The translations under genes were made by a program, and so were the position numbers. From positions 40,176 to 104,175 of the forward strand of contig JBDRAN010000006.1 in the NCBI GenBank assembly GCA_043823745.1: a stretch of DNA of 64,000 bases. The letters are read 5' to 3'. Positions 1-64,000 of the stretch are shown here, piece by piece (within the stretch, counting starts at the first letter, position 1; each line of letters starts with the position of its first letter). This stretch comes from Candidatus Omnitrophota bacterium (lineage in GTDB: Bacteria > Omnitrophota > Gorgyraeia > Duberdicusellales > 4484-171). Under the pieces are notes generated by a model. It did no database searches, was not told the DNA's origin, and saw nothing but the letters and a program-made list of their open reading frames with translations.

Positions 1-187
1 GCTATCATACCTCGCGCCAGGAAGCTTTGTGGACGTGAAAGCAAAATCAGTTCCGGTAAAAGAAAAAATTATCATCACCAAGAAAGGTGATAATTTTTAT
101 TTTGTCCGCTATCAAAACGCTGCAAAAGAATTTGACCAATACGATGCCGCTTTTTCTCATATGGTTAGTACGATGAAATTAAAATAG
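1..187 (+). CDS. 3' end of an unidentified upstream gene (partial, enters window)
   Basis: Frame 2 is open from the window edge to TAG at 185-187 (…FVRYQNAAKEFDQYDAAFSHMVSTMKLK*); no recognisable family. Confidence 0.3.
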   Translation, partial: LSYLAPGSFVDVKAKSVPVKEKIIITKKGDNFYFVRYQNAAKEFDQYDAAFSHMVSTMKLK

Positions 188-395
188 CTCTTCGCACCAA
201 CCCCTCCCTTTATATCATCAAAACTCACAACGATTCGATCGCGCCTCAACGACCCTGTAAAAGATAGTTTTTACGATCGATCGCCTGCCCCTCGCCGAGA
301 TTGACCAACAAGCTTTCTGCTTTAATACTCCTTTTGAGCACAATACTCATTTTCCATGACGAGGCAGCTAAATTATGCTACAATAGTCCCCGATT

Positions 396-2081
396 ATGAA
401 ACCAAACTTTATTACCGAAATTATTGACGAACACAATAAAACCGGAAGGTTTTCCGGTCGGGTGCATACGCGTTTTCCGCCCGAACCCAACGGCTATCTC
501 CATATCGGCCATGCCAAATCAATTTACCTTAACTACGGACTCGCCCGGCAATACAACGGCATGTTTAATTTCCGCTTTGACGACACCAACCCCTGCAAAG
601 AAGAACAAGAGTATGTTGATTCGATCGTCGAAGATGTCAGATGGCTTGGCGCTGACTGGCAGGACCGGCTTTTTTACGCCTCTGATTATTTCATGCAGAT
701 GTATGATTATGCCGTTATGCTTATTAAAAAAGGTAAAGCGTATGTCTGTGATCTGGGTACCGAGGAAATTCGCGCGCATCGGGGAAATTTGACTGAAGCC
801 GGGAAAGAAAGCCCGTTTCGTAACCGCTCGATCGAAGAAAATATTCAGTTATTCGAGCGCATGCGCGCGGGGGAATTTTCCGACGGCTCCAAAACTCTAC
901 GGGCAAAAATCGACATGACGCATCCGAATTTCACCATGCGCGATCCGGTGATGTATCGCATTGTGCACGCGACCCACCACCGCACCGGTAATGACTGGTG
1001 TATCTACCCTATGTATGACTGGGCGCACGGCCTTGAAGATTCTCTCGAAGGCATAACGCATTCTATCTGCACCCTTGAATTCGAAAACCACCGCCCGCTC
1101 TATGACTGGTTTTTAAGCGCACTGGGAATATTTCACCCCCAGCAAATCGAATTCGCCCGGCTCAACCTGACCTATACCGTCTTAAGCAAACGTAAACTCC
1201 TTGAGCTGGTGCAAACAAAACAGGTACGTGGCTGGGATGATCCACGTATGCCCACCCTGGCCGGCTTACGGCGCCGGGGTTACCCGGCAGAAGCGATACA
1301 TAATTTCTGCGACGAAATAGGTGTTGCTAAATTCAACAGCACCATCGATGTAACAATTTTAGAGGAAGCGGTGCGCAGGATTTTAAATAAAAGTGCCGGG
1401 CGCGTTATGGCGGTGCTGCGGCCGCTTAAAATTATTATCACCAATTACCCCGAAGGCCAAACCGAGAATTTAAGCGCCGTCAATAACCCCGAAGACCCAG
1501 CGGCGGGAACGCGCAGCGTTCCGTTTTCACGAGAGCTCTACATTGAACGTGACGATTTCCGGGAAAATCCTCCGAAAGAGTTTTTCCGCCTCACACCGCA
1601 ACGAGAGGTACGTTTACGCTACGCATATTTTATCAGGTGCACTGATGTTATTAAAAACCCTGATGGCTCAATTAAAGAATTACATTGCACCTATGACCCG
1701 CAAACCCGCGGCGGAGATTCACCCGATGGACGCAAAGTAAAGGCAACATTGCACTGGGTTTCGGCCACGCAGGCAGTACGATCGACCGTCAGACTGTATG
1801 ACCGCCTCTTTAAGAATGAGGATCCCGATGACGCCCCAGACGGAAGCTTTCTGGACAACGTTAACCCTCGATCGCTTGAGACCATATCCGACGCATGGCT
1901 TGAACCAAGCCTTGCGAATGCAGCTGTGGGCACGCGTTATCAATTCGAACGCCTGGGCTATTTTTGCCTTGACCCTAAAGATTCAACAGCCGCCAACCTC
2001 GTCTTTAGCCGTATCGTTACCCTTAAAGATACCTGGGCTAAGATAGAAAAGAAAATGAAACCACCGGCGCGTACGGTATAA
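396..2081 (+). CDS. glnS: glutaminyl-tRNA synthetase
   Basis: Class I HIGH motif ([14 protein letters not shown]), VLSKR (KMSKS-type), GlnRS-like anticodon-binding C-terminus; 561 aa. Confidence 0.9.
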
Positions 2082-2196
2082 TGCTCAGAGCGCACTAAAC
2101 GTATAACCCTATTGCTATTTATCGCAATCGGTATATAATAACGCCAATCCGAAAAAACGACCTACCTTTATATGCTATTTTTTACCTCGGTAAAAC

Positions 2197-5100
2197 ATGC
2201 GAGGCCGCGCTAAGCGGCTTGTGTCGATAAAACACGTAAAGAGTATACGCCTGGCTATGACTACCCAAAAGAAAAATAAAAGAATACCACGAAAGCTAAA
2301 ACCAAAACGTAGCCCTCCGGCGAGCCATCTGTTTGACGTCACCGGTTACGGCGTCTGCCGATACCTGGTGAACGAAGAAAGAATACTTTTTGCAAACCAA
2401 GGTGTCATTGACATTATGGGCTTACGCTGCAAACCCGAAGAGCTTACGGGAAAATGTTTTGATGATATTTTCGCTCTTATCGATAAGCCGGACACGATTA
2501 AAAAAGCGCTTGCATCGGGCGATGAAATTATTCATACCGAATGTCATTTCAAGACCCTTACCGGGGAAGAAAAATGGATTTTACTCGACGCTCGAATCAA
2601 GAGAAATCCCGCAACGACGAAAAAAACAGCTGAAGCGATCATCCGGGACATTACGTATCTAAAACTCTCCGAACATAATCTTGCAGCCCTCAATCAGAAG
2701 CTGAAGATGCTCGTTGAATGCAGCCAGACGATCGTGCACGCTACCGACGAGCAGGAATTACTGAAAAAAATATGTGACATTATCATTACCGAAGGCGAAT
2801 ACCGCTTCACCTGGATCGGTTTGGCACGGGACAATGAGCAGAAGACCGTCGAACCAATTGTCTGGGCAGGCTACGAGAAGGATTACTTACAAACAATCCG
2901 CGTAAGTTGGGGCATCAATGAATATGGCCAAGGTCCTGTGGGAACCGCCATACGCACCGGTAAATCAAATATCAATCGCAACATCCTGGTTGACCCTCAA
3001 TACGGTCTCTGGCGCGAAGAAGCATTGCGGCGCGGATATAACGCCTCAATTTCACTGCCGCTTGTAATTGATAACCTCTGTATCGGCGCGTTAAATATCT
3101 ACGCCAGCTGCGCCGAAGCATTTGACCCTGACGAAGCACTCCTTCTTTCGGAATTAGCCAGTGACATTTCATACGGGATCACCACCTTGCGTGCGCGCAA
3201 CGAAAAAAATAAAACTGAGGCTGCGCTTGCCGAAAGCGAGGAACGCTTCCGTAAAGCATTTGAAACGACCGGCATCGGCATGGCACTGGTAGCATTGGAT
3301 GGTCGATGGCTTAAAGTCAATCGCACCCTCTGTGAAATCGTCGGTTACAGCACCGAGGAGCTCCTTTCAATGAGTTTTCAGGATATTACTCATCAGGATG
3401 ATCTGGGAGCCGACGTCAGTTACGTGCAAAGGATGCTCCGTAGGGAAATTCTCTATTACCACCAGGAGAAACGCTATGTGCACAAACAGAGCCACATCAT
3501 CTGGGTATTGCTGAGCGCTTCTCTTGTGACCAGCCCCACCGGAGAACCACTCTATTTTGTATTTCAAATACAAAATATTACCGATCGTAAAAAAGCAGAA
3601 GAAGCGTTGCGTGCGGGGGAGCGCTTTCTTTCAAGCTGCTTCACCAGCATTCAAGATGGCATCAATATACTCGATAAAGAAATGAATATCCTCCGGGTTA
3701 ACCCGGTAATGGAAACCTGGTACGCTCATGCAATGCCCCTGGTCGGAAAGAAATGTTATGACGCCTATCACAGCCGCACGCGGCAATGCGAAATCTGCCC
3801 CAGCGCGCAAACAATCGTATCAGAGAAAGCCGCGTATGAAGAAGTCCCTAAGCGCGGGCCGGGCGGAGAAATTGTCGGGTGGCTCGATCTCTACAGTTTT
3901 CCCCTTATTGACCAGGAAACAGGAACCATGAAAGGCGTCATTGAGTATGTCCGCGATATTACCGAACGTAAACGTGCCGAAGAAGCGCTGAAAGAAAGCA
4001 AGGAGCGGTTTGAACAGATCGCCAACAACGCGTATGAATGGGTTTGGGAAATAGATCAAAACGGCCTTTATGTGTACTCAAACCCCGCGGTTGAAAAGAT
4101 ACTCGGATACCGGCCCGAAGAACTTGTAGGGGAAAAATTTTTTTACGATTTCTTCACTCCTCAAAGCACAGAGCAACTCGCCATGGATGCGCGTGCCGCC
4201 TTCCAAAAGCAACAGCCGATTAAAAATTTTATTAATCCCTGTGTTACAAAAACCGGAGCCATCGTCGTCCTTGAGTCAAACGGAACTCCGATTCTTGACA
4301 AGCAAGGAGCCTTTTGCGGCTACCGCGGTATCAATGTTGATGTTACCCAACGCAAAGCGCTTGAGGAACTCAAAGATAACTTCATTAATACGATTTCCCA
4401 CGAGCTTAAGACGCCTCTCTCTATCACTAAAGAAGGCGTGAGTTTAGTGCTCGATGGGATACTCGGTGACATCAATGAAAAACAGGAACGAATTCTCACG
4501 ATTGCAAAGAATAACGCAGACCGTCTGGCGCGTATTATCAGCAAACTCATCAGTATTTCTCTGATCCAGTCAGGGGAAATGGAGTTCAAACGCAAGCAGA
4601 CGGATATTGTGATGATAGCCCGGCATATCATAGCTGATTACCAGGCACGCGCGCAGGATAAGGGGATTGAATTGCGCGGAGTGTTTGAAAAGGAAAAAAT
4701 CACGCTGTATATCGACGAACGCAGCATCACCCACGTATTCACCAATCTCTTAGATAATGCCGTGAAATTTGCGAAAGCCGGTGCAATCGAGCTATCAATC
4801 AAAGAATTGCCCATGACCGTTGAATGCAGCATTACCGATATGGGGGCGGGAATTGATGCCGGAAAAATTAACGACCTTTTTGATAAATTCCACCAGCTGG
4901 AGCGCGGTGACGACGCGGGTGAGAAAGGAATCGGCATCGGCCTTTCAATCACACACAGCATCATTCAAATGCATGAAGGTAATATTTGGGTTGAAAGTCC
5001 GGCGTTTCCCGATGCCGCGCAAGAGCATAGGGGGACCTGCTTTGTCTTCAGCCTGCCAAAATACGACGCGGCAACCATTGCGCAAAAACATATCAGAAAC

Positions 5101-5487
5101 GCTATTGAAAAAGCTGCCAGGCAAAATGAGAAAATGTCTGTGCTTGCCGCTGTACGCGCTCGCGACGAAGCGCTCCTTAACGAATTGCCCCGCGAAGCGT
5201 TCTTTGTGCTCTTTCAAGATATTGAAGAAATTTTAAAAGGCGGCCTGCGCAGCGGCGGAGATGTGGTCCTGGAAGACACCGGCGATATTGTCTTGGTCCT
5301 CGGGGACTGCGACAAAGAAAGCTCATACGTGCTTATCATGAGACTTCAGAAACTTATCAATGAATACCTGGAAAGCCGCAATCTTGCCGGAAAAATCAAC
5401 ATACACTTCGGCAGCGCAACCTACCCCGACGACGCTGCCGATGAAGCAACGCTCTTGGCAAAAGCAAAAAATATACAGGCAGATTGA
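2197..5487 (+). CDS. multidomain sensor histidine kinase (PAS-GAF-PAS-PAS-PAS-HisKA-HATPase) with a C-terminal degenerate GGDEF-like tail
   Basis: HisKA H-box ISHELKTPLS; HATPase G-boxes (DNAVKFA…GIGIGLSITHSIIQMHEGNIWVES); several PAS segments and one GAF; ~200 aa after the ATPase resembles an inactive GGDEF (GDIVLVLGD…SATYPDDAADEATLLAKAK). Confidence 0.85.
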   Translation: MRGRAKRLVSIKHVKSIRLAMTTQKKNKRIPRKLKPKRSPPASHLFDVTGYGVCRYLVNEERILFANQGVIDIMGLRCKPEELTGKCFDDIFALIDKPDTIKKALASGDEIIHTECHFKTLTGEEKWILLDARIKRNPATTKKTAEAIIRDITYLKLSEHNLAALNQKLKMLVECSQTIVHATDEQELLKKICDIIITEGEYRFTWIGLARDNEQKTVEPIVWAGYEKDYLQTIRVSWGINEYGQGPVGTAIRTGKSNINRNILVDPQYGLWREEALRRGYNASISLPLVIDNLCIGALNIYASCAEAFDPDEALLLSELASDISYGITTLRARNEKNKTEAALAESEERFRKAFETTGIGMALVALDGRWLKVNRTLCEIVGYSTEELLSMSFQDITHQDDLGADVSYVQRMLRREILYYHQEKRYVHKQSHIIWVLLSASLVTSPTGEPLYFVFQIQNITDRKKAEEALRAGERFLSSCFTSIQDGINILDKEMNILRVNPVMETWYAHAMPLVGKKCYDAYHSRTRQCEICPSAQTIVSEKAAYEEVPKRGPGGEIVGWLDLYSFPLIDQETGTMKGVIEYVRDITERKRAEEALKESKERFEQIANNAYEWVWEIDQNGLYVYSNPAVEKILGYRPEELVGEKFFYDFFTPQSTEQLAMDARAAFQKQQPIKNFINPCVTKTGAIVVLESNGTPILDKQGAFCGYRGINVDVTQRKALEELKDNFINTISHELKTPLSITKEGVSLVLDGILGDINEKQERILTIAKNNADRLARIISKLISISLIQSGEMEFKRKQTDIVMIARHIIADYQARAQDKGIELRGVFEKEKITLYIDERSITHVFTNLLDNAVKFAKAGAIELSIKELPMTVECSITDMGAGIDAGKINDLFDKFHQLERGDDAGEKGIGIGLSITHSIIQMHEGNIWVESPAFPDAAQEHRGTCFVFSLPKYDAATIAQKHIRNAIEKAARQNEKMSVLAAVRARDEALLNELPREAFFVLFQDIEEILKGGLRSGGDVVLEDTGDIVLVLGDCDKESSYVLIMRLQKLINEYLESRNLAGKINIHFGSATYPDDAADEATLLAKAKNIQAD

Positions 5488-5539
5488 CCATCGCTTTTAC
5501 CACAAAGACGGCGGGATCTGTGGCGCAACAAGGAGTATC

Positions 5540-5911
5540 ATGGCTAAAAAAATTCTTTTTATTGAAGACGAACCGGATCAAAGGACTATTGTTGAAGTGC
5601 GTCTTCGAACGGCCGGCTACGACGTGATCACCGCCTGCGACGGCGAAGAAGGGCTCGCGAAGGCCCGCTTGGCGCGGCCTGACCTAATCCTCCTTGATAT
5701 CGTGATTCCCAAGCACGATGGTCTTGAGGTGTGCGCGATACTGAAAGGAGACTCGGGGACAAAGAAAATTCCGATCATCATGCTTACCGCGTACGGAGTT
5801 AACCGCGTGGAGGAAAAAAGTTTTGCTGCGGGTGCCGACGACTGCATTTCTAAACCATATGAACCACAAGAGCTGTTGCAAAAAATCAAATCGCTCCTGG
5901 GGAAACAATAA
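5540..5911 (+). CDS. stand-alone response-regulator receiver (CheY-like)
   Basis: KKILFIEDEP…LILLDIVIPKHDGLEV…KIPIIMLTA receiver signature; RBS AGGAG 5 nt upstream of ATG 5540; the tracked ORF start 5360 is a spurious N-terminal extension. Confidence 0.85.
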   Translation: MAKKILFIEDEPDQRTIVEVRLRTAGYDVITACDGEEGLAKARLARPDLILLDIVIPKHDGLEVCAILKGDSGTKKIPIIMLTAYGVNRVEEKSFAAGADDCISKPYEPQELLQKIKSLLGKQ

Positions 5912-5929
5912 TACACGAGGGGAGTCACG

Positions 5930-6289
5930 ATGAAAAAGGATATTATTCTGATCGGCGATAAAGTGCTGATCGATCCCGACGAAGGCGAAGGAAAAACTGA
6001 CGCGGGGCTTTACCTGCCTCAGAATGTGAAAGAGAAAGAAAAAATTCAAACCGGGACAGTCGTGAAAACCGGACCAGGCTATCCGGTACCCGACCCGGGG
6101 GCGCTTGAGCAGGAACCGTGGACAAAAGCAACACTCGACAAATATTTCCCCCTGCAGGCGCAGGAAGGCGACTATTGCATGTTCCTGCGCGATCAGGGCG
6201 TTGAGATATCCTTTGAGAAAAAACGCTATATCGTCGTTCCGCATTCGGCAATTCTCGTACTCACCCGAGATAACCGTACTGAAAATTAA
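5930..6289 (+). CDS. GroES/Cpn10-like co-chaperonin paralog with extended hairpin insertion
   Basis: IILIGDKVLI…KTDAGLYLP…IQTGTVVKTGPG…YIVVPHSAILVL aligns to the Cpn10 fold; ~30-aa insertion; no groEL adjacent. Confidence 0.55.
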   Translation: MKKDIILIGDKVLIDPDEGEGKTDAGLYLPQNVKEKEKIQTGTVVKTGPGYPVPDPGALEQEPWTKATLDKYFPLQAQEGDYCMFLRDQGVEISFEKKRYIVVPHSAILVLTRDNRTEN

Positions 6290-6344
6290 AGCATGTGCTG
6301 TTTTTTTCAGGAACGCTGAGTAGATGATCAAAAAGGAGGGGCCC

Positions 6345-7214
6345 ATGATAAAAAAAATTGCACCGGTATGTCTGTTGGCGTTTCTCGTAGGGGTACATGT
6401 GTATGCTTTAAATACTCAAAACTCATTTGAAAAGCTGCGCGTGGGTACGGCCCAGGAGCGCTCAAAAGCAGCAGTTGAGCTTGGCAGGAAAAAAAATCCC
6501 GAGGCCATAGGCGCACTCATGGCGGCCCTGAAAGATAGCTCTGAAAATGTCCGGGGACGCGCGGCAGAGGCCCTGGGAAGGATACAAGATGCCCGCGCCA
6601 TAGACGCTCTTATCGAGACCTTGAAAGACAAAAATGCCGCAGTGCGCGCATACGCCGCAGAAGCATTAGGCAAGATTCAAGATACAAAAGCAGTTGAAGC
6701 GCTGATCGCATTACTTACTGATGCAAACGCTACCGCAAAAAGATCAGCCATTGAAGCGCTTGCAGCCATCAAAGATACCCGCGCGACAGACCAGTTGATT
6801 ACCTGTTTAAAAGATAGCGATGAAGCTATTCGGAAATTTAGCATTGATGCCCTGGCGCGCATCAAAGACACGAAAGCCGTTGAACCAATAATCGAGAGCC
6901 TTAAAGACACCTCTGCTGCCATTCGTGCAAAAGCCGCAACGGCCCTCGGAGAACTGGGTGATGCCCGCGCGCTCAAACCGCTTACGGAAGCGCTCTCCGA
7001 TAAATACAAAGACGTACGTGCCAGCGCTACCGAGGCCCTGGGAAAGCTTAATGACACCCACGCAGTAGAAGCGTTACAAAAGATGCTTGCGGATGAACAC
7101 AAAAATGTCCGGGATAACGCCAAGAAGGCAATTGCACAATTGACCGGTAAGACTCCCGAAGAGAAAAAAGAACCGGCAAGCACGGGCACCAATACAAATC
7201 TTGAACTAAAATAA
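6345..7214 (+). CDS. secreted HEAT-repeat (PBS-lyase type) protein
   Basis: Signal peptide (IAPVCLLAFLVGVHVYA), then ~8 repeats of the form …VRxxAAEALGxIxDxRAIDALIxxLKD; ATG 6345 preceded by AAGGAGGGG. Confidence 0.7.
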   Translation: MIKKIAPVCLLAFLVGVHVYALNTQNSFEKLRVGTAQERSKAAVELGRKKNPEAIGALMAALKDSSENVRGRAAEALGRIQDARAIDALIETLKDKNAAVRAYAAEALGKIQDTKAVEALIALLTDANATAKRSAIEALAAIKDTRATDQLITCLKDSDEAIRKFSIDALARIKDTKAVEPIIESLKDTSAAIRAKAATALGELGDARALKPLTEALSDKYKDVRASATEALGKLNDTHAVEALQKMLADEHKNVRDNAKKAIAQLTGKTPEEKKEPASTGTNTNLELK

Positions 7215-7338
7215 TTCGAATACGGAGCGTAAAGCAGCGGATAGCGCGTATAGTAAAAACTCTGCGCTATCCGCTCTACGCGTATGACTATGCGCGCACG
7301 CAGTATCGTGCCGGCGCGTAGTTATTTTTTAAACAACC

Positions 7339-9261
7339 ATGATCGCCTTAACCAACATCACGAAAAGCTACGGAGAACGAATCTTGCTCAATAATATCTC
7401 CCTGTCTATTAACCGGGGAGAGAAAATCGGCCTGATCGGCCCCAATGGGGCCGGAAAATCAACACTTTTTTCCATCATACTCAATTCACGCGAAGCATCG
7501 TCCGGCACCATCAACATACAGAAGACGACCCGCATTGGATACCTTCCTCAAGAAGTACATTTTTCATCAAATATAACCGTCCTCGGAGAGCTACTCGAGG
7601 GAAATGAAAAGATCAAAGAGCTCCTTGCGCAAAAAAAAGCTCTTGAGCTCGCGAACCAAGCCGGTGGAGCCCGCTATGGCGATATTCTTCATACCCTTGA
7701 AACGATGGGGTATTTTGCGCTTGAGCACACGGCAAAAAAAATACTCGCGGGCCTAGGATTCAAAGAGACTGATTTTACCCGGCCGGTACAAGCCTTAAGC
7801 GGTGGTTGGAAAATGCGCGTGCTCCTGGCGAAACTGCTCACCTACGATTATGACCTGCTCCTCTTAGACGAACCAACCAACCATCTTGACTTAAGTGCCG
7901 CGCTGTGGTTTAAAGATTACCTTGCGGCCTTTAAGGGTACCTTTGTCATGGTTTCCCATGATCGAGATTTCCTTGACGAGGTAACCGACTACACGCTCAT
8001 TCTCGAAAATGGCGCAATCGTCAAAATCCACGGCAATTACGAGCATTACTTAAAGATTCGCGGGGAACGTAAAATATACCTGGTGAAACAATTCAAGGAA
8101 CAGGAAAAAAAACGTAAACAATTACAGGAGTTTATCGACCGCTTCCATGCCCAACCCAACAAAGCCTCACAGGTGCGCGCGAAACGCAAAGAAATAGAAC
8201 GCATGGAAGAAATTATCGTTCCACCCGATCGTCGAGAAAGCATCCGTAGTTTTCATTTCCCGCAAACGCACAAAAGCGGGCAGAGCGCGATGCGCCTGGC
8301 CAACATCTCAAAAGCCTACGGCAGCATCCAGGTTTATAATAATTTTGATTTCGAAATCACCCGCGGAGAGAAAGCGGTGCTGGTAGGAGAAAACGGCGCC
8401 GGCAAATCAACGCTGCTTAAGATTCTTGCCGGAGTTATTGATATCGATAGCGGCACGCGTGTTGCCGGTTATAATACCGACGTCGGTTACTTTTCCCAAA
8501 CACGCATGGATGTATTAAGCCCGGAGAACACGGTGCTCCAAGAAACGTTTACCTCTGCTCGAGAATATATTTCTGAAGAAAGTATTCGCACTATCCTGGG
8601 AGCGTTTCTTTTTAGCGGTAGCGACGTCGAAAAGAAAGTAAGCGTGCTCTCCGGGGGCGAAAAAAGCAGGCTGATTCTTGCGAAACTCCTAATTCGCCCG
8701 CCTAATCTTCTTTTACTCGATGAGCCAACGACACACCTTGACGTGGACGCGGTGGATGCTCTCATCCAGGCGCTCGCCGGATACGAAGGAACGCTCGTAT
8801 TTATCAGTCACGACATCCACTTTGTGCGCTCGACCGCCACCATGGTCTACGAGGTAAGTTCTGGCCGCGTACGAAAATTCCCCGGTAATTTCGATTATTA
8901 CCGCAGCCAGAAAGACAAAACCCATGTCGTAACGCGCGCCAAACCAGGCAAGCGTACCATCTGGCAGGAAACGTTCGACGAGCTGAAAGCGCGCTCAAAA
9001 CAACGATATCGCACCCCTCAAGAGGAAGAAGAGACAAAGGCTCACAATGCACAATTATCACTCGCCATCAAGGCGCTGCGTAAAGAAAAAGAAAAGCTCG
9101 CCGCCGAGCGAGCCGTCAAGGAACGGATCATTGCCAATAAATTCAGCCATCATGGAGCCAGCGCTAAACAACAATACACCGAGCGTTTACGCGCAATCGA
9201 TGAACGCATGGGGGCGATCGAAGAAGAAATAAAACACATTAAAACAAAATTTATCTCTTGA
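7339..9261 (+). CDS. ABC-F family ATPase (Uup/EttA-like, two ABC domains, no TMD)
   Basis: Two Walker A motifs (GPNGAGKST, GENGAGKST), two LSGG signatures (LSGGWKMR, LSGGEKSR), linker, C-terminal coiled-coil. Confidence 0.85.
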   Translation: MIALTNITKSYGERILLNNISLSINRGEKIGLIGPNGAGKSTLFSIILNSREASSGTINIQKTTRIGYLPQEVHFSSNITVLGELLEGNEKIKELLAQKKALELANQAGGARYGDILHTLETMGYFALEHTAKKILAGLGFKETDFTRPVQALSGGWKMRVLLAKLLTYDYDLLLLDEPTNHLDLSAALWFKDYLAAFKGTFVMVSHDRDFLDEVTDYTLILENGAIVKIHGNYEHYLKIRGERKIYLVKQFKEQEKKRKQLQEFIDRFHAQPNKASQVRAKRKEIERMEEIIVPPDRRESIRSFHFPQTHKSGQSAMRLANISKAYGSIQVYNNFDFEITRGEKAVLVGENGAGKSTLLKILAGVIDIDSGTRVAGYNTDVGYFSQTRMDVLSPENTVLQETFTSAREYISEESIRTILGAFLFSGSDVEKKVSVLSGGEKSRLILAKLLIRPPNLLLLDEPTTHLDVDAVDALIQALAGYEGTLVFISHDIHFVRSTATMVYEVSSGRVRKFPGNFDYYRSQKDKTHVVTRAKPGKRTIWQETFDELKARSKQRYRTPQEEEETKAHNAQLSLAIKALRKEKEKLAAERAVKERIIANKFSHHGASAKQQYTERLRAIDERMGAIEEEIKHIKTKFIS

Positions 9262-9359
9262 CCAATACTGCGTGAAAAAAAAGTTTTCCGACTACCAAAT
9301 TAATGTTATAATAACGATTGTTGTCTAATACTTATCGGACCACATAAAAAGGTACCACT

Positions 9360-10076
9360 ATGGATTTTGCCATAGCATTAGTTGGATTGGCGGTGATAGG
9401 GGGGGTCGGCCTGATTGTTTACATGATACGGTCCCCGGCGAAGCCTCATGAACCTACGGGACAGAGGAGCATTGCCGAAGAAGAAAAAATCAGGATAGAG
9501 GGAGAACTCTTTTCCTGCAAAGATGAACGGGATCGCCTCAAAGCAGAACGTGAAAGCCTTGCAAGCGCACTACAGGAAATAAAAAAAGAAGATTCGGAGT
9601 TGCGCGATCAGATTTCACGCCTTAAAGAATGGTATGGAAAAAACCAGGAAGCACTTGAAAAAGTAAAAAAAGAAAATCTTGATCTGAAAGACAAGCTCGT
9701 CAGCCAGGAGAAAGGCATTACTGAGCACATCACGCATGTCGGAAACCTCAACAAAGAGCTCAAAGAAGCTAAAGGGAAAATTGACTATCTTGAGAAAGAA
9801 AATAAAGAGCTACTCCAGAAAATAAAAGCTCCGGGGCAGGGAGAGACCCTTCCCAAGCCTCAGGCGCCGGCGGCAGCCTCCCCAACGCATGAGCCACGCG
9901 CAAAAGAAGATAAAAAACCGGAGTCAGATGAGGCGCCACCGACGGCGCCCGAGCGCAAAGAAATAAATATCAAACCCCAGCCAACACCACCCGCTCCGAT
10001 ACCTCCCGCCGCACCGCACCCAAAAGAAGAAAAAAAGTCAGAAACACCCGACAAACCGAAAAATCCGGAAGAATAA
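9360..10076 (+). CDS. membrane-anchored coiled-coil protein with Pro-rich C-terminus (hypothetical)
   Basis: N-terminal TM helix (IALVGLAVIGGVGLIVYMI), heptad-rich E/K segment, PxP-rich tail; TTATAAT-like promoter upstream. Confidence 0.5.
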   Translation: MDFAIALVGLAVIGGVGLIVYMIRSPAKPHEPTGQRSIAEEEKIRIEGELFSCKDERDRLKAERESLASALQEIKKEDSELRDQISRLKEWYGKNQEALEKVKKENLDLKDKLVSQEKGITEHITHVGNLNKELKEAKGKIDYLEKENKELLQKIKAPGQGETLPKPQAPAAASPTHEPRAKEDKKPESDEAPPTAPERKEINIKPQPTPPAPIPPAAPHPKEEKKSETPDKPKNPEE

Positions 10077-10217
10077 AATACACTGGTTTACGCCTCGAGC
10101 GCAGCAAGCATGTGGACACTCTACCGGGGATACCTGCGCATCGATAATTCCTAATTACTAATAACGAAACATTTTTCTTTAGCAGTTCGTAATTAGTAAT
10201 TTTATAATTTTGCACTT

Positions 10218-11993
10218 ATGCCCAATTTTCTTCCCATCTCAAAATCTGATTGCAAAATACGGGGCTGGGATGCGTGTGACATCATTATCGTCAGTGGCGA
10301 CGCCTATGTTGACCATCCTTCCTGGGGGGTCGCGGTAATTGCCCGGGTTCTTGAACACGCCGGATACCGCGTCGGCATCATCCCGCAACCCGATTGGCGT
10401 AACACTGCCGATTTTATGGCGCTTGGCCGGCCGCGGCTCTTCTTCGCCATTACCGCGGGAAACCTTGACTCAATGGTCGCAAATTATACAGCCAACAAAC
10501 GGCCGCGGCGAAACGACCATTATTCTCCGGCAGGCACCCCGGGCATGCGACCTGACCGAGCAATCATCGTCTATGCCAACCGCGTGCGCCAAGCTTTTCC
10601 TGATAGCCCAATTGTCATCGGAGGCATAGAAGCTTCGTTGCGCAGAATTGCTCACTATGATTATTGGGATAATAACGTTCGCGGCTCCATCATCCTTGAT
10701 ACCCGAGCCGACATCCTGGTCTACGGCATGGGGGAAAGACAAATCATCACGATCGCCCGGCGACTGGCGGAAAAAAAAGACCTCGAAGGTATTCCGGGTA
10801 CCGTTGTTATACAAAAAGACGTGAGCACATGCGCCGATTACCTGGAGCTACCCTCATACGATGAGGTAAGAAACGATACTAAAAAGTTCAACGAAGCCTT
10901 TGAAATATTTTACCGTAACCAAGATCCTCTGCACGGAAAAACACTTGCTCAAAAACATGGCACCCGCTTTATCGTGCACTTCCCGCCGGCGGCTCCCCTG
11001 ACAAGCCAGGAGTTAGACGCCATCTACGCCCTTCCCTTTGCGCGTCGGCCACATCCGGTCTACACAAAAGCGGGCGGTATCCCTGGATTTGAAACGGTAA
11101 AGTTTTCAATTATCACTAATCGTGGCTGCTGCGGAGAATGTAATTTTTGCTCGCTCTACGCGCACCAGGGAAGAATCGTACAATCGCGCAGCGAAGAATC
11201 AATTATTACGGAAGCGCGACTCCTGGCGCAACAGGCTGGCTTTAAGGGCACCATCAGCGATATAGGCGGGCCAACCGCAAATCTTTACGCGGCACATTGC
11301 CGGCATTGGAATACGCGCGGGACATGCCGCAAGCGCCAATGCCTTATGCCGCGACCGTGCCCACACCTTAAGCCCGGCATCGAACAAAGCCGACATCTCT
11401 ACCGGAAGTTGCGCGCAGTCCCGGGGGTACAGCATGTCTTTATTGAAAGCGGTATGCGCTATGACCTTCTTGGTGACCCCAGCGCCGCCGGATATCTTGA
11501 AGATGTCTGCGCCTACCATGTCAGCGGCCAACTTAAAGTGGCGCCTGAACATACGGTTAACCATGTATTGGCACTAATGAACAAGCCCAATTTTTCTGTC
11601 TACGAAGGCTTTACGCGCCAGTTTACCGCTGCAACTGCGCGCTGCCGCAAAGAATTATATCTGGTTAATTATTTTATCAGCGCCCACCCCGGCGCAACGC
11701 TTAATGATGCCCTTACGCTTTCTCTTGAGCTTATGCGCCGGCATATCCGCCCTCAACAGATACAAGATTTCATACCGCTTCCCATGACCGTCTCAACCTG
11801 CATGTTTTATACCGGTAGGCACCCCTTAACCGGAGAAACCGTATATGTGGCTCGCGAGCCGGCCCAGCGCGCCATGCAGCGCGCGCTTATCCAATATTTT
11901 AATCCAAAAAATAAAAACGTAATCCGACAAGCGCTGAAGATATTGGGCAAGGAAGATTTATGGGGTACGTTTCGGCGCGCGGGCTTGCGATGA
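10218..11993 (+). CDS. ygiQ: YgiQ family (UPF0313) radical SAM protein
   Basis: YgiQ N-terminal domain (DIIIVSGDAYVDHPSWGVAVIARVLE) and radical-SAM cysteine motif GCCGECNFC; 591 aa. Confidence 0.8.
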   Translation: MPNFLPISKSDCKIRGWDACDIIIVSGDAYVDHPSWGVAVIARVLEHAGYRVGIIPQPDWRNTADFMALGRPRLFFAITAGNLDSMVANYTANKRPRRNDHYSPAGTPGMRPDRAIIVYANRVRQAFPDSPIVIGGIEASLRRIAHYDYWDNNVRGSIILDTRADILVYGMGERQIITIARRLAEKKDLEGIPGTVVIQKDVSTCADYLELPSYDEVRNDTKKFNEAFEIFYRNQDPLHGKTLAQKHGTRFIVHFPPAAPLTSQELDAIYALPFARRPHPVYTKAGGIPGFETVKFSIITNRGCCGECNFCSLYAHQGRIVQSRSEESIITEARLLAQQAGFKGTISDIGGPTANLYAAHCRHWNTRGTCRKRQCLMPRPCPHLKPGIEQSRHLYRKLRAVPGVQHVFIESGMRYDLLGDPSAAGYLEDVCAYHVSGQLKVAPEHTVNHVLALMNKPNFSVYEGFTRQFTAATARCRKELYLVNYFISAHPGATLNDALTLSLELMRRHIRPQQIQDFIPLPMTVSTCMFYTGRHPLTGETVYVAREPAQRAMQRALIQYFNPKNKNVIRQALKILGKEDLWGTFRRAGLR

Positions 11994-12842
11994 AAGACCG
12001 TGGGCGGCAACAAACTCCGTGAACCGTTCAATAAACTCTTGTTGATAAACATACGGCCCGTCGTTATGGTCCCCTGGAAGGATAAAAAATTCTTTCGGAG
12101 AAGCTGCATTCTCATAGAGCTTGCGGCCGATGGCCAAAGGAACGATGCTGTCTGCTTCTCCATGAATAAAAAGTTTAGGCACAATGAGGCGGCTCGCGCG
12201 CGCCTGCGCATCAAACTTAACGCTGGCAAGATTCTTAAACAGCACTGAAGGAACCCAGGGGAACATAACCCGCCCCATATCGATAGCTGAACTAAACCCT
12301 CCCTGGATGACTACTGCTGCAACCGTCACCGTAGAGGCGACATCAAGCGCAACCGCACTGCCGATTGATTCACCATAGAGGATAACTCTGCGAGGCGCAA
12401 TCGCACGCGCGGTAACCAGATAGCGATAGCTTGAAAGAGCGTCCTGGTAGAAACCGGCCTCGGATGGCTTTCCCGAACTCTTACCGTAGCCACGGTAATC
12501 GAAAATCAAAACCCCGAACCCTGCGTCAGAAAATAGTTTGAGCAGCAAAACGCGGTCACCGATATTCCCGGCGTTGCCATGACAAAACAAAATAACCGGC
12601 GAAGAAACCGGACCTTCAAGAAACCACGCGTTAATCGTTTCGCTGCCGGAAGGAATCATCACCTCTTCAAAGTTTACACCCACCGCCGATGGCGTGACCG
12701 TGATATCCCGAGACGGGAAAAAAATCCCTGTTTTTTCAAAATACTTCAGAAAGAGAACGAGCGCAAGCAACGCGACTCCCACAACAATAAAACCATTCAA
12801 CAGAATTAACATAATCTTTTTTGTAGAAAAATAATGCACCAT
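11958..12842 (-). CDS. membrane-anchored alpha/beta hydrolase
   Basis: N-terminal TM, HGNAGN oxyanion-region motif, nucleophile elbow GESIGSAVA (GxSxG); 36-nt 3' convergent overlap with ygiQ. Confidence 0.7.
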   Translation of the reverse strand: MVHYFSTKKIMLILLNGFIVVGVALLALVLFLKYFEKTGIFFPSRDITVTPSAVGVNFEEVMIPSGSETINAWFLEGPVSSPVILFCHGNAGNIGDRVLLLKLFSDAGFGVLIFDYRGYGKSSGKPSEAGFYQDALSSYRYLVTARAIAPRRVILYGESIGSAVALDVASTVTVAAVVIQGGFSSAIDMGRVMFPWVPSVLFKNLASVKFDAQARASRLIVPKLFIHGEADSIVPLAIGRKLYENAASPKEFFILPGDHNDGPYVYQQEFIERFTEFVAAHGLSSQARAPKRTP

Positions 12843-12959
12843 GTTATAATACGCTCGTTTATTATTATAACGTTGCTTCTTAAAATCGCAAGCTGGTGGA
12901 AGTTACGCTTCGTCCGCGTGTACAGTCTAGAAGCCGAGTGTACAGTTCTTACTATTGGC

Positions 12960-13160
12960 CGTATAAGGTTGCGTCTATGGGCTGCGCACCAGCGCGTCCC
13001 GAAGGGGCTGCGAGGCTCGTTTCGGTTGCGTCAAACGCCAATCGTCTTTATTCTTAATAATGTTTTTGACGCAACCGATCTACGTATGACGTGACCAGAT
13101 GCACACCAGTGCGTCCCGCAGGGGACTGCGCAACCGCTGGACGTATGACGAGACGATACA
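12960..13160. repeat. intergenic direct repeats and short GC hairpins between divergent hydrolase and maf-rlmD genes
   Basis: ~32-nt imperfect direct repeat (gcgcaccagcgcgtcccgaaggggctgcgaggc at ~12983, gcacaccagtgcgtcccgcaggggactgcgcaacc at ~13107); 12-nt inverted repeat ggttgcgtcaaa / tttgacgcaacc; acgtatgacg duplicated. Confidence 0.4.
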
Positions 13161-13286
13161 GTGCAAACATATCTTATAAATAATACAATCCCAGGATACG
13201 AACGAGTGTGAAGCGTACCTGAGGCCTCCTCGCAGAGGGTGGTCGACGGACGACAAAGAAAGCCTTACGCTTACGTATATATTATT

Positions 13287-15197
13287 ATGAGTATTATCCT
13301 TGCTTCAGCATCCAGTCGCCGAGCAGAACTTCTTAAAAAAATCACTGCTGATTTTATGGTTGTGACAAGCAGCGTTAATGAAACACTCATTACGGAACGC
13401 GATCCGGTGCGCTTCGCGCTTGCGGCAGCGGAAGCAAAAGCAAAAGATGTAGGAACACAATTCCCTCAAAGCACGGTCATCGGCGCCGATACCATCGTGG
13501 TCTTACATGATACCATATTAGGAAAACCAAGCGGAATTGAGAACGCACGCGCGATGCTGCACACTCTCTCAGGTACAACGCACCTCGTTATCACGGCGCT
13601 GGCGCTCTATGCGCATGACGAGAACAAACTACTCCTTACCTATCAGACCAGCGCGGTAACCTTTAAAAAACTGACTCATGAGATGATTGAAACGTATCTG
13701 GCGCGCGGTGACTTTGACGACAAAGCGGGTTCATACGCGATTCAAAATGTCGGCGATACCTTTGTAAGCGCCGCGGAAGGCGATTACGACAATATAATAG
13801 GGCTTCCGGTGGAAACCCTGCGCAAGCTTCTTGAGGCCTTCATGACCCCGTTACTCACCCTCGATATTATTGATATTGCGCTGCCCGATGGTTACGGCGT
13901 AGCTAAACACGAGGGTGGCGTTATCTTTATCCCTCAAGCGGTTACCGGTGACACTATAGCTGCTACGATCGTAAAAGAAAAACCCCGGCTGGCCTATGCG
14001 CACATGATCGGGCTCACCGCGCTTTCAGCCTCTCGCGTAACAGCAACGTGCCCCCATTCCGGCATCTGCGGAGGGTGCATCCTGCAAGAGCTAAACTACC
14101 CTGAACAACTACGCCTGAAAGATCGACACCTCTACCAGACACTCGGTCGTATCGGAAAAATCGATACAAGCCGCGTTCAGAAAATACCCATTACCCCGTC
14201 ACGCCACCAATACTTCTATCGTAATAAAATCGAACTTTCATTTTCAACGCGCCAAGAGAAAGCCATCCTCGGCTTCAAAGAAAGAGCCTCAGGGGCCCCT
14301 AACCAGGAGGCGATCATCCCTGTCAGCCAATGCCCCATCGCAAACCCGCGCGTCCCGGAAATTATTTCCCGCGTTTTGGAATTCGCAGACGCAGCCGATC
14401 TGGCTGCGTATAACCCCCACAAAAAAGAAGGTGTGTTAAAACGCCTCATCATTAAAGAAGCAAAAGCCTCAGGGAAATTGATGGTGATCCTGGTAACCAA
14501 ACAAGCCGCCGTCACACGCTACGCACAACGCTTACATGAAGCACTCTCTTCGATAGAACCGATAGAAAGCCTCTGCTGGGCAATCGAAGAACGCGATGAC
14601 ACCCGCAGCTTTGAGCAGAAAATACTTATCGCCGGAGAGAATTGCATCAGGGAACGCATCGGCGATTTCTCCTGTAATGTCTACCCTGAAACATTTCTTC
14701 AGGCTAACAGCGAAACTGCGCCGCGATTGTATGAACACATCAAACAACACCTCGGGCACGATGAAAAGATCTTAAGCCTCTACTGTGGCTCGGGCCTTCT
14801 TGAGCTTTCGATAGCCCATGCGTCGCAAGAAATTACCGGCATCGACACGAACGCAAACAATATCTCCTGCGCCAGAGAAAACTGCCAGCTCAACAATATT
14901 ACCAATTGCAATTTCTCTCCTGGCAAAGCCGAGGAGGCACTCAAGAAAAAGAGAGAGCGCGATTGCAACACCCTTATCCTTGACCCTCCACGATCGGGCT
15001 TAAGCCCTGAAGCATTGCGGCGCGTCTGCTCGTATGGCGCTGCAAAGATTCTGTATGTCTCCTGCAACCCGGCAAGCCTGGCGCGCGACATAGCGATACT
15101 TGCCAAACCCTACCACCTTGCCAGCGTAGCCGCCTTTGATATGTTCCCGCAAACCGGCCACCTCGAAATTGTGGCGATACTGCGCAAAAAACAATGA
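13287..15197 (+). CDS. fusion protein: Maf-like nucleoside-triphosphate pyrophosphatase (N) + RlmD/RumA-type 23S rRNA (uracil-5)-methyltransferase (C)
   Basis: N-term ~185 aa Maf (ILASASSRRAELL…VIGADTIVV…GKP…AIQ); continues in frame without a stop into TRAM domain, 4Fe-4S Cys cluster (CPHSGICGGC) and SAM-MTase (LDPPRSG…YVSCNP). Confidence 0.75.
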   Translation: MSIILASASSRRAELLKKITADFMVVTSSVNETLITERDPVRFALAAAEAKAKDVGTQFPQSTVIGADTIVVLHDTILGKPSGIENARAMLHTLSGTTHLVITALALYAHDENKLLLTYQTSAVTFKKLTHEMIETYLARGDFDDKAGSYAIQNVGDTFVSAAEGDYDNIIGLPVETLRKLLEAFMTPLLTLDIIDIALPDGYGVAKHEGGVIFIPQAVTGDTIAATIVKEKPRLAYAHMIGLTALSASRVTATCPHSGICGGCILQELNYPEQLRLKDRHLYQTLGRIGKIDTSRVQKIPITPSRHQYFYRNKIELSFSTRQEKAILGFKERASGAPNQEAIIPVSQCPIANPRVPEIISRVLEFADAADLAAYNPHKKEGVLKRLIIKEAKASGKLMVILVTKQAAVTRYAQRLHEALSSIEPIESLCWAIEERDDTRSFEQKILIAGENCIRERIGDFSCNVYPETFLQANSETAPRLYEHIKQHLGHDEKILSLYCGSGLLELSIAHASQEITGIDTNANNISCARENCQLNNITNCNFSPGKAEEALKKKRERDCNTLILDPPRSGLSPEALRRVCSYGAAKILYVSCNPASLARDIAILAKPYHLASVAAFDMFPQTGHLEIVAILRKKQ

Positions 15198-15410
15198 TAA
15201 TAATTGACGCGCCTAGTCTCCCATGATAAGGTAGACAACTGTGCGTGATAACAATACATACGTTCTATGAACACCCGGCTGAATCTCACCCGGCGCTATC
15301 GGATGCGCCGGTGTACGCCCCTGCGTTAGAATAGCCGGTGTGCACTTTAGGGTTTATACCCCGCGCTTAAAGGAATTGCGCGGGTACGCCCCTCTGGGCA
15401 AGGAGGTTGT

Positions 15411-16373
15411 ATGAAAAAATATAGCAGTGTTTTTATTTGTATCTATGCGTGTGCGGCGATGTGGACCTGCGCGCTTGCTCAAGACACAGCCCTGTCACAG
15501 GAAACCCACGAAATAGCCGCCGCCGCTCAAGAAGACGCAACGCTGGCAACCGTAGGAGACTGGCACATCAGCCTGACGGAATTTAACCAGGCACTTAAAA
15601 AATTGACGCCGGTGCTTGCGCAACAAAAAATTCCGATGGGCCCTGACTTTAAAGAACAAATGCTTAATGAACTTGTGGAGCAGGAAATTCTCGCGCAGAT
15701 CGCGGCACGTAAAGGGAAAGACAAAGATGCGGATCTGGTGCGCGCGATGAATCGTTATCGGAGCGCGCTCCTTGCAGCGAAACTTATGGAAGAAACGGGA
15801 GAAGCGATCGTTATCGATCCAGCCGACGTTAAAACGTTTTACGATGCAAATAAAGAAATCTTCGCTAACCCTCCCCGAGAAATTAAAATTCTCGAAATCC
15901 TCGCGGGTAGCGAACCAGAGGCGCAGGAAATAGCCGGGCGCCTCGCACGGAACGAAGACTTTGCGACGGTCGCGCGCAAATCCTCAAAGAGTGAATCGGC
16001 GAAAGTCGGTGGGGATCTTGGCTTTATCTCAACCAGGGAGATACTCCTTACCTATCACGGCATCGAACCTCCCGAGCGTACGGGAAAGAACGCCCCGATT
16101 AATGTGCCAAACCGCCCGGAAGCCTTCTGGGAAAAAGCGATCGTGCTTGCGAAAGGGGAGATTTCCGATCCTATCAAGGTCGAGGACGGTACCTACTATA
16201 TCATTAAGGTAAGCGACATACGAGGGGGCCAGACGATCCCTGAACTGGGAGAAGTAAGCCCGTATATCGAGCAATACTTAAAAATGAACCGTTTTGAGAA
16301 AGAAATAGAAAAGCTCGTTGATGGCTTTAAAGCCTCTCAAAAGGTAGAAATTAACAAGGATTTACTGAAATAA
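15411..16373 (+). CDS. secreted PpiC/parvulin-type peptidyl-prolyl isomerase (SurA/PrsA-like)
   Basis: Signal peptide, chaperone-like N-domain, parvulin motif GGDLGFIS. Confidence 0.7.
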   Translation: MKKYSSVFICIYACAAMWTCALAQDTALSQETHEIAAAAQEDATLATVGDWHISLTEFNQALKKLTPVLAQQKIPMGPDFKEQMLNELVEQEILAQIAARKGKDKDADLVRAMNRYRSALLAAKLMEETGEAIVIDPADVKTFYDANKEIFANPPREIKILEILAGSEPEAQEIAGRLARNEDFATVARKSSKSESAKVGGDLGFISTREILLTYHGIEPPERTGKNAPINVPNRPEAFWEKAIVLAKGEISDPIKVEDGTYYIIKVSDIRGGQTIPELGEVSPYIEQYLKMNRFEKEIEKLVDGFKASQKVEINKDLLK

Positions 16374-16437
16374 TAGCTCAAAAAATTACAGGAAATAACT
16401 TGACGCCTTTTGCTTTCTATGCTAATATTCAAGACCT

Positions 16438-16746
16438 ATGTGGGCAATTGTCGAGATATCAAACAAACAATACCTGATTAAAGAAGGGGAATCTCTTAAG
16501 GTAGAACGCCTTAAACAGGAGGGTGAAATAACCCTGGATAAGGTGCTCCTTGTAGCTGACGAGGGCACGGTTACCATAGGAAACCCCTATATTAACAAGG
16601 CCAAAGTCACCGCTACCATCACCGGCGAGGCTAAGGGTGAAAAAATCATTAGCTATAAGTACCGCCGCCGAAAAAAATCCCGTTGGAAGAAAGGGCATCG
16701 CCAGATTTATACCCTCCTTACCGTCTCTCGCATTAAACCTGCGTAA
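16438..16746 (+). CDS. rplU: 50S ribosomal protein L21
   Basis: MWAIVEISNKQYLIKEGE…; ~102 aa, basic C-terminus; conserved position upstream of obg. Confidence 0.85.
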   Translation: MWAIVEISNKQYLIKEGESLKVERLKQEGEITLDKVLLVADEGTVTIGNPYINKAKVTATITGEAKGEKIISYKYRRRKKSRWKKGHRQIYTLLTVSRIKPA

Positions 16747-16826
16747 TCGCGAGAATTTTCCTTCTTCATATATACGAACTTTTTTAACGTCTTATCGGGG
16801 CTGGCGTCTTACCATAAGGTTCAACC

Positions 16827-17828
16827 ATGATTATTGACCGCGTTAAAATCTATGTCAAAGCCGGCGACGGCGGAGAAGGCGATTTATCAAGCCTGACGCT
16901 CTCAGCCCGCAGGATTATCGGCGGAGGAGGAGATGGTGGTGACGGGGGCAATGTTATTATCAAGGTAAATCCACACCTCTATGATTTAAACAAGTTCCTG
17001 GTAAACAAAACATTTACAGCCACCAACGGCGCCCGCGGCAGCCGAAATAATAAAAAGGGTAAAAGGGGCGAAGACATCACCGTGAACGTACCGGAAGGGA
17101 CCCTCGTGTTTGATGAAGCAGGGAACTTTATCGCGGACGTAAGCGGCGAAACACAAGAACTCCTCGTCTGCCGGGGAGGCAGGGCCGGTAAAGGTACCTA
17201 CAAAAAAACCTACAGCCTTCCTGCCGAAGCAGGGGAAGAGCACAAACTCATTTTAGATTATCGCGCCCCCAATGATGTAGCGGTGCTGGGAATGCCTAAC
17301 AGCGGAAAAACTTCACTGGTCAATGCGCTTACCAGGCATTCCTTTAAAGTAGCGGACTACCCTTTCACCACAACATCCTGTGCCTGGGCCAAGGCAACCT
17401 ACGCATACAAACCGTTCACGGTCCTGGATACCCCCCCTTTAAATGAAAAAACACATAGCAAGGGGCTCAACGGCTTCTTGAAACATCTTACCCGCAGTTC
17501 CATACTGCTCTTGGTAAGTGAAAACGCTTCGCGTTTTCAAGAAGAATTCGCTTTCCTTAAAAAGGAAATCATCGCTTTCGACGAAGAGACGCAAAGCCTC
17601 CCCCACGTAGATGAGGGAGTGCAAAGCCTGCCCTGCGCAGGCAAGGGAATGCGAAGCCTCCCCCACGGAGGTGAGGGATTACTCAAGGGTAAAAAAATTT
17701 TTTACTTATTAAGCAAAGTTGATACAATAGAAAAGGGAGCTGGCGCTAAGAATTGCCTCCGGGTTTCAGCCGCGACCGGCCTGGGGATCGAAACATTAAA
17801 AAAGAAGATCGTAAACGCTCTAACCTAA
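16827..17828 (+). CDS. obg: GTPase Obg (short form lacking C-terminal OCT domain) with internal 10-aa x3 repeat insertion
   Basis: Gly-rich Obg fold (VKAGDGGEG…GGGGDGGDGGN), G1 GMPNSGKTSL, G3 DTPP, G4 SKVD; tandem repeat QSLPHVDEGV/QSLPCAGKGM/RSLPHGGEGL between G3 and G4. Confidence 0.8.
   Translation: MIIDRVKIYVKAGDGGEGDLSSLTLSARRIIGGGGDGGDGGNVIIKVNPHLYDLNKFLVNKTFTATNGARGSRNNKKGKRGEDITVNVPEGTLVFDEAGNFIADVSGETQELLVCRGGRAGKGTYKKTYSLPAEAGEEHKLILDYRAPNDVAVLGMPNSGKTSLVNALTRHSFKVADYPFTTTSCAWAKATYAYKPFTVLDTPPLNEKTHSKGLNGFLKHLTRSSILLLVSENASRFQEEFAFLKKEIIAFDEETQSLPHVDEGVQSLPCAGKGMRSLPHGGEGLLKGKKIFYLLSKVDTIEKGAGAKNCLRVSAATGLGIETLKKKIVNALT
17591..17679 (+). repeat. 3 x 30-nt imperfect tandem repeat inside obg coding sequence
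   Basis: gcaaagcctcccccacgtagatgagggag / gcaaagcctgccctgcgcaggcaagggaa / gcgaagcctcccccacggaggtgagggat, in frame. Confidence 0.8.
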
Positions 17829-17847
17829 CATACGCTGCAGGTGCCGC

Positions 17848-18894
17848 ATGAAAAAGCTCGTCATAAAAATCGGTAGCAGCATTATCGCGCCGGCTGGTAA
17901 ATTGGATAACTGCCTGGTGCGTGAGCTTATTGCCGATATACTCGCAACCCAAGCTCTGGGGTATAAGGTAATCCTTGTTTCTTCGGGCGCGATTGCCTGC
18001 GGCGCAGACGCGCTCGGTATCACCAAAAAACCTACGGATGCCCACTCTCTGATGGCTCTTGCCTCATTGGGCCAAATTATTCTGATGGATGCGTATCGCG
18101 CCGCTTTTGGGGCACATCAGAGAAATTGCGCGCAAATCCTCCTTACCTGGGATGACTTCGATAACCGCAAGCGTTTCTTAAACGCGCGCGCTACGATCGA
18201 TAAACTTCTTGCCATGGAGATCATACCGATCATCAATGAGAATGATGCTGTTTCAAGCGAAGAAATAAAATTCGGAGATAACGACCGCCTCGGGGCTCTG
18301 GTCACCGACCTGGTACATGCTGGGCATTCGATCATTCTCTCTGATGTAGCGGGTTTACTCGATGAAGCGGGAGCGATTATCCCGGTAATCACGAAAATTG
18401 ACGCAAAAATCTATAAACTGGTCAAAGTAAAAAGCGGCGCCTTCACCAGCGGCGGGATGCAGACCAAACTACAGGCTGCTGAAATCGTAACGGCTGCGGG
18501 TGCGACACTGGTAATCGCCAGCGGACACGAAAAAGAGCCCCTACGGCGCATTATGGGCGGGGAACATCTGGGCACTCGTTTTGTCCCCGCAGCCACCGTA
18601 TCGCGAGCGCGCAAACGCTGGATTGCTTTCAGCAAAAAGATCAAAGGAAAAATCTACATCGATGCCGGTGCAAAAAAGGCGATCCTCGAAAACGGTAGAA
18701 GCCTGCTCGCCGTCGGTATAAGCACAATCGAAGGGGATTTCAAACCCAATGACTCAGTCTGTGTACTTGACGCGACCGGCGCCATAATCGGGTGCGGCCT
18801 TGCCAATTATTCGTCTGACGATCTTCGCGAAGGCAAAGGGAAAAAGTTTGAAAAAGAAATCATCCATCGCGACAATTTCGTAAAAAATGAATAA
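17848..18894 (+). CDS. proB: glutamate 5-kinase with PUA domain
   Basis: LVIKIGSS…, amino-acid kinase fold, C-terminal PUA; precedes proA. Confidence 0.85.
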   Translation: MKKLVIKIGSSIIAPAGKLDNCLVRELIADILATQALGYKVILVSSGAIACGADALGITKKPTDAHSLMALASLGQIILMDAYRAAFGAHQRNCAQILLTWDDFDNRKRFLNARATIDKLLAMEIIPIINENDAVSSEEIKFGDNDRLGALVTDLVHAGHSIILSDVAGLLDEAGAIIPVITKIDAKIYKLVKVKSGAFTSGGMQTKLQAAEIVTAAGATLVIASGHEKEPLRRIMGGEHLGTRFVPAATVSRARKRWIAFSKKIKGKIYIDAGAKKAILENGRSLLAVGISTIEGDFKPNDSVCVLDATGAIIGCGLANYSSDDLREGKGKKFEKEIIHRDNFVKNE

Positions 18895-18946
18895 CAGTTC
18901 TTTAAAGCCAAGAGCCTAGACCCTGGAACCTAGAACATAGTATGCA

Positions 18947-20197
18947 ATGAAATCTTACATCAAAACTCTCGTTACCAAAGCAAAAACCAATAGTTTTAAG
19001 CTCGCGCGCCTGGATACTGCCGCCAAAAATACTACCCTCGTGCGCATGGCGGAGTACATCCTGACGGAAAAAGATTATATTCTCAAAGAAAATAAAAAAG
19101 ACGTAACGGGAGCGCTGAAACGCAAATTACAGAAAAGCTTTATCGACCGGCTCACCTTAAACGAGGAACGACTCGATGAAATGGCAGCTTCACTGCGCGA
19201 TATCGCCACACTTCCTGATCCAGTTAATGCCACGATCGCCGACTGGCAACGGCCCAATGGCCTTCTCGTAAAAAAAATCCGCGTGCCTATCGGCGTTGTG
19301 CTCATTATTTATGAGGCACGGCCCAATGTTACCAGCGACTGCGTAGGGTTGCTCTTTAAATCATCAAACGTAGGCATCCTGCGTGGCGGAAGCGACGCCA
19401 TCGCTTCAAATACCGCTATCGCGAAAGTCTTAAACCGCGCGGTAAGAGCAAGCGGCTTCGACTTTGAGCCTTTTTTTGTGATCCAAAAAACAAGTTATGC
19501 AGTCACCACGGGCCTTCTTAAACAAAACGAATATATCGATATGGTTATACCCCGCGGCGGAGAAGCGCTGATACGTATGGTGGTAGCGCAATCACGTATC
19601 CCGGTTATTAAACACTATAAAGGAGTCTGTCACCTCTTCATCGACGCAGATGCAGATACCGCGCGCGCCTTAAAAATCTGTGTTAATGCCAAAGTCCAGC
19701 GGCCCGGGGTATGCAATGCAGTTGAAAAAATATTAGTGCATAAGGACTGTGCGGCAATCTTTTTGCCGCTTCTTAAAAAAGAATTCGACGCACACCATGT
19801 TATTATGCGCGGAGACGACGCGTCGCGCAAAATCATTAAAGGAATAAAGAAAGCGACCACGCACGATTGGCGGGCAGAATATCTTGACTTAATCGTCACG
19901 ATTAAAGTTGTAGCGAATGTCTCTGAAGCAATCGAACACATTAATCGGTACGGCTCGCATCATACCGATAGCATCATTACCAACAATCCCGCGCACGAGG
20001 CTCAATTCATCCGGGAGGTCGACTCTGCCTGTTGTTTCGCAAACATCTCAACACGCTTCTCCGACGGTCATCAGCTTGGCCTTGGCGCTGAAATCGGCAT
20101 CTCAACCGATAAACTCCATGCCCGCGGCCCGATGGGATTACAGGAACTAACCACGTATAAGTGGGTGGTGACCGGGGACGGACAAATTAGAGAATAA
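18947..20197 (+). CDS. proA: gamma-glutamyl phosphate reductase
   Basis: Aldehyde dehydrogenase-like GPR; 416 aa; operon partner of proB. Confidence 0.85.
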   Translation: MKSYIKTLVTKAKTNSFKLARLDTAAKNTTLVRMAEYILTEKDYILKENKKDVTGALKRKLQKSFIDRLTLNEERLDEMAASLRDIATLPDPVNATIADWQRPNGLLVKKIRVPIGVVLIIYEARPNVTSDCVGLLFKSSNVGILRGGSDAIASNTAIAKVLNRAVRASGFDFEPFFVIQKTSYAVTTGLLKQNEYIDMVIPRGGEALIRMVVAQSRIPVIKHYKGVCHLFIDADADTARALKICVNAKVQRPGVCNAVEKILVHKDCAAIFLPLLKKEFDAHHVIMRGDDASRKIIKGIKKATTHDWRAEYLDLIVTIKVVANVSEAIEHINRYGSHHTDSIITNNPAHEAQFIREVDSACCFANISTRFSDGHQLGLGAEIGISTDKLHARGPMGLQELTTYKWVVTGDGQIRE

Positions 20198-20316
20198 AAC
20201 AAGTCACAAGTCACCAGCACACAAATATAAATGAGCACCGGTACCATTTGTAATCTAGTAAATATTAGCGGAAATTAGCGCTTTTGATTCGCGATGATTA
20301 GCGTTATAACGAAATT

Positions 20317-20880
20317 ATGATGAAGATAGGTATACTCGGCGGAACCTTTAACCCACCGCACATCGGCCATTTGATTCTGGCACAGGAAGTTTACCAGAAG
20401 CTTAGCCTGGATAAGATTTTCTTTATCCCCACCAATATCCCGCCGCATAAAGAAAGCCATAACGTGACGGCACGTGATCGCCTGACTATGGTCAGACGGG
20501 TAATCGGGCGCGATAAGCGCTTTGCGGTGCTTGATCTAGAAATAAAACGAGGTGGGGTATCTTACACCATCGATACGGTCAGGGAACTTAAAAGGCTCTA
20601 TCCGCGCGCCACGTTTTTTCTTATTGTCGGCTCTGATTTAGCGCGTGATTTTCCCACGTGGAAGTATTTTGAAGGGCTTAAAAAAGCGGTGAGCATTGTC
20701 GTGGCAAAACGACGCGCCTATCCGCTTGAGGGAAAAACCAAATTTATTATCGTTGATATCGTACAGATGGGCATTTCATCTTCCTATATAAGAACCTTGA
20801 TAAAAAAGGGTTTTTCGATACAATATCTCGTTACCGAGAACGTCGCACGGTATATAGAGAAACGGAAATTGTATAAATGA
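20317..20880 (+). CDS. nadD: nicotinate-nucleotide adenylyltransferase
   Basis: GILGGTFNPPHIGH (H/T-x-G-H nucleotidyltransferase motif), …ISSSYIR. Confidence 0.85.
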   Translation: MMKIGILGGTFNPPHIGHLILAQEVYQKLSLDKIFFIPTNIPPHKESHNVTARDRLTMVRRVIGRDKRFAVLDLEIKRGGVSYTIDTVRELKRLYPRATFFLIVGSDLARDFPTWKYFEGLKKAVSIVVAKRRAYPLEGKTKFIIVDIVQMGISSSYIRTLIKKGFSIQYLVTENVARYIEKRKLYK

Positions 20881-20917
20881 GGCAGCATCTTTTTCCGAAC
20901 AACGTGAGAGAAAAAGT

Positions 20918-21046
20918 GCGTAGCCGAATTTACCCCGCCCTTTTCTCGGTGGATTTAACGTGCAGCGGTAAAGCATTGGTTAAAAGATAACTTATATTTT
21001 TAAAGTAACTAATTATCCCTCACCAAAAGGGCGGGGTTCAATTCGC
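20918..21046. repeat. IR-bounded ~130-nt promoter-proximal cassette, copy 1 (upstream of PGM/PMM)
   Basis: Left arm gcgtagccgaatttaccccgccctttt (20918-20945); right arm ccaaaagggcggggttcaattcgc (21023-21046); ~75 nt AT-rich core; followed by leader hairpin gtgatttttg…caaaaatcac and CTCATTGAAAAGGAG-ATG. Confidence 0.7.
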
Positions 21047-21105
21047 ACAGTGATTTTTGTGCACTGACGTTTCAAAAATCACGTGCTCATTGAAAAGGAG
21101 AAAAC

Positions 21106-22497
21106 ATGATTAAATTCGGTACTGACGGCTGGCGCGCGGTTATCGCGGAAGATTTTACGTTCGCAAACTTAAAAATTATTTCACAGGCAATCGCTGATTA
21201 TCTTAAAAAACAGCCCGGAAAAAATAAAAAAGTTGTTATCGGATATGATTGCCGCTTTCTTTCCGCTGAGTTCGCAAAAACCGTAGCCCTCGTTCTTGCG
21301 GCAAACAGAATCAAAGCAGTGCTTTCCGATAAACCGATCCCCACTCCCGCGGTCAGCCTTCACGCGCTGCATGGAAAATACGATCTTGGCGTCATGATCA
21401 CCGCCTCACACAACGGAGCCGAGTTTAACGGCCTTAAGATCAAAACAAAGGACGGCGGTGCGGCGGATAAAACGCTCACCGATGCGGTTGAACGCCTGCT
21501 CTATAAGACAAAACCGAAAATCGCGAATGAGGAAGAAGCCCGGAAACAAAAGCTTTTTTCCATACAAGATCTCTCCCAGTTCTATATTGATTTCTTTAAA
21601 ACCTTCGTCGACGTCGGGGCGATAAAGAAACTTAAACTTAACATCTTAATCGACACCATGTACGGCGCGGGAGATCATTTTATCGCTAACGTTTTAGGCG
21701 AATGCGGAATTAACCTGCATTACTTACACAACGAATTTAACCCTTCCTTCGGCGGATTGCACCCTGAACCGATCGAACCGTATTTAGAAGAAATGACGGC
21801 GGCAATGAAAAGCGGAACGTATGATTTAGGGATTGTGCTTGACGGGGACGCCGACCGCATCGCTACCTTTGACAGCAAAGGCACCTATATCAATGCACAA
21901 ATACTCCTTCCGCTCCTGTGCATCCACATGAATAAAAACAGAAATGAAAAGGGGGGTATCGGAAAGACCGTGGTTGGCAGCAACATCATTGATTCGGTCG
22001 CGCTGGCCCTCGGGGTTGCTTGCTACGAGACGCCGGTCGGATTCAAATATATCTCAAGCCTCTTTAAGCAGAATCTTATTTCTGTGGGAGGAGAGGAAGC
22101 CGGCGGCATTGGCTTTCACGGTTATATCCCTGAACGCGATGGCTCAATGAGCGCACTCCTGTTACTTGAAATGCTTGCCTGTGAACAAAAAAGCTTTGAT
22201 GCGCTCCTTGGTGAGCTCTTTCGGAACTACGGCCGCTGGTACTACAGCCGCGCCTCGATACCCGTTAAAAGCGTCAGAAAAAGCGTCAACGACATGAAGT
22301 TGCCGGCAAAACTCCTCGGTAAACCCGTTGAACGCGTCAACACGCTCGACGGAGTTAAGCTGATCACCAAGGATAACTGGCTGATGTTTCGTCAGTCCGG
22401 CACCGAACCGATTGTACGCGTCTACGCGGAAAGTCAGAGCAAAAAAGAAGCGGACGCGCTCCTGGCGCTGGGCAAGAAAATGATCTATGCTCTATGA
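21106..22497 (+). CDS. phosphoglucomutase/phosphomannomutase family protein
   Basis: Active-site loop TASHNGAEFNGLKI, four-domain alpha-D-phosphohexomutase layout; 463 aa. Confidence 0.8.
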   Translation: MIKFGTDGWRAVIAEDFTFANLKIISQAIADYLKKQPGKNKKVVIGYDCRFLSAEFAKTVALVLAANRIKAVLSDKPIPTPAVSLHALHGKYDLGVMITASHNGAEFNGLKIKTKDGGAADKTLTDAVERLLYKTKPKIANEEEARKQKLFSIQDLSQFYIDFFKTFVDVGAIKKLKLNILIDTMYGAGDHFIANVLGECGINLHYLHNEFNPSFGGLHPEPIEPYLEEMTAAMKSGTYDLGIVLDGDADRIATFDSKGTYINAQILLPLLCIHMNKNRNEKGGIGKTVVGSNIIDSVALALGVACYETPVGFKYISSLFKQNLISVGGEEAGGIGFHGYIPERDGSMSALLLLEMLACEQKSFDALLGELFRNYGRWYYSRASIPVKSVRKSVNDMKLPAKLLGKPVERVNTLDGVKLITKDNWLMFRQSGTEPIVRVYAESQSKKEADALLALGKKMIYAL

Positions 22498-23077
22498 ATT
22501 CTGCAAAGCCTTAGGTTTTTTGCTGCTCAAGGTTTTTTACGGACTCTCCATACGCAATAACGGCGTATTTCCCAAGCGCGGGCCGTTCATCCTTGCCTCA
22601 AACCACGAAAGCAATGTTGACCCGGTAGTCCTGGGGGTCGCCTGCCCCCGGCAGCTCTATTATCTTGCCAAGGCGGAGCTCTTTCGAAACAAGCTTTTCG
22701 GAGCCTTCCTTAAAAAGATCAATGTTCTCCCTCTTCACCGCAACACAAGCGACATACGCATGGTACGCACGGCGCTCTCATTACTTGAAACCAAACCGAT
22801 CGCCCTTTTTCCCCAAGGAACACGGGGAGGGAGCTTCAACGCCTCTAAACCCGGGGTGGGGTTTCTCCACCGTAAAACCGGCGTTCCGGTAATCGCAGCA
22901 TACGTACGCGGGACCGACACCATACTACCCAAAGGCGCAACACGCCTACGTAAAGGCACGATATGCGTTACGTTTAGCCTGGTAACCGACATCTCTCCCG
23001 AAGCGAGCAGCGAAGAAGCTACCCAGAAAGTGATCGATGCAATCAAAAATCTCGAGGATTCGAAATGCCATCCCTAG
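22487..23077 (+). CDS. plsC: 1-acyl-sn-glycerol-3-phosphate acyltransferase
   Basis: HX4D motif (NHESNVDP), FPQGTR motif; 196 aa. Confidence 0.75.
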   Translation: MLYEFCKALGFLLLKVFYGLSIRNNGVFPKRGPFILASNHESNVDPVVLGVACPRQLYYLAKAELFRNKLFGAFLKKINVLPLHRNTSDIRMVRTALSLLETKPIALFPQGTRGGSFNASKPGVGFLHRKTGVPVIAAYVRGTDTILPKGATRLRKGTICVTFSLVTDISPEASSEEATQKVIDAIKNLEDSKCHP

Positions 23078-23089
23078 ATTTGTTTTTTA

Positions 23090-23118
23090 TTGACAAAGAT
23101 TATAATTTAAGCGATAAT
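23090..23118 (+). promoter_or_regulatory. sigma70-like promoter for rpsA
   Basis: TTGACA (23090-23095), 17-nt spacer, GATAAT (23113-23118). Confidence 0.45.
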
Positions 23119-23254
23119 TGGGCAGTTTCGTGGTTACTGTGTCTGTTGCTTAAAGACACCTCGCAACAAAATACCGCACACTACCACGGTAAGTACAATC
23201 TACGCCGAATATAACCGGCGCGCGATGAAAATCTTGTAAGGAGGATTTTTACTA

Positions 23255-24823
23255 ATGGCTGATGTATCTACGGAATTACAAAATGCGTATTTCAATTCTA
23301 TCAAGGAATTAAAAGAGGGCGAAATCATCAAGGGTAAGATTTTAAGCGTCACCCCCAACGAAGTGATTATCGATGTGGGGTATAAGGCTGAGGGAATACT
23401 CCTGCGTGAAGAATTTGAAGGGTTTGACATTGAAAATACCCAAGAAATCGACGTCTACGTTGAAAATGTAGAGGATGAGGAAGGAAAAATAATTCTTTCT
23501 TTTAAGAAAGCGCGCGAAACCAAAGGCTGGCAGAATCTTGCCAACAACTTCAATGAAGGTGATCTGGTTGAAGGAATACTCACGCGCAAGGTAAAGGGCG
23601 GCTACATGGTAAGTGTCTTCGGTGTAGAAGGGTTCCTGCCACAGAGCTTATCTTCATTCCGTAATGTTAGCGACGAAGAGATTATGGGCAAGAAATTCCA
23701 TTTCCAGATCGTAAAGATGAGCCGCGCCAAAGAAAATTTCATCCTCTCCCGTAAAGACGCGCTTAAAATCGAAAAAGAGCTTTCCCGCAAGAAAGTCTGG
23801 GAAGAAATAACTATCGGGAAACTCATGAAAGGCAAGGTAAAAAGCATCGCCAATTTCGGTGCGTTTATCGATCTGGGCGGCGTTGACGGCCTTCTGCATA
23901 TCGCCGATATGAGCTGGAGGAAAATTTCGCACCCCTCCGAAGTAGTGGCCGTAGGAGATGAGATTAACGTTCTCATTCTTAATTTTGACCGCGAAAAGAG
24001 TAAAATATCGCTGGGATTAAAACAGACCACACCGGACCCCTGGAAGGAAATAGGCCAAAAGTATCTTGCCGGTTCCATCGTCAAGGGACGTATCACCAAT
24101 ATCCAGAATTATGGCATTTTTGTTGAACTGGAAAAAGGCATTGAGGGGCTTGTGCATATCAGCGAGATTTCCTGGACCAAGAAGTTTATCAACCTGCATG
24201 AAACCTACGCCATCGGCGATGCTATTGAAACAAAAATTATCGGCGTTGACGCGGCAGAACGCAAAATTTCACTCAGCATCAAACACCTGGAGCGTGACCC
24301 GTGGGAGGATGTCGAAAATCTTGTTGTAATTGACACCTCAACCAAAGGTAAAATTGCAAGTTACGGCGAGGGCTGTGCCTACATGGAGCTTGAAAACGGC
24401 CTCGAGGGTATCGTCTATAATGAAGATATCTCGTGGACCAAACGCGTAACACGCGCACAAGAAATATTGAAGCGTGCGCATACCTATGACGTTAAGATCC
24501 TGGGTATTGACCGTACCAATCGAAAGGTGATCCTCGGCATGAAGCAACTTAAAGATGATCCCTGGCCGCAGCTTTTAGGCAAATACCAAGTCGGCAATGT
24601 TCTTGTGGGCGAAGTAGTCAAGGTCACCAACTTCGGCGTCTTCGTCAAGCTCGAAGAGGAACTTGAGGGGCTGGTCTTCTCCGGAGAAATAGATAAGGAA
24701 ACTGCTGAAAAATTGAAGCCTAAGGATACGCTTACCGTAAAAATCATCAAAATCGACGCGGGAGCGGCGAAAATCGGACTTTCGGCGAAAATAGATGAAA
24801 AGTCAGATACAGCGGCATCTTGA
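23255..24823 (+). CDS. rpsA: 30S ribosomal protein S1
   Basis: Multiple S1 domains (six, by eye); RBS GGAGG upstream; 522 aa. Confidence 0.85.
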   Translation: MADVSTELQNAYFNSIKELKEGEIIKGKILSVTPNEVIIDVGYKAEGILLREEFEGFDIENTQEIDVYVENVEDEEGKIILSFKKARETKGWQNLANNFNEGDLVEGILTRKVKGGYMVSVFGVEGFLPQSLSSFRNVSDEEIMGKKFHFQIVKMSRAKENFILSRKDALKIEKELSRKKVWEEITIGKLMKGKVKSIANFGAFIDLGGVDGLLHIADMSWRKISHPSEVVAVGDEINVLILNFDREKSKISLGLKQTTPDPWKEIGQKYLAGSIVKGRITNIQNYGIFVELEKGIEGLVHISEISWTKKFINLHETYAIGDAIETKIIGVDAAERKISLSIKHLERDPWEDVENLVVIDTSTKGKIASYGEGCAYMELENGLEGIVYNEDISWTKRVTRAQEILKRAHTYDVKILGIDRTNRKVILGMKQLKDDPWPQLLGKYQVGNVLVGEVVKVTNFGVFVKLEEELEGLVFSGEIDKETAEKLKPKDTLTVKIIKIDAGAAKIGLSAKIDEKSDTAAS

Positions 24824-25991
24824 TGTTTTGCGCGAAAATGCCGTCGACGTAGTCTCGGAAGATGAGCTTCGTGTTAAGCTCGAAAATTCTCTTCTTACCA
24901 ATACCCCCCTTAAACTTAAAATCGGCTTTGACCCCACGGCGCGCGATATTCATTTAGGCCATACGGTCCTCTTGCGTAAACTGCGCAAGCTACAGGATCT
25001 CGGCCATTTTGTCTATCTTGTCATCGGTGATTTTACGGCAAAAATAGGGGACCCCTCCGGACGAAATAGCCTGCGCCCGATTTTAAGCGACGACGAGATC
25101 AGGGAAAACGCCACCACCTACACCGAACAAGCTTTTAAGATTCTTGACGAAGGAAAAACAAAAATTATTTACAATAGCATTTGGTATAAACAGATTAAGC
25201 TTTCCTCATTCCTGAGCATCCTTTCTTCCTATACGGTGGCGCGGGTGCTCGAGCGTGAAGATTTTTCGCAGCGCATCAAAGAGAACCGTCCCCTCACCTT
25301 ACTTGAAATCATCTATCCTTTAATCCAGGGGTACGATTCCGTAATGCTTGAGGCGGATATCGAGTTTGGCGGCACCGATCAAAAATTTAACCTCATTGTG
25401 GGAAGACACTTACAGGAGGTTTTCAACCAGAAACCGCAAGGGGTCGTCACGATGCCTCTCTTAGTCGGCCTTGACGGGAAAAATAAAATGTCAAAGTCGC
25501 TGGGTAACTATATCGGCGTAACCGATGAACCGCAGGCGATGTTCGGAAAAGTTATGAGCATCAACGATGAGGTGATGTGGGAATATTTTAGACTCTTAAC
25601 CGACGCGCATATTCCGCAGATGAAAACGCTGCATCCTAAGGAAGCGAAATTACAACTGGCCCAAACAATCGTTTCTTTTTACGCCGGTATTGAGGCGGGA
25701 AGAAAAGCGCGGGATGAATTTGAACGTGTTTTTTCGCACCGTGAACTTCCTGGTGATATCACCACGATTTGTGCCGAACACGGGACTGTCGACTTACTGG
25801 ATATTCTTATGCGCGCGGGAATGGTATCCTCTAAAAACGAAGCGCGACGGTTACTTTCTCAAGGGGGGATCTCGGCGATCAGCGAGCAAAACCCGACCGA
25901 GAGCCTGACCATCACGGAACAGTCCTTGACGATACCCTCCGGTGGAGTTATCCTAAAAATAGGGAAGAAGAAATTTCTCAAAATTCAATAG
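24795..25991 (+). CDS. tyrS: tyrosyl-tRNA synthetase
   Basis: HIGH-type motif (DIHLGH), KMSKS, C-terminal S4-like domain; start overlaps rpsA 3' end by 29 nt. Confidence 0.85.
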   Translation: MKSQIQRHLDVLRENAVDVVSEDELRVKLENSLLTNTPLKLKIGFDPTARDIHLGHTVLLRKLRKLQDLGHFVYLVIGDFTAKIGDPSGRNSLRPILSDDEIRENATTYTEQAFKILDEGKTKIIYNSIWYKQIKLSSFLSILSSYTVARVLEREDFSQRIKENRPLTLLEIIYPLIQGYDSVMLEADIEFGGTDQKFNLIVGRHLQEVFNQKPQGVVTMPLLVGLDGKNKMSKSLGNYIGVTDEPQAMFGKVMSINDEVMWEYFRLLTDAHIPQMKTLHPKEAKLQLAQTIVSFYAGIEAGRKARDEFERVFSHRELPGDITTICAEHGTVDLLDILMRAGMVSSKNEARRLLSQGGISAISEQNPTESLTITEQSLTIPSGGVILKIGKKKFLKIQ

Positions 25992-25994
25992 CCA

Positions 25995-26396
25995 ATGCAG
26001 GAACCATTTTACGAATCATTCGAAGAACGCAGAAAATTCAAACGAATTCCGGTTAATTTTATCGTTACCTATAGACCAAAAGAACCGGCGAAACTTAAAA
26101 TGTTGGTCGCGGAAGAAGAGATCAGGGCGGCAATGCTTGATTTAAGCGAAAGAGGCATGGCCCTTCTGACTGCATATGATATCCCGGTCGGAAGCCTTCT
26201 CTTAATCGAGTTTACCTTTATTGACACCAGCGTCCCCCAGGAAAATCTTCTGCATACCATGAAAATTTTAGGTGAAGTCCGTTATAATGCCCTCCAGGAT
26301 GCCCGCGCCCATCGTCTTGGGATCCAATTTACCGAAATCAGCGAAAACGATAAATACATCATCTCTATTTTCTGCCGCAAAGCAACACTGAAATAA
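25995..26396 (+). CDS. PilZ domain protein
   Basis: RxxxR (RRKFKRIP) and DxSxxG (DLSERGMAL) c-di-GMP-binding motifs; 133 aa. Confidence 0.6.
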   Translation: MQEPFYESFEERRKFKRIPVNFIVTYRPKEPAKLKMLVAEEEIRAAMLDLSERGMALLTAYDIPVGSLLLIEFTFIDTSVPQENLLHTMKILGEVRYNALQDARAHRLGIQFTEISENDKYIISIFCRKATLK

Positions 26397-26501
26397 CCCG
26401 CCGCGGGCTTATAAAAATAAAATTATTCGCGTGGCACCGCACGATTAAAAATCATAATAGAATCAATACGATTCGTGTGCCCTCCGGGTGGTACAAACAT
26501 C

Positions 26502-26529
26502 TTGCAATTTGATTTGCCATTGTTATAAT
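26502..26529 (+). promoter_or_regulatory. sigma70-like promoter upstream of first GalT-like gene
   Basis: TTGCAA (26502-26507), 16-nt spacer, TATAAT (26524-26529). Confidence 0.4.
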
Positions 26530-26582
26530 AATGCAACTATGGGACGGGCGGTTTCCAGGCTCGCCGTTAACCATCGATTATC

Positions 26583-27590
26583 ATGCCTCAATTACGTAAA
26601 GACCCTATCTTAGGACGTTGGGTTATCATTGCCACCGAGCGGGCCAAAAGACCAAAAGATTTTAGCCACGCTCGTTCTTCGCCGCCCGAGAAAGAATGCC
26701 CTTTTTGTCGCGGCAAGGAAGCAATGACCCCACCTGAAATTTATTCCGTTAAAGACGCTCGGGGCGAGTGGCGCGTGCGCGTGATCCCGAGTAAAAAACC
26801 CTTTGTCGGAAGCGAGGAAGAACTCTGGAAAAAAGGCAAGGGTCCCTACGACTTTATTAATGCCGTGGGAAACCACGAAGTTATCATCGAAAGCCCCGAT
26901 CACATCGACAATATTGCCGACCTTAATGAAAACCAGATTAAGGATGTTCTTTTCACCTACTGCAAACGCTTTCGCGAAATAGAAAAAGATAATCGCATCA
27001 AGTCAATTCTTGTTTTCAAAAACTACGGGTGGGACGCCGGAGGGGGTCGCGTCAAACATTCGCGTTCTCAGCTCATCTCGACGCCGGTTAATTTAAGACG
27101 CGTAAAAGAAGAGCTTGAGGGCAGCAAACACTACTATGACTCCCATGAACGATGTATCTTCTGCGATCTCATCCAGCAAGAGCTGGCAAGCGGAGAACGC
27201 GTGGTTCTCGACGAAGACGGGTTCATCGTACTCTCGCCCTTTGCGTCACGCTTTCCTTTTGAACTCTGGATACTGCCGAAAAAACATTCACCTGATTTCT
27301 ACAAAATCAGTGAAGATCAAGTCTGGGGCTTGTCACGCGTCCTGAAAAAGACACTTCTTAAAATAAAAATTTTGCTTAACGACCCGCAGTATAATTATGT
27401 TATCCATACCGCTCCGTTTCGCCGGGCGTATCCGGGATACTGGTCAACAATCGAAGAAGATTACCATTGGCATTTTGAGATTACGCCTTATCTAACAAAA
27501 GTAGCCGGTTTTGAATGGGGGAGTGGATTTTATATCTGCCCGACGCTACCGGAAGAAGCAGCGAAGTTTTTGAAAGAAACGAATGTGTAG
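26583..27590 (+). CDS. GalT-family (galactose-1-phosphate uridylyltransferase-like, HIT superfamily) paralog 1; nucleophilic His replaced by Arg (HSRSQ)
   Basis: DPILGRWVIIATERAKRP N-terminus, CPFC zinc knuckle, HEVIIESPDH; active-site pentad reads H-S-R-S-Q instead of H-x-H-x-Q. Confidence 0.7.
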   Translation: MPQLRKDPILGRWVIIATERAKRPKDFSHARSSPPEKECPFCRGKEAMTPPEIYSVKDARGEWRVRVIPSKKPFVGSEEELWKKGKGPYDFINAVGNHEVIIESPDHIDNIADLNENQIKDVLFTYCKRFREIEKDNRIKSILVFKNYGWDAGGGRVKHSRSQLISTPVNLRRVKEELEGSKHYYDSHERCIFCDLIQQELASGERVVLDEDGFIVLSPFASRFPFELWILPKKHSPDFYKISEDQVWGLSRVLKKTLLKIKILLNDPQYNYVIHTAPFRRAYPGYWSTIEEDYHWHFEITPYLTKVAGFEWGSGFYICPTLPEEAAKFLKETNV

Positions 27591-27757
27591 CCTGGCTTCA
27601 AGCTACAAGCCGCAAGCTCTTGGAATCATTACCCAAAGCCTGCAGCCTGTCCCGTTTCCTATAATATTTTATTAAGGTGCGGGACGCCCCGAACCTTAGT
27701 ATAATTATTAAGGGTAACGGGGCTGGAGCGTGCAGCAATAATACTTAATAATAAAAC

Positions 27758-28759
27758 ATGCCTGAACTAAGAAAAGATCCTATTGTTGCCCGCTGGGTCG
27801 TGGTGAATGTGGAAAAGCCGTATGAACCTAGTGATTTCCATGTCGTACCGTTTGTTTGGAAAGGCAAAGACGGTTGTTCGTTTTGCACCAACAATGAGCA
27901 CCTGACGCCACCGGAAGTTGAAGCGATTTCTGAAATCCACCGCGCGCCGAACACGCCGGGATGGAAAGTGCGTGTTGTCCCTAACAAGTTTCCCGCGCTT
28001 AAAATTGAGGGAGCACTCGATAAGCGGGCGCTGGGAATCTATGACATGTCCAACGGCATCGGCGCGCATGAAGTTATTATCGATAATCCTGATCATTTTA
28101 AAACAATCGCCGAACTAAGCACCGTTGACGTTGAATATATCTTAAAAGCGTACCGTTCCCGCTCTCTCGATTTACGACGCGACCGGCGCTTCAAATACTT
28201 GCTTATTTTCAAGAACGTCGGCGTTGAAGCCGGTGCCAGCCTTGAGCACGGTCACTCGCAGCTCATCGCGCTGCCGATGGTTCCGAAAAACGTCAAGGAA
28301 GAGGTCAAGGGCGCCCGACACTACTATGAATACCGTGAGCGTTGCATCTTTTGCGATATGCTTGCCTACGAAGAAGAAAGCGACAAGGGACGCGTGGTCG
28401 CGGAGAACGAGGGTTTTGTCTCGTTCTGCCCGCTCTCAAGCAGATTTTCATTTGAAACCTGGATTGTCCCCAAGCAACATTCAACCGACTATGCCGAAAT
28501 TGACGACAGCCGGGTAAAAGACCTTGCGACAATCTTAAAAGAAACGTTGCTACGCTTAAAGAAAGTCCTGGGGGAACACCCTTATAATTACATTCTGCAC
28601 ACTTCTCCCGTCAATACCGACGCGCATTTTTCGTTCCACTGGCATATTGAGATTATGCCTAAGCTTACACGCGTAGCCGGTTTTGAATGGGGCAGCGGAT
28701 TTTACCTTGTGTTTACTCCGCCCGAAGTAGCCGCGAAACATTTGCGAGAGGTCAAATGA
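27758..28759 (+). CDS. GalT-family nucleotidyltransferase paralog 2 (canonical HGHSQ active site)
   Basis: ~45% identical to paralog 1 by eye; CSFC knuckle, HEVIIDNPDH, canonical EHGHSQLIA. Confidence 0.75.
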   Translation: MPELRKDPIVARWVVVNVEKPYEPSDFHVVPFVWKGKDGCSFCTNNEHLTPPEVEAISEIHRAPNTPGWKVRVVPNKFPALKIEGALDKRALGIYDMSNGIGAHEVIIDNPDHFKTIAELSTVDVEYILKAYRSRSLDLRRDRRFKYLLIFKNVGVEAGASLEHGHSQLIALPMVPKNVKEEVKGARHYYEYRERCIFCDMLAYEEESDKGRVVAENEGFVSFCPLSSRFSFETWIVPKQHSTDYAEIDDSRVKDLATILKETLLRLKKVLGEHPYNYILHTSPVNTDAHFSFHWHIEIMPKLTRVAGFEWGSGFYLVFTPPEVAAKHLREVK

Positions 28760-28795
28760 AATAGCAGTTTTCAAGCCTCGGGCGACGGAAAACTG

Positions 28796-28926
28796 CGTGA
28801 TTGAATTTGACCCCGCTCCTTTGGCAGAAGATTGTGCAGCTATATTATAGAAGTAAGTTAAAGTTACGCATGTAATCAAACGGTTGGATAAAACCTTCGC
28901 CAAAGGGGCGGGGTTTAATTCGTAGA
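28796..28926. repeat. IR-bounded ~130-nt promoter-proximal cassette, copy 2 (upstream of gap)
   Basis: Left arm gcgtgattgaatttgaccccgctcctttggc (28796-28826); right arm ccaaaggggcggggtttaattcgtag (28901-28926); followed by hairpin gtcccgc…gcgggac and CTCATTAAAGGAGG-ATG. Confidence 0.65.
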
Positions 28927-29011
28927 CGTCCCGCATAAAAAGGCGGGACTACAATTTACGTTCGCTCTCATACATTGCTCCGTAAATTGTCTACTCATTA
29001 AAGGAGGTTCT

Positions 29012-30064
29012 ATGGCGGTCAAAGTCGGTATCAATGGGTTTGGAAGAATCGGAAGGATGGTAGGTCGAGCGATCCTTGAACGAAATTCAAAAAACATCGA
29101 ACTTGTAGCAGTTAATGATATTACGGATGCCAAAGCTCTTGCGCATCTTCTCAAATACGACTCGGTCCATGGCCGCTTTCCCGGGGGCGACGTCAAAGTC
29201 GGTACAGGCTCAATTATGGTTAACGGTAAAGAGATAAAAGTACTCGCTAAAAAAGATCCGGGGGAATTGCCGTGGAAAGAGCTTGGCGTTGATATCGTGG
29301 TCGAATCAACAGGGCTTTTTACCATAAAGAATGACGGCGTCAACAAGAAAGGAAAAGAAGTAAAAGGTGCCATCAACCATATTGCCAAGGGCGGCGCAAA
29401 AAAAGTTATTATCTCGGCTCCGGCAGAAGGAGAAGATATCACGATTGTCATGGGTGTTAACGACAATAAATATGACCCCAAGAATCACCATGTGATTTCA
29501 AACGCTTCCTGCACCACCAACTGCCTTGGACCTGTCGCGAAAATTATCAATGATACCTGGGGTATTGAGAAAGGCTTAATGACCACCATACACGCCTACA
29601 CGAACGACCAGCGCGTACAGGACCTTCCGCACTCGGATATGCGCAGAGCCCGTGCGGCAGCAGTGTCGATGATTCCCACCTCAACCGGTGCAGCGAGAGC
29701 TATCGGCCTGGTTATTCCTGAGCTTAAAGGAAAACTGGACGGCTTTGCCATGAGAGTCCCGGTTGTTAATGTCTCGGTAGTTGATCTTTCCTGCACGCTC
29801 AAGAAAGACGTAACGGTAGAAGATATCAACGGAGCACTTAAAACAGCTTCCCAGGGTGCCTTGAAAGACATTCTTGATTATACCGACGAAGATGTTGTTT
29901 CGGTTGACTTTAACCATTACCCGGCTTCATCAACGGTCGATTCCAAAATGACGAAGGTTATCGGCGGTAACTTCGTAAAAGTCCTTGCCTGGTATGATAA
30001 CGAGTGGGGTTATTCCTGCAGAGTAGTAGATTTGATTGAATTAATGGTAAAGAAAGGATTATAA
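29012..30064 (+). CDS. gap: glyceraldehyde-3-phosphate dehydrogenase
   Basis: NGFGRIGR Rossmann motif, catalytic SCTTNCL; 350 aa. Confidence 0.9.
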
Positions 30065-30066
30065 TA

Positions 30067-30131
30067 CTAGAAGCGGAAGTACGCGGAACATCAGCGTTTA
30101 TCCGCGTTTTGATCCGCGGCAATCCGCTTCT
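30067..30131. repeat. REP/MITE-like intergenic element family 1, copy A (gap-pgk spacer)
   Basis: tagaagcggaagtacgcggaacatcagcgtttatccgcgttttgatccgcggcaatccgcttcta; terminal 10-bp inverted repeat tagaagcgga/tccgcttcta; internal GCGGAA and ATCCGC iterations. Confidence 0.75.
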
Positions 30132-30140
30132 AATAAAAAG

Positions 30141-31328
30141 GTGGTCATGTCAAAACTAACCCTTAACGATGTGGATGTAACGGGAAAAAAAGTGATTATG
30201 CGCGTTGACTTTAACGTGCCGCTTGATAAGCAAGGCGTAATTACGGATGATAACCGCATACGGGAGGCTCTGCCGACCATCAAATATATTCTTGAGCGCG
30301 GAGCGCGCACATTAATTCTTATGAGTCATCTGGGCAGGCCTGACGGAACGGTTGTTGAAGGCCTGCGTATGAGCGCGGTAGCAAAGAAATTATCAAGCTT
30401 GCTCGGACAAGAGGTAGAAAAGCTTGACGACTGCGTGGGGCCGGAGGTGCAAAAGGCAATCGCGGCGACAAAGGCAAAAATCGTTCTTCTTGAGAATCTT
30501 CGTTTTCACGCAGAGGAAGAAGCCGGTGACGAAGCGTTTGCCAAAGAACTCGCTTCGCTTGCCGATATCTATGTCAATGACGCATTCGGCACCGCTCATC
30601 GCGCGCATGCTTCAACCACGCTTATCGCACAGTTCATCCCCTCCTGCCTCGGTTTTCTCATGGAGAAAGAAGTAACCTCGCTCGCCGCGGCATTAAAGCC
30701 TGCCAAGCCATATGTCGTGATCTTAGGAGGGGCGAAGGTCTCCGATAAAATCGGCGTCATCAGCAATTTAATGAAAAATGCCGATACGATACTCGTCGGC
30801 GGCGCCATGGCCTATACCTTTTTAAAAAGCAGGGGCGAGGATGTGGGTAATTCGCGCGTTGAGGCTGATAAGCTTGCCCTGGCCAAAGACATCTTAACCG
30901 AAGCGAAACAGAAAAATGTGCACATTATATTACCCGTCGATCACGTGGCAGTTGAAGCGATCGATAACCCCGCGACAAAGAAAATCGTGGACACAATCCC
31001 CGCTGGTTTTCTGGGCGTCGATATCGGCCCCAAAACAATCGCGCTGTTTAAGAAAGAACTTTCTCTCGCTAAAACGGTGCTCTGGAACGGGCCCGTGGGC
31101 ATTTTTGAGAAAGAACCATACGCTCAGGGGACACGTGAGCTCGCGCTGTACCTGGCGACACTTACAAGCACAACCGTTATTGTCGGAGGCGGGGATTCTG
31201 CCGCAGCTGCCAAGAAATTTGGAGTAGCCGGAAGTCTTTCGCACGTTTCAACCGGCGGAGGAGCTTCGCTTGAACTCTTAGAAGGGAAAGAATTGTCGGG
31301 GATCGCGATAATACCGGATAAAAAATAG
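30141..31328 (+). CDS. pgk: phosphoglycerate kinase
   Basis: Typical PGK N- and C-domain motifs; 395 aa; its TAG stop lies inside family-1 copy B. Confidence 0.9.
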   Translation: MVMSKLTLNDVDVTGKKVIMRVDFNVPLDKQGVITDDNRIREALPTIKYILERGARTLILMSHLGRPDGTVVEGLRMSAVAKKLSSLLGQEVEKLDDCVGPEVQKAIAATKAKIVLLENLRFHAEEEAGDEAFAKELASLADIYVNDAFGTAHRAHASTTLIAQFIPSCLGFLMEKEVTSLAAALKPAKPYVVILGGAKVSDKIGVISNLMKNADTILVGGAMAYTFLKSRGEDVGNSRVEADKLALAKDILTEAKQKNVHIILPVDHVAVEAIDNPATKKIVDTIPAGFLGVDIGPKTIALFKKELSLAKTVLWNGPVGIFEKEPYAQGTRELALYLATLTSTTVIVGGGDSAAAAKKFGVAGSLSHVSTGGGASLELLEGKELSGIAIIPDKK

Positions 31329-31400
31329 AAGCGGAACAACGCGGAAGCACGCGGAACATCAGCGTCTATCCGCGTTTTGATCCGCAGCAATCCGCTTCTA
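31326..31400. repeat. REP/MITE-like element family 1, copy B (pgk-tpiA spacer; has an extra ACGCGGAA unit)
   Basis: tagaagcggaacaacgcggaagcacgcggaacatcagcgtctatccgcgttttgatccgcagcaatccgcttcta; the pgk stop codon TAG is the first 3 nt of the element. Confidence 0.75.
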
Positions 31401-31414
31401 AAAAAAGGAATTAT

Positions 31415-32170
31415 ATGAGAAAACCAATAATTGCAGGTAACTGGAAAATGTATAAAACGATTAATGAAGGTGTGGCGCTCGCCAATGGATTAAAACGCGA
31501 GCTTCTCGACTTCAATGAAGCTGAAATCGTATTGTGCCCGCCCTTTACGGCTCTCGCGTCAATATATGAGATACTCATGGAAACCGAGATTAAACTGGGC
31601 GCGCAAAATCTTTTCTGGGAAAAAGAAGGAGCATATACCGGAGAAGTGTCTTCGCTGATGCTCAAAGACGCAGGCTGTGAATTTGTCATTCTCGGCCATT
31701 CCGAACGGCGAAAATATTTCGGGGAAACAGACGATGCAATCAACAAAAAGATACGCGTCGCCATGGCCGTCGGGCTTACGTCTATCTGTTGCGTCGGAGA
31801 AACACTCCAGGAACGGGAATCCGGAAAAACCATCGATGTTATTACGACGCAACTGACCGGTTGTTTTACGGACTTGCAGATCGAAGATATTATGGGTATT
31901 GTGATTGCGTATGAACCGGTCTGGGCTATCGGGACCGGCAAAAACGCAACACCGACGCAGGCACAGGAAGTGCACACGTTCATCCGCACCTGGCTTGCCG
32001 AACGATTCTCGGATGGTTTTGCTCAAAACACGCGTATCCTCTACGGAGGAAGCGTAAAACCCGCAAACACCAAAGAAATCATGAATGAACCTGACGTTGA
32101 CGGCGCGCTGGTCGGCGGAGCATCACTGGAAATTGCTTCGTTTGTGAATATTGTCAAAAATGCCGTCTAA
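31415..32170 (+). CDS. tpiA: triosephosphate isomerase
   Basis: AGNWKMY…, catalytic-loop motifs; 251 aa. Confidence 0.9.
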   Translation: MRKPIIAGNWKMYKTINEGVALANGLKRELLDFNEAEIVLCPPFTALASIYEILMETEIKLGAQNLFWEKEGAYTGEVSSLMLKDAGCEFVILGHSERRKYFGETDDAINKKIRVAMAVGLTSICCVGETLQERESGKTIDVITTQLTGCFTDLQIEDIMGIVIAYEPVWAIGTGKNATPTQAQEVHTFIRTWLAERFSDGFAQNTRILYGGSVKPANTKEIMNEPDVDGALVGGASLEIASFVNIVKNAV

Positions 32171-32184
32171 GGAGAATTACGCTG

Positions 32185-32592
32185 ATGTATACCTTTATGC
32201 TTGTTCTTCACATTATCATTGTTGTGGCGCTCTTGGCAGCCATCCTCATCCAGCGCGGAAGAAGCGGGGGCCTTATTGAAGCGCTGGGTGGCGTAGAATC
32301 ACTTTTTGGTACTAAGACAAGTTCATTCTTTGTCAAGATCACCGTGGTCCTGGCAGTACTTTTCTTTACTTCGACGATCACTCTTGCCTGGCTTGCCAAG
32401 GGGCGCGGCAAATCATTAATGGGTACCTACGAAACAACCATTGACGAAAATACCGCGGCACAAAAACAAACGTCTCTACCGGACGCGCGCGCCGCAGCCC
32501 CTCAGAGCGCCGGCGAACAAAAAGCAGAGACGACCGCCGCGGCTCCAAGCGCCGAGAATGCCGCACCTGCGAACACGAATGAGAATCAGTAG
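32185..32592 (+). CDS. secG: preprotein translocase subunit SecG
   Basis: Two TM helices with QRGRSGG loop, Ala/Pro-rich tail; conserved gap-pgk-tpi-secG order. Confidence 0.75.
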   Translation: MYTFMLVLHIIIVVALLAAILIQRGRSGGLIEALGGVESLFGTKTSSFFVKITVVLAVLFFTSTITLAWLAKGRGKSLMGTYETTIDENTAAQKQTSLPDARAAAPQSAGEQKAETTAAAPSAENAAPANTNENQ

Positions 32593-34387
32593 GATTATCC
32601 TGTCGGCACTTCTGTTGTGGACAACGGCGCAAAGCGGGACGGCAGCCCGGGAAATCTTTAAAAAACCCTATACCAGTTATAAACTTTCCTGCGCAGACCC
32701 CGGGGGAACGCTCGTCCTCGCGACAACAACCGAGCCAAAATCATTCAATCCCATCACCGCACAGGAAACCTCTACCACTCAAATCACTTCCTTTATTTTC
32801 GAAGGATTAACCCGCACCGATCCGCGAACCCTCGAGGTTATGCCCAATCTGGCCGAACGATGGGAGACGCGCGATGGGATCGATTGGATCTTCCACCTGC
32901 GGCGCGATGTGCGCTGGAATGACGGCGCACCTTTCAGTGCCGACGATGTCGTCTTTACGTTCAATGAAATTATTTGCAACCCCACCATACCCAGCTCAAG
33001 TAAAGACATCTTTATGCTCGACGGTAAACCCCTTATGGTAGAAAAGATCGACGCGTACACGGTCCGCTTTGAGCTTCCGTGCGTATTCGCTCCTTTTTTA
33101 CGCGCTCTTTCCCAGGAAATTCTTCCGGCACATGCCTATCAGGCGCTTGTCCTTCAGGGCCGGTTTTCTTTTTCTCTCGGCCTTGACGCAGGCTGTGCCG
33201 ACATCATCGGCACCGGACCTTTTCTCCTTTCCCAGTATCTTCCCGGGGAACGCGTCGTGCTCAAAAAAAATCCGTTTTACTGGAAACGCGATGCCTGCGG
33301 AAAACAACTTCCTTATTTAGAAAAAATTATCTTTGTGATAATTCCCAGCCCCGATACCGCGCTGATGAAATTTCTTGAAGGCCAGATCGACTACTATAGC
33401 GTGCGCCCCCAGGACCTGGGGCTGCTTGGACCCCAGCAAACGAAAAAAAGATTTAGCCTTTACAACGCCGGGCCGGGCGTCGGAACTCATTTTCTGGTGC
33501 TCAACCGCAACGATGCCGTCAACCCGCACACGCACAAACCTTTCGCGAGCCCCCATAAAGTGCGATGGGCGGATGATGTTCGTTTTCGAAAAGCCATCTC
33601 GTATGCGATCAACCGAGAAAAAATTATCGCCGTGGTCTACAACGGCCTGGGTATCGCGCAGTATTCGGCGGAGAGCCCGGCAAATAAAGCATTCTACACC
33701 GATAACATTACCACCTATCCTTACAACCCCGAACGAGCGAAAGCATTGCTTGTTGCCTGCGGTTTTACCAAGCGCCCCGACGGCACGCTCATGGATCCTG
33801 AGGGAAATGAGCTTACGCTCACCTTTATGACCAATGCCGACAGCTCCGAACGCGTACAAATCGCCTCGCTGATACAGAAAGATTTAACCGCTATAGGCAT
33901 TACCACTAATTTTATTTCCCTCGATTTTAACACCTTGGTCAACAAGCTTGTGGCGACACGTGACTGGGAAATGATGCTTATCGGCCTTTCGGGTACTATC
34001 GAACCGTATTTTGGCAAAAACGTCTGGTCGTATACCGGAAGTTTACACGCATGGGATTTAAGCGGGAAAGCGCGCGAGGCGTATGAAGAAGAGATCGAAG
34101 AAATTTTTCGCGCGGGAGCGACGACCCTGGACGAAGAAAAGCGCAAGGCGCTTTTTAGCCGCTTTCAGAAAATTGTCAGCGAAGAACAGCCGCTTATCTA
34201 TACCGTTATTCCTTATTCACTCTATGCGATAGCCGACAAATTCGGCAACCTTTTCCCTACGGTCTACGGGGGCGCGTTTTCGGAGATCGAATATCTTTAC
34301 GTAAACCCGGCGTTTGCTCACCCCACGAAAGCGGGGCACGCAAACGCTGCCCGAAGGACCGACGAACGAAACCCCGAAGAGAGATAA
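32579..34387 (+). CDS. orphan ABC-transporter substrate-binding protein, family 5 (peptide/nickel type)
   Basis: Signal peptide MRISRIILSALLLWTTAQSG, SBP_bac_5 architecture; no permease or ATPase genes adjacent; start overlaps secG stop by 14 nt. Confidence 0.7.
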   Translation: MRISRIILSALLLWTTAQSGTAAREIFKKPYTSYKLSCADPGGTLVLATTTEPKSFNPITAQETSTTQITSFIFEGLTRTDPRTLEVMPNLAERWETRDGIDWIFHLRRDVRWNDGAPFSADDVVFTFNEIICNPTIPSSSKDIFMLDGKPLMVEKIDAYTVRFELPCVFAPFLRALSQEILPAHAYQALVLQGRFSFSLGLDAGCADIIGTGPFLLSQYLPGERVVLKKNPFYWKRDACGKQLPYLEKIIFVIIPSPDTALMKFLEGQIDYYSVRPQDLGLLGPQQTKKRFSLYNAGPGVGTHFLVLNRNDAVNPHTHKPFASPHKVRWADDVRFRKAISYAINREKIIAVVYNGLGIAQYSAESPANKAFYTDNITTYPYNPERAKALLVACGFTKRPDGTLMDPEGNELTLTFMTNADSSERVQIASLIQKDLTAIGITTNFISLDFNTLVNKLVATRDWEMMLIGLSGTIEPYFGKNVWSYTGSLHAWDLSGKAREAYEEEIEEIFRAGATTLDEEKRKALFSRFQKIVSEEQPLIYTVIPYSLYAIADKFGNLFPTVYGGAFSEIEYLYVNPAFAHPTKAGHANAARRTDERNPEER

Positions 34388-34623
34388 TCCCACAAGGATA
34401 GACCTTCCTGCACCTTTTAAGGAAGGGTCTAATCATGCGTGCGGAGTAATACCAAAACGAGCCTACGCCTTTTTACGATGCTCCTCTGTGAAGCAAACAG
34501 GCATTACCGTAACCACGCGCGGTGTGCCTGTGGTATAATACAATTGTTGGCTCTCATGTACGTGAGATCCATGATCGTTTTACGGTTCCGTAAACGAAAT
34601 TCTCTTGACATCAATATCCATTT

Positions 34624-35475
34624 ATGTTACATTTAACGATGATGAGATACATTTTCATCCTTGCACTCTTTTTTTCCCCCCTCGTTTCTGTTTATAGCCA
34701 GAGTGATTCCGTAAAGGAAGATTTAAAAACTCAAGCGCGTACGTATCGAACCGAAGGCTATAGACTGCAAGCGCAAGGGGACACAGCCCAGGCGCTGATG
34801 TACTATCAGAAAGCCGCGACTCTGGACCCTACCTATCTTGAAGTCTTTAATGACATCGGGGTGGTCTGTGAGGCAATGGGTAACACCGCGGACGCCGAGG
34901 CTATGTATAAAAAAGCCTTGGAGATAGATGCGAACTATCTGGCCACCTATACTAATCTCGCATTCCTATACGAGAAAAAAGGCGATATCCCAAATGCCTC
35001 ACACTACTGGGAAAAGCGCTACGAGCTCGGCCAGGAAGGAGAATATTGGCGCGAGGTTGCCGCGCAGCACCTGCTTGCCTTAGGAACATATCCTCAGGTC
35101 AAAAAGACACTCCTTGAGAAACAAGCGTTGCGGCTTTCACGCGATCTATCCTATGATCGCGAACAGGAACGATTAAAGACTCTCGAAGAAGCGAAGTTAC
35201 ACTATGATATCGGAACGAATCTGTTTCTGCGAGCCGATTACGCCGCGGCAATAAAGGAATTTGAGACGGTTTTATCGCTTAACCCGCCTGATGAAGAGCT
35301 CAAGGCCCAGACGATCGAATTCTATAAAAAGACAGAAAAAGCGAGGACACGAGAACAAGCCATTAATGATATCCAGGAAGCGCTTACCTATATAAAGAAA
35401 GAAGATTACCTTTCCGCAGGAGAAAGACTCAAGAACGCTCTTACAGGCATTTTTCGTTTGGCCCAGGAAAAGTAA
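34624..35475 (+). CDS. secreted TPR-repeat protein
   Basis: Signal peptide plus several 34-aa TPR-like repeats (AxxYxxA…). Confidence 0.6.
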   Translation: MLHLTMMRYIFILALFFSPLVSVYSQSDSVKEDLKTQARTYRTEGYRLQAQGDTAQALMYYQKAATLDPTYLEVFNDIGVVCEAMGNTADAEAMYKKALEIDANYLATYTNLAFLYEKKGDIPNASHYWEKRYELGQEGEYWREVAAQHLLALGTYPQVKKTLLEKQALRLSRDLSYDREQERLKTLEEAKLHYDIGTNLFLRADYAAAIKEFETVLSLNPPDEELKAQTIEFYKKTEKARTREQAINDIQEALTYIKKEDYLSAGERLKNALTGIFRLAQEK

Positions 35476-35648
35476 GGTGCGGACCAGCCTTTACATCTTT
35501 TAATTCATAATTCCCAAATGATTACCAAGGTATCTCTACCGTTATAGGAACATACATGGATGCGCGCCCCTATTGCTTCAATGCGCACGTTTCTTCTTTT
35601 ATCCATACAATAATGTAAGCTACGACGGAATTCAAGCGAAACGCTATT

Positions 35649-38147
35649 GTGACCAACGAACCAATCTACCTCATCGACGGAACATCTATCTGTTACCGTT
35701 CATTCTATGCACTGAAGCTTTCGAACTCAAAAGGACTTCCGACCGGTGCGGTATATGGTTTTTACAATACGCTTAAAAAAATACACGCGCTGTTTGGGCC
35801 CCAGCTCTTGGCTATGTGTTTCGATGTATCGCGCAAGACGTTTCGTCAGGAAAAATATAAAGAATATAAGATTAACCGTCCTCCGTCACCGGATGGCTTA
35901 AAAATACAAATCCCTTTTATCAAGCGCTTAGTCGCTCTTATGGGCCTGGCTGTCGTTGAAAAAGACGGATTTGAAGCCGATGACATTATATACACATTAA
36001 CTAAAAAAGCGGTCGCCCAGAATCGACCCACGGTTATTGTCACGTCCGATAAAGATATGTATCAGTTGCTCAGTGAGAGCAATGTAACGATATACAACCC
36101 CACGCAGGAACGCCTGATCAGGGAAGAAGATTTTTTCAAAGATTTTGGTTTTACCTCGTCGTTTATTATTGATTACCTGGCTCTGGCGGGTGATGCCAGC
36201 GATAACATCCCCGGCGCCAAGGGAATCGGCAAGGTAGGCGCCTCAAAGCTCATACAAGAATATCATACAATAGAAAACATATTCGCGCACATCGATGATA
36301 TCGCGCCAAAAACGAAAAAAATACTGATCGAGAACAAAACTATGGTCACCTTAAGCAAAGAGTTGGTAAAGCTTGCCTCCTGCGATATCGGGCTCGATTG
36401 GAAAGATTTAGGCGTTGGAGCCGCTGATCGTACGGGCCTATGCACCCTCTTTAGCGAGCTTGAGTTTAAAAGCCTGGTTAAAGACTTTGCGCAAGAAAGC
36501 CTTACGGTGCGCCTTGACATCAAAGATGCCACAGCCGCCGAAATCAAGGCGCTCAACAAAGACACGCTTACTTTTTTTAGCGAGGATGCCATAATCTATA
36601 TCTGCGGTGACAACACCCGCCTGTACCAAATTTCACTCGATGCGATCAAGGATGTCTTGGCTGACCAGGCTATACGAAAAATTTCATATGACTTTAAGGA
36701 GCAGCTCTACACCTGGGACGGCATTGCCTGCGCAGGAATATGGTTTGATATTAAAATTGCTGCCTATGTTGATGATCCGGCGTTACCTGATTATAGCCTC
36801 GAGGGTCTTGTGGCGCATTATCTGGGAGAATTTGTCTCAGAGATCCCAGGCCACGCAGCGCCCTATTACATTGATAAACTCTATACCGTACTTGCCGCAA
36901 AACTTACCGCGGAGAACCTCGAAAATCTTTTTTTCACCGTAGAGATGCCTCTTATGAAAGTTTTACGCGATATGGAATCAAGAGGTGTCGCAATCGACAC
37001 CACAGCGCTGCAAGACTTAGGCTCCGAAGTCCAAACGCGGCATGCGCAGGTAAGCAACGAAATTTTTTCGTTGGCCGGCAAAGAGTTTAACCTTAACTCG
37101 CCGACGCAGTTACGCGTTGTGCTTTTTGAAGACTTAAAAATACCGCCTCTGTCAAAGACCAAAACAGGCTATTCAACCAACGAAGAGGTTTTAACGAAAC
37201 TTGCGGCGCGCCACCCCATCGCGCGATTGCTCCTTGAACACAGGGAACTGACGAAACTAAAAACTACCTACATTATGCCTATCCTTGAAGCAGTAAAGCG
37301 GGGCGCGGGCAGACTCCATACGACCTTTAATCAGACCGCGACCCAGACGGGCCGGCTTTCTTCATCATCTCCGAATCTACAAAGCATTCCCGCGCGAGGA
37401 ACGTTTTCTGACGCATTGCGCCGCACCTTTATCTCGTCGTTTAACGAGGGTGTTATCCTGTCTGCTGATTATTCACAGATCGAATTACGTATCCTGGCTC
37501 ATTTTTCAGCCGACGCGGCGCTTACGCAAGCATTCAGGGATAATACCGATATCCATAGCTTTACCGCATCTCTGCTCTTTGGCGTACCTCAGGCTTCTAT
37601 ACGCGAGCTCGAGCGAGATACGGCGAAAAAGGTGAACTTTGGAATTCTCTACGGCATGAGCGCCTACGGCCTGGCGAGTGAGCTTGGGATTACCGCGCAC
37701 GAAGCGCAGAATTTTATTGATAGTTATTTTCTTCGCTACCCTGGCGTAAAAGAATACATCGATCATATACACCAGGCCGCCGAAACAAATGGGTATGTGA
37801 CTACAATACTCGGGAGACGCAGAAAACTGAACGACATTAAAAGCCAAAACCAGGCACTTCGTGAATTTGCGCGTCGACAAGCAATTAATACGCCGATCCA
37901 GGGATCCTGCGCCGATATCATAAAAACAGCAATGATACATATCCAGCGATCGCTGCGTGATCAAGGCTATACCGCGCAAATGATCATTCAGATACACGAT
38001 GAGCTTGTTTTCGATGTCCCGGTTGCGGAGCTCGAAAATGTTAAAAAAATCGTGCGCGTGCATATGGAAGAAAGTGTGCCCCTGCGCGTTCCTTTAAAAG
38101 TAAATATCGAAGAGGGAAAAAACTGGGCAGATACTCAAAAATCCTAA
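35649..38147 (+). CDS. polA: DNA polymerase I
   Basis: 5'-3' exonuclease N-domain, family-A polymerase motifs A (DYSQIELR), B (R…K…NFGILYG) and C (HDE); GTG start; 832 aa. Confidence 0.9.
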   Translation: MTNEPIYLIDGTSICYRSFYALKLSNSKGLPTGAVYGFYNTLKKIHALFGPQLLAMCFDVSRKTFRQEKYKEYKINRPPSPDGLKIQIPFIKRLVALMGLAVVEKDGFEADDIIYTLTKKAVAQNRPTVIVTSDKDMYQLLSESNVTIYNPTQERLIREEDFFKDFGFTSSFIIDYLALAGDASDNIPGAKGIGKVGASKLIQEYHTIENIFAHIDDIAPKTKKILIENKTMVTLSKELVKLASCDIGLDWKDLGVGAADRTGLCTLFSELEFKSLVKDFAQESLTVRLDIKDATAAEIKALNKDTLTFFSEDAIIYICGDNTRLYQISLDAIKDVLADQAIRKISYDFKEQLYTWDGIACAGIWFDIKIAAYVDDPALPDYSLEGLVAHYLGEFVSEIPGHAAPYYIDKLYTVLAAKLTAENLENLFFTVEMPLMKVLRDMESRGVAIDTTALQDLGSEVQTRHAQVSNEIFSLAGKEFNLNSPTQLRVVLFEDLKIPPLSKTKTGYSTNEEVLTKLAARHPIARLLLEHRELTKLKTTYIMPILEAVKRGAGRLHTTFNQTATQTGRLSSSSPNLQSIPARGTFSDALRRTFISSFNEGVILSADYSQIELRILAHFSADAALTQAFRDNTDIHSFTASLLFGVPQASIRELERDTAKKVNFGILYGMSAYGLASELGITAHEAQNFIDSYFLRYPGVKEYIDHIHQAAETNGYVTTILGRRRKLNDIKSQNQALREFARRQAINTPIQGSCADIIKTAMIHIQRSLRDQGYTAQMIIQIHDELVFDVPVAELENVKKIVRVHMEESVPLRVPLKVNIEEGKNWADTQKS

Positions 38148-38178
38148 TGTTCTCTACGTACAACAGAAGGGGGTCACG

Positions 38179-39549
38179 ATGAAAGTTGCGCTATGTTCTT
38201 CCGAAGTTTTCCCGTTCGCAAAAACCGGAGGGCTTGCTGACGTTACCGGAGCGCTGCCGGCGGCACTTGCAAAAGAAAAAGTTCAGGTAAAAGTATTTAT
38301 GCCCCTCTATAAAAACATAAAGCCTCAAAAGATGTTTGCCGACTACGGCCTCACCAAACAGGGCACCGTTGACTTTTATTTCGTCAAGAATGATAATTAT
38401 TTTTCACGCGATGCTCTTTACGGAACCCCTCAAGGGGATTATCCGGATAACCTTGAACGCTTTTCTTTTTTCAGCAAACAGGTACTTGAGATCTTAAAGA
38501 AAATAAAATTCTCTCCTGATGTGCTCCACGCCAATGACTGGCAAGCGGCACTGATCAATATTTACGCCAAAACAATCTATAAAAAAGACCCCTTTTTCAA
38601 GAACAGCCGCTGCGCGCTGACTATTCATAATCTCGCATACCAAGGTCTCTTTGAAAAAGAAAAATATCCACTTCTGGGCCTTTCATGGGATTATTTCAAT
38701 ATGCATCAGCTTGAATTTTACGGAAAGATAAATCTTTTAAAAGGCGGTATCGCTTTCTCCGATGTCGTCAACACCGTCAGCCCCACCTACGCAAAGCAAA
38801 TCCAGACACCCGACTATGGGTGCGGCCTGGAAGGCGTACTGCGAGAAAAACGAGAGCATCTATGCGGAATTTTAAACGCCATTGACTATACGATCTGGAA
38901 CCCTAAGACCGATACGCACATTTATAAGAAGTTTTCCGTGCTTAATCTTGAGGCAAAGCTTGAAAACAAAAAAGCCTTTCAGAAAGCCCTTGGCCTTACC
39001 GTAAACAAAGACACGCTGATGCTGGGCATGGTTACGCGGCTTGCGGAGCAAAAAGGTGTGGACATCCTCTCTGAAAGCATGGAGTACATCCTGAAAAAAC
39101 ACCAGGTGGTCATCCTTGGCTTTGGCGATGAAAAATACCATAAGACACTGAAAAAACTTGCGGTAAAATATAAAAAATCATTTTCCCTTAATTTAACGTT
39201 TGACGAGACACTCGCGCATCGAATTTATGCAGCGTGCGACTGTTTCCTCATGCCATCGCGCTTTGAACCCTGCGGCCTGTCGCAGATGATGAGCTACAAA
39301 TACGCCACGATTCCAATTGTGCATCATACCGGTGGCCTGGTAGATACGGTCGTTGACACGAGCTTGAAAGGCGGCGGATTCGTGTTCTATAAGTACTCAA
39401 GTAACGATTTAATCACGTGCATCGAGCGCGCGTACGCGCTGTTTAAAAATCGAAAAGAATGGTCCGCGTTACTTAAAAAAGTAAGCCGCTTCAACTTTTC
39501 CTGGGAAGCAACGGCGAAGAAGTATATTGAGATGTACGCGAAACTCTAA
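38179..39549 (+). CDS. glgA: glycogen synthase (ADP-glucose type)
   Basis: N-terminal KTGGLADV motif, GT-B fold; 456 aa. Confidence 0.85.
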   Translation: MKVALCSSEVFPFAKTGGLADVTGALPAALAKEKVQVKVFMPLYKNIKPQKMFADYGLTKQGTVDFYFVKNDNYFSRDALYGTPQGDYPDNLERFSFFSKQVLEILKKIKFSPDVLHANDWQAALINIYAKTIYKKDPFFKNSRCALTIHNLAYQGLFEKEKYPLLGLSWDYFNMHQLEFYGKINLLKGGIAFSDVVNTVSPTYAKQIQTPDYGCGLEGVLREKREHLCGILNAIDYTIWNPKTDTHIYKKFSVLNLEAKLENKKAFQKALGLTVNKDTLMLGMVTRLAEQKGVDILSESMEYILKKHQVVILGFGDEKYHKTLKKLAVKYKKSFSLNLTFDETLAHRIYAACDCFLMPSRFEPCGLSQMMSYKYATIPIVHHTGGLVDTVVDTSLKGGGFVFYKYSSNDLITCIERAYALFKNRKEWSALLKKVSRFNFSWEATAKKYIEMYAKL

Positions 39550-39565
39550 TCCTAAATTTTATTTG

Positions 39566-39638
39566 ACTACGTATCACGTATCAAGTAGCACGTAGCAGGT
39601 CATCAAAGACGTGATACGTGTTACGTGCTACCTGATAC
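39566..39638. repeat. ACGTGATACGTG-type palindromic intergenic element, copy 1 (glgA-coaE spacer)
   Basis: ctacgtatcacgtatcaagtagcacgtagcaggt … gacgtgatacgtgttacgtgctacctgatac; the 12-mer cacgtatcacgt and its reverse complement are both present. Confidence 0.65.
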
Positions 39639-39661
39639 TTTTTGGAAAAGGTTTATTAGTA

Positions 39662-40315
39662 ATGCCTGTCTTTGCGATAACCGGAAATCCTGGTTGCGGT
39701 AAGAGTACCGTGTGTGCGATGCTCGCAAAACGCGGGGCGCTGATCTTTGACGCCGATGCGTATGTCCACCGACTGTATCAAAATCGTAAAAGCCCGGTGT
39801 ACAAAAAAGTCGCAACCGTATTCCCGCAGACACTGACCCGGGGCGTTATTGACCGCCGCGCCTTAGGGGCGTTTGTCTTTAATAAACCCAAAGCGCGGAT
39901 GCGTTTAGAAGGTATTGTGCATCCGCCGGTTATTAAAGCGTTGCGGGCCTGGTGTCTTAAGGCGCGCTCAAAGAAACTCATTGCGCTCGCGGAAGTACCG
40001 CTTCTTTTTGAGAAGAAGTTAGAAAATATTTTCGATGGGGTAATTGTAGTGCGCGCGCCCCTTAAGACGCTGCGTGAGCGCACAAAGAAACGGAAAGGAT
40101 ATTCGGTTCGTTCTGCACGCGATCGGTTTTCGTTGTATCTGCCGATGGCTACCAAAATTAGACAAGCTGATTTCATTATCGATAACAGCGCATCGCGCGC
40201 GCGGTTATATAAAGAAATCGATATAGCCTGGAAAAAAATACAAACATATACATCGCGCGAAAAAAACTCATTACGGTCAATCACTAAGGAGGTTTCGTAT
40301 GGATGCGACCATTGA
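39662..40315 (+). CDS. coaE: dephospho-CoA kinase
   Basis: P-loop [11 protein letters not shown] at N-terminus; ATG 39662 (tracked ORF start 39611 is an upstream extension). Confidence 0.8.
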
Positions 40316-41558
40316 TATCGCGGTTTTAAAGGAAATGAAAATTTCGGAATTAAACAAGATGGCCAAAGATATGGACATCAACGGCTTCAGCGGCCTAAAA
40401 AAACAAGAGCTGATTTTTAAGATCCTGCAGGCCAAGGCGGAAAAAGAAGGGCTCATGTTTGGAAACGGAGTCCTTGAAATACTGCCCGAGGGCTTTGGCT
40501 TCCTACGTTCGCCCAACTACAACTATTTACCGTCACCCGATGACATTTATGTTTCTCCCTCGCAAATACGCAAATTCTCTCTGCGCACGGGAGATACGGT
40601 CAGCGGCCAAATACGCCCACCCAAGGAGAACGAAAAATATTTTGCGCTCCTTAAGGTCGAAGCGGTGAACATGGAGCACCCCGAAGAGGCGCGTAACCGG
40701 GTGCTGTTTGACAACTTAACGCCGATTTACCCGAAAGAGCGCCTCATTCTTGAAACGACGCCTGAAGAGCTCTCTACGAGAATCCTGGACCTGCTTTCAC
40801 CGATCGGCAAGGGCCAACGCGGCCTGATCGTCGCGCCTCCCTACAGCGGGAAAACAGTGCTTCTTCAAAAGGTAGCCAATGCTATAATGAAAAATTTCCC
40901 GGAAACAATCCTCATGGTGCTGCTCATTGATGAACGTCCGGAGGAAGTCACGGAAATGAAAACCATGGTCAAGGGTGAAGTTATCAGCTCCACCTTCGAT
41001 GAGCCGGCCCAGCGGCACGTGCAAGTGGCAGAAATTGTACTTGAGAAAGCAAAGCGCCTGGTCGAGCACAAAAAGGATGTGATTATCCTCCTCGATAGCA
41101 TTACACGTCTTGCGCGCGCCTACAATATTGTGGAACCGCACTCGGGACGAATACTTTCCGGCGGAATTGACTCCAACGCCCTTCATAAGCCTAAACGGTT
41201 CTTCGGAGCAGCACGGGCGATGGAAGAAGGGGGGTCCCTTACGATTATCGCGACCTCATTGGTCGACACCGGATCGCGCATGGACGATGTCATTTTTGAG
41301 GAGTTCAAAGGAACCGGCAACATGGAAATTAATATGGATCGCAACATTTTTCAGCGAAGGCTATACCCGTCGATCGATATTAAACGCTCCAACACCCGGC
41401 GCGAAGAACTGCTTATCCATCCTGATGAGCTCCAAAGAATCTGGATCTTACGCAAAGCCCTAAACGAGCTCAGTTCGGCGGAGGCGCTGGAGCTGTTGAT
41501 CGAACGGCTGTCGAAGACTAAAAACAACGTAGAGTTTCTCCTGACGCTGAATAAATAA
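40299..41558 (+). CDS. rho: transcription termination factor Rho
   Basis: N-terminal RNA-binding domain, RecA-like ATPase with Walker A/B, Q- and R-loops; 419 aa. Confidence 0.9.
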
Positions 41559-41585
41559 ATGAAGCAGCCCCGGTGTCATGGCGGG

Positions 41586-41713
41586 GCGTAGCTGAATTTA
41601 CCCCGCCCTTTTGGTCAAAGGTAACGTTCGGCTAAGGTAAAGTTTTGATTTACAAATTCGTAAATTAGTATATATTTTAAGGACTATGGGAACCTCGCCT
41701 TAAAAGGGCGGGG
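41586..41713. repeat. IR-bounded ~130-nt promoter-proximal cassette, copy 3 (upstream of rpmE)
   Basis: Left arm gcgtagctgaatttaccccgcccttttgg (41586-41614), which also forms a local GGCGGGG/CCCCGCC hairpin plus CTTTT that could terminate rho; right arm cttaaaagggcggggttaattcgcg (41689-41713); core has TTGATT-17-(g)TATAT; followed by hairpin gcggacgac…gtcgtccgc and CTCATTAAAGGAGG-ATG. Confidence 0.7.
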
Positions 41714-41801
41714 TTAATTCGCGGACGACAAAAAGCCTACGACTTACGTTCATTCGCGGGCTCATTCCGTAAGTCGTCCGCTCATTAAAGGAGGGTCTAT
41801 C

Positions 41802-42008
41802 ATGAAAGACAAAATTCACCCCAAGTATGAATCTGCCACCATTATGTGCGCATGCGGTAACGTCGTGCACACCCGTTCAACAAAAAAAACGTTGAACGTT
41901 GAAATCTGCTCAAAATGCCATCCCTTTTTTACCGGCAAACACAAATTTGTCGATTCAGAGGGACGAGTAGATAAGTTCATCAAGAAATACGCAAAGAAGA
42001 AATCGTAA
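41802..42008 (+). CDS. rpmE: 50S ribosomal protein L31
   Basis: MKDKIHPKY…CxC…[10 protein letters not shown] zinc ribbon; 68 aa. Confidence 0.85.
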
Positions 42009-42107
42009 GGCATTGCACCTGGTACGCGCCACGGCTTAAGGGGCCCGTTAACGGTCAGGGACATCGAGAATCCGTTCCGGCCAGCGTCGCATAGCACACG
42101 GCACTCC

Positions 42108-43178
42108 ATGATTAACTACGACAAGCTTAAAGAAGAACATGCACTGGTTTCCGAGCAGCTTTCGCATGCCGCCGTCCTGACGAACCGAGAGAAATATCAG
42201 CACCTAACCCGGCGTTTTTCGTTTCTTGAAAAAATAATGGCGATGCTGAAGCTGCGTGATGAACTGTTCGCGCAAAAAGCCCATCTCAAAGAGATCTTAA
42301 CCGTTCCCAAAGAGGAAGAAGAGGTTAAGCATATGGCACGCGAGGAACTCGCGGCGGTTGAGAATAAAATCAGCGCGCTCCAAGAGGGTATCGAAGAGCG
42401 GCTCTTTGAAGAAGATGAACCCGAAGGTGACGTTCTCGTTGAAATTAGGGCTGCTGCCGGAGGGGAAGAATCAGCCCTTTTTGCGGCAACCCTTTTAAAG
42501 ATGTACTCTAAATATATCGAGAGAAAAGGCTGGAACTTCGAACTTTTGAGTTCGCACGCCACGGATATCAAAGGCTACAAAGAAGTCATTTTTTCGGTAC
42601 AGGGCAAGGGGGCCTACACCAATTTAAAATTTGAAAGCGGCGTACACCGAGTGCAACGTGTGCCCGCGACGGAGGCAAGCGGCAGGATTCATACGTCAAC
42701 CGTTACGGTCGCGGTACTCATTGAGCCGCAGGAAGTTGAGCTCAAGCTTGGCCCCGAAGATCTTAGAATCGATACCTATCGCGCCGGAGGAGCCGGGGGC
42801 CAGCATGTAAACCGTACCGATTCTGCCGTGCGCATGACGCATCTCCCAACCGGCATCGTAGTCTGTTGCCAAGATGAACGCTCCCAGTTAAAAAACAGAA
42901 CAAAAGCGCTCAAGATAATGAAAATACGTATTATGGATAAGATGGAACGCGAGCAAACAGCTAAAATCACGAGTGCCCGGCGAGTACAGGTTGGAACGGG
43001 TGAGCGCAGCGAAAAGATACGCACCTACAATTTCCCCGAACGCCGGATCACAGACCACCGTATCAACTTCACCACATACCGCTTAGAAGAGGTCCTTGAG
43101 GGTGACCTTGCGGAGCTTTTTAAAGCGCTGACCCACGAGGAACGAAAAAAACTATATGAGCTTAAAGGATTGGTGTAA
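42108..43178 (+). CDS. prfA: peptide chain release factor 1
   Basis: GGQ motif ([13 protein letters not shown]), PxT-region; 356 aa. Confidence 0.9.
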
Positions 43179-43950
43179 AAAATACGAGCGGGACTTCAGC
43201 CCGCGTGACTTACACTTTCTCATGAAACACTGGCCGGCCGCCGCGGACCAAACTCCTCTTGATCGAGCCTCCTGCGTCATGCTTGAAGATGTAAGGACCC
43301 GGTACGGCCGCGGTGAACCCATGGCCTACATTATTGGAAAAGAAGAGTTCTACGGCAGGGAATTTCTGGTTAACGCGCATACACTTATCCCGCGTCCGGA
43401 AACAGAAATTATCGTAGAACGCGCTGGTGATCTCATCAAACATGCGGGCCTCAAGCGTATCCTCGATCTTGGCTGCGGATCCGGCAACATTGCCATAACG
43501 ATTCAAAAACGCTCTTCGGAAACCATTGAGGTCGTTGGCGCCGACATCAGTATGCAGGCACTTCGGGTAAGTCACCATAACGCGCGCAAACATGAGAGCC
43601 CGGTTATGCTGGTGCAGACAGATCTCTTCGCATGCTTTAAGCACCATGTTTTTGACATGATCGTAGCGAATCCTCCGTATGTTGAAGCGGAGTACCTGGC
43701 ACAAAGCTCTTCGCTCGCGCATGAACCGCGCGTCGCGCTCTGGGCAGGCACCGATGGTCTCTCCTTTATACGGACTATTATCGAGAAAGGGTATCGTTAT
43801 GTGACCCCCCACGGATATGTACTGATCGAGGTTGGGGCGCAACAAAAAGATGCAATTAATAAACTTCTTGATACAATACAGGTATACCGTAATCGAGAAT
43901 GGATCACGGATTACAGCAATAACGACCGGGGGATATTACTCCAAATATAA
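43156..43950 (+). CDS. prmC: release-factor glutamine N5-methyltransferase
   Basis: NPPY motif, SAM-binding LDLGCGSG; follows prfA with 23-nt overlap. Confidence 0.8.
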
Positions 43951-43953
43951 TCT

Positions 43954-45216
43954 ATGGATAAATTTGTCTTACATAAATCAATACTTAAAGGAACCGTTGT
44001 TATCGGGGGTTCAAAAAACGCGGCGCTTCCGCTGATGGCTGCAACAATCCTGACGGATGAGGAATGTGTCATCAAGAATGTTCCTGACCTCATGGATATC
44101 CGCACCATGCTCAAAATCCTTGAGGTGTTGGGCAAAGAAGTTTCCTTGAATGCCGGCATCGTTACGGTCCGCGCTACCAAAAAACAGGGGTTTGTCGCGC
44201 CTTACCGGCTTGTGCGAACTATGCGCGCATCGTTTTGCTGCCTTGGGCCTCTTCTGGCCAAGCGCAAAAAAGCAAAAGTAAGCTTACCCGGGGGTTGCAT
44301 TATTGGAGTACGCCCCGTGGATCTGCATATCAAAGGTTTAACGGAACTGGGGGCGAACATCAATGTTGAGAAAGGTTATTGTATCGGTGACGGCAAAGCG
44401 TTGCGCGGCACACACATTTATTTAGGCGGTGCTTTTGGCTCATCGGTGCTTGCCACCGCCAACGTCATGATGGCAGCAACGCTTGCGGAGGGAGAAACAG
44501 TCATTGAATACGCGGCGTGTGAACCGGAAATAGAAAGTCTTGCGATATTTCTAAAACGGATGGGCGCGGACATCTCCGGCGAGGGAACGCCGATGGTGCG
44601 TATTCGCGGAGTAAAAAAACTTGCCGGGGGCACGTTTGAGAACATTTCAGACCGCATCGAAGCAGGAACCTTTATCGCGGCAGCGTTAGCCACAAATTCT
44701 ACAATCATCATCCAGGGAGTAAACCCATTTCATTTAACCTCGGTGCTTGAGGCGGCACGTAAAATCGGTTCTGATATTCGTATCGACAACAACGCAACCA
44801 TCATGATCCAGCCAAAGACAATACTTAAACCTTTTAATATCGTGACGCTTCCCTATCCGGGGTTTCCTACGGACCTGCAGGCTCAATTTATGGTTGCGCT
44901 ATGCTTCGCGAAGGGAATTTCTCTGATTACGGAAAAAATCTACCCTGATCGTTTTATGCATGTCGCGGAATTAAATCGTATGGGGGCACATATCCAGCGC
45001 AGCGGTCCCTACGCAATCATTGAGGGGGGCGGAGCGCTCTACGGAGCCGAGGTAATGGCTTCCGATTTACGCGCCTCGGCGGCGCTGGTCATCGCAGCAC
45101 TTGCAGCGGAAGATAAAACCGAGATATTCCGTATTTACCATATTGACCGGGGGTATGAACACATCGAAGAGAAACTACGCGCGCTCGGAGCAAAAATAAA
45201 GAGAGAGAAGCAGTAA
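43954..45216 (+). CDS. murA: UDP-N-acetylglucosamine 1-carboxyvinyltransferase
   Basis: EPSP-synthase-like fold, catalytic Cys region (…RASFCCLGPLLA…); 420 aa. Confidence 0.85.
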   Translation: MDKFVLHKSILKGTVVIGGSKNAALPLMAATILTDEECVIKNVPDLMDIRTMLKILEVLGKEVSLNAGIVTVRATKKQGFVAPYRLVRTMRASFCCLGPLLAKRKKAKVSLPGGCIIGVRPVDLHIKGLTELGANINVEKGYCIGDGKALRGTHIYLGGAFGSSVLATANVMMAATLAEGETVIEYAACEPEIESLAIFLKRMGADISGEGTPMVRIRGVKKLAGGTFENISDRIEAGTFIAAALATNSTIIIQGVNPFHLTSVLEAARKIGSDIRIDNNATIMIQPKTILKPFNIVTLPYPGFPTDLQAQFMVALCFAKGISLITEKIYPDRFMHVAELNRMGAHIQRSGPYAIIEGGGALYGAEVMASDLRASAALVIAALAAEDKTEIFRIYHIDRGYEHIEEKLRALGAKIKREKQ

Positions 45217-45218
45217 CA

Positions 45219-45284
45219 AGTACCACGTACCAGGTAACACGTCAAATAAACGTGATACGTGATACGTGCTACATGATACGTAGA
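45219..45284. repeat. ACGTGATACGTG-type palindromic intergenic element, copy 2 (murA-trpG spacer)
   Basis: caagtaccacgtaccaggtaacacgtcaaataaacgtgatacgtgatacgtgctacatgatacgtag; right half near-identical to copy 1 (acgtgatacgtg.tacgtgctac.tgatac). Confidence 0.65.
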
Positions 45285-45288
45285 TACC

Positions 45289-45852
45289 ATGGTATTAATG
45301 ATCGACAATTACGACTCGTTCACCTATAACCTGGTTCAATATTTTCAGGAACTGAATCAGCAGGTAGTCGTGTATCGCAACGACGCGATAGATCTCGCCG
45401 GCATCGTGAGGCTTAAAGCCAGCCGCGTAGTGATTTCTCCCGGCCCCGGAAGACCACAGGATGCGGGTATCAGCTGCGCTGTTATCCGTGCCTTATACAC
45501 AACGGTACCTATCCTGGGTGTATGTCTTGGGCATCAGTGTATCGGATACGCATTTGGCGCTAAAATTATCCGGGCTCCGGAAATCATGCACGGCAAAACA
45601 TCGCTTGTGTATCATACCGGTTCCGGAATATTTAAGAATGTAAAAAACCCCTTCACCGCAACCCGTTATCATTCACTGGTGATTGATAAAAAAACGGTTC
45701 CAACCGCATTGACGATCACCGCACGCACGCGGACCGGTGTGATTATGGGCGTGCGAGAAAAACGGTATCCGCTTTGGGGAGTACAATTTCATCCTGAATC
45801 GATACTGACCGGGGAAGGAAAGAAAATACTCGCTAATTTCTTACGCATATGA
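45289..45852 (+). CDS. trpG: anthranilate synthase component II / glutamine amidotransferase
   Basis: Class-I GATase triad region GVCLGHQ…H-E; 187 aa; heads trpD-C-F-B-A. Confidence 0.8.
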   Translation: MVLMIDNYDSFTYNLVQYFQELNQQVVVYRNDAIDLAGIVRLKASRVVISPGPGRPQDAGISCAVIRALYTTVPILGVCLGHQCIGYAFGAKIIRAPEIMHGKTSLVYHTGSGIFKNVKNPFTATRYHSLVIDKKTVPTALTITARTRTGVIMGVREKRYPLWGVQFHPESILTGEGKKILANFLRI

Positions 45853-46892
45853 TTAAAGAAGCAATCGTAAGCCTATTTCAACACAAAGACCTCTCAAGGG
45901 CATGCGCGCAGGAAGCGTTCGAAGAAATTCTTTCTCAAAAAGCAACCAATGCTCAAATTGCGGCATTCCTGGTCGCCCTTGCTGCCAAACAGGAGAAAGA
46001 AATCGAGATTACCGCGGCGGCACTGACGCTCCGGAAAAAAGCGATACGGGTAATCGCGCGGGAATCTTTCGTGGGCATCGAAAACACCGATGAGCCGATA
46101 TTCGACACCTGCGGTACCGGCGGCTCCGGCGTCAATAAATTCAATATTTCAACGGCAACGGCGTTTGTGGTAAGCGCCGCGGGCATTCGAGTGGCTAAGC
46201 ACGGTAATCGTGCCATGACCTCCAGCTGCGGAAGCGCTGATGTATTGGAGGCGCTGGGAGTCACCGTGACGGCAGAACCACGCATCATGGGGGATGCGAT
46301 ACGCGCGGTCGGCGTCGGTTTCCTCTTTGCTCCCCTTTACCATCCGGCACTGGCCGGTATTGCGCAGATTCGCCGGGAAATCGGCATACGTACTATTTTC
46401 AATATCCTCGGGCCCCTCTGTAATCCCGCGGGAGCCACGCATCAACTGCTCGGAGTCTACCGTAAAGAGCTCCTGGGAACCATGGCACGCGTTCTTCGAG
46501 CCCTTGGCACGCGCCGTGCGTTCGTCGTACACAGCAGTGATCTTAAAGATGAGATTTCTCTTTCAAGTACCACCGCCGTCGCGCATCTTCATAAAAATAA
46601 AATCGAAAAGATTTCGATACGCCCGTCCGATTTCGGCTTAAAAAAAATAAAGATTAAAGACATCGAGGTTGGGAACGCGAAAGAAAGCGCGCGCGTCATT
46701 ACGGGTGTCCTGGGCGGTAAACGATCGGCTGCGCGCGAAATTGTATTAGCGAATGCCGGGGCTTCTTTGTATATTCTCGGTTGCGTCGCAAACCTTAAAG
46801 AGGGCGCGCGCATTGCCGCAACCCTCATCGATACAGGCGCGGCGCAAAAAAAGCTCTTTGACTTAAAGGAGTTTATACGCTCCCATGCATAA
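45849..46892 (+). CDS. trpD: anthranilate phosphoribosyltransferase
   Basis: GTGGSG-like PRPP-binding region (DTCGTGGSGVNKFNISTA); 347 aa. Confidence 0.85.
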   Translation: MIKEAIVSLFQHKDLSRACAQEAFEEILSQKATNAQIAAFLVALAAKQEKEIEITAAALTLRKKAIRVIARESFVGIENTDEPIFDTCGTGGSGVNKFNISTATAFVVSAAGIRVAKHGNRAMTSSCGSADVLEALGVTVTAEPRIMGDAIRAVGVGFLFAPLYHPALAGIAQIRREIGIRTIFNILGPLCNPAGATHQLLGVYRKELLGTMARVLRALGTRRAFVVHSSDLKDEISLSSTTAVAHLHKNKIEKISIRPSDFGLKKIKIKDIEVGNAKESARVITGVLGGKRSAAREIVLANAGASLYILGCVANLKEGARIAATLIDTGAAQKKLFDLKEFIRSHA

Positions 46893-47667
46893 TGTCCTTT
46901 CGTTGATCGTTGAAGCAGCCAAGAAAAGAGTCGCCGTGCTTACAAAAAACCGCGCGGCGATCCTTGCGTTGATCGATAAAGCTCCGGCACTTATTTCTTT
47001 TAAGAATGCGCTCTCGCGGCCGGGGAAAATGTCGATTATCGGCGAAGTAAAGCAAGCCTCTCCGGCGAGCGGGATCTTGCGAAAAGACTTCTCTCACCTG
47101 GCAATCGCGGCGACCTATGCGCGATACGGCATTAATGCGATCTCAGTCCTCACCGAAGAGGAGTTTTTTCTGGGGAAGATACAATATATCGAAGAAATTA
47201 AAAAAGAGACGCCGCTGCCTGTTCTGCGTAAAGATTTTATTCTCGATGAAATTCAGATTCTTGAGTCGCGCGCCGCAGGTGCCGATGCGGTACTTTTGAT
47301 TGCGGGGATCCTCTCGCACGAGAAACTTACAAAGCTATACGGATCCGCAAAAGAGCTGGGGATGGACGCATTGATTGAAGTGCATACCGAAAAAGAGCTG
47401 ACCCGGGCGATCACGCTGGGAGCCGATATCATCGGGATTAATAATCGTAACTTAAACACCTTGCAGGTCGATTTAACGACGACACAAAAGTTGATTCCCT
47501 TTATTCCGTCGGACACAATCAAAGTAAGCGAAAGCGGGATACAATCACTGAAAGATGTGCTCTGGCTTAAGGGTCTAGGCATACAGGCCATTCTGGTAGG
47601 TTCGGCCTTTATGAAGTCTGAAAATATTGAAGAAAAAGTAAAAGAGTTGCATATCGACCGCGACTAG
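46885..47667 (+). CDS. trpC: indole-3-glycerol phosphate synthase
   Basis: TIM-barrel IGPS motifs (IIGEVKQASP…GINNRNL); 260 aa. Confidence 0.85.
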   Translation: MHNVLSLIVEAAKKRVAVLTKNRAAILALIDKAPALISFKNALSRPGKMSIIGEVKQASPASGILRKDFSHLAIAATYARYGINAISVLTEEEFFLGKIQYIEEIKKETPLPVLRKDFILDEIQILESRAAGADAVLLIAGILSHEKLTKLYGSAKELGMDALIEVHTEKELTRAITLGADIIGINNRNLNTLQVDLTTTQKLIPFIPSDTIKVSESGIQSLKDVLWLKGLGIQAILVGSAFMKSENIEEKVKELHIDRD

Positions 47668-47683
47668 AAAGAGGGGGGTCCCT

Positions 47684-48313
47684 ATGATAAAAATAAAGAT
47701 CTGCGGCATCACCAATATACCTGATGCGCTGCTGTGCTCGCACGCAGGAGCAAACGCCTTAGGGTTCATTTTCTCCAAAAAAAGCCCGCGCTGCATTGGA
47801 GAGAAAGCCGCAAAAAAAATAATTGCGGAGCTCGATCCTTTTGTGAGTAAGGTGGGTGTTTTTCTTGACGAAGAAAAGAATACGGTAGCTGATATCGCGG
47901 GCGCACTGACCCTCGACGCACTTCAGTTCCACGGTTCAGAGTCTCCGGCCTATTGCGCTTTCTTCCGGGAACATTACAATGTAATAAAGGTATTCTTCGC
48001 GGGCAACAAGAACCTGAGAGAGACGGTCGCCCGTTACCATGTCGACGCATATTCTTTTGATATCAAATACGAAGATAAACTACGGGGCCTAAAAACATTA
48101 CCCAAAGATATGCTGCGAAACATTATCCCGTTCATCAAAATGGGCAAGCGGATTATTGTCTCGGGCGGCCTTACGGTTAACAACATTTCCTCGGCTCTTA
48201 AGATTAAGCCTTACGCCGTTGATGTTGCGAGCGGTCTTGAGGAATTTGTCGGAAAAAAAGATGCACTCCTGGTGCATCGATTTATCAATGAGGTTACCCA
48301 TGCAACTACCTGA
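47684..48313 (+). CDS. trpF: phosphoribosylanthranilate isomerase
   Basis: [10 protein letters not shown]…; 209 aa. Confidence 0.8.
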
Positions 48314-49484
48314 TGCGCGGGGATATTTTGGGGAGTTTGGAGGAAGCTTTGCGCCGGAAATACTGTATGCCTGCCTCCATGAACTTACCGTCGCGTACGC
48401 GCGGGCGCGTCGCGACGCCGCCTTTACGCGGGATCTGGCATACTACTTGAATGAATATGCCGGGCGGCCCACGCGGTTATACTATGCCCAGCGCCTAAGC
48501 GTATTCGCCGGGGCTTCGATATATTTAAAACGCGAAGACCTTCTGCATACCGGCGCGCATAAAATAAATAACTCACTCGGCCAGGCAATGCTTGCGCGCT
48601 TTATGGGTAAACGACGGATTATCGCCGAAACCGGCGCGGGGCAACACGGCGTCTCGGCTGCGACGGTCGCGAGGCTCTTTAACCTGACCTGCGATGTGTA
48701 TATGGGAGAAGAGGACATGCGTCGGCAACGCATGAATGTACTCCGCATGAACATGCTGGGCGCGCGCGTGATTCCCGTAACCACGGGCACAAAAACGCTT
48801 AAGGATGCCTGTAGCCAGGCGATGCGCGACTGGGTAACCAATGTACGTGATACGTATTATCTGACCGGCTCAACCTTCGGTCCTCATCCGTATCCGATGA
48901 TGGTTCGTAATTTTCAGTCGGTAATCGGAAAAGAAGCGCGTAAACAAATCTTACGGAAAGAAAAAAGATTACCTGATTATTTGGTGGCCTGCGTCGGTGG
49001 CGGGTCCAATGCCATGGGCCTTTTTTATCCTTTCTACAAGGATACGCGCGTGCACCTGGTCGGCGTTGAAGCCGGGGGCACCGGAAGATCCCACAATGCT
49101 GCATCCGTGTGCTATGGGGACGTCGGAATTTTGCATGGAGCAAAAACGTTCATTTTACAGGATCGCGATGGCCAGATACAAGATACCCATTCTGTTGCCG
49201 CGGGCCTCGACTATCCGGGCGTAGGGCCGGAACATGCATACTACCACGAGAGCGGCAGAGGACGCTACGTCGCGATCAAAGACAAGCAAGCGCTGCACGG
49301 TTTTAAGATTTTAAGTGAGCTTGAGGGAATTATCCCGGCGCTTGAAAGCGCTCATGCTATTTATTATGCCACGCGTCTCGCGAAAAAAAAGAAAGGAACG
49401 CTTATCGTGGTGTGCCTTTCGGGAAGAGGGGACAAGGACTTGGAGATAGTCCAAGAGCATATAGAAGCGGATAAACGCAGATAG
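48300..49484 (+). CDS. trpB: tryptophan synthase beta chain
   Basis: [10 protein letters not shown]…, PLP-lysine region (HTGAHKINN), GGGSNA; start 48300 (or 48288) overlaps trpF stop; last codons overlap family-1 copy C. Confidence 0.85.
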
Positions 49485-49630
49485 TAACGTGGAAAAGCGC
49501 GGATGAATAAAGAACCAATAATAATTACGGTACAGAAAATATCGATTTTATCTTACATGTCATAAAATAATGAGTAAATTTAATTTTATCCGCGTCGATC
49601 AGCGTTTTGATCCGCAGGAATCCGCTTCTA
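49463..49630. repeat. REP/MITE-like element family 1, copy C (split arms with AT-rich insert; overlaps trpB 3' end)
   Basis: Left arm tagaagcggataaacgcag…gaaaagcgcggatgaa (49463-49510) lies in the last codons of trpB (…EADKRR*); right arm ttatccgcgtcgatcagcgttttgatccgcaggaatccgcttcta (49586-49630); ~75-nt AT-rich interior. Confidence 0.55.
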
Positions 49631-49633
49631 ATT

Positions 49634-50458
49634 ATGAATATTAAACAAAAATTCGAACAGCTCAAAAAAGAAGGCAGGAAAGCCTTCATCGCCTACGTGC
49701 CGTTTGGATTCCCGACAATTGCACGCAGCAAGGACATCATCCTGACGTTACAAGGCGCCGGAGTTGATATTATTGAACTCGGTATTCCCTTTTCTGACCC
49801 GGTTGCTGACGGCGCGATTATCCAGGCAGCGTCGATCCACGCCCTAAATGGCGGCGCAAATACCGAAAATCTTTTTGCGGCGCTTCGGTCTTTACAAAAA
49901 TCTCTTTACGTACCCGTTGCGCTTATGACTTATTATAATCCTATCTTTCGTTTCGGTGTCGAAAAATTTTTTACCACACTGCGGGGCGTCGGGGTTACGG
50001 GGCTTATTACCGTTGATCTCCCGGCTGACGAAAGCCGGGATTACATACGCTTCGCGCGCGAAAGCGCCATTGAAACAATATTTTTGGTAACACCGGTAAC
50101 TTCGCATGAACGCGCGCGATATATTGCCCGCGCATCCCGAGGATTCGTCTACTATGTTTCCGTTGCCGGAACAACCGGGCCCCAGAATATCACGATGCTC
50201 CCGCTGGCACGCCACATCCAAAAACTTAAATCACTGACGCGGTTGCCCATGTGCGTTGGTTTCGGTATTCATAGCGCGGCACAGGTACGGGCCATTAGCG
50301 CGATAAGCGACGGCGTGATCGTCGGCAGCAGTATTGTCAATTTCATCGCCCGCAGGTACGCTCATCCGATGTTTTTAAAAAAATTGAAAGCGTACATCCA
50401 GGGGCTGCGCCGACCATCGCCATCAAACGCATGGGGCCGGGCTAAACAAAATTTTTAG
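49634..50458 (+). CDS. trpA: tryptophan synthase alpha chain
   Basis: MNIKQKFEQLKKEGRKAFIAYV…, TIM barrel; ATG 49634 (tracked 49607 start lies in the repeat). Confidence 0.8.
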   Translation: MNIKQKFEQLKKEGRKAFIAYVPFGFPTIARSKDIILTLQGAGVDIIELGIPFSDPVADGAIIQAASIHALNGGANTENLFAALRSLQKSLYVPVALMTYYNPIFRFGVEKFFTTLRGVGVTGLITVDLPADESRDYIRFARESAIETIFLVTPVTSHERARYIARASRGFVYYVSVAGTTGPQNITMLPLARHIQKLKSLTRLPMCVGFGIHSAAQVRAISAISDGVIVGSSIVNFIARRYAHPMFLKKLKAYIQGLRRPSPSNAWGRAKQNF

Positions 50459-50481
50459 CTCAAACGACGCACGCACCATTT

Positions 50482-51768
50482 GTGAGGGAACGAATGAATG
50501 AATTAATTACCGTTAATGGCGCAAAACTTATTTTTTCTCCCTGCAAAGACGTGGAAACCGCATCCTTCGGTGTTTTTTTAAAGATCGGCGGCCGCTACGA
50601 ACCGATCAAGACCAAAGGTATCGCCCACTTTCTTGAGCACTTGATTTTTAAGGGGAGCAAAAAACATTCCTACAAGGAAATTAAACGAGAAATCGAGGGC
50701 CGCGGTGGAACCCTCAATGGCTTCACGTCGCACGAATTCACCGGCTACTATGCGCATTTTCTTAAGAAGAATTTGCTCCCGACGTTAGATATTCTCCTTG
50801 ATATGGTTTTTCATCCCATGCTTACCCTCTCCGATATCGAAAAGGAACGTAAGGTTATTCTTGAGGAAATAAAGATGTACAACGACTTACCCAGCTCGCG
50901 CGTTGGGATGCTGCTCGATAAACTCCTTTGGCCCGGTCATATTCTTGGAGAAGAGGTCATCGGAAGCGCGGCGAGCGTCAAAGGGATTTCTCGAAAAGAT
51001 TTGTCACGGTTTAAAGCTGCATATTATCTGACCTCAAACGCCACTATTTCCTGCAGCGGAAATTTTGAGAAGACCTCGCTTACCAGGCTCCTGACCGAAC
51101 GGATACACCCTGCCCCCGGGAGAGCAAACCTTACGACCATCGCACCGGGCGTGTTGCGCGGTATCGCGATTTCTATCGAGCACAAAAAACTAGAACAGGC
51201 TCACGTATGCATCGGCTTTCGCTCTGTTTCTTACTTCGATCAAAAACGTTTTGCCGCTGAGCTCTTAAGTATACTCTTGGGGGCAAACATGAGTAGCCGC
51301 CTTTTCGAAGAAGTGAGAGAAAAAAAAGCGCTCTGCTACGATATCTCAACCGACGTACGTAAATATAAAGATAGCGGCGCCTTTGTCGTGCACACCGCTT
51401 TAGATAAAACAAAAATTGACACCGCTCTTGCCTGCGTTCTAAGAGAGCTACAAAAGATCAAAGACCGTTGTGTACCGAGCCGTGAATTAACACGAGCCAA
51501 GGACTATCTTCTTGGTCAGATCGCGATGGGGCTTGAACGACCTCAAGGAAAAATGTTCTACTCTGCTGAAAGCTTGCTTACGACCGGAGAAATTCTTTCG
51601 TTTACCCGCATCACGGAAATAGTGCAAAAAATCACCGCAGAAGAAATTCAAGTGTTCGCGAAGGAAATTTTTGATTTCACCAACATGCGTATTTCTTGTG
51701 TCGGCGATGCCGAAGCGGCGCGAACGGAAGATAGTATCAATAAGACGCTGAAACGGTTTTTGTCCTAA
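50482..51768 (+). CDS. M16-family (pitrilysin/insulinase-like) zinc peptidase
   Basis: Inverted zincin motif HFLEH…E; 428 aa. Confidence 0.75.
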   Translation: MRERMNELITVNGAKLIFSPCKDVETASFGVFLKIGGRYEPIKTKGIAHFLEHLIFKGSKKHSYKEIKREIEGRGGTLNGFTSHEFTGYYAHFLKKNLLPTLDILLDMVFHPMLTLSDIEKERKVILEEIKMYNDLPSSRVGMLLDKLLWPGHILGEEVIGSAASVKGISRKDLSRFKAAYYLTSNATISCSGNFEKTSLTRLLTERIHPAPGRANLTTIAPGVLRGIAISIEHKKLEQAHVCIGFRSVSYFDQKRFAAELLSILLGANMSSRLFEEVREKKALCYDISTDVRKYKDSGAFVVHTALDKTKIDTALACVLRELQKIKDRCVPSRELTRAKDYLLGQIAMGLERPQGKMFYSAESLLTTGEILSFTRITEIVQKITAEEIQVFAKEIFDFTNMRISCVGDAEAARTEDSINKTLKRFLS

Positions 51769-51783
51769 CCAAAGGGGGTCGTT

Positions 51784-52173
51784 ATTCCCAAAAAAACAAA
51801 TCCTCTCAAAACAAAAGCACTGCGGATCGCTGAGTTCGCGCTCGCTCAGCATGCCGAAAAAAACACCATTCTCGATGTCGAAGGTAAATGCGGTATCTGC
51901 GATTACTTTGTGATCTGCTCCGGGGAAACCGGCGTGCAAACACGCGCGATTGCGCACGAAGTAGTCACCCGATGCAAAGAACAAGGCTATGCGGTTCATC
52001 ACTACGAAGAAGATAGCGAGGCTCGATGGATTCTCGTCGACCTTTTCGATATCATCGTGCACATTTTTACTCGCGAGGCTCGCCTGTTTTATAATCTCGA
52101 GTATCTTTGGGCTGACGCGAGGAAAGTTCGTGTCTTAAAAAATAAAAAAATATCACTTCCTTCACGAAAATAG
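51784..52173 (+). CDS. rsfS: ribosome silencing factor RsfS (Iojap-like); start codon uncertain
   Basis: …ILDVEGKCGICDYFVICSGETGVQTRAIAHEV…WILVDLFDIIVHIFTREARLFYNLEYLWADA; frame is open back to the peptidase stop (51766-51768) with no in-frame ATG; GGGGG RBS at 51773-51777 suggests a near-cognate start (ATT 51784/GTT 51781); the track's GTG 51910 would truncate the domain. Confidence 0.6.
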   Translation: MPKKTNPLKTKALRIAEFALAQHAEKNTILDVEGKCGICDYFVICSGETGVQTRAIAHEVVTRCKEQGYAVHHYEEDSEARWILVDLFDIIVHIFTREARLFYNLEYLWADARKVRVLKNKKISLPSRK

Positions 52174-52201
52174 TTGACATTTGTCCAATCATTTGCTAAA
52201 T
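52173..52201 (+). promoter_or_regulatory. sigma70-like promoter for the lysine-rich micro-ORF unit
   Basis: TTGACA (52173-52178), 17-nt spacer, TAAATT (52196-52201). Confidence 0.45.
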
Positions 52202-52256
52202 TAAAAGTAACATACGTTCCGAGTGGTCGGACAAAAAACATTAGAAGGAGGTGACC

Positions 52257-52298
52257 AATGGCGAAGAAAGCGAAAGCGAAGAAAGCGAAGAAGAAATA
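52257..52298 (+). CDS. micro-ORF 1: 13-aa poly-Lys/Ala peptide MAKKAKAKKAKKK
   Basis: AGGAGG 7 nt upstream of ATG; own promoter upstream and a strong intrinsic terminator downstream; TAG stop overlaps the SD of micro-ORF 2. Confidence 0.4.
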
Positions 52299-52307
52299 GG
52301 AGGTTCT

Positions 52308-52379
52308 CATGTCAGGATGTGGATGCAGCATGAAAAAGACTCCGAAGAAAGCTTCTAAGAAGAAAACGAAAAAGAAATA
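52308..52379 (+). CDS. micro-ORF 2: 23-aa Cys-Gly-Cys-containing, Lys-rich peptide MSGCGCSMKKTPKKASKKKTKKK
   Basis: TAGGAGG SD 6 nt upstream; followed 20 nt later by a perfect rho-independent terminator. Confidence 0.45.
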
Positions 52380-52398
52380 GAACATCCTTGAGAGACTC

Positions 52399-52436
52399 AA
52401 ACCCCGCGCGTACCTCGCGCGGGGTTTACCTTTTTT
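52399..52436 (+). terminator. rho-independent terminator
   Basis: aaaccccgcgcg-tacct-cgcgcggggttt then accTTTTTT. Confidence 0.8.
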
Positions 52437-52508
52437 AAGACGCGCGCCCTCGGGATCTCCTGAATAAAAACAAACGGCTTATGCACGACGCACAACAAAC
52501 GAATACCT

Positions 52509-52760
52509 ATGCATGACTATCACCTTGTCAAATCGGTTATAAAGAGCATCGAAGAAAAAACCTCAAAACTCGAGAAGATAAAACGAGTAACCCGTATCCG
52601 CCTTACCCTCGGGTCGCTTAAAATGGTTACCAAGGAGCATTTTACGCAGACCTTTAAGGAAGTTTCCCGCGGCACGCTCTGCGAAGGAGCACGTCTGGCG
52701 ATCACTGAGGTACCGGGGGACGTTTTGATTGTGGATAACATCGAAGGGGAATTCGACTGA
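52509..52760 (+). CDS. HypA-like N-terminal (Ni-binding) domain protein lacking the zinc-finger half; possible gene remnant
   Basis: MHDYHLVKSVIKSIEE…KRVTRIRLTLG…F…RGTLCEGARLAITEV aligns along the HypA/HybF N-domain (MHE…KRVT…G…AEG…L.IEE); ORF ends before any CxxC…CxxC; no hydrogenase genes nearby. Confidence 0.4.
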   Translation: MHDYHLVKSVIKSIEEKTSKLEKIKRVTRIRLTLGSLKMVTKEHFTQTFKEVSRGTLCEGARLAITEVPGDVLIVDNIEGEFD

Positions 52761-52833
52761 TCTTGCCTCCCCGATATCTTCAAAAACCTAATACAGGTAG
52801 CTTTTTTCCGGCTCCTATGATATAATCGAACAC

Positions 52834-53418
52834 ATGTTTACCGGCATTGTCCAAGAAATAGGCCTCCTTGCACAACGACGCAAAAAAAGCACGATAACCA
52901 CGTTCACAATACAGGCTCCCGTCAGCGCCCAAAGTGCTTCGGCAAGCGACAGCATCGCGATTAACGGTGTTTGCCTGACCGTTACGCGTAAGGAAAAAAA
53001 CCTTTTGGTTTTTGACGCGGTGGCACCGACACTCATAAAAACGAATCTTGCAACCATGCGTATTGGCGATCGAATCAATATCGAACCAGCGCTTAAGGTG
53101 GGGGGTACGCTCGGTGGTCATTTTGTCTTAGGGCATATTGACGCGACCGCGAAGCTGGTGCGTGTTATCAACAAACGAAACTACTGGCAGGTAACTCTGG
53201 CGCTACCGGTAAAAAAATACGGCCACCTCGTCGAAAATGGATCGATAGCGGTAGAAGGCGTTTCGCTTACCGTTAAAAAATTTTCCGGCCGCGAGATCAC
53301 TCTTGATATTATTCCTTTTACCTATTTGCACACGACGCTACAGTATAAAAAGCCGGGTAGCTGGCTGAACATGGAATTCGATTATCTTTTGAAGAAATTA
53401 GAAGCGGAAAAACGCTGA
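52834..53418 (+). CDS. ribE: riboflavin synthase (alpha subunit)
   Basis: MFTGIVQEIG… and internal repeat …GHFVLGHID…; 194 aa; last codons (…EAEKR*) lie inside family-1 copy D. Confidence 0.85.
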   Translation: MFTGIVQEIGLLAQRRKKSTITTFTIQAPVSAQSASASDSIAINGVCLTVTRKEKNLLVFDAVAPTLIKTNLATMRIGDRINIEPALKVGGTLGGHFVLGHIDATAKLVRVINKRNYWQVTLALPVKKYGHLVENGSIAVEGVSLTVKKFSGREITLDIIPFTYLHTTLQYKKPGSWLNMEFDYLLKKLEAEKR

Positions 53419-53456
53419 CAGCGTAAATCCGCGTTACTATCCGCGTGTATCCGCCT
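53399..53456. repeat. REP/MITE-like element family 1, copy D (degenerate; overlaps ribE 3' end)
   Basis: ttagaagcggaaaaacgctgacagcgtaaatccgcgttactatccgcgtgtatccgcc; shares the tagaagcgga head and ATCCGCG iterations. Confidence 0.5.
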
Positions 53457-53464
53457 CTATTATT

Positions 53465-53539
53465 CGGGGCGTGGCTCAGCCCGGCTAGAGCGCTTGGTTC
53501 GGGACCAAGAGGTCGGTGGTTCAAATCCACTCGCCCCGA
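53465..53539 (+). tRNA. tRNA-Pro (anticodon CGG)
   Basis: Cloverleaf: acceptor CGGGGCG/CGCCCCG, D-stem GCTC/GAGC, anticodon stem CTTGG/CCAAG with loop TTCGGGA, T-arm GGTGG-TTCAAAT-CCACT, discriminator A; CCA not encoded. Confidence 0.85.
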
Positions 53540-53686
53540 CGTTTTATTTACTTTCCCCGCGGCCCCTTGAGCATCCGCGGGGGACGCCCCCCTCTAATGA
53601 GGTGTCCGGGTCATGCGTGCTTCGTTTCTATCTTTCCGGTGCCATTTTTTCGTTGCAAAGAGAGCGGTTTGGACTACAATAATGCA

Positions 53687-54610
53687 ATGGATACCTATAT
53701 AGGGATTGATTGGGGCGGTACCTATATTAAGTCGGGTTTAGTTTCGGAAAAAGGCACGGTCATCGCCAAAGAAGTGTTTTCTTCCAGCCTCCTTAAGAAA
53801 AAAAAGGTCTTTATTGAAACGGTGTCCCGGCTCGTAAAAAAGTACGCTAATCGCCGGATAGGCGCAATCGGAATCGGCGCTCCGGGAATTATTGACACGA
53901 CAAAAGGCTTTATTTATTATTTACCAAACATTGCGGGATGGAAAAATTATCCGCTCAAGACAATACTACAAAAAAAGCTCCGTGTTCCTGTCTTTGTCGA
54001 TAATGACGCTAATGTTTTTGCCCTTGCGGAAGCGCGGTTAGGCGCGGCAAAAAAAACAAAGCGCGCAATTTTTTTAACTCTTGGAACGGGCCTGGGTGGA
54101 GCGGTGATCTGGAACGGAAATATTCTTGAGGGTCGCGCAAGCGCTTCGGAGATCGGACATGTGCCCATCGCCATAGAAGGTAGGCCGTGCTCCTGCGGCG
54201 GGAATGGTTGCATTGAAACGTTCGTGGGGGCACCTCATCTTCTCTCCCATTATGCTCTCCTGGAACCAGGCGCGCGCGTAACGGAAGTTAAGGAAATTTT
54301 TCGCCGGGCTCTGGCTCACGATCCGTCGGCGATAACCGTTTGGCGTAATTTCGCACATGCTCTAGGAAAATTTTTAGGGGGCATGGTTAACATTTTTAAC
54401 CCCGAAATTATTGTTCTTGGCGGGGGAGTAGCGGGGGCTTTTAGTTTTTTTAAGCCTCTCCTGGAACGAGCGATACGCACGCAAGCGATGTGGCCGAACC
54501 ACAAAGGTCTGCGCCTGGTGCGGGCGCGGCTTTCCGATCCCGGCATTATCGGCGCAGGGCTTCTTGCCAAGGAGCGTCTCAACCGCGCCTCTCAATCGTA
54601 TTCACGATGA
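53687..54610 (+). CDS. ROK-family glucokinase
   Basis: [11 protein letters not shown] motif, ROK zinc motif [10 protein letters not shown]; ATG 53687 (upstream part of the tracked ORF overlaps the tRNA). Confidence 0.75.
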
Positions 54611-55263
54611 AACTTTTTATTGATACCGCAAATCTTGAAGAAATAAAAACAGCTCGCGCGTTGGGGGTGCTTGACGGTGTTACCACCAACCCCACGCTCT
54701 TGGCAAGAGAAAAAGCAGAGCCCCGACAACAGCTTAAGGCTATCTGCGCTGCCGTCCGGGGGCCGGTCAGCGCCGAAGTAATGGGCCTGACGGCTGTTGA
54801 GATGGTCCGCGAAGCACGAGAACTCGTTGCTATTGCCTCAAATATCGTTATTAAAATACCTTCAACCGTCGAGGGGCTTACCGCGACAGCTGCTTTGCGG
54901 GACCTGAACATACAAACAAACCTCACGTTGTGTTTCTCCGCCTCTCAGGCACTGCTCGTCGCAAAAGCAGGCGCCACCTTTGTTTCACCGTTTGTAGGAA
55001 GGCTCGACGACATATCCCAGGAAGGGATGAATCTCATCCGAGACATACGACTGATATATAAAAATTATACCCTCCCGACGCAAATCATCGTTGCCTCGAT
55101 CAGGCACCCGCTTCATTTTGTGGAGGCAGCGCGTATCGGCGCCGACATTGCCACGGTCCCTTTTGCTGTTATTGAAAAACTGATGCATCATCCATTAACC
55201 GACATCGGCGTTCAACGCTTTCTCGAAGACTGGAAAACTTTAAACGACATCCTTAAAACATGA
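54607..55263 (+). CDS. transaldolase (short Tal / fructose-6-phosphate-aldolase-type)
   Basis: [13 protein letters not shown]…, Schiff-base lysine region (…VIKIPST…); ~218 aa. Confidence 0.8.
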
Positions 55264-57368
55264 AACAGTACTTTTTCCTGCTCGCCCTTCTCGTGGTGCC
55301 CCTTGCAACCAGTGCCGCCAGTGAAGTTTTGCCGGTTGACATCAACGCCGATGAAATCAACTATCTACAAGAAGAAGGCACTGCCGTAGCCCACGGCAAT
55401 GTCAAAATGTCCTACAAAGATACCACGCTCTACTGCGACGAGGCCCATTACGACGCAAAAAAACAATTAGTAAATATTACAGGCAAGGTAAAAATCGTCA
55501 AAGACGGAATAACCGCCTATGGCGAGAATGTCGTATACGATTTCAATACTCAAAACGCGACGCTCGCCGGCATGACCATGACTAACCCGCCAATGTATGT
55601 CTCGGCACATGAAGCACAGAAGGTCGGTAAGGAAAAATATGTCTTAAATAACGGTTATGTTACCACCTGCGACAAGAAAGAGCCGCACTACCGCATCGTC
55701 GCCCAACACATCTCCTTTTATCCCGGCGTTAAGGTAGTGGCGAAAAATGTTATCATTAAAGTCGGTACCGTCCCCATATTGTACATACCGTACTTCTCAC
55801 TACCCTTTAATGACAGATCGTTCCCGCTACAAATCACACCCGGGCAAGATGATAAATGGGGGACCTATCTACTGAGCCGCTGGCGCTACCATATTGGCAA
55901 CCAAAACAGGGGAAAAATTATTTTTGACTGGTATGACAAACGCGGTTTTGGCAAAGGAATCCTGCATAAAGCCGAAGGCACAAAGTTTGGCGACGCGCTC
56001 CTTAATGTATATTCGATCGAAGATGATATGTACAAACTCCAGAACCGGGACGATCTCTTTAAAAAATACCCTGAGCGTAAGGATTTAGGCTCAAAGGCCC
56101 TTGAGGATGATCGCTACAAAATACAATTCTATCAAAGCTGGCAGCCTAAACCAGAGCTTTCGATAAAAACGGAACTTAATAAATTTTCAGACCAGTACTT
56201 TATGAAGGATTTCTTCTACCGCGAATATGAAATAGAACCGCGCCCCCTTTCCTACAACCTCATCGACTACGCGTTTCCTAACTCTTCTCTCTCGCTCCTG
56301 ACACAAAAGCGGGTGAACGATTTCTTTACGGAATTAGAATACGTGCCCCAAGCGGAATATAATTTTTACCGGCAACAGCTCGGCGCTTCAAATTTTTATT
56401 TCGAGTCGACGTCAACCGCCGGGAACCTCGCCTACCACGTTGCCGACTCCGACAGCCACTACGACTCAGCCCGCGTTCACTCCCATAACGTTCTCAGCTA
56501 TACTCAAAATATTAAGTGGCTTTATATTAACCCGTATGCCGGCTCCTACACTACTTTTTACTCCAAGGGCTCTGATGAAAATTCTGATTTCTGGAGAGTC
56601 GCGCCTGAGACCGGTGTTAATTTTAGTACCAAATTATACAAAAATATCGACCACCCGTTTTTATTGGGTCGGGAGCGTGTTTCCACGATGCGCCATATCA
56701 TAACGCCGATTCTCTCTTACAGCTACATCTTTCCACCCACGGTTTCGCGTACCCGTATTTATCAATTTGACACAACCGACAATCTGGCGCGCGATGAAAA
56801 AATACGCTTCGCACTCGACAACAAGCTTAAAGCCCGCAGTGACCGACGTACCTGGGACTTTATATACTTCAGCCCCGCGGTCGAATACAGCGTAAACAAA
56901 GAAGGGATGAAAGGGAGCTACTTCGACAAAATTACCGCTGATTTTGAAATATACCCCAAAGAATGGCTCTCGTTTAACTCCAAAACCCAATACGATTGCG
57001 TTGACCGGGCAATCAAAGAGGTTACCGCTGATTTTACGATTCACGACCCCCGCAACAGGGAAAACACCATCTCGCTTGGCCACCGCTATATGCGTCATGA
57101 GAGCTCACAAGGAACATTCGGATTAACCTATCAGCTCACTCCCAAGGTACAGTTTAGAAATTATTTACGCTACGAATACAAAGAAGGGAAATTCCAGGAG
57201 CAGCAATATAGCGTGCGCACGGACCTTCATTGTTGGTGGCTTGATGTTGGCACCAATATCGATAATAATAAAAATTACACCCTATGGTTTGCTTTTATAC
57301 TCAAAGACTTCCCCGATATACACCTGGGCTTTGACCAAACCTATAGCGGCGCAAAAGAATCGTATTAA
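55260..57368 (+). CDS. lptD: LPS-assembly outer-membrane protein LptD (OstA family)
   Basis: Signal peptide, OstA N-domain (DINADEINY…GNVKM…), large C-terminal beta-barrel-type region ending in aromatic residues. Confidence 0.7.
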
Positions 57369-57380
57369 CAACGAGGTGCC

Positions 57381-58700
57381 ATGAAACAAAAAAAACAGAG
57401 TAAGCATACTATTTGTGTGGTGGGCGCAGGCCACGTCGGCCTGGTTTCAGCAGCCTGCTTTGCCGAGCTTGGACACTCGGTTATCTGCATTGACAACGAT
57501 CCCAAGAAGATTGCCCGGCTCAAAACAGGCATTATGCCCTTTTACGAGCCTGAACTGCGGCCCCTGGTGATGCGCACGGTCAAAAACAAAATGCTGCACT
57601 TCTCGACAAGCCTCCGTGAGAGCGTTAAAAAAGCTGATATTATCTTTATCGCGGTAGGAACACCGCCGCTTGCGGACGGCTCCGCGGACTTGACCGCTAT
57701 CGAAACAGTCGCGCGTACCATCGCGCAGAACTTGAATTCTTATAAGTTGGTTATCGAAAAATCAACGGTGCCGGTGCAGACCGGCCAGAAGATCAAAGAA
57801 ACGATTCATCGCTATCGCAAAGCCGGTGTGCCATTTGACGTCGCTTCCAACCCTGAATTCTTACGGGAAGGAAAGGCAGTTTACGATTCTGTTCATCCGG
57901 ACAGGATCGTCATTGGTGTCGAATCGGAACGGGCTGCAAGAATCTTACAAGAAATCTACGCGCCGCTTGAGGTTCCTGTTATTGTGACGGACATCAACAC
58001 TGCCGAAATTATTAAGCATGCTTCTAATTCTTTTCTTGCTACAAAAATATCCTTTATCAACGCGCTCGCGCGCATTTGCGACTTAACGGGAGCTAATGTG
58101 GAAAAAGTCGCCGAAGCAATGGGTCTTGATACGCGTATCGGCAAACAATTTCTTGCGGCGGGGATCGGCTACGGGGGGTTTTGCTTTCCCAAGGACCTCG
58201 AAGCCTTCATTTACATTTCTCGCAAGATCGGTTACAACTTTGGATTGTTAAAAGAGGTGAAACAGGTCAACGATGAACAACGCACGTATTTCTTTGAAAA
58301 AGTCAAAGAACATCTTTGGGTGCTCAAAGATAAAAAGATTGCGATTCTTGGCCTCGCGTTTAAGCCCGATACCGACGACATGCGCTTTGCGCCTTCGGTT
58401 GACATCGTCAATGCATTGTACCGGGAAGGGGCGAAGCTCTTTCTCTACGATCCAAAAGCACACCAGGAAGCCATGCATATTTTTTCAGGAAAAAAATTAA
58501 CCTTCTGTAAGAACGCCTATCATGCGTTAAAAAATTGCGATTGTGCGTGCTTTTTAACCGAGTGGGGTGAATTTAAAACTCTTGATTTTAAGAAAGTTAA
58601 AAAACTCATGGCCCATGCGTTCATCGCCGACGGAAGAAACATGTTCGATAAAAAGGCCCTGACTGCATTGGGTTTTGAATATATTGGTATAGGAAAATAA
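57381..58700 (+). CDS. ugd: UDP-glucose 6-dehydrogenase family protein
   Basis: N-terminal VGAGHVGLV Rossmann motif, catalytic Cys region (GGFCFPKD); 439 aa. Confidence 0.8.
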   Translation: MKQKKQSKHTICVVGAGHVGLVSAACFAELGHSVICIDNDPKKIARLKTGIMPFYEPELRPLVMRTVKNKMLHFSTSLRESVKKADIIFIAVGTPPLADGSADLTAIETVARTIAQNLNSYKLVIEKSTVPVQTGQKIKETIHRYRKAGVPFDVASNPEFLREGKAVYDSVHPDRIVIGVESERAARILQEIYAPLEVPVIVTDINTAEIIKHASNSFLATKISFINALARICDLTGANVEKVAEAMGLDTRIGKQFLAAGIGYGGFCFPKDLEAFIYISRKIGYNFGLLKEVKQVNDEQRTYFFEKVKEHLWVLKDKKIAILGLAFKPDTDDMRFAPSVDIVNALYREGAKLFLYDPKAHQEAMHIFSGKKLTFCKNAYHALKNCDCACFLTEWGEFKTLDFKKVKKLMAHAFIADGRNMFDKKALTALGFEYIGIGK

Positions 58701-58717
58701 CTCGTGCTGTTGCATCG

Positions 58718-59695
58718 ATGATAGCCCATAAAAAAATTCTTGTTGCCGGCGCGGGCGGCTTTATCGGAAGCCATATCGCACGTACGTTATTCGAACAGAA
58801 TAACTTCGTCAGGGCAGTCGACATAAAATGGGACAATTATCTTTCGGAACCTTCTTGTAACGAGAAGCTGACGTTGGATCTACGTGAACAAGAAAACTGC
58901 CGAACGGCAACCGCGGGAATCGACTACGTCTTTAACCACGCGGCTAACATGGGCGGTATTGGCTTTATCACGGCGACCGGTGCGGATATTATGTACGACA
59001 ACGTACTGATTAATGCTCACCTTGCCCGTGCTTGTGTGGACAATGGCGTGGCGCGCCTCTTTTTCTCATCGTCTGCCTGCGTCTATCCGGCCTATCGGCA
59101 GAAAACCGCACAGGTAACCCCTTTGAAGGAAGATGATGCCAACCCAGCTGACCCGGATACGTTTTACGGTTGGGAAAAACTATACACGGAAAAAATGCTT
59201 GCCGCTTTTCGAAAAGATTATTCTCTCGACATTCGAATCGCGCGCTTTCATAATATTTATGGGCCCGAAGGAACGTATGACGGCGGGAGAGAAAAATCTC
59301 CGGCTGCGCTTTGCCGCAAAGTAGCGCTCGCCAAAAACCATGAAAGCATTGAAATCTGGGGAGATGGGAATCAAACACGTTCATACTGCTATATCACTGA
59401 TTGTGTCGAGGGGGTACTGCGCTTGATGGAGTCAGGCTATGTCGAACCGCTTAATATCGGTTCCGATCGTCTCGTGACAATCAACGAGGTTGCCGACATA
59501 ATTATATCCCTTTCGGGGAAATCCATTGAAAAAACCTACAATAACGCCGCCCCGCAGGGTGTACGCGGTAGAAATTGCGACAACACGCTCCTGCGCCAGA
59601 CACTACGCTGGGAGCCCCGCGTCAGCCTTGAGGATGGGCTCGCGCAAACGTATCGGTGGATCGAAAGTGAACTTCGTCGAAAAGGAGCGCTCTAA
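58718..59695 (+). CDS. NAD-dependent epimerase, GDP-mannose 3,5-epimerase (GME)-like
   Basis: GAGGFIGSH, YGWEK (YxxxK), strong GME-type blocks FHNIYGP…GGREKSPAALCRK…WGDGNQTRSYCYITDCVEGVLRLM. Confidence 0.65.
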   Translation: MIAHKKILVAGAGGFIGSHIARTLFEQNNFVRAVDIKWDNYLSEPSCNEKLTLDLREQENCRTATAGIDYVFNHAANMGGIGFITATGADIMYDNVLINAHLARACVDNGVARLFFSSSACVYPAYRQKTAQVTPLKEDDANPADPDTFYGWEKLYTEKMLAAFRKDYSLDIRIARFHNIYGPEGTYDGGREKSPAALCRKVALAKNHESIEIWGDGNQTRSYCYITDCVEGVLRLMESGYVEPLNIGSDRLVTINEVADIIISLSGKSIEKTYNNAAPQGVRGRNCDNTLLRQTLRWEPRVSLEDGLAQTYRWIESELRRKGAL

Positions 59696-59699
59696 TATC

Positions 59700-61016
59700 A
59701 TGCCCTCCGTAGCGTGTTACGCTGAACAATTAAAAAATAAAATCGCCAGTCATGATGCGCATGTGTGTATTGTCGGATTAGGCTACGTTGGCCTGCCGCT
59801 TGCAATAGCCTTTGCCAAAAAGGGCTTTATAGTTACTGGTTTTGATACAAACCCAGCCCATATTGAGCGCCTCAAAAAAGGGGACCGCTATATTGTTGAC
59901 GCCGACCCCGCAGAAGCACACGCGCTCATGCGCAAGAAACTATTTATCCCGTCGGGTGACCCTCGTGTTATACACGACAATGACGTCATTATTATATGCG
60001 TGCCAACGCCCTTGCGTAAAGTTAAAACACCCGATATCTCCTACGTCGTGCACGCAGCGCACACAATCAAGAAATACCTGCGCCCCGGACATCTCATTAT
60101 CCTTGAAAGCACATCATACCCGACGACCACGCGCGAAGTGGTTCTACCGATCTTGCAGGAAACGGGGTTATCCACGGAGAGCGATTTCTTTCTCTGTTTT
60201 TCTCCCGAACGCGTTAACCCCGCTGATAAAAATTTTCCTTTGACCAAAATACCAAAAGTCGTGGGTGGCCTCACTCCGCAATCAACGGAGCTGGCGCGCC
60301 TTCTCTATTCCCGTATTATCAAAAAAGTTTTCTGCGTATCCAGCCCTGAGATCGCGGAAACCGCCAAGCTCCTGGAGAATACATTTCGCCTGGTCAACAT
60401 CGCTCTTGTCAATGAATATGCCCTCATCTGTCATGCCATGGGCATCGATATCTGGGAAGTAATTAAAGCGGCGAAAACAAAACCGTTCGGCTTTATGCCC
60501 TTCTACCCGGGTCCGGGCCTGGGCGGACATTGCATCCCGGTTGATCCGCTCTTTTTATCGTGGAAAGCGAAAAAACTGGGGTTTCAGACTAAAATGATCG
60601 ATCTCGCCTCGCATGTCAATCGCTATATGCCGCATTTTGTAGCGCGCCGTACCGAAGAGATTATCGCGAGCCGGGGCGGTTCCATCAAGAAAGCACGTAT
60701 CCTCATCGTGGGTGTTACGTATAAAAAAGACGTTAAAGACCTTCGTGAATCGCCGGCCCTCGATGTTATTCACATACTTCAACAAAAAGGCGCGCGCGTC
60801 GCATTCCACGACCCCCTCATCCCATATTTAAAAATAGGCGGTATTAATTTAAAAACGGTGCCGTTGAATAAAAAAAACATAGAAAGCTTTGATTGCGTAG
60901 TGCTTATTACCGATCACTCCGGGGTTAATTACATGTTCGTACAAAAAAGCGCGCGGGTAATTTTTGACACCCGTAATGTATACAAAGCCAAACACAAAAA
61001 CGTAATCAGCCTATGA
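59700..61016 (+). CDS. nucleotide-sugar dehydrogenase (UDP-N-acetyl-D-mannosamine/glucosamine dehydrogenase-like)
   Basis: IVGLGYVGLPLA Rossmann motif, catalytic GGHCIPVDP; ATG 59700 (tracked 59526 start overlaps previous gene). Confidence 0.75.
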   Translation: MPSVACYAEQLKNKIASHDAHVCIVGLGYVGLPLAIAFAKKGFIVTGFDTNPAHIERLKKGDRYIVDADPAEAHALMRKKLFIPSGDPRVIHDNDVIIICVPTPLRKVKTPDISYVVHAAHTIKKYLRPGHLIILESTSYPTTTREVVLPILQETGLSTESDFFLCFSPERVNPADKNFPLTKIPKVVGGLTPQSTELARLLYSRIIKKVFCVSSPEIAETAKLLENTFRLVNIALVNEYALICHAMGIDIWEVIKAAKTKPFGFMPFYPGPGLGGHCIPVDPLFLSWKAKKLGFQTKMIDLASHVNRYMPHFVARRTEEIIASRGGSIKKARILIVGVTYKKDVKDLRESPALDVIHILQQKGARVAFHDPLIPYLKIGGINLKTVPLNKKNIESFDCVVLITDHSGVNYMFVQKSARVIFDTRNVYKAKHKNVISL

Positions 61017-61462
61017 TTGAAGGGGTAAAAGTAAAAGAATTGCGCGTTAACTACGATGACCGCGGTTATCTCATGGAGATCCTGCGTGCCGATGAAGCCA
61101 TCTTTGAGAAATTTGGGCAGGTTTACATCACCACCGCAAAACCGGGAATCATTAAAGCCTGGCACTACCACAAAAACCAGGACGACCATTTCTGCTGCAT
61201 TGCGGGAATCATGCGCCTGGTGCTGTATGACGCTCGCCTTCAGTCAAAAACAAAAGGCAAGATTATGGAGTGGGACGTGGGCATCGGGAAACCAAAACTA
61301 GTCAAAATCCCTGCGGGGGTGTATCATGGGTTTAAATGCGCCTCGAACGTTGACGCTGTCGTAATAAACGTCCCCACGCGACCCTACGATAGTGTGAACC
61401 CGGATGAATATCGAGTTGACCCGTTCGAAAAAACCATACCCTACGACTGGAGGAAACCATGA
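61013..61462 (+). CDS. RmlC-like cupin (dTDP-4-dehydrorhamnose 3,5-epimerase family, short form)
   Basis: …DDRGYLMEILR…KAWHYHKNQDDHFCCIAGIMRLVLYD…; 149 aa, shorter than typical RmlC. Confidence 0.6.
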   Translation: MIEGVKVKELRVNYDDRGYLMEILRADEAIFEKFGQVYITTAKPGIIKAWHYHKNQDDHFCCIAGIMRLVLYDARLQSKTKGKIMEWDVGIGKPKLVKIPAGVYHGFKCASNVDAVVINVPTRPYDSVNPDEYRVDPFEKTIPYDWRKP

Positions 61463-62199
61463 AAGGAATCATTCTTGCCGGCGGCCTTGGCTCGCGCCTT
61501 AAGCCCTTAACCGATGTTACCAATAAACACCTTTTGCCTGTTTTTAATAAACCGATGATTAACTACCCCCTGCAGGCCTTGGTTGAGGCGGGGATACGGG
61601 ATATTTTAATTGTTACCGGCGGGCATCACGCCGGGGAATTCCTGCGGCTGCTCGGTAATGGCAGCCAGTTTGGCTTGAAAGAAATTCATTACACCTATCA
61701 GACCGGTGAATCGGGTATTGCGGATGCTCTGCGCCTGGCTCAAGATTTTTCTGATGGAGAAAAAATTGTTGTTATCCTGGGTGATAATATCTTTGAGTGC
61801 TCACTGAAACCTTTTGTCGAGAGCTTTGCGCAGCAAGACTCGGGCGCTAAAATATTGATCAAGAAGGTTCTTCACCCCGAACGTTTCGGTGTGGTCAGTT
61901 TCGCGGGTAAACGCGTTGTTGCAATTGAGGAAAAACCAAAAAAGCCGAAATCACACTATGTTGTCACTGGCATTTACATGTATGACAGCCGGGTTTTTAA
62001 TTTTATCCGGGGCTTGAAAAAATCCGGTCGCGGAGAATACGAGATCACGGATATCAATAACCGCTACCTAAAAGAAGGCTTACTAACCTCTGACGTCTTG
62101 AAGGGTTTCTGGACCGACGCCGGGACATTTGAATCCCTGCTGACCGCCAATATGCTTGTTGCAAAAAAACAGGGTTATACAGGAAAGGAGCAATTATGA
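61459..62199 (+). CDS. rmlA: glucose-1-phosphate thymidylyltransferase-like nucleotidyltransferase
   Basis: GIILAGGLGSRLKPLT signature; 246 aa. Confidence 0.75.
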   Translation: MKGIILAGGLGSRLKPLTDVTNKHLLPVFNKPMINYPLQALVEAGIRDILIVTGGHHAGEFLRLLGNGSQFGLKEIHYTYQTGESGIADALRLAQDFSDGEKIVVILGDNIFECSLKPFVESFAQQDSGAKILIKKVLHPERFGVVSFAGKRVVAIEEKPKKPKSHYVVTGIYMYDSRVFNFIRGLKKSGRGEYEITDINNRYLKEGLLTSDVLKGFWTDAGTFESLLTANMLVAKKQGYTGKEQL

Positions 62200-63155
62200 A
62201 GATCTTAGTTACCGGGGGGGCAGGATTTATCGGCTCGCACTTTATACGCTATCTGCGCCAAACATACCCCGACTATACCATTACCAACCTGGATTGCCTC
62301 GCCTACGCCGGTAACAGAGAAAATCTTTGCGACGTGCGGGAGGATAAACAATACACCTTTATTAAGGGTGATATACGAGACCCTAAAGTGGTGCAGCGTG
62401 TGATGAAAACCACCGATGTTGTGGTAAATTTCGCGGCTCAGACTCATGTCGACAGATCCATCGCCCACGCGAAAGATTTTATTGAAACAAATATTAATGG
62501 GACCGTTACGCTTCTTGAGGCGGCGCGAACATGTGATATTAAAAAATTTATTCAGATCGGCACCGACGAAGTATATGGAAGCGTCCTTGAGGGGTCCTCT
62601 ATAGAAAGCGATCCGCTCGCGCCATCGAGCCCCTATTCGGCTTCCAAGGCAAGCGCGGATCTTTTGTGCCACGCCTATAGCCTTACCTACAAGCTGCCGG
62701 TCATGATTACCAGAAGCAGCAATAATTTCGGCCCTTTTCAGTACCCTGAAAAAGTAATCCCGCTCTTTATTACAAATCTTCTGGAAGGAAAAAAAGTACC
62801 TCTCTACGGCGATGGCATGAATGTCAGGGATTGGATTTATGTCCTTGATAATGTACGGGCAATTGACTTTATTCTCCACCAGGGGGAGCCGTCGCACATC
62901 TATAATATCGGCGGGGGAAATGAAATTAACAATACCGACCTTACCAAGCTCATCTTGAGCAAGTTCGGTTTAGGGGCCGAGTGGATCGAATTCGTAGAAG
63001 ACAGGGCCGCACACGATCGCCGCTATGCTCTTGATACCGGAAAAATCAGGCATATGGGTTGGAAGCCGCTGTACGATTTCGGAAAGTCGCTTGAGGCAAC
63101 CATAGATTGGTATAAAGCAAATACGAAGTGGTGGAAAAAAATAAAAAAATCATAG
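62196..63155 (+). CDS. rmlB: dTDP-glucose 4,6-dehydratase
   Basis: MKILVTGGAGFIGSH, YSASKASAD (YxxxK); 319 aa. Confidence 0.85.
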   Translation: MKILVTGGAGFIGSHFIRYLRQTYPDYTITNLDCLAYAGNRENLCDVREDKQYTFIKGDIRDPKVVQRVMKTTDVVVNFAAQTHVDRSIAHAKDFIETNINGTVTLLEAARTCDIKKFIQIGTDEVYGSVLEGSSIESDPLAPSSPYSASKASADLLCHAYSLTYKLPVMITRSSNNFGPFQYPEKVIPLFITNLLEGKKVPLYGDGMNVRDWIYVLDNVRAIDFILHQGEPSHIYNIGGGNEINNTDLTKLILSKFGLGAEWIEFVEDRAAHDRRYALDTGKIRHMGWKPLYDFGKSLEATIDWYKANTKWWKKIKKS

Positions 63156-63994
63156 TTACCGGGGCCCGGGGAATGTTGGGCCACGCTCTTTGCGCCACGC
63201 TTGAGAATTCTTTTGCCGTAGAAGGTATAGACAAAGAAGAGCTCGACATTACCAGCGAGAAAGACGTGAGCACCTTCTTTAAGAAGGGCTGCCCGGATGC
63301 GCTCATCCATTGCGCTGCATATACCGCGGTCGACCGGGCCCAGGATGAGCCCGAAAAAGCATATGCCGTCAACGCGCTTGGCACGCGCGCCATCGCAGGA
63401 GCTCTGGCCGGCAGTACGTGCTTATATATTTACCTGAGCACCGATTATGTCTTTGACGGTACGAAATCGGCTCCCTACGATGAGGGGGACGCGCCGAACC
63501 CCTTAGGCGTGTACGGTCGAACGAAATTAGCGGGTGAACGGTTTGTAAAAGAATACCCTCACCATCTGATTGTCCGTACCGGTTGGCTCTTTGGCCCCGG
63601 CGGACCCAACTTTATAAAAACGATTATTCAAGCGGCTGGTGCCAACGGCACTTTGCGCGTCGTAAACGACCAGGTTGGGTCTCCAACCTACACGCGGAAC
63701 CTGGCGAGCGCAATACATGATATGGTACGCATCTATTTTCGAAAGGGAATCCCCGAGCGCATCTATCACGTTACCGGGTCGGGCAGCTGTAGCTGGTATG
63801 AACTTGCCTGCAAGACAATAGCCATGGTAGGCTCGCCTGCGGCAATCGTCCCGATTACATCGAGCGAACTTTCCCGGAAAGCTCCGCGGCCGAAAAACTC
63901 TCGGCTTTCAAACGAAAAGTTTTATGCGCTTACCGGGCATTATTTACCGAGCTGGCAAGAAACGCTTGGAGACTACCTTAAGGGAACATTATAG
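63128..63994 (+). CDS. rmlD: dTDP-4-dehydrorhamnose reductase
   Basis: RmlD-type SDR, YGRTKLAGE (YxxxK); 288 aa. Confidence 0.8.
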   Translation: MVEKNKKIIVTGARGMLGHALCATLENSFAVEGIDKEELDITSEKDVSTFFKKGCPDALIHCAAYTAVDRAQDEPEKAYAVNALGTRAIAGALAGSTCLYIYLSTDYVFDGTKSAPYDEGDAPNPLGVYGRTKLAGERFVKEYPHHLIVRTGWLFGPGGPNFIKTIIQAAGANGTLRVVNDQVGSPTYTRNLASAIHDMVRIYFRKGIPERIYHVTGSGSCSWYELACKTIAMVGSPAAIVPITSSELSRKAPRPKNSRLSNEKFYALTGHYLPSWQETLGDYLKGTL

Positions 63995-64000
63995 GTACGT

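Follow-up and report, generated by a model that had tools for sequence, protein, structure and literature searches.

A conserved family of predicted lysine-rich micro-protein genes beside rsfS in Candidatus Omnitrophota

The interval downstream of rsfS in a genome of Candidatus Omnitrophota raises the question of whether two tiny lysine-rich reading frames, enclosed by a promoter and a terminator, are genuine genes, and what their products might do. The window, meaning the whole stretch of 64,000 nucleotides that was analyzed, encodes an RsfS with 99% identity to a protein of an Omnitrophota MAG at NCBI, and the elements of the unit described here lie on its forward strand. Omnitrophota are commonly assigned to the PVC group, which includes the Chlamydiae, or to its vicinity. 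Our overall reading, which we regard as evenly poised, is that the locus is a small protein-coding unit from an unannotated Omnitrophota family whose products would be nucleic-acid-binding polycations.

Inspection of the interval reveals a sigma-70-type promoter (52174-52202) directly after the rsfS stop codon, with a -35 element TTGACA (52174-52179), a 17-nt spacer, and a -10 element TAAATT (52197-52202); it constitutes a 10/12 match to the consensus and has, in addition, an extended -10 TG at 52194-52195. Near the predicted mRNA 5′ end, at about 52209, lies a hairpin, TCCGA-GTGG-TCGGA (52218-52231), which likely serves as a stabilizer. The Shine-Dalgarno (SD) sequence of ORF1, AAGGAGGTGA (52245-52254), offers 10 nt of complementarity to the 16S 3′ end, 3 nt 5′ of the ATG, and AGGAGGTG occurs only once in the 64-kb window, at this very site. 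ORF1 itself, MAKKAKAKKAKKK plus the stop TAG (52258-52299), belongs to a conserved poly-Lys micro-ORF family and uses 9 of its 13 codons for lysine. Its stop is overlapped by the SD of ORF2, AGGAGGT (52298-52304), a heptamer found six times in the window, two of these being the SDs of ORF1 and ORF2. The second cistron, ORF2 (MSGCGCSMKKTPKKASKKKTKKK plus the stop TAG, 52309-52380), is Cys-rich at its N-terminus and polybasic in its tail, uses lysine at 11 of its 23 codons, and shares one frame with ORF1 (TAG, 9 nt, ATG). The predicted peptides of the unit are AKKAKAKKAKKK and SGCGCSM.... Eighteen nucleotides after the ORF2 stop begins an intrinsic terminator (52399-52436), in which the arms AAACCCCGCGCG and CGCGCGGGGTTT form a 12-bp stem with nine G-C pairs and a 5-nt loop (52399-52427), followed by a T run to 52436; this terminator also ends any read-through from the upstream trpBA-M16-rsfS genes. 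The window contains a single match to the combined promoter, SD, and start pattern, where 0.00 would be expected. These elements largely agree with an earlier note on this DNA, which had claimed the promoter TTGACA-17-TAAATT, two SD-led ORFs, an overlap of the ORF1 stop with the second SD, and a rho-independent terminator at 52399-52436; all are present, the promoter with its TG in addition, and only the ORF coordinates (52257-52298 and 52308-52379) had to be moved up by one position.

Sampling via RsfS homologues, which covered the window, L082/83, L084, L085, L086, L087, L088, L150/151, and L152, placed a poly-Lys ORF right after rsfS in all nine loci. A metagenome scan for the promoter, the SD, and ATGGC returned 61 matches, about 22 of them poly-Lys ORFs and nearly all of these with rsfS directly upstream; because that scan preselected promoter, SD, and ATGGC, the nine RsfS-based loci are the unbiased sample for these features. 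The same promoter/SD pattern applied to viral contigs gave one match, which was unrelated. The promoter form TTGACA-N13-15-TGYTAMATT is found in the window and in seven of the eight independently found relatives, the exception being L151 with TTGACT, and AAGGAGGTG-N4-ATG is unvarying across the 27 aligned loci, including those reached via RsfS rather than by pattern. In 25/27 loci, a terminator stands downstream of the poly-Lys gene, with stem sequences that differ in a compensated manner. The 5′UTR hairpin recurs in the same place with a different sequence in 16/27 relatives (z < −1.5, single-sequence folds) and is missing in some, and is therefore optional; RNAalifold returned no consensus structure for the 5′UTR alignment because MAFFT leaves the hairpins out of register, and single-sequence folds were used for this hairpin in its place. 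Overall, with its consensus signals and terminator kept in relatives, the interval is predicted to be an independent sigma-70 unit with an intrinsic terminator.

The surrounding gene order forms a conserved block (trpA, M16, rsfS, the poly-Lys gene, an optional hypA-like gene, ribE, and ROK), and in the window a gene for an 83-aa HypA-like protein separates the unit from ribE. The poly-Lys gene stays beside rsfS in three downstream contexts, namely hypA-like/ribE, rplU (L087), and radical-SAM/feoAB (L112/L146). A RibE-based scan of species-representative genomes found rsfS beside ribE, or a Lys-rich micro-ORF, in none of 80 loci, with a best match only 47% identical, and neither the window's RibE nor P0001 gave a record in an exact-match look-up.

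ORF1 belongs to an unannotated family of predicted genes in a clade of Candidatus Omnitrophota. The family follows the pattern M-A-[K/V]-K-K...(A/T/V-K-K-K)n...K-K-K-stop behind an SD of 9-13 nt, with lengths of 10-39 aa and one member of 117 aa (L119). Length differs even between close relatives, and in the window's sub-lineage, where ORF1 has shrunk, it amounts to only 10-13 codons. In all 27 genes, the frame richest in AAR codons is the ATG frame, and the two other frames carry stops in many members. Residue totals across these genes (K 408, A 142, T 49, V 34, P 11) are accompanied by the use of all four third-position bases in the A, T, and V codons, and in every complete member, a stop codon comes straight after the last Lys codon; the stop of L106, one of the members, lies out of frame. 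Moreover, AAA and AAG alternate such that long A runs, which are known to make ribosomes slide (PMC4363877), are avoided. Runs of at least 8 A were observed 5 times against 30 expected from shuffles and runs of at least 11 not at all against 5.5, and the longest run is 9 against 13.9 expected, a value reached in 0/5000 shuffles, although the relatedness of the sequences means that independence is overstated in these comparisons. The sequence is of low complexity, and part of the poly-Lys composition could stem from a constraint on the RNA, an A-rich unstructured tract being one example. Two other reading frames were considered: a Glu-rich frame starting from a GTG inside the SD was rejected, with stops in 11 of 27 relatives, and an antisense ORF of 103 aa (52089-52400) was rejected as a Phe/Leu mirror of the Lys codons.

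The earlier note had argued that the two frames are genuine Lys-rich micro-protein genes rather than noise and had made this depend on conservation of the ORFs, and not just of the nucleotides, between rsfS and ribE. Such conservation is seen in relatives, with synonymous exchanges of GCG/GCA, AAA/AAG, and TGT/TGC and with indels of whole codons in the ORF2 copies, and the unit is retained in every syntenic relative examined. We consider it very probable, judging from sequence, that the poly-Lys units are genuine translated small genes.

The history of ORF2 appears to be different from that of ORF1. It occurs in four loci only, all in the window's sub-clade (the window, L082, L084, and L139), and is absent from a fifth, L085, where the first stop is followed straight away by the terminator; ORF2 is dispensable in this one relative. 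In single-ORF relatives, ORF2 aligns with the 3′UTR, and our proposal is that it would have arisen in the window's sub-lineage from sequence that is 3′UTR in other lineages, which would make ORF2 the younger of the two cistrons. Across the four lineages, ORF2 has two to four Cys codons with TGT/TGC variation and whole-codon indels only; the exact Cys-Gly-Cys varies among the copies, and N-terminal Cys-richness alone is constant. These cysteines might serve in metal binding or redox chemistry. TAG, 9 nt, and ATG are kept in L082, L084, and L139 despite differing spacer sequences, and this 9-nt stop-to-start spacer implies a predicted translational coupling of ORF2 to ORF1.

Comparison with known families gave no fitting Pfam, NCBIfam, PDB, or Rfam entry for the unit. 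ORF1, at 13 aa, is too short for a profile scan or PDB search. ORF2 and four members of 28-39 aa had no match to the Pfam PF07382 or NCBIfam NF038052 profiles at E <= 10; the sole Pfam/NCBIfam/PDB match of the short members and ORF2, a Lys/Ala/Thr linker of Streptomyces HrdB, was rejected as compositional. The 117-aa member scored 35.6 bits (E 1.3e-8) against Pfam HC2, below the gathering score of 40, and 20.1 bits against NCBIfam Hc2 NF038052, where the cut-off is 135; its other matches were only to the Lys/Ala/Pro tails of HU, DksA, RHH, and SWIB proteins. A 40-residue probe (L100 plus one extra Lys) had no match in a protein catalogue of 5.8 billion sequences, and a literature search on Omnitrophota or bacterial Lys-rich micro-proteins returned nothing relevant. 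To our knowledge, no ribosomally made bacterial oligolysine gene has been described so far.

What such peptides might do is suggested by their composition. Each family member carries a near-consensus extended -10 promoter, a 9-13-nt SD, and a strong terminator. In the mechanism that we propose, the products would be abundant unstructured polycations which, because of their extreme length plasticity, would work via charge rather than fold. Such polycations might bind polyanions, namely nucleoid DNA and/or rRNA, in a manner likened to that of chlamydial Hc2/H1-like proteins with their Lys-rich repeats, or to a gene-encoded oligolysine or polyamine. We give this specific mechanism, drawn from composition, slightly less than an even chance. 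Hc2 (HctB, PF07382) and tails of the HU/DksA/AlgP type resemble the family in combining Lys with Ala/Thr/Val/Pro in short tandem repeats. The chlamydial Hc2 protein has 165-237 aa and varies in length through the number of its Lys-rich repeats (PMC2848022), and a comparable variation in repeat copy number is found in the family, with (A/T/V)KKK-type units in members of 10-39 aa and in the 117 aa of L119. The window peptides, in contrast, are only 13 and 23 aa long, 10-20 times shorter than Hc2 and without a profile match to it, and unlike Hc2 and the HU/DksA-type tails, they have no attached folded domain and have their own consensus promoter beside rsfS. Protamines, synthetic oligolysines, and polyamines are charge-dense unstructured polycations that condense or neutralize nucleic acids, with a function that scales with charge and not with sequence; these, however, are either Arg-rich proteins of eukaryotes or small molecules made without ribosomes. 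Peptides of 10-13 residues may be rapidly degraded and are, as far as we know, shorter than almost any trans-acting bacterial protein.

The alternative that survives best, which we still consider unlikely, assigns the poly-Lys peptide to an rRNA pocket, either as a dedicated ribosome-bound micro-protein like bS22, eL41, or mS38 or as a hibernation factor partnered with RsfS. The precedent is bS22, a usually unannotated ribosomal protein of 30-33 aa with about 61% Lys/Arg, which came to light only through cryo-EM, in mycobacteria, Bacteroidetes, and Borrelia, was missed by annotation in Borrelia, and is predicted to exist elsewhere (PMC10618245). Members of the bS22/eL41/mS38 group (DUF1713, AURKAIP1/COX24) are likewise tiny, more than 60% basic, and annotation-missed; they are highly expressed and probably bind rRNA as a charged helix or strand (PMC10618245). 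In strength, the expression signals of the unit equal those of ribosomal protein genes, and the promoter/SD pattern also matched rpmG. Furthermore, the persistence of rsfS as a neighbor through all three downstream contexts hints at a link to the ribosome rather than the nucleoid, although this adjacency may be inertia because the entire block from trpA to ROK is syntenic. The comparison weakens at the level of the proteins themselves. No counterpart of the bS22 core KKRRKRMxKKKHRKLLRRTR was found in the sequences searched: Pfam gave no DUF1713 match, and PDB searches with L100 (39 aa) or ORF2 retrieved no bS22, mS38, eL41, or other ribosomal chain at E <= 10, whereas a bS22 control query does retrieve its own family. 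While bS22 mixes Arg with Lys, conserves hydrophobic positions, and keeps a fixed length that is nearly invariant within a genus, the poly-Lys family is free of Arg, lacks hydrophobic anchor residues, and ranges over 10-117 aa with shifts between close relatives.

Two further alternatives are both improbable in our estimation. In the first, the ORFs would be cis-acting leader peptides whose translation senses Lys-tRNA or translation capacity and regulates how often the terminator is read through into downstream genes, the peptide being a by-product. The anatomy recalls attenuator leaders of the hisL, pheL, or thrL type, in which an ORF of 10-30 codons dominated by one amino acid precedes an intrinsic terminator; in the family, 60-75% of codons belong to one codon family and the terminator lies within 18-99 nt, and in the window, the interval from the terminator to the hypA-like gene yielded no strong promoter. 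The unit nevertheless differs from these leaders in that it has a strong promoter of its own and sits where an operon ends instead of opening one, and in lacking an antiterminator: MFE and centroid folds both retain the terminator, and the ORF tract, made up of purines only, is unable to pair with the C-rich 5′ arm CCCCGCGCG. Nor is there a lysine-related or constant target, since the downstream genes vary by lineage (hypA-like, ribE, rplU, and radical-SAM/feoAB) and ribE has its own conserved TGnTATAAT promoter. An ORF length spanning 10-117 codons and the lack of any Rfam leader above noise also speak against this possibility, in line with the doubt that the earlier note had voiced about a Lys-codon leader.

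The second would treat the unit as a non-coding or dual-function sRNA, with an A-rich tract and U-tail that bind an Hfq-type or other protein and with incidental ORFs. A transcript of about 170-230 nt with its own promoter and terminator would suit such a role, and AAR repeats are compatible with the ARN motif. A palindrome, AGCTTCT(A/T)AGAA, and extra 3′UTR hairpins are kept at the nucleotide level even where they are non-coding, and the window transcript folds better than its shuffles (z −3.5). This z-score, however, is largely due to the terminator, and the non-Lys codons GCN/ACN/GTN clash with ARN. An SD of 9-13 nt at a fixed distance from an invariant ATG, together with the coding-type frame, stop placement, and third positions, is equally difficult to reconcile with incidental ORFs. 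In Rfam 15, only a tRNA-Pro reaches gathering within the window, the best matches of the unit scoring 12-20 bits against cut-offs of 42-57; the structured sRNA that the earlier note had named as its refutation finds no conserved RNA structure beyond the optional 5′ hairpin and the terminator. Last, a fusion of ORF1 and ORF2 into one 40-aa protein by read-through or recoding of the in-frame TAG, suggested by the shared frame and by a spacer that measures 9 nt in each of the four two-ORF loci, can be dismissed as highly improbable. In this genome, TAG serves as an ordinary stop, used by 9/51 long ORFs and also by ORF2; every single-ORF relative has TAA or TAG at the end of ORF1, which marks this stop as ancestral; L085 terminates at the first stop; and the constant spacing follows from the overlap of the SD with the stop.

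Returning to the polycation reading, its implications depend on whether the peptides are made. If so, they would constitute a phylum-level family of 10-39-residue proteins. Few conserved stand-alone protein genes would be shorter than its 10-codon members, and the minimum size of a conserved bacterial gene with a transcript of its own would move downward. The family would also be a candidate for how the ultra-small uncultured Omnitrophota neutralize or compact nucleic acids or ribosomes, and ORF2 would illustrate, in a natural setting, how a 3′UTR can give rise to a new cistron. A tentative synthesis, possible rather than probable, is that gene-templated oligolysines of at least 10 codons act as abundant polycations in place of, or in addition to, polyamines or H1-like proteins, or as an RsfS-partnered ribosome or hibernation component, with a Cys-rich polybasic cistron born de novo from the 3′UTR in one lineage. 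From a practical standpoint, standard gene callers skip the poly-Lys ORFs or choose the wrong, Glu-rich frame, a warning that annotation systematically loses low-complexity purine-only micro-ORFs. It is also tempting to speculate about a functional link between the ORF2 cysteines and the neighboring HypA-like gene, which is devoid of a zinc domain; the co-occurrence of the two is one-way, with the HypA-like gene present without ORF2 in L085, L086, and L124.

The Lys-rich micro-ORF that follows rsfS in the window (ORF1) belongs, as judged by comparison of related loci, to a conserved and unannotated family of Omnitrophota. An earlier note had proposed that the region is a unit complete in itself, with strong signals, that codes for real Lys-rich micro-proteins, and this proposal is supported, as a poly-Lys ORF is kept at the equivalent place after rsfS in 9/9 loci (window included). 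All of the features were found as previously read, with only the ORF coordinates shifted by one. On the + strand, an extended -10 promoter carrying the TG element (TTGACA from 52174, a 17-nt spacer, and TAAATT ending at 52202) is followed by a 5'UTR hairpin (52218-52231), the ORF1 SD AAGGAGGTGA (52245-52254), ORF1 itself (MAKKAKAKKAKKK, stop TAG; 52258-52299), an SD for the second cistron (AGGAGGT, 52298-52304) that overlaps the ORF1 TAG, ORF2 (MSGCGCSMKKTPKKASKKKTKKK, stop TAG; 52309-52380), and a terminator of 12 bp with 9 GC (52399-52427, T run to 52436). Both ORFs share one frame and are separated by TAG plus 9 nt. Within the 64-kb window, the octamer AGGAGGTG is found a single time, in this unit; the AGGAGGT heptamer has six occurrences, of which the SDs of ORF1 and ORF2 make up two, and the combined promoter, SD, and start pattern has an expectation of 0.00 matches in the window. 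No Rfam family matched the unit. An antisense ORF (52089-52400, - strand; 103 aa, Phe/Leu-rich) covers the entire unit and was ruled out as a gene because it mirrors the Lys codons, AAR appearing as YTT.

The relatives' contigs were traced through RsfS homologues of 51-68% identity, independently of the poly-Lys element, and every contig reaching beyond rsfS carries a promoter at or close to consensus, AAGGAGGTG-N4-ATGGC, a Lys-rich ORF, and a terminator. The encoded peptide is MAKKKKAKKK in L082/83 (with a second ORF, MVTCSCCCVKKTSKKASKKAKKK), L084 (followed by MRCCYGKKPLKKASK..., cut by the contig end), and L085 (no second ORF); it is MAVKKAKKKTTKKKATKKKKK in L086, MAVKKAKKAVKKVAKKTAKKKK in L151, and MAKKKAAKKKVAAKKVAKKKKK in L152, and the ORFs of L087 and L088 span 28 and 24 aa. 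Gene callers chose a wrong, Glu-rich frame in L088 (53 aa; 2919-3080) and L150/151 (37 aa; 2052-2165), these calls being Glu/Ser-rich, longer, and extended through the terminator, and left the poly-Lys ORF of L152 and L082 uncalled. Because the ORF is skipped or misframed by automatic gene calling, the family is missing from the 5.8-billion-sequence protein catalogue, in which a 40-aa probe found no match.

A pattern combining the shared promoter, the SD, and ATGGCNNNNAAR picked out every known copy and no others among 88 loci. Applied to metagenome contigs, it gave 61 matching stretches, of which about 22 are poly-Lys ORFs of 11-39 aa and a further one, in L119, has 117 aa; these were preselected for promoter, SD, and start, so that independent evidence comes only from ORF bodies, stops, terminators, and context. 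Nearly all of them follow rsfS in a trpA-M16-rsfS block (tblastn). Adjacency to rsfS is constant and the downstream neighbour variable, namely hypA-like/ribE in most loci, rplU in L087, and radical-SAM/feoB or feoA in L112 and L146. Poly-Lys micro-ORFs of the same promoter/SD design also occur after PtsN-like and type IV pilin-like genes (L144, 1251-1306) and upstream of a RusA-like gene in what is possibly a prophage (L093, 387-449). At the usual position after rsfS, L119 (651-1004) carries a 117-aa version with AKKAPAKKKV repeats, which shows a continuum from micro-peptide to H1-like protein. The promoter and SD pattern additionally matched rpmG (ribosomal protein L33, MADKV(K/M)(M/L)ECTEC...) in L104, L123, L125, L136, and L147, suggesting an expression-signal design common to the poly-Lys gene and a ribosomal protein gene.

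The extreme length tolerance and pure K/A/T/V alphabet of the family (K 408, A 142, T 49, V 34, P 11) argue for a charge-driven polyanion binder, and the peptides may thus act in an Hc2/H1- or oligolysine-like manner. At E <= 10, Pfam, NCBIfam, and PDB gave no match for the 28-39-aa members and the ORF2 variants (ORF1 being too short as a query). The 117-aa L119 protein scores 35.6 bits against Hc2, below the cut-off of 40, and otherwise resembles only the Lys/Ala/Pro tails of HU, DksA, RHH, and SWIB proteins. Hc2 itself ranges between 165 and 237 aa, depending on how many Lys-rich repeats it has (PMC2848022), a parallel to the length plasticity of the poly-Lys family. The main rival is a specific role in association with the ribosome, as hinted at by the adjacency to rsfS. 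Among ribosomal proteins the nearest counterpart is bS22, a very small protein with 61% basic residues that is unannotated in Borrelia (PMC10618245); however, it has no sequence match to the poly-Lys family and is invariant in length and sequence.

The pattern of variation favours a coding role for the poly-Lys units over an RNA one. The AAR-richest frame is the ATG frame in 27/27 genes, all four third-position bases are present among Ala, Thr, and Val codons, the other two frames contain internal stops in 8 and 11 members, and an in-frame stop directly follows the last Lys codon throughout. One poly-Lys gene located behind rsfS, in L106 (406-564), closes its tract with ...AAGAAACGAATAGAACACC and has the usual TAG out of frame; the ORF extends through the terminator and would yield a non-stop mRNA, owing either to a genuine frameshift or to a fault in the assembly. 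The codons AAA and AAG occur at equal frequency, and their order avoids long A runs: against synonymous shuffles, runs of >= 8 number 5 versus 30 expected, runs of >= 11 number 0 versus 5.5, and the longest run is 9 versus 13.9, reached by 0/5000 shuffles, figures that are not true probabilities because the sequences are related. Since long A runs cause ribosome sliding (PMC4363877), this ordering has the look of selection for keeping the reading frame. Only two RNA structures are conserved, an optional 5' hairpin, found with unlike sequences in 16/27 loci, and the terminator, found in 25/27 with differing, compensated stems; RNAalifold found no consensus structure in the 5' hairpin region of the aligned loci. 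The Lys-sensing leader already doubted in the earlier note fails as an attenuator, both on the antiterminator and on the downstream genes.

ORF2 is a young addition specific to the window's sub-clade, being confined to the window, L082/83, L084, and L139 (MTPCCCAKKSSKNTSRRAKKK); in L085, ORF1 leads straight to the shared AACATC motif and then the terminator. The TAG + 9 nt + ATG arrangement is kept in 4/4 copies despite differing spacer sequences, every copy has 2-4 Cys codons within its first 8 residues (TGT/TGC vary), and only whole-codon indels occur. The Cys-rich head is found only in lineages that also have the HypA-like gene; the converse is untrue. The ORF2 coding region aligns to the 3'UTR of the single-ORF relatives L152, L091, L086, and L118, sharing AGCTTCT(A/T)A..., AAATA(A/G)AACATC, and the CCCCGCGC terminator, which makes ORF2 a lineage-specific cistron that either arose out of what other lineages have as 3'UTR or was lost into such sequence. 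The palindrome AGCTTCT(A/T)AGAA(G) (52345-52358) is conserved both as coding sequence (Ala-Ser-Lys-Lys of ORF2) and as 3'UTR in the same four relatives. In single-ORF relatives an additional 3'UTR hairpin precedes the terminator. Because the genome uses TAG as a normal stop (9/51 long ORFs of the window) and the stop of ORF1 is ancestral, an ORF1-ORF2 fusion of 40 aa made by read-through is unlikely.

Upstream of the unit lie trpB, trpA, an M16 peptidase gene, and rsfS, and downstream a gene for an 83-aa HypA-like protein, ribE, tRNA-Pro, and a ROK kinase gene. The -35 element starts directly past the rsfS stop with no terminator between, so that the unit is also the last cistron of any upstream read-through. 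The window RsfS is 99% identical to a protein (P0001) of an NCBI Candidatus Omnitrophota MAG. Its gene (51781-52173) has no ATG/GTG/TTG start upstream of 51910, yet the RsfS domain begins earlier; the N-terminus MAEFALAQ in P0001 versus IAEFALAQ in the window implies an annotated ATC start at 51826, an alternative candidate being ATT at 51784, after AAGGGGG. The HypA-like protein (52509-52760) has an MH(D/E) N-terminus, lacks the CxxC...CxxC zinc domain, and aligns to positions 1-70 of the 112 in Pfam HypA; conserved versions of 84-85 aa occur in L082, L085, and L086, and tblastn adds matches in L124 and L139. An extended -10 (TGnTATAAT) is conserved just upstream of the ribE start (about 52816-52825), as well as in L088, L091, L096, L103, L129, L133, L151, and L152, indicating that ribE is transcribed independently of the poly-Lys unit. 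Gene orientation over the 64 kb is very strongly one-strand, with 44/51 stop-to-stop ORFs of >= 200 codons on the + strand and at least one of the seven minus-strand long ORFs spurious (51487-52134, antisense to rsfS).
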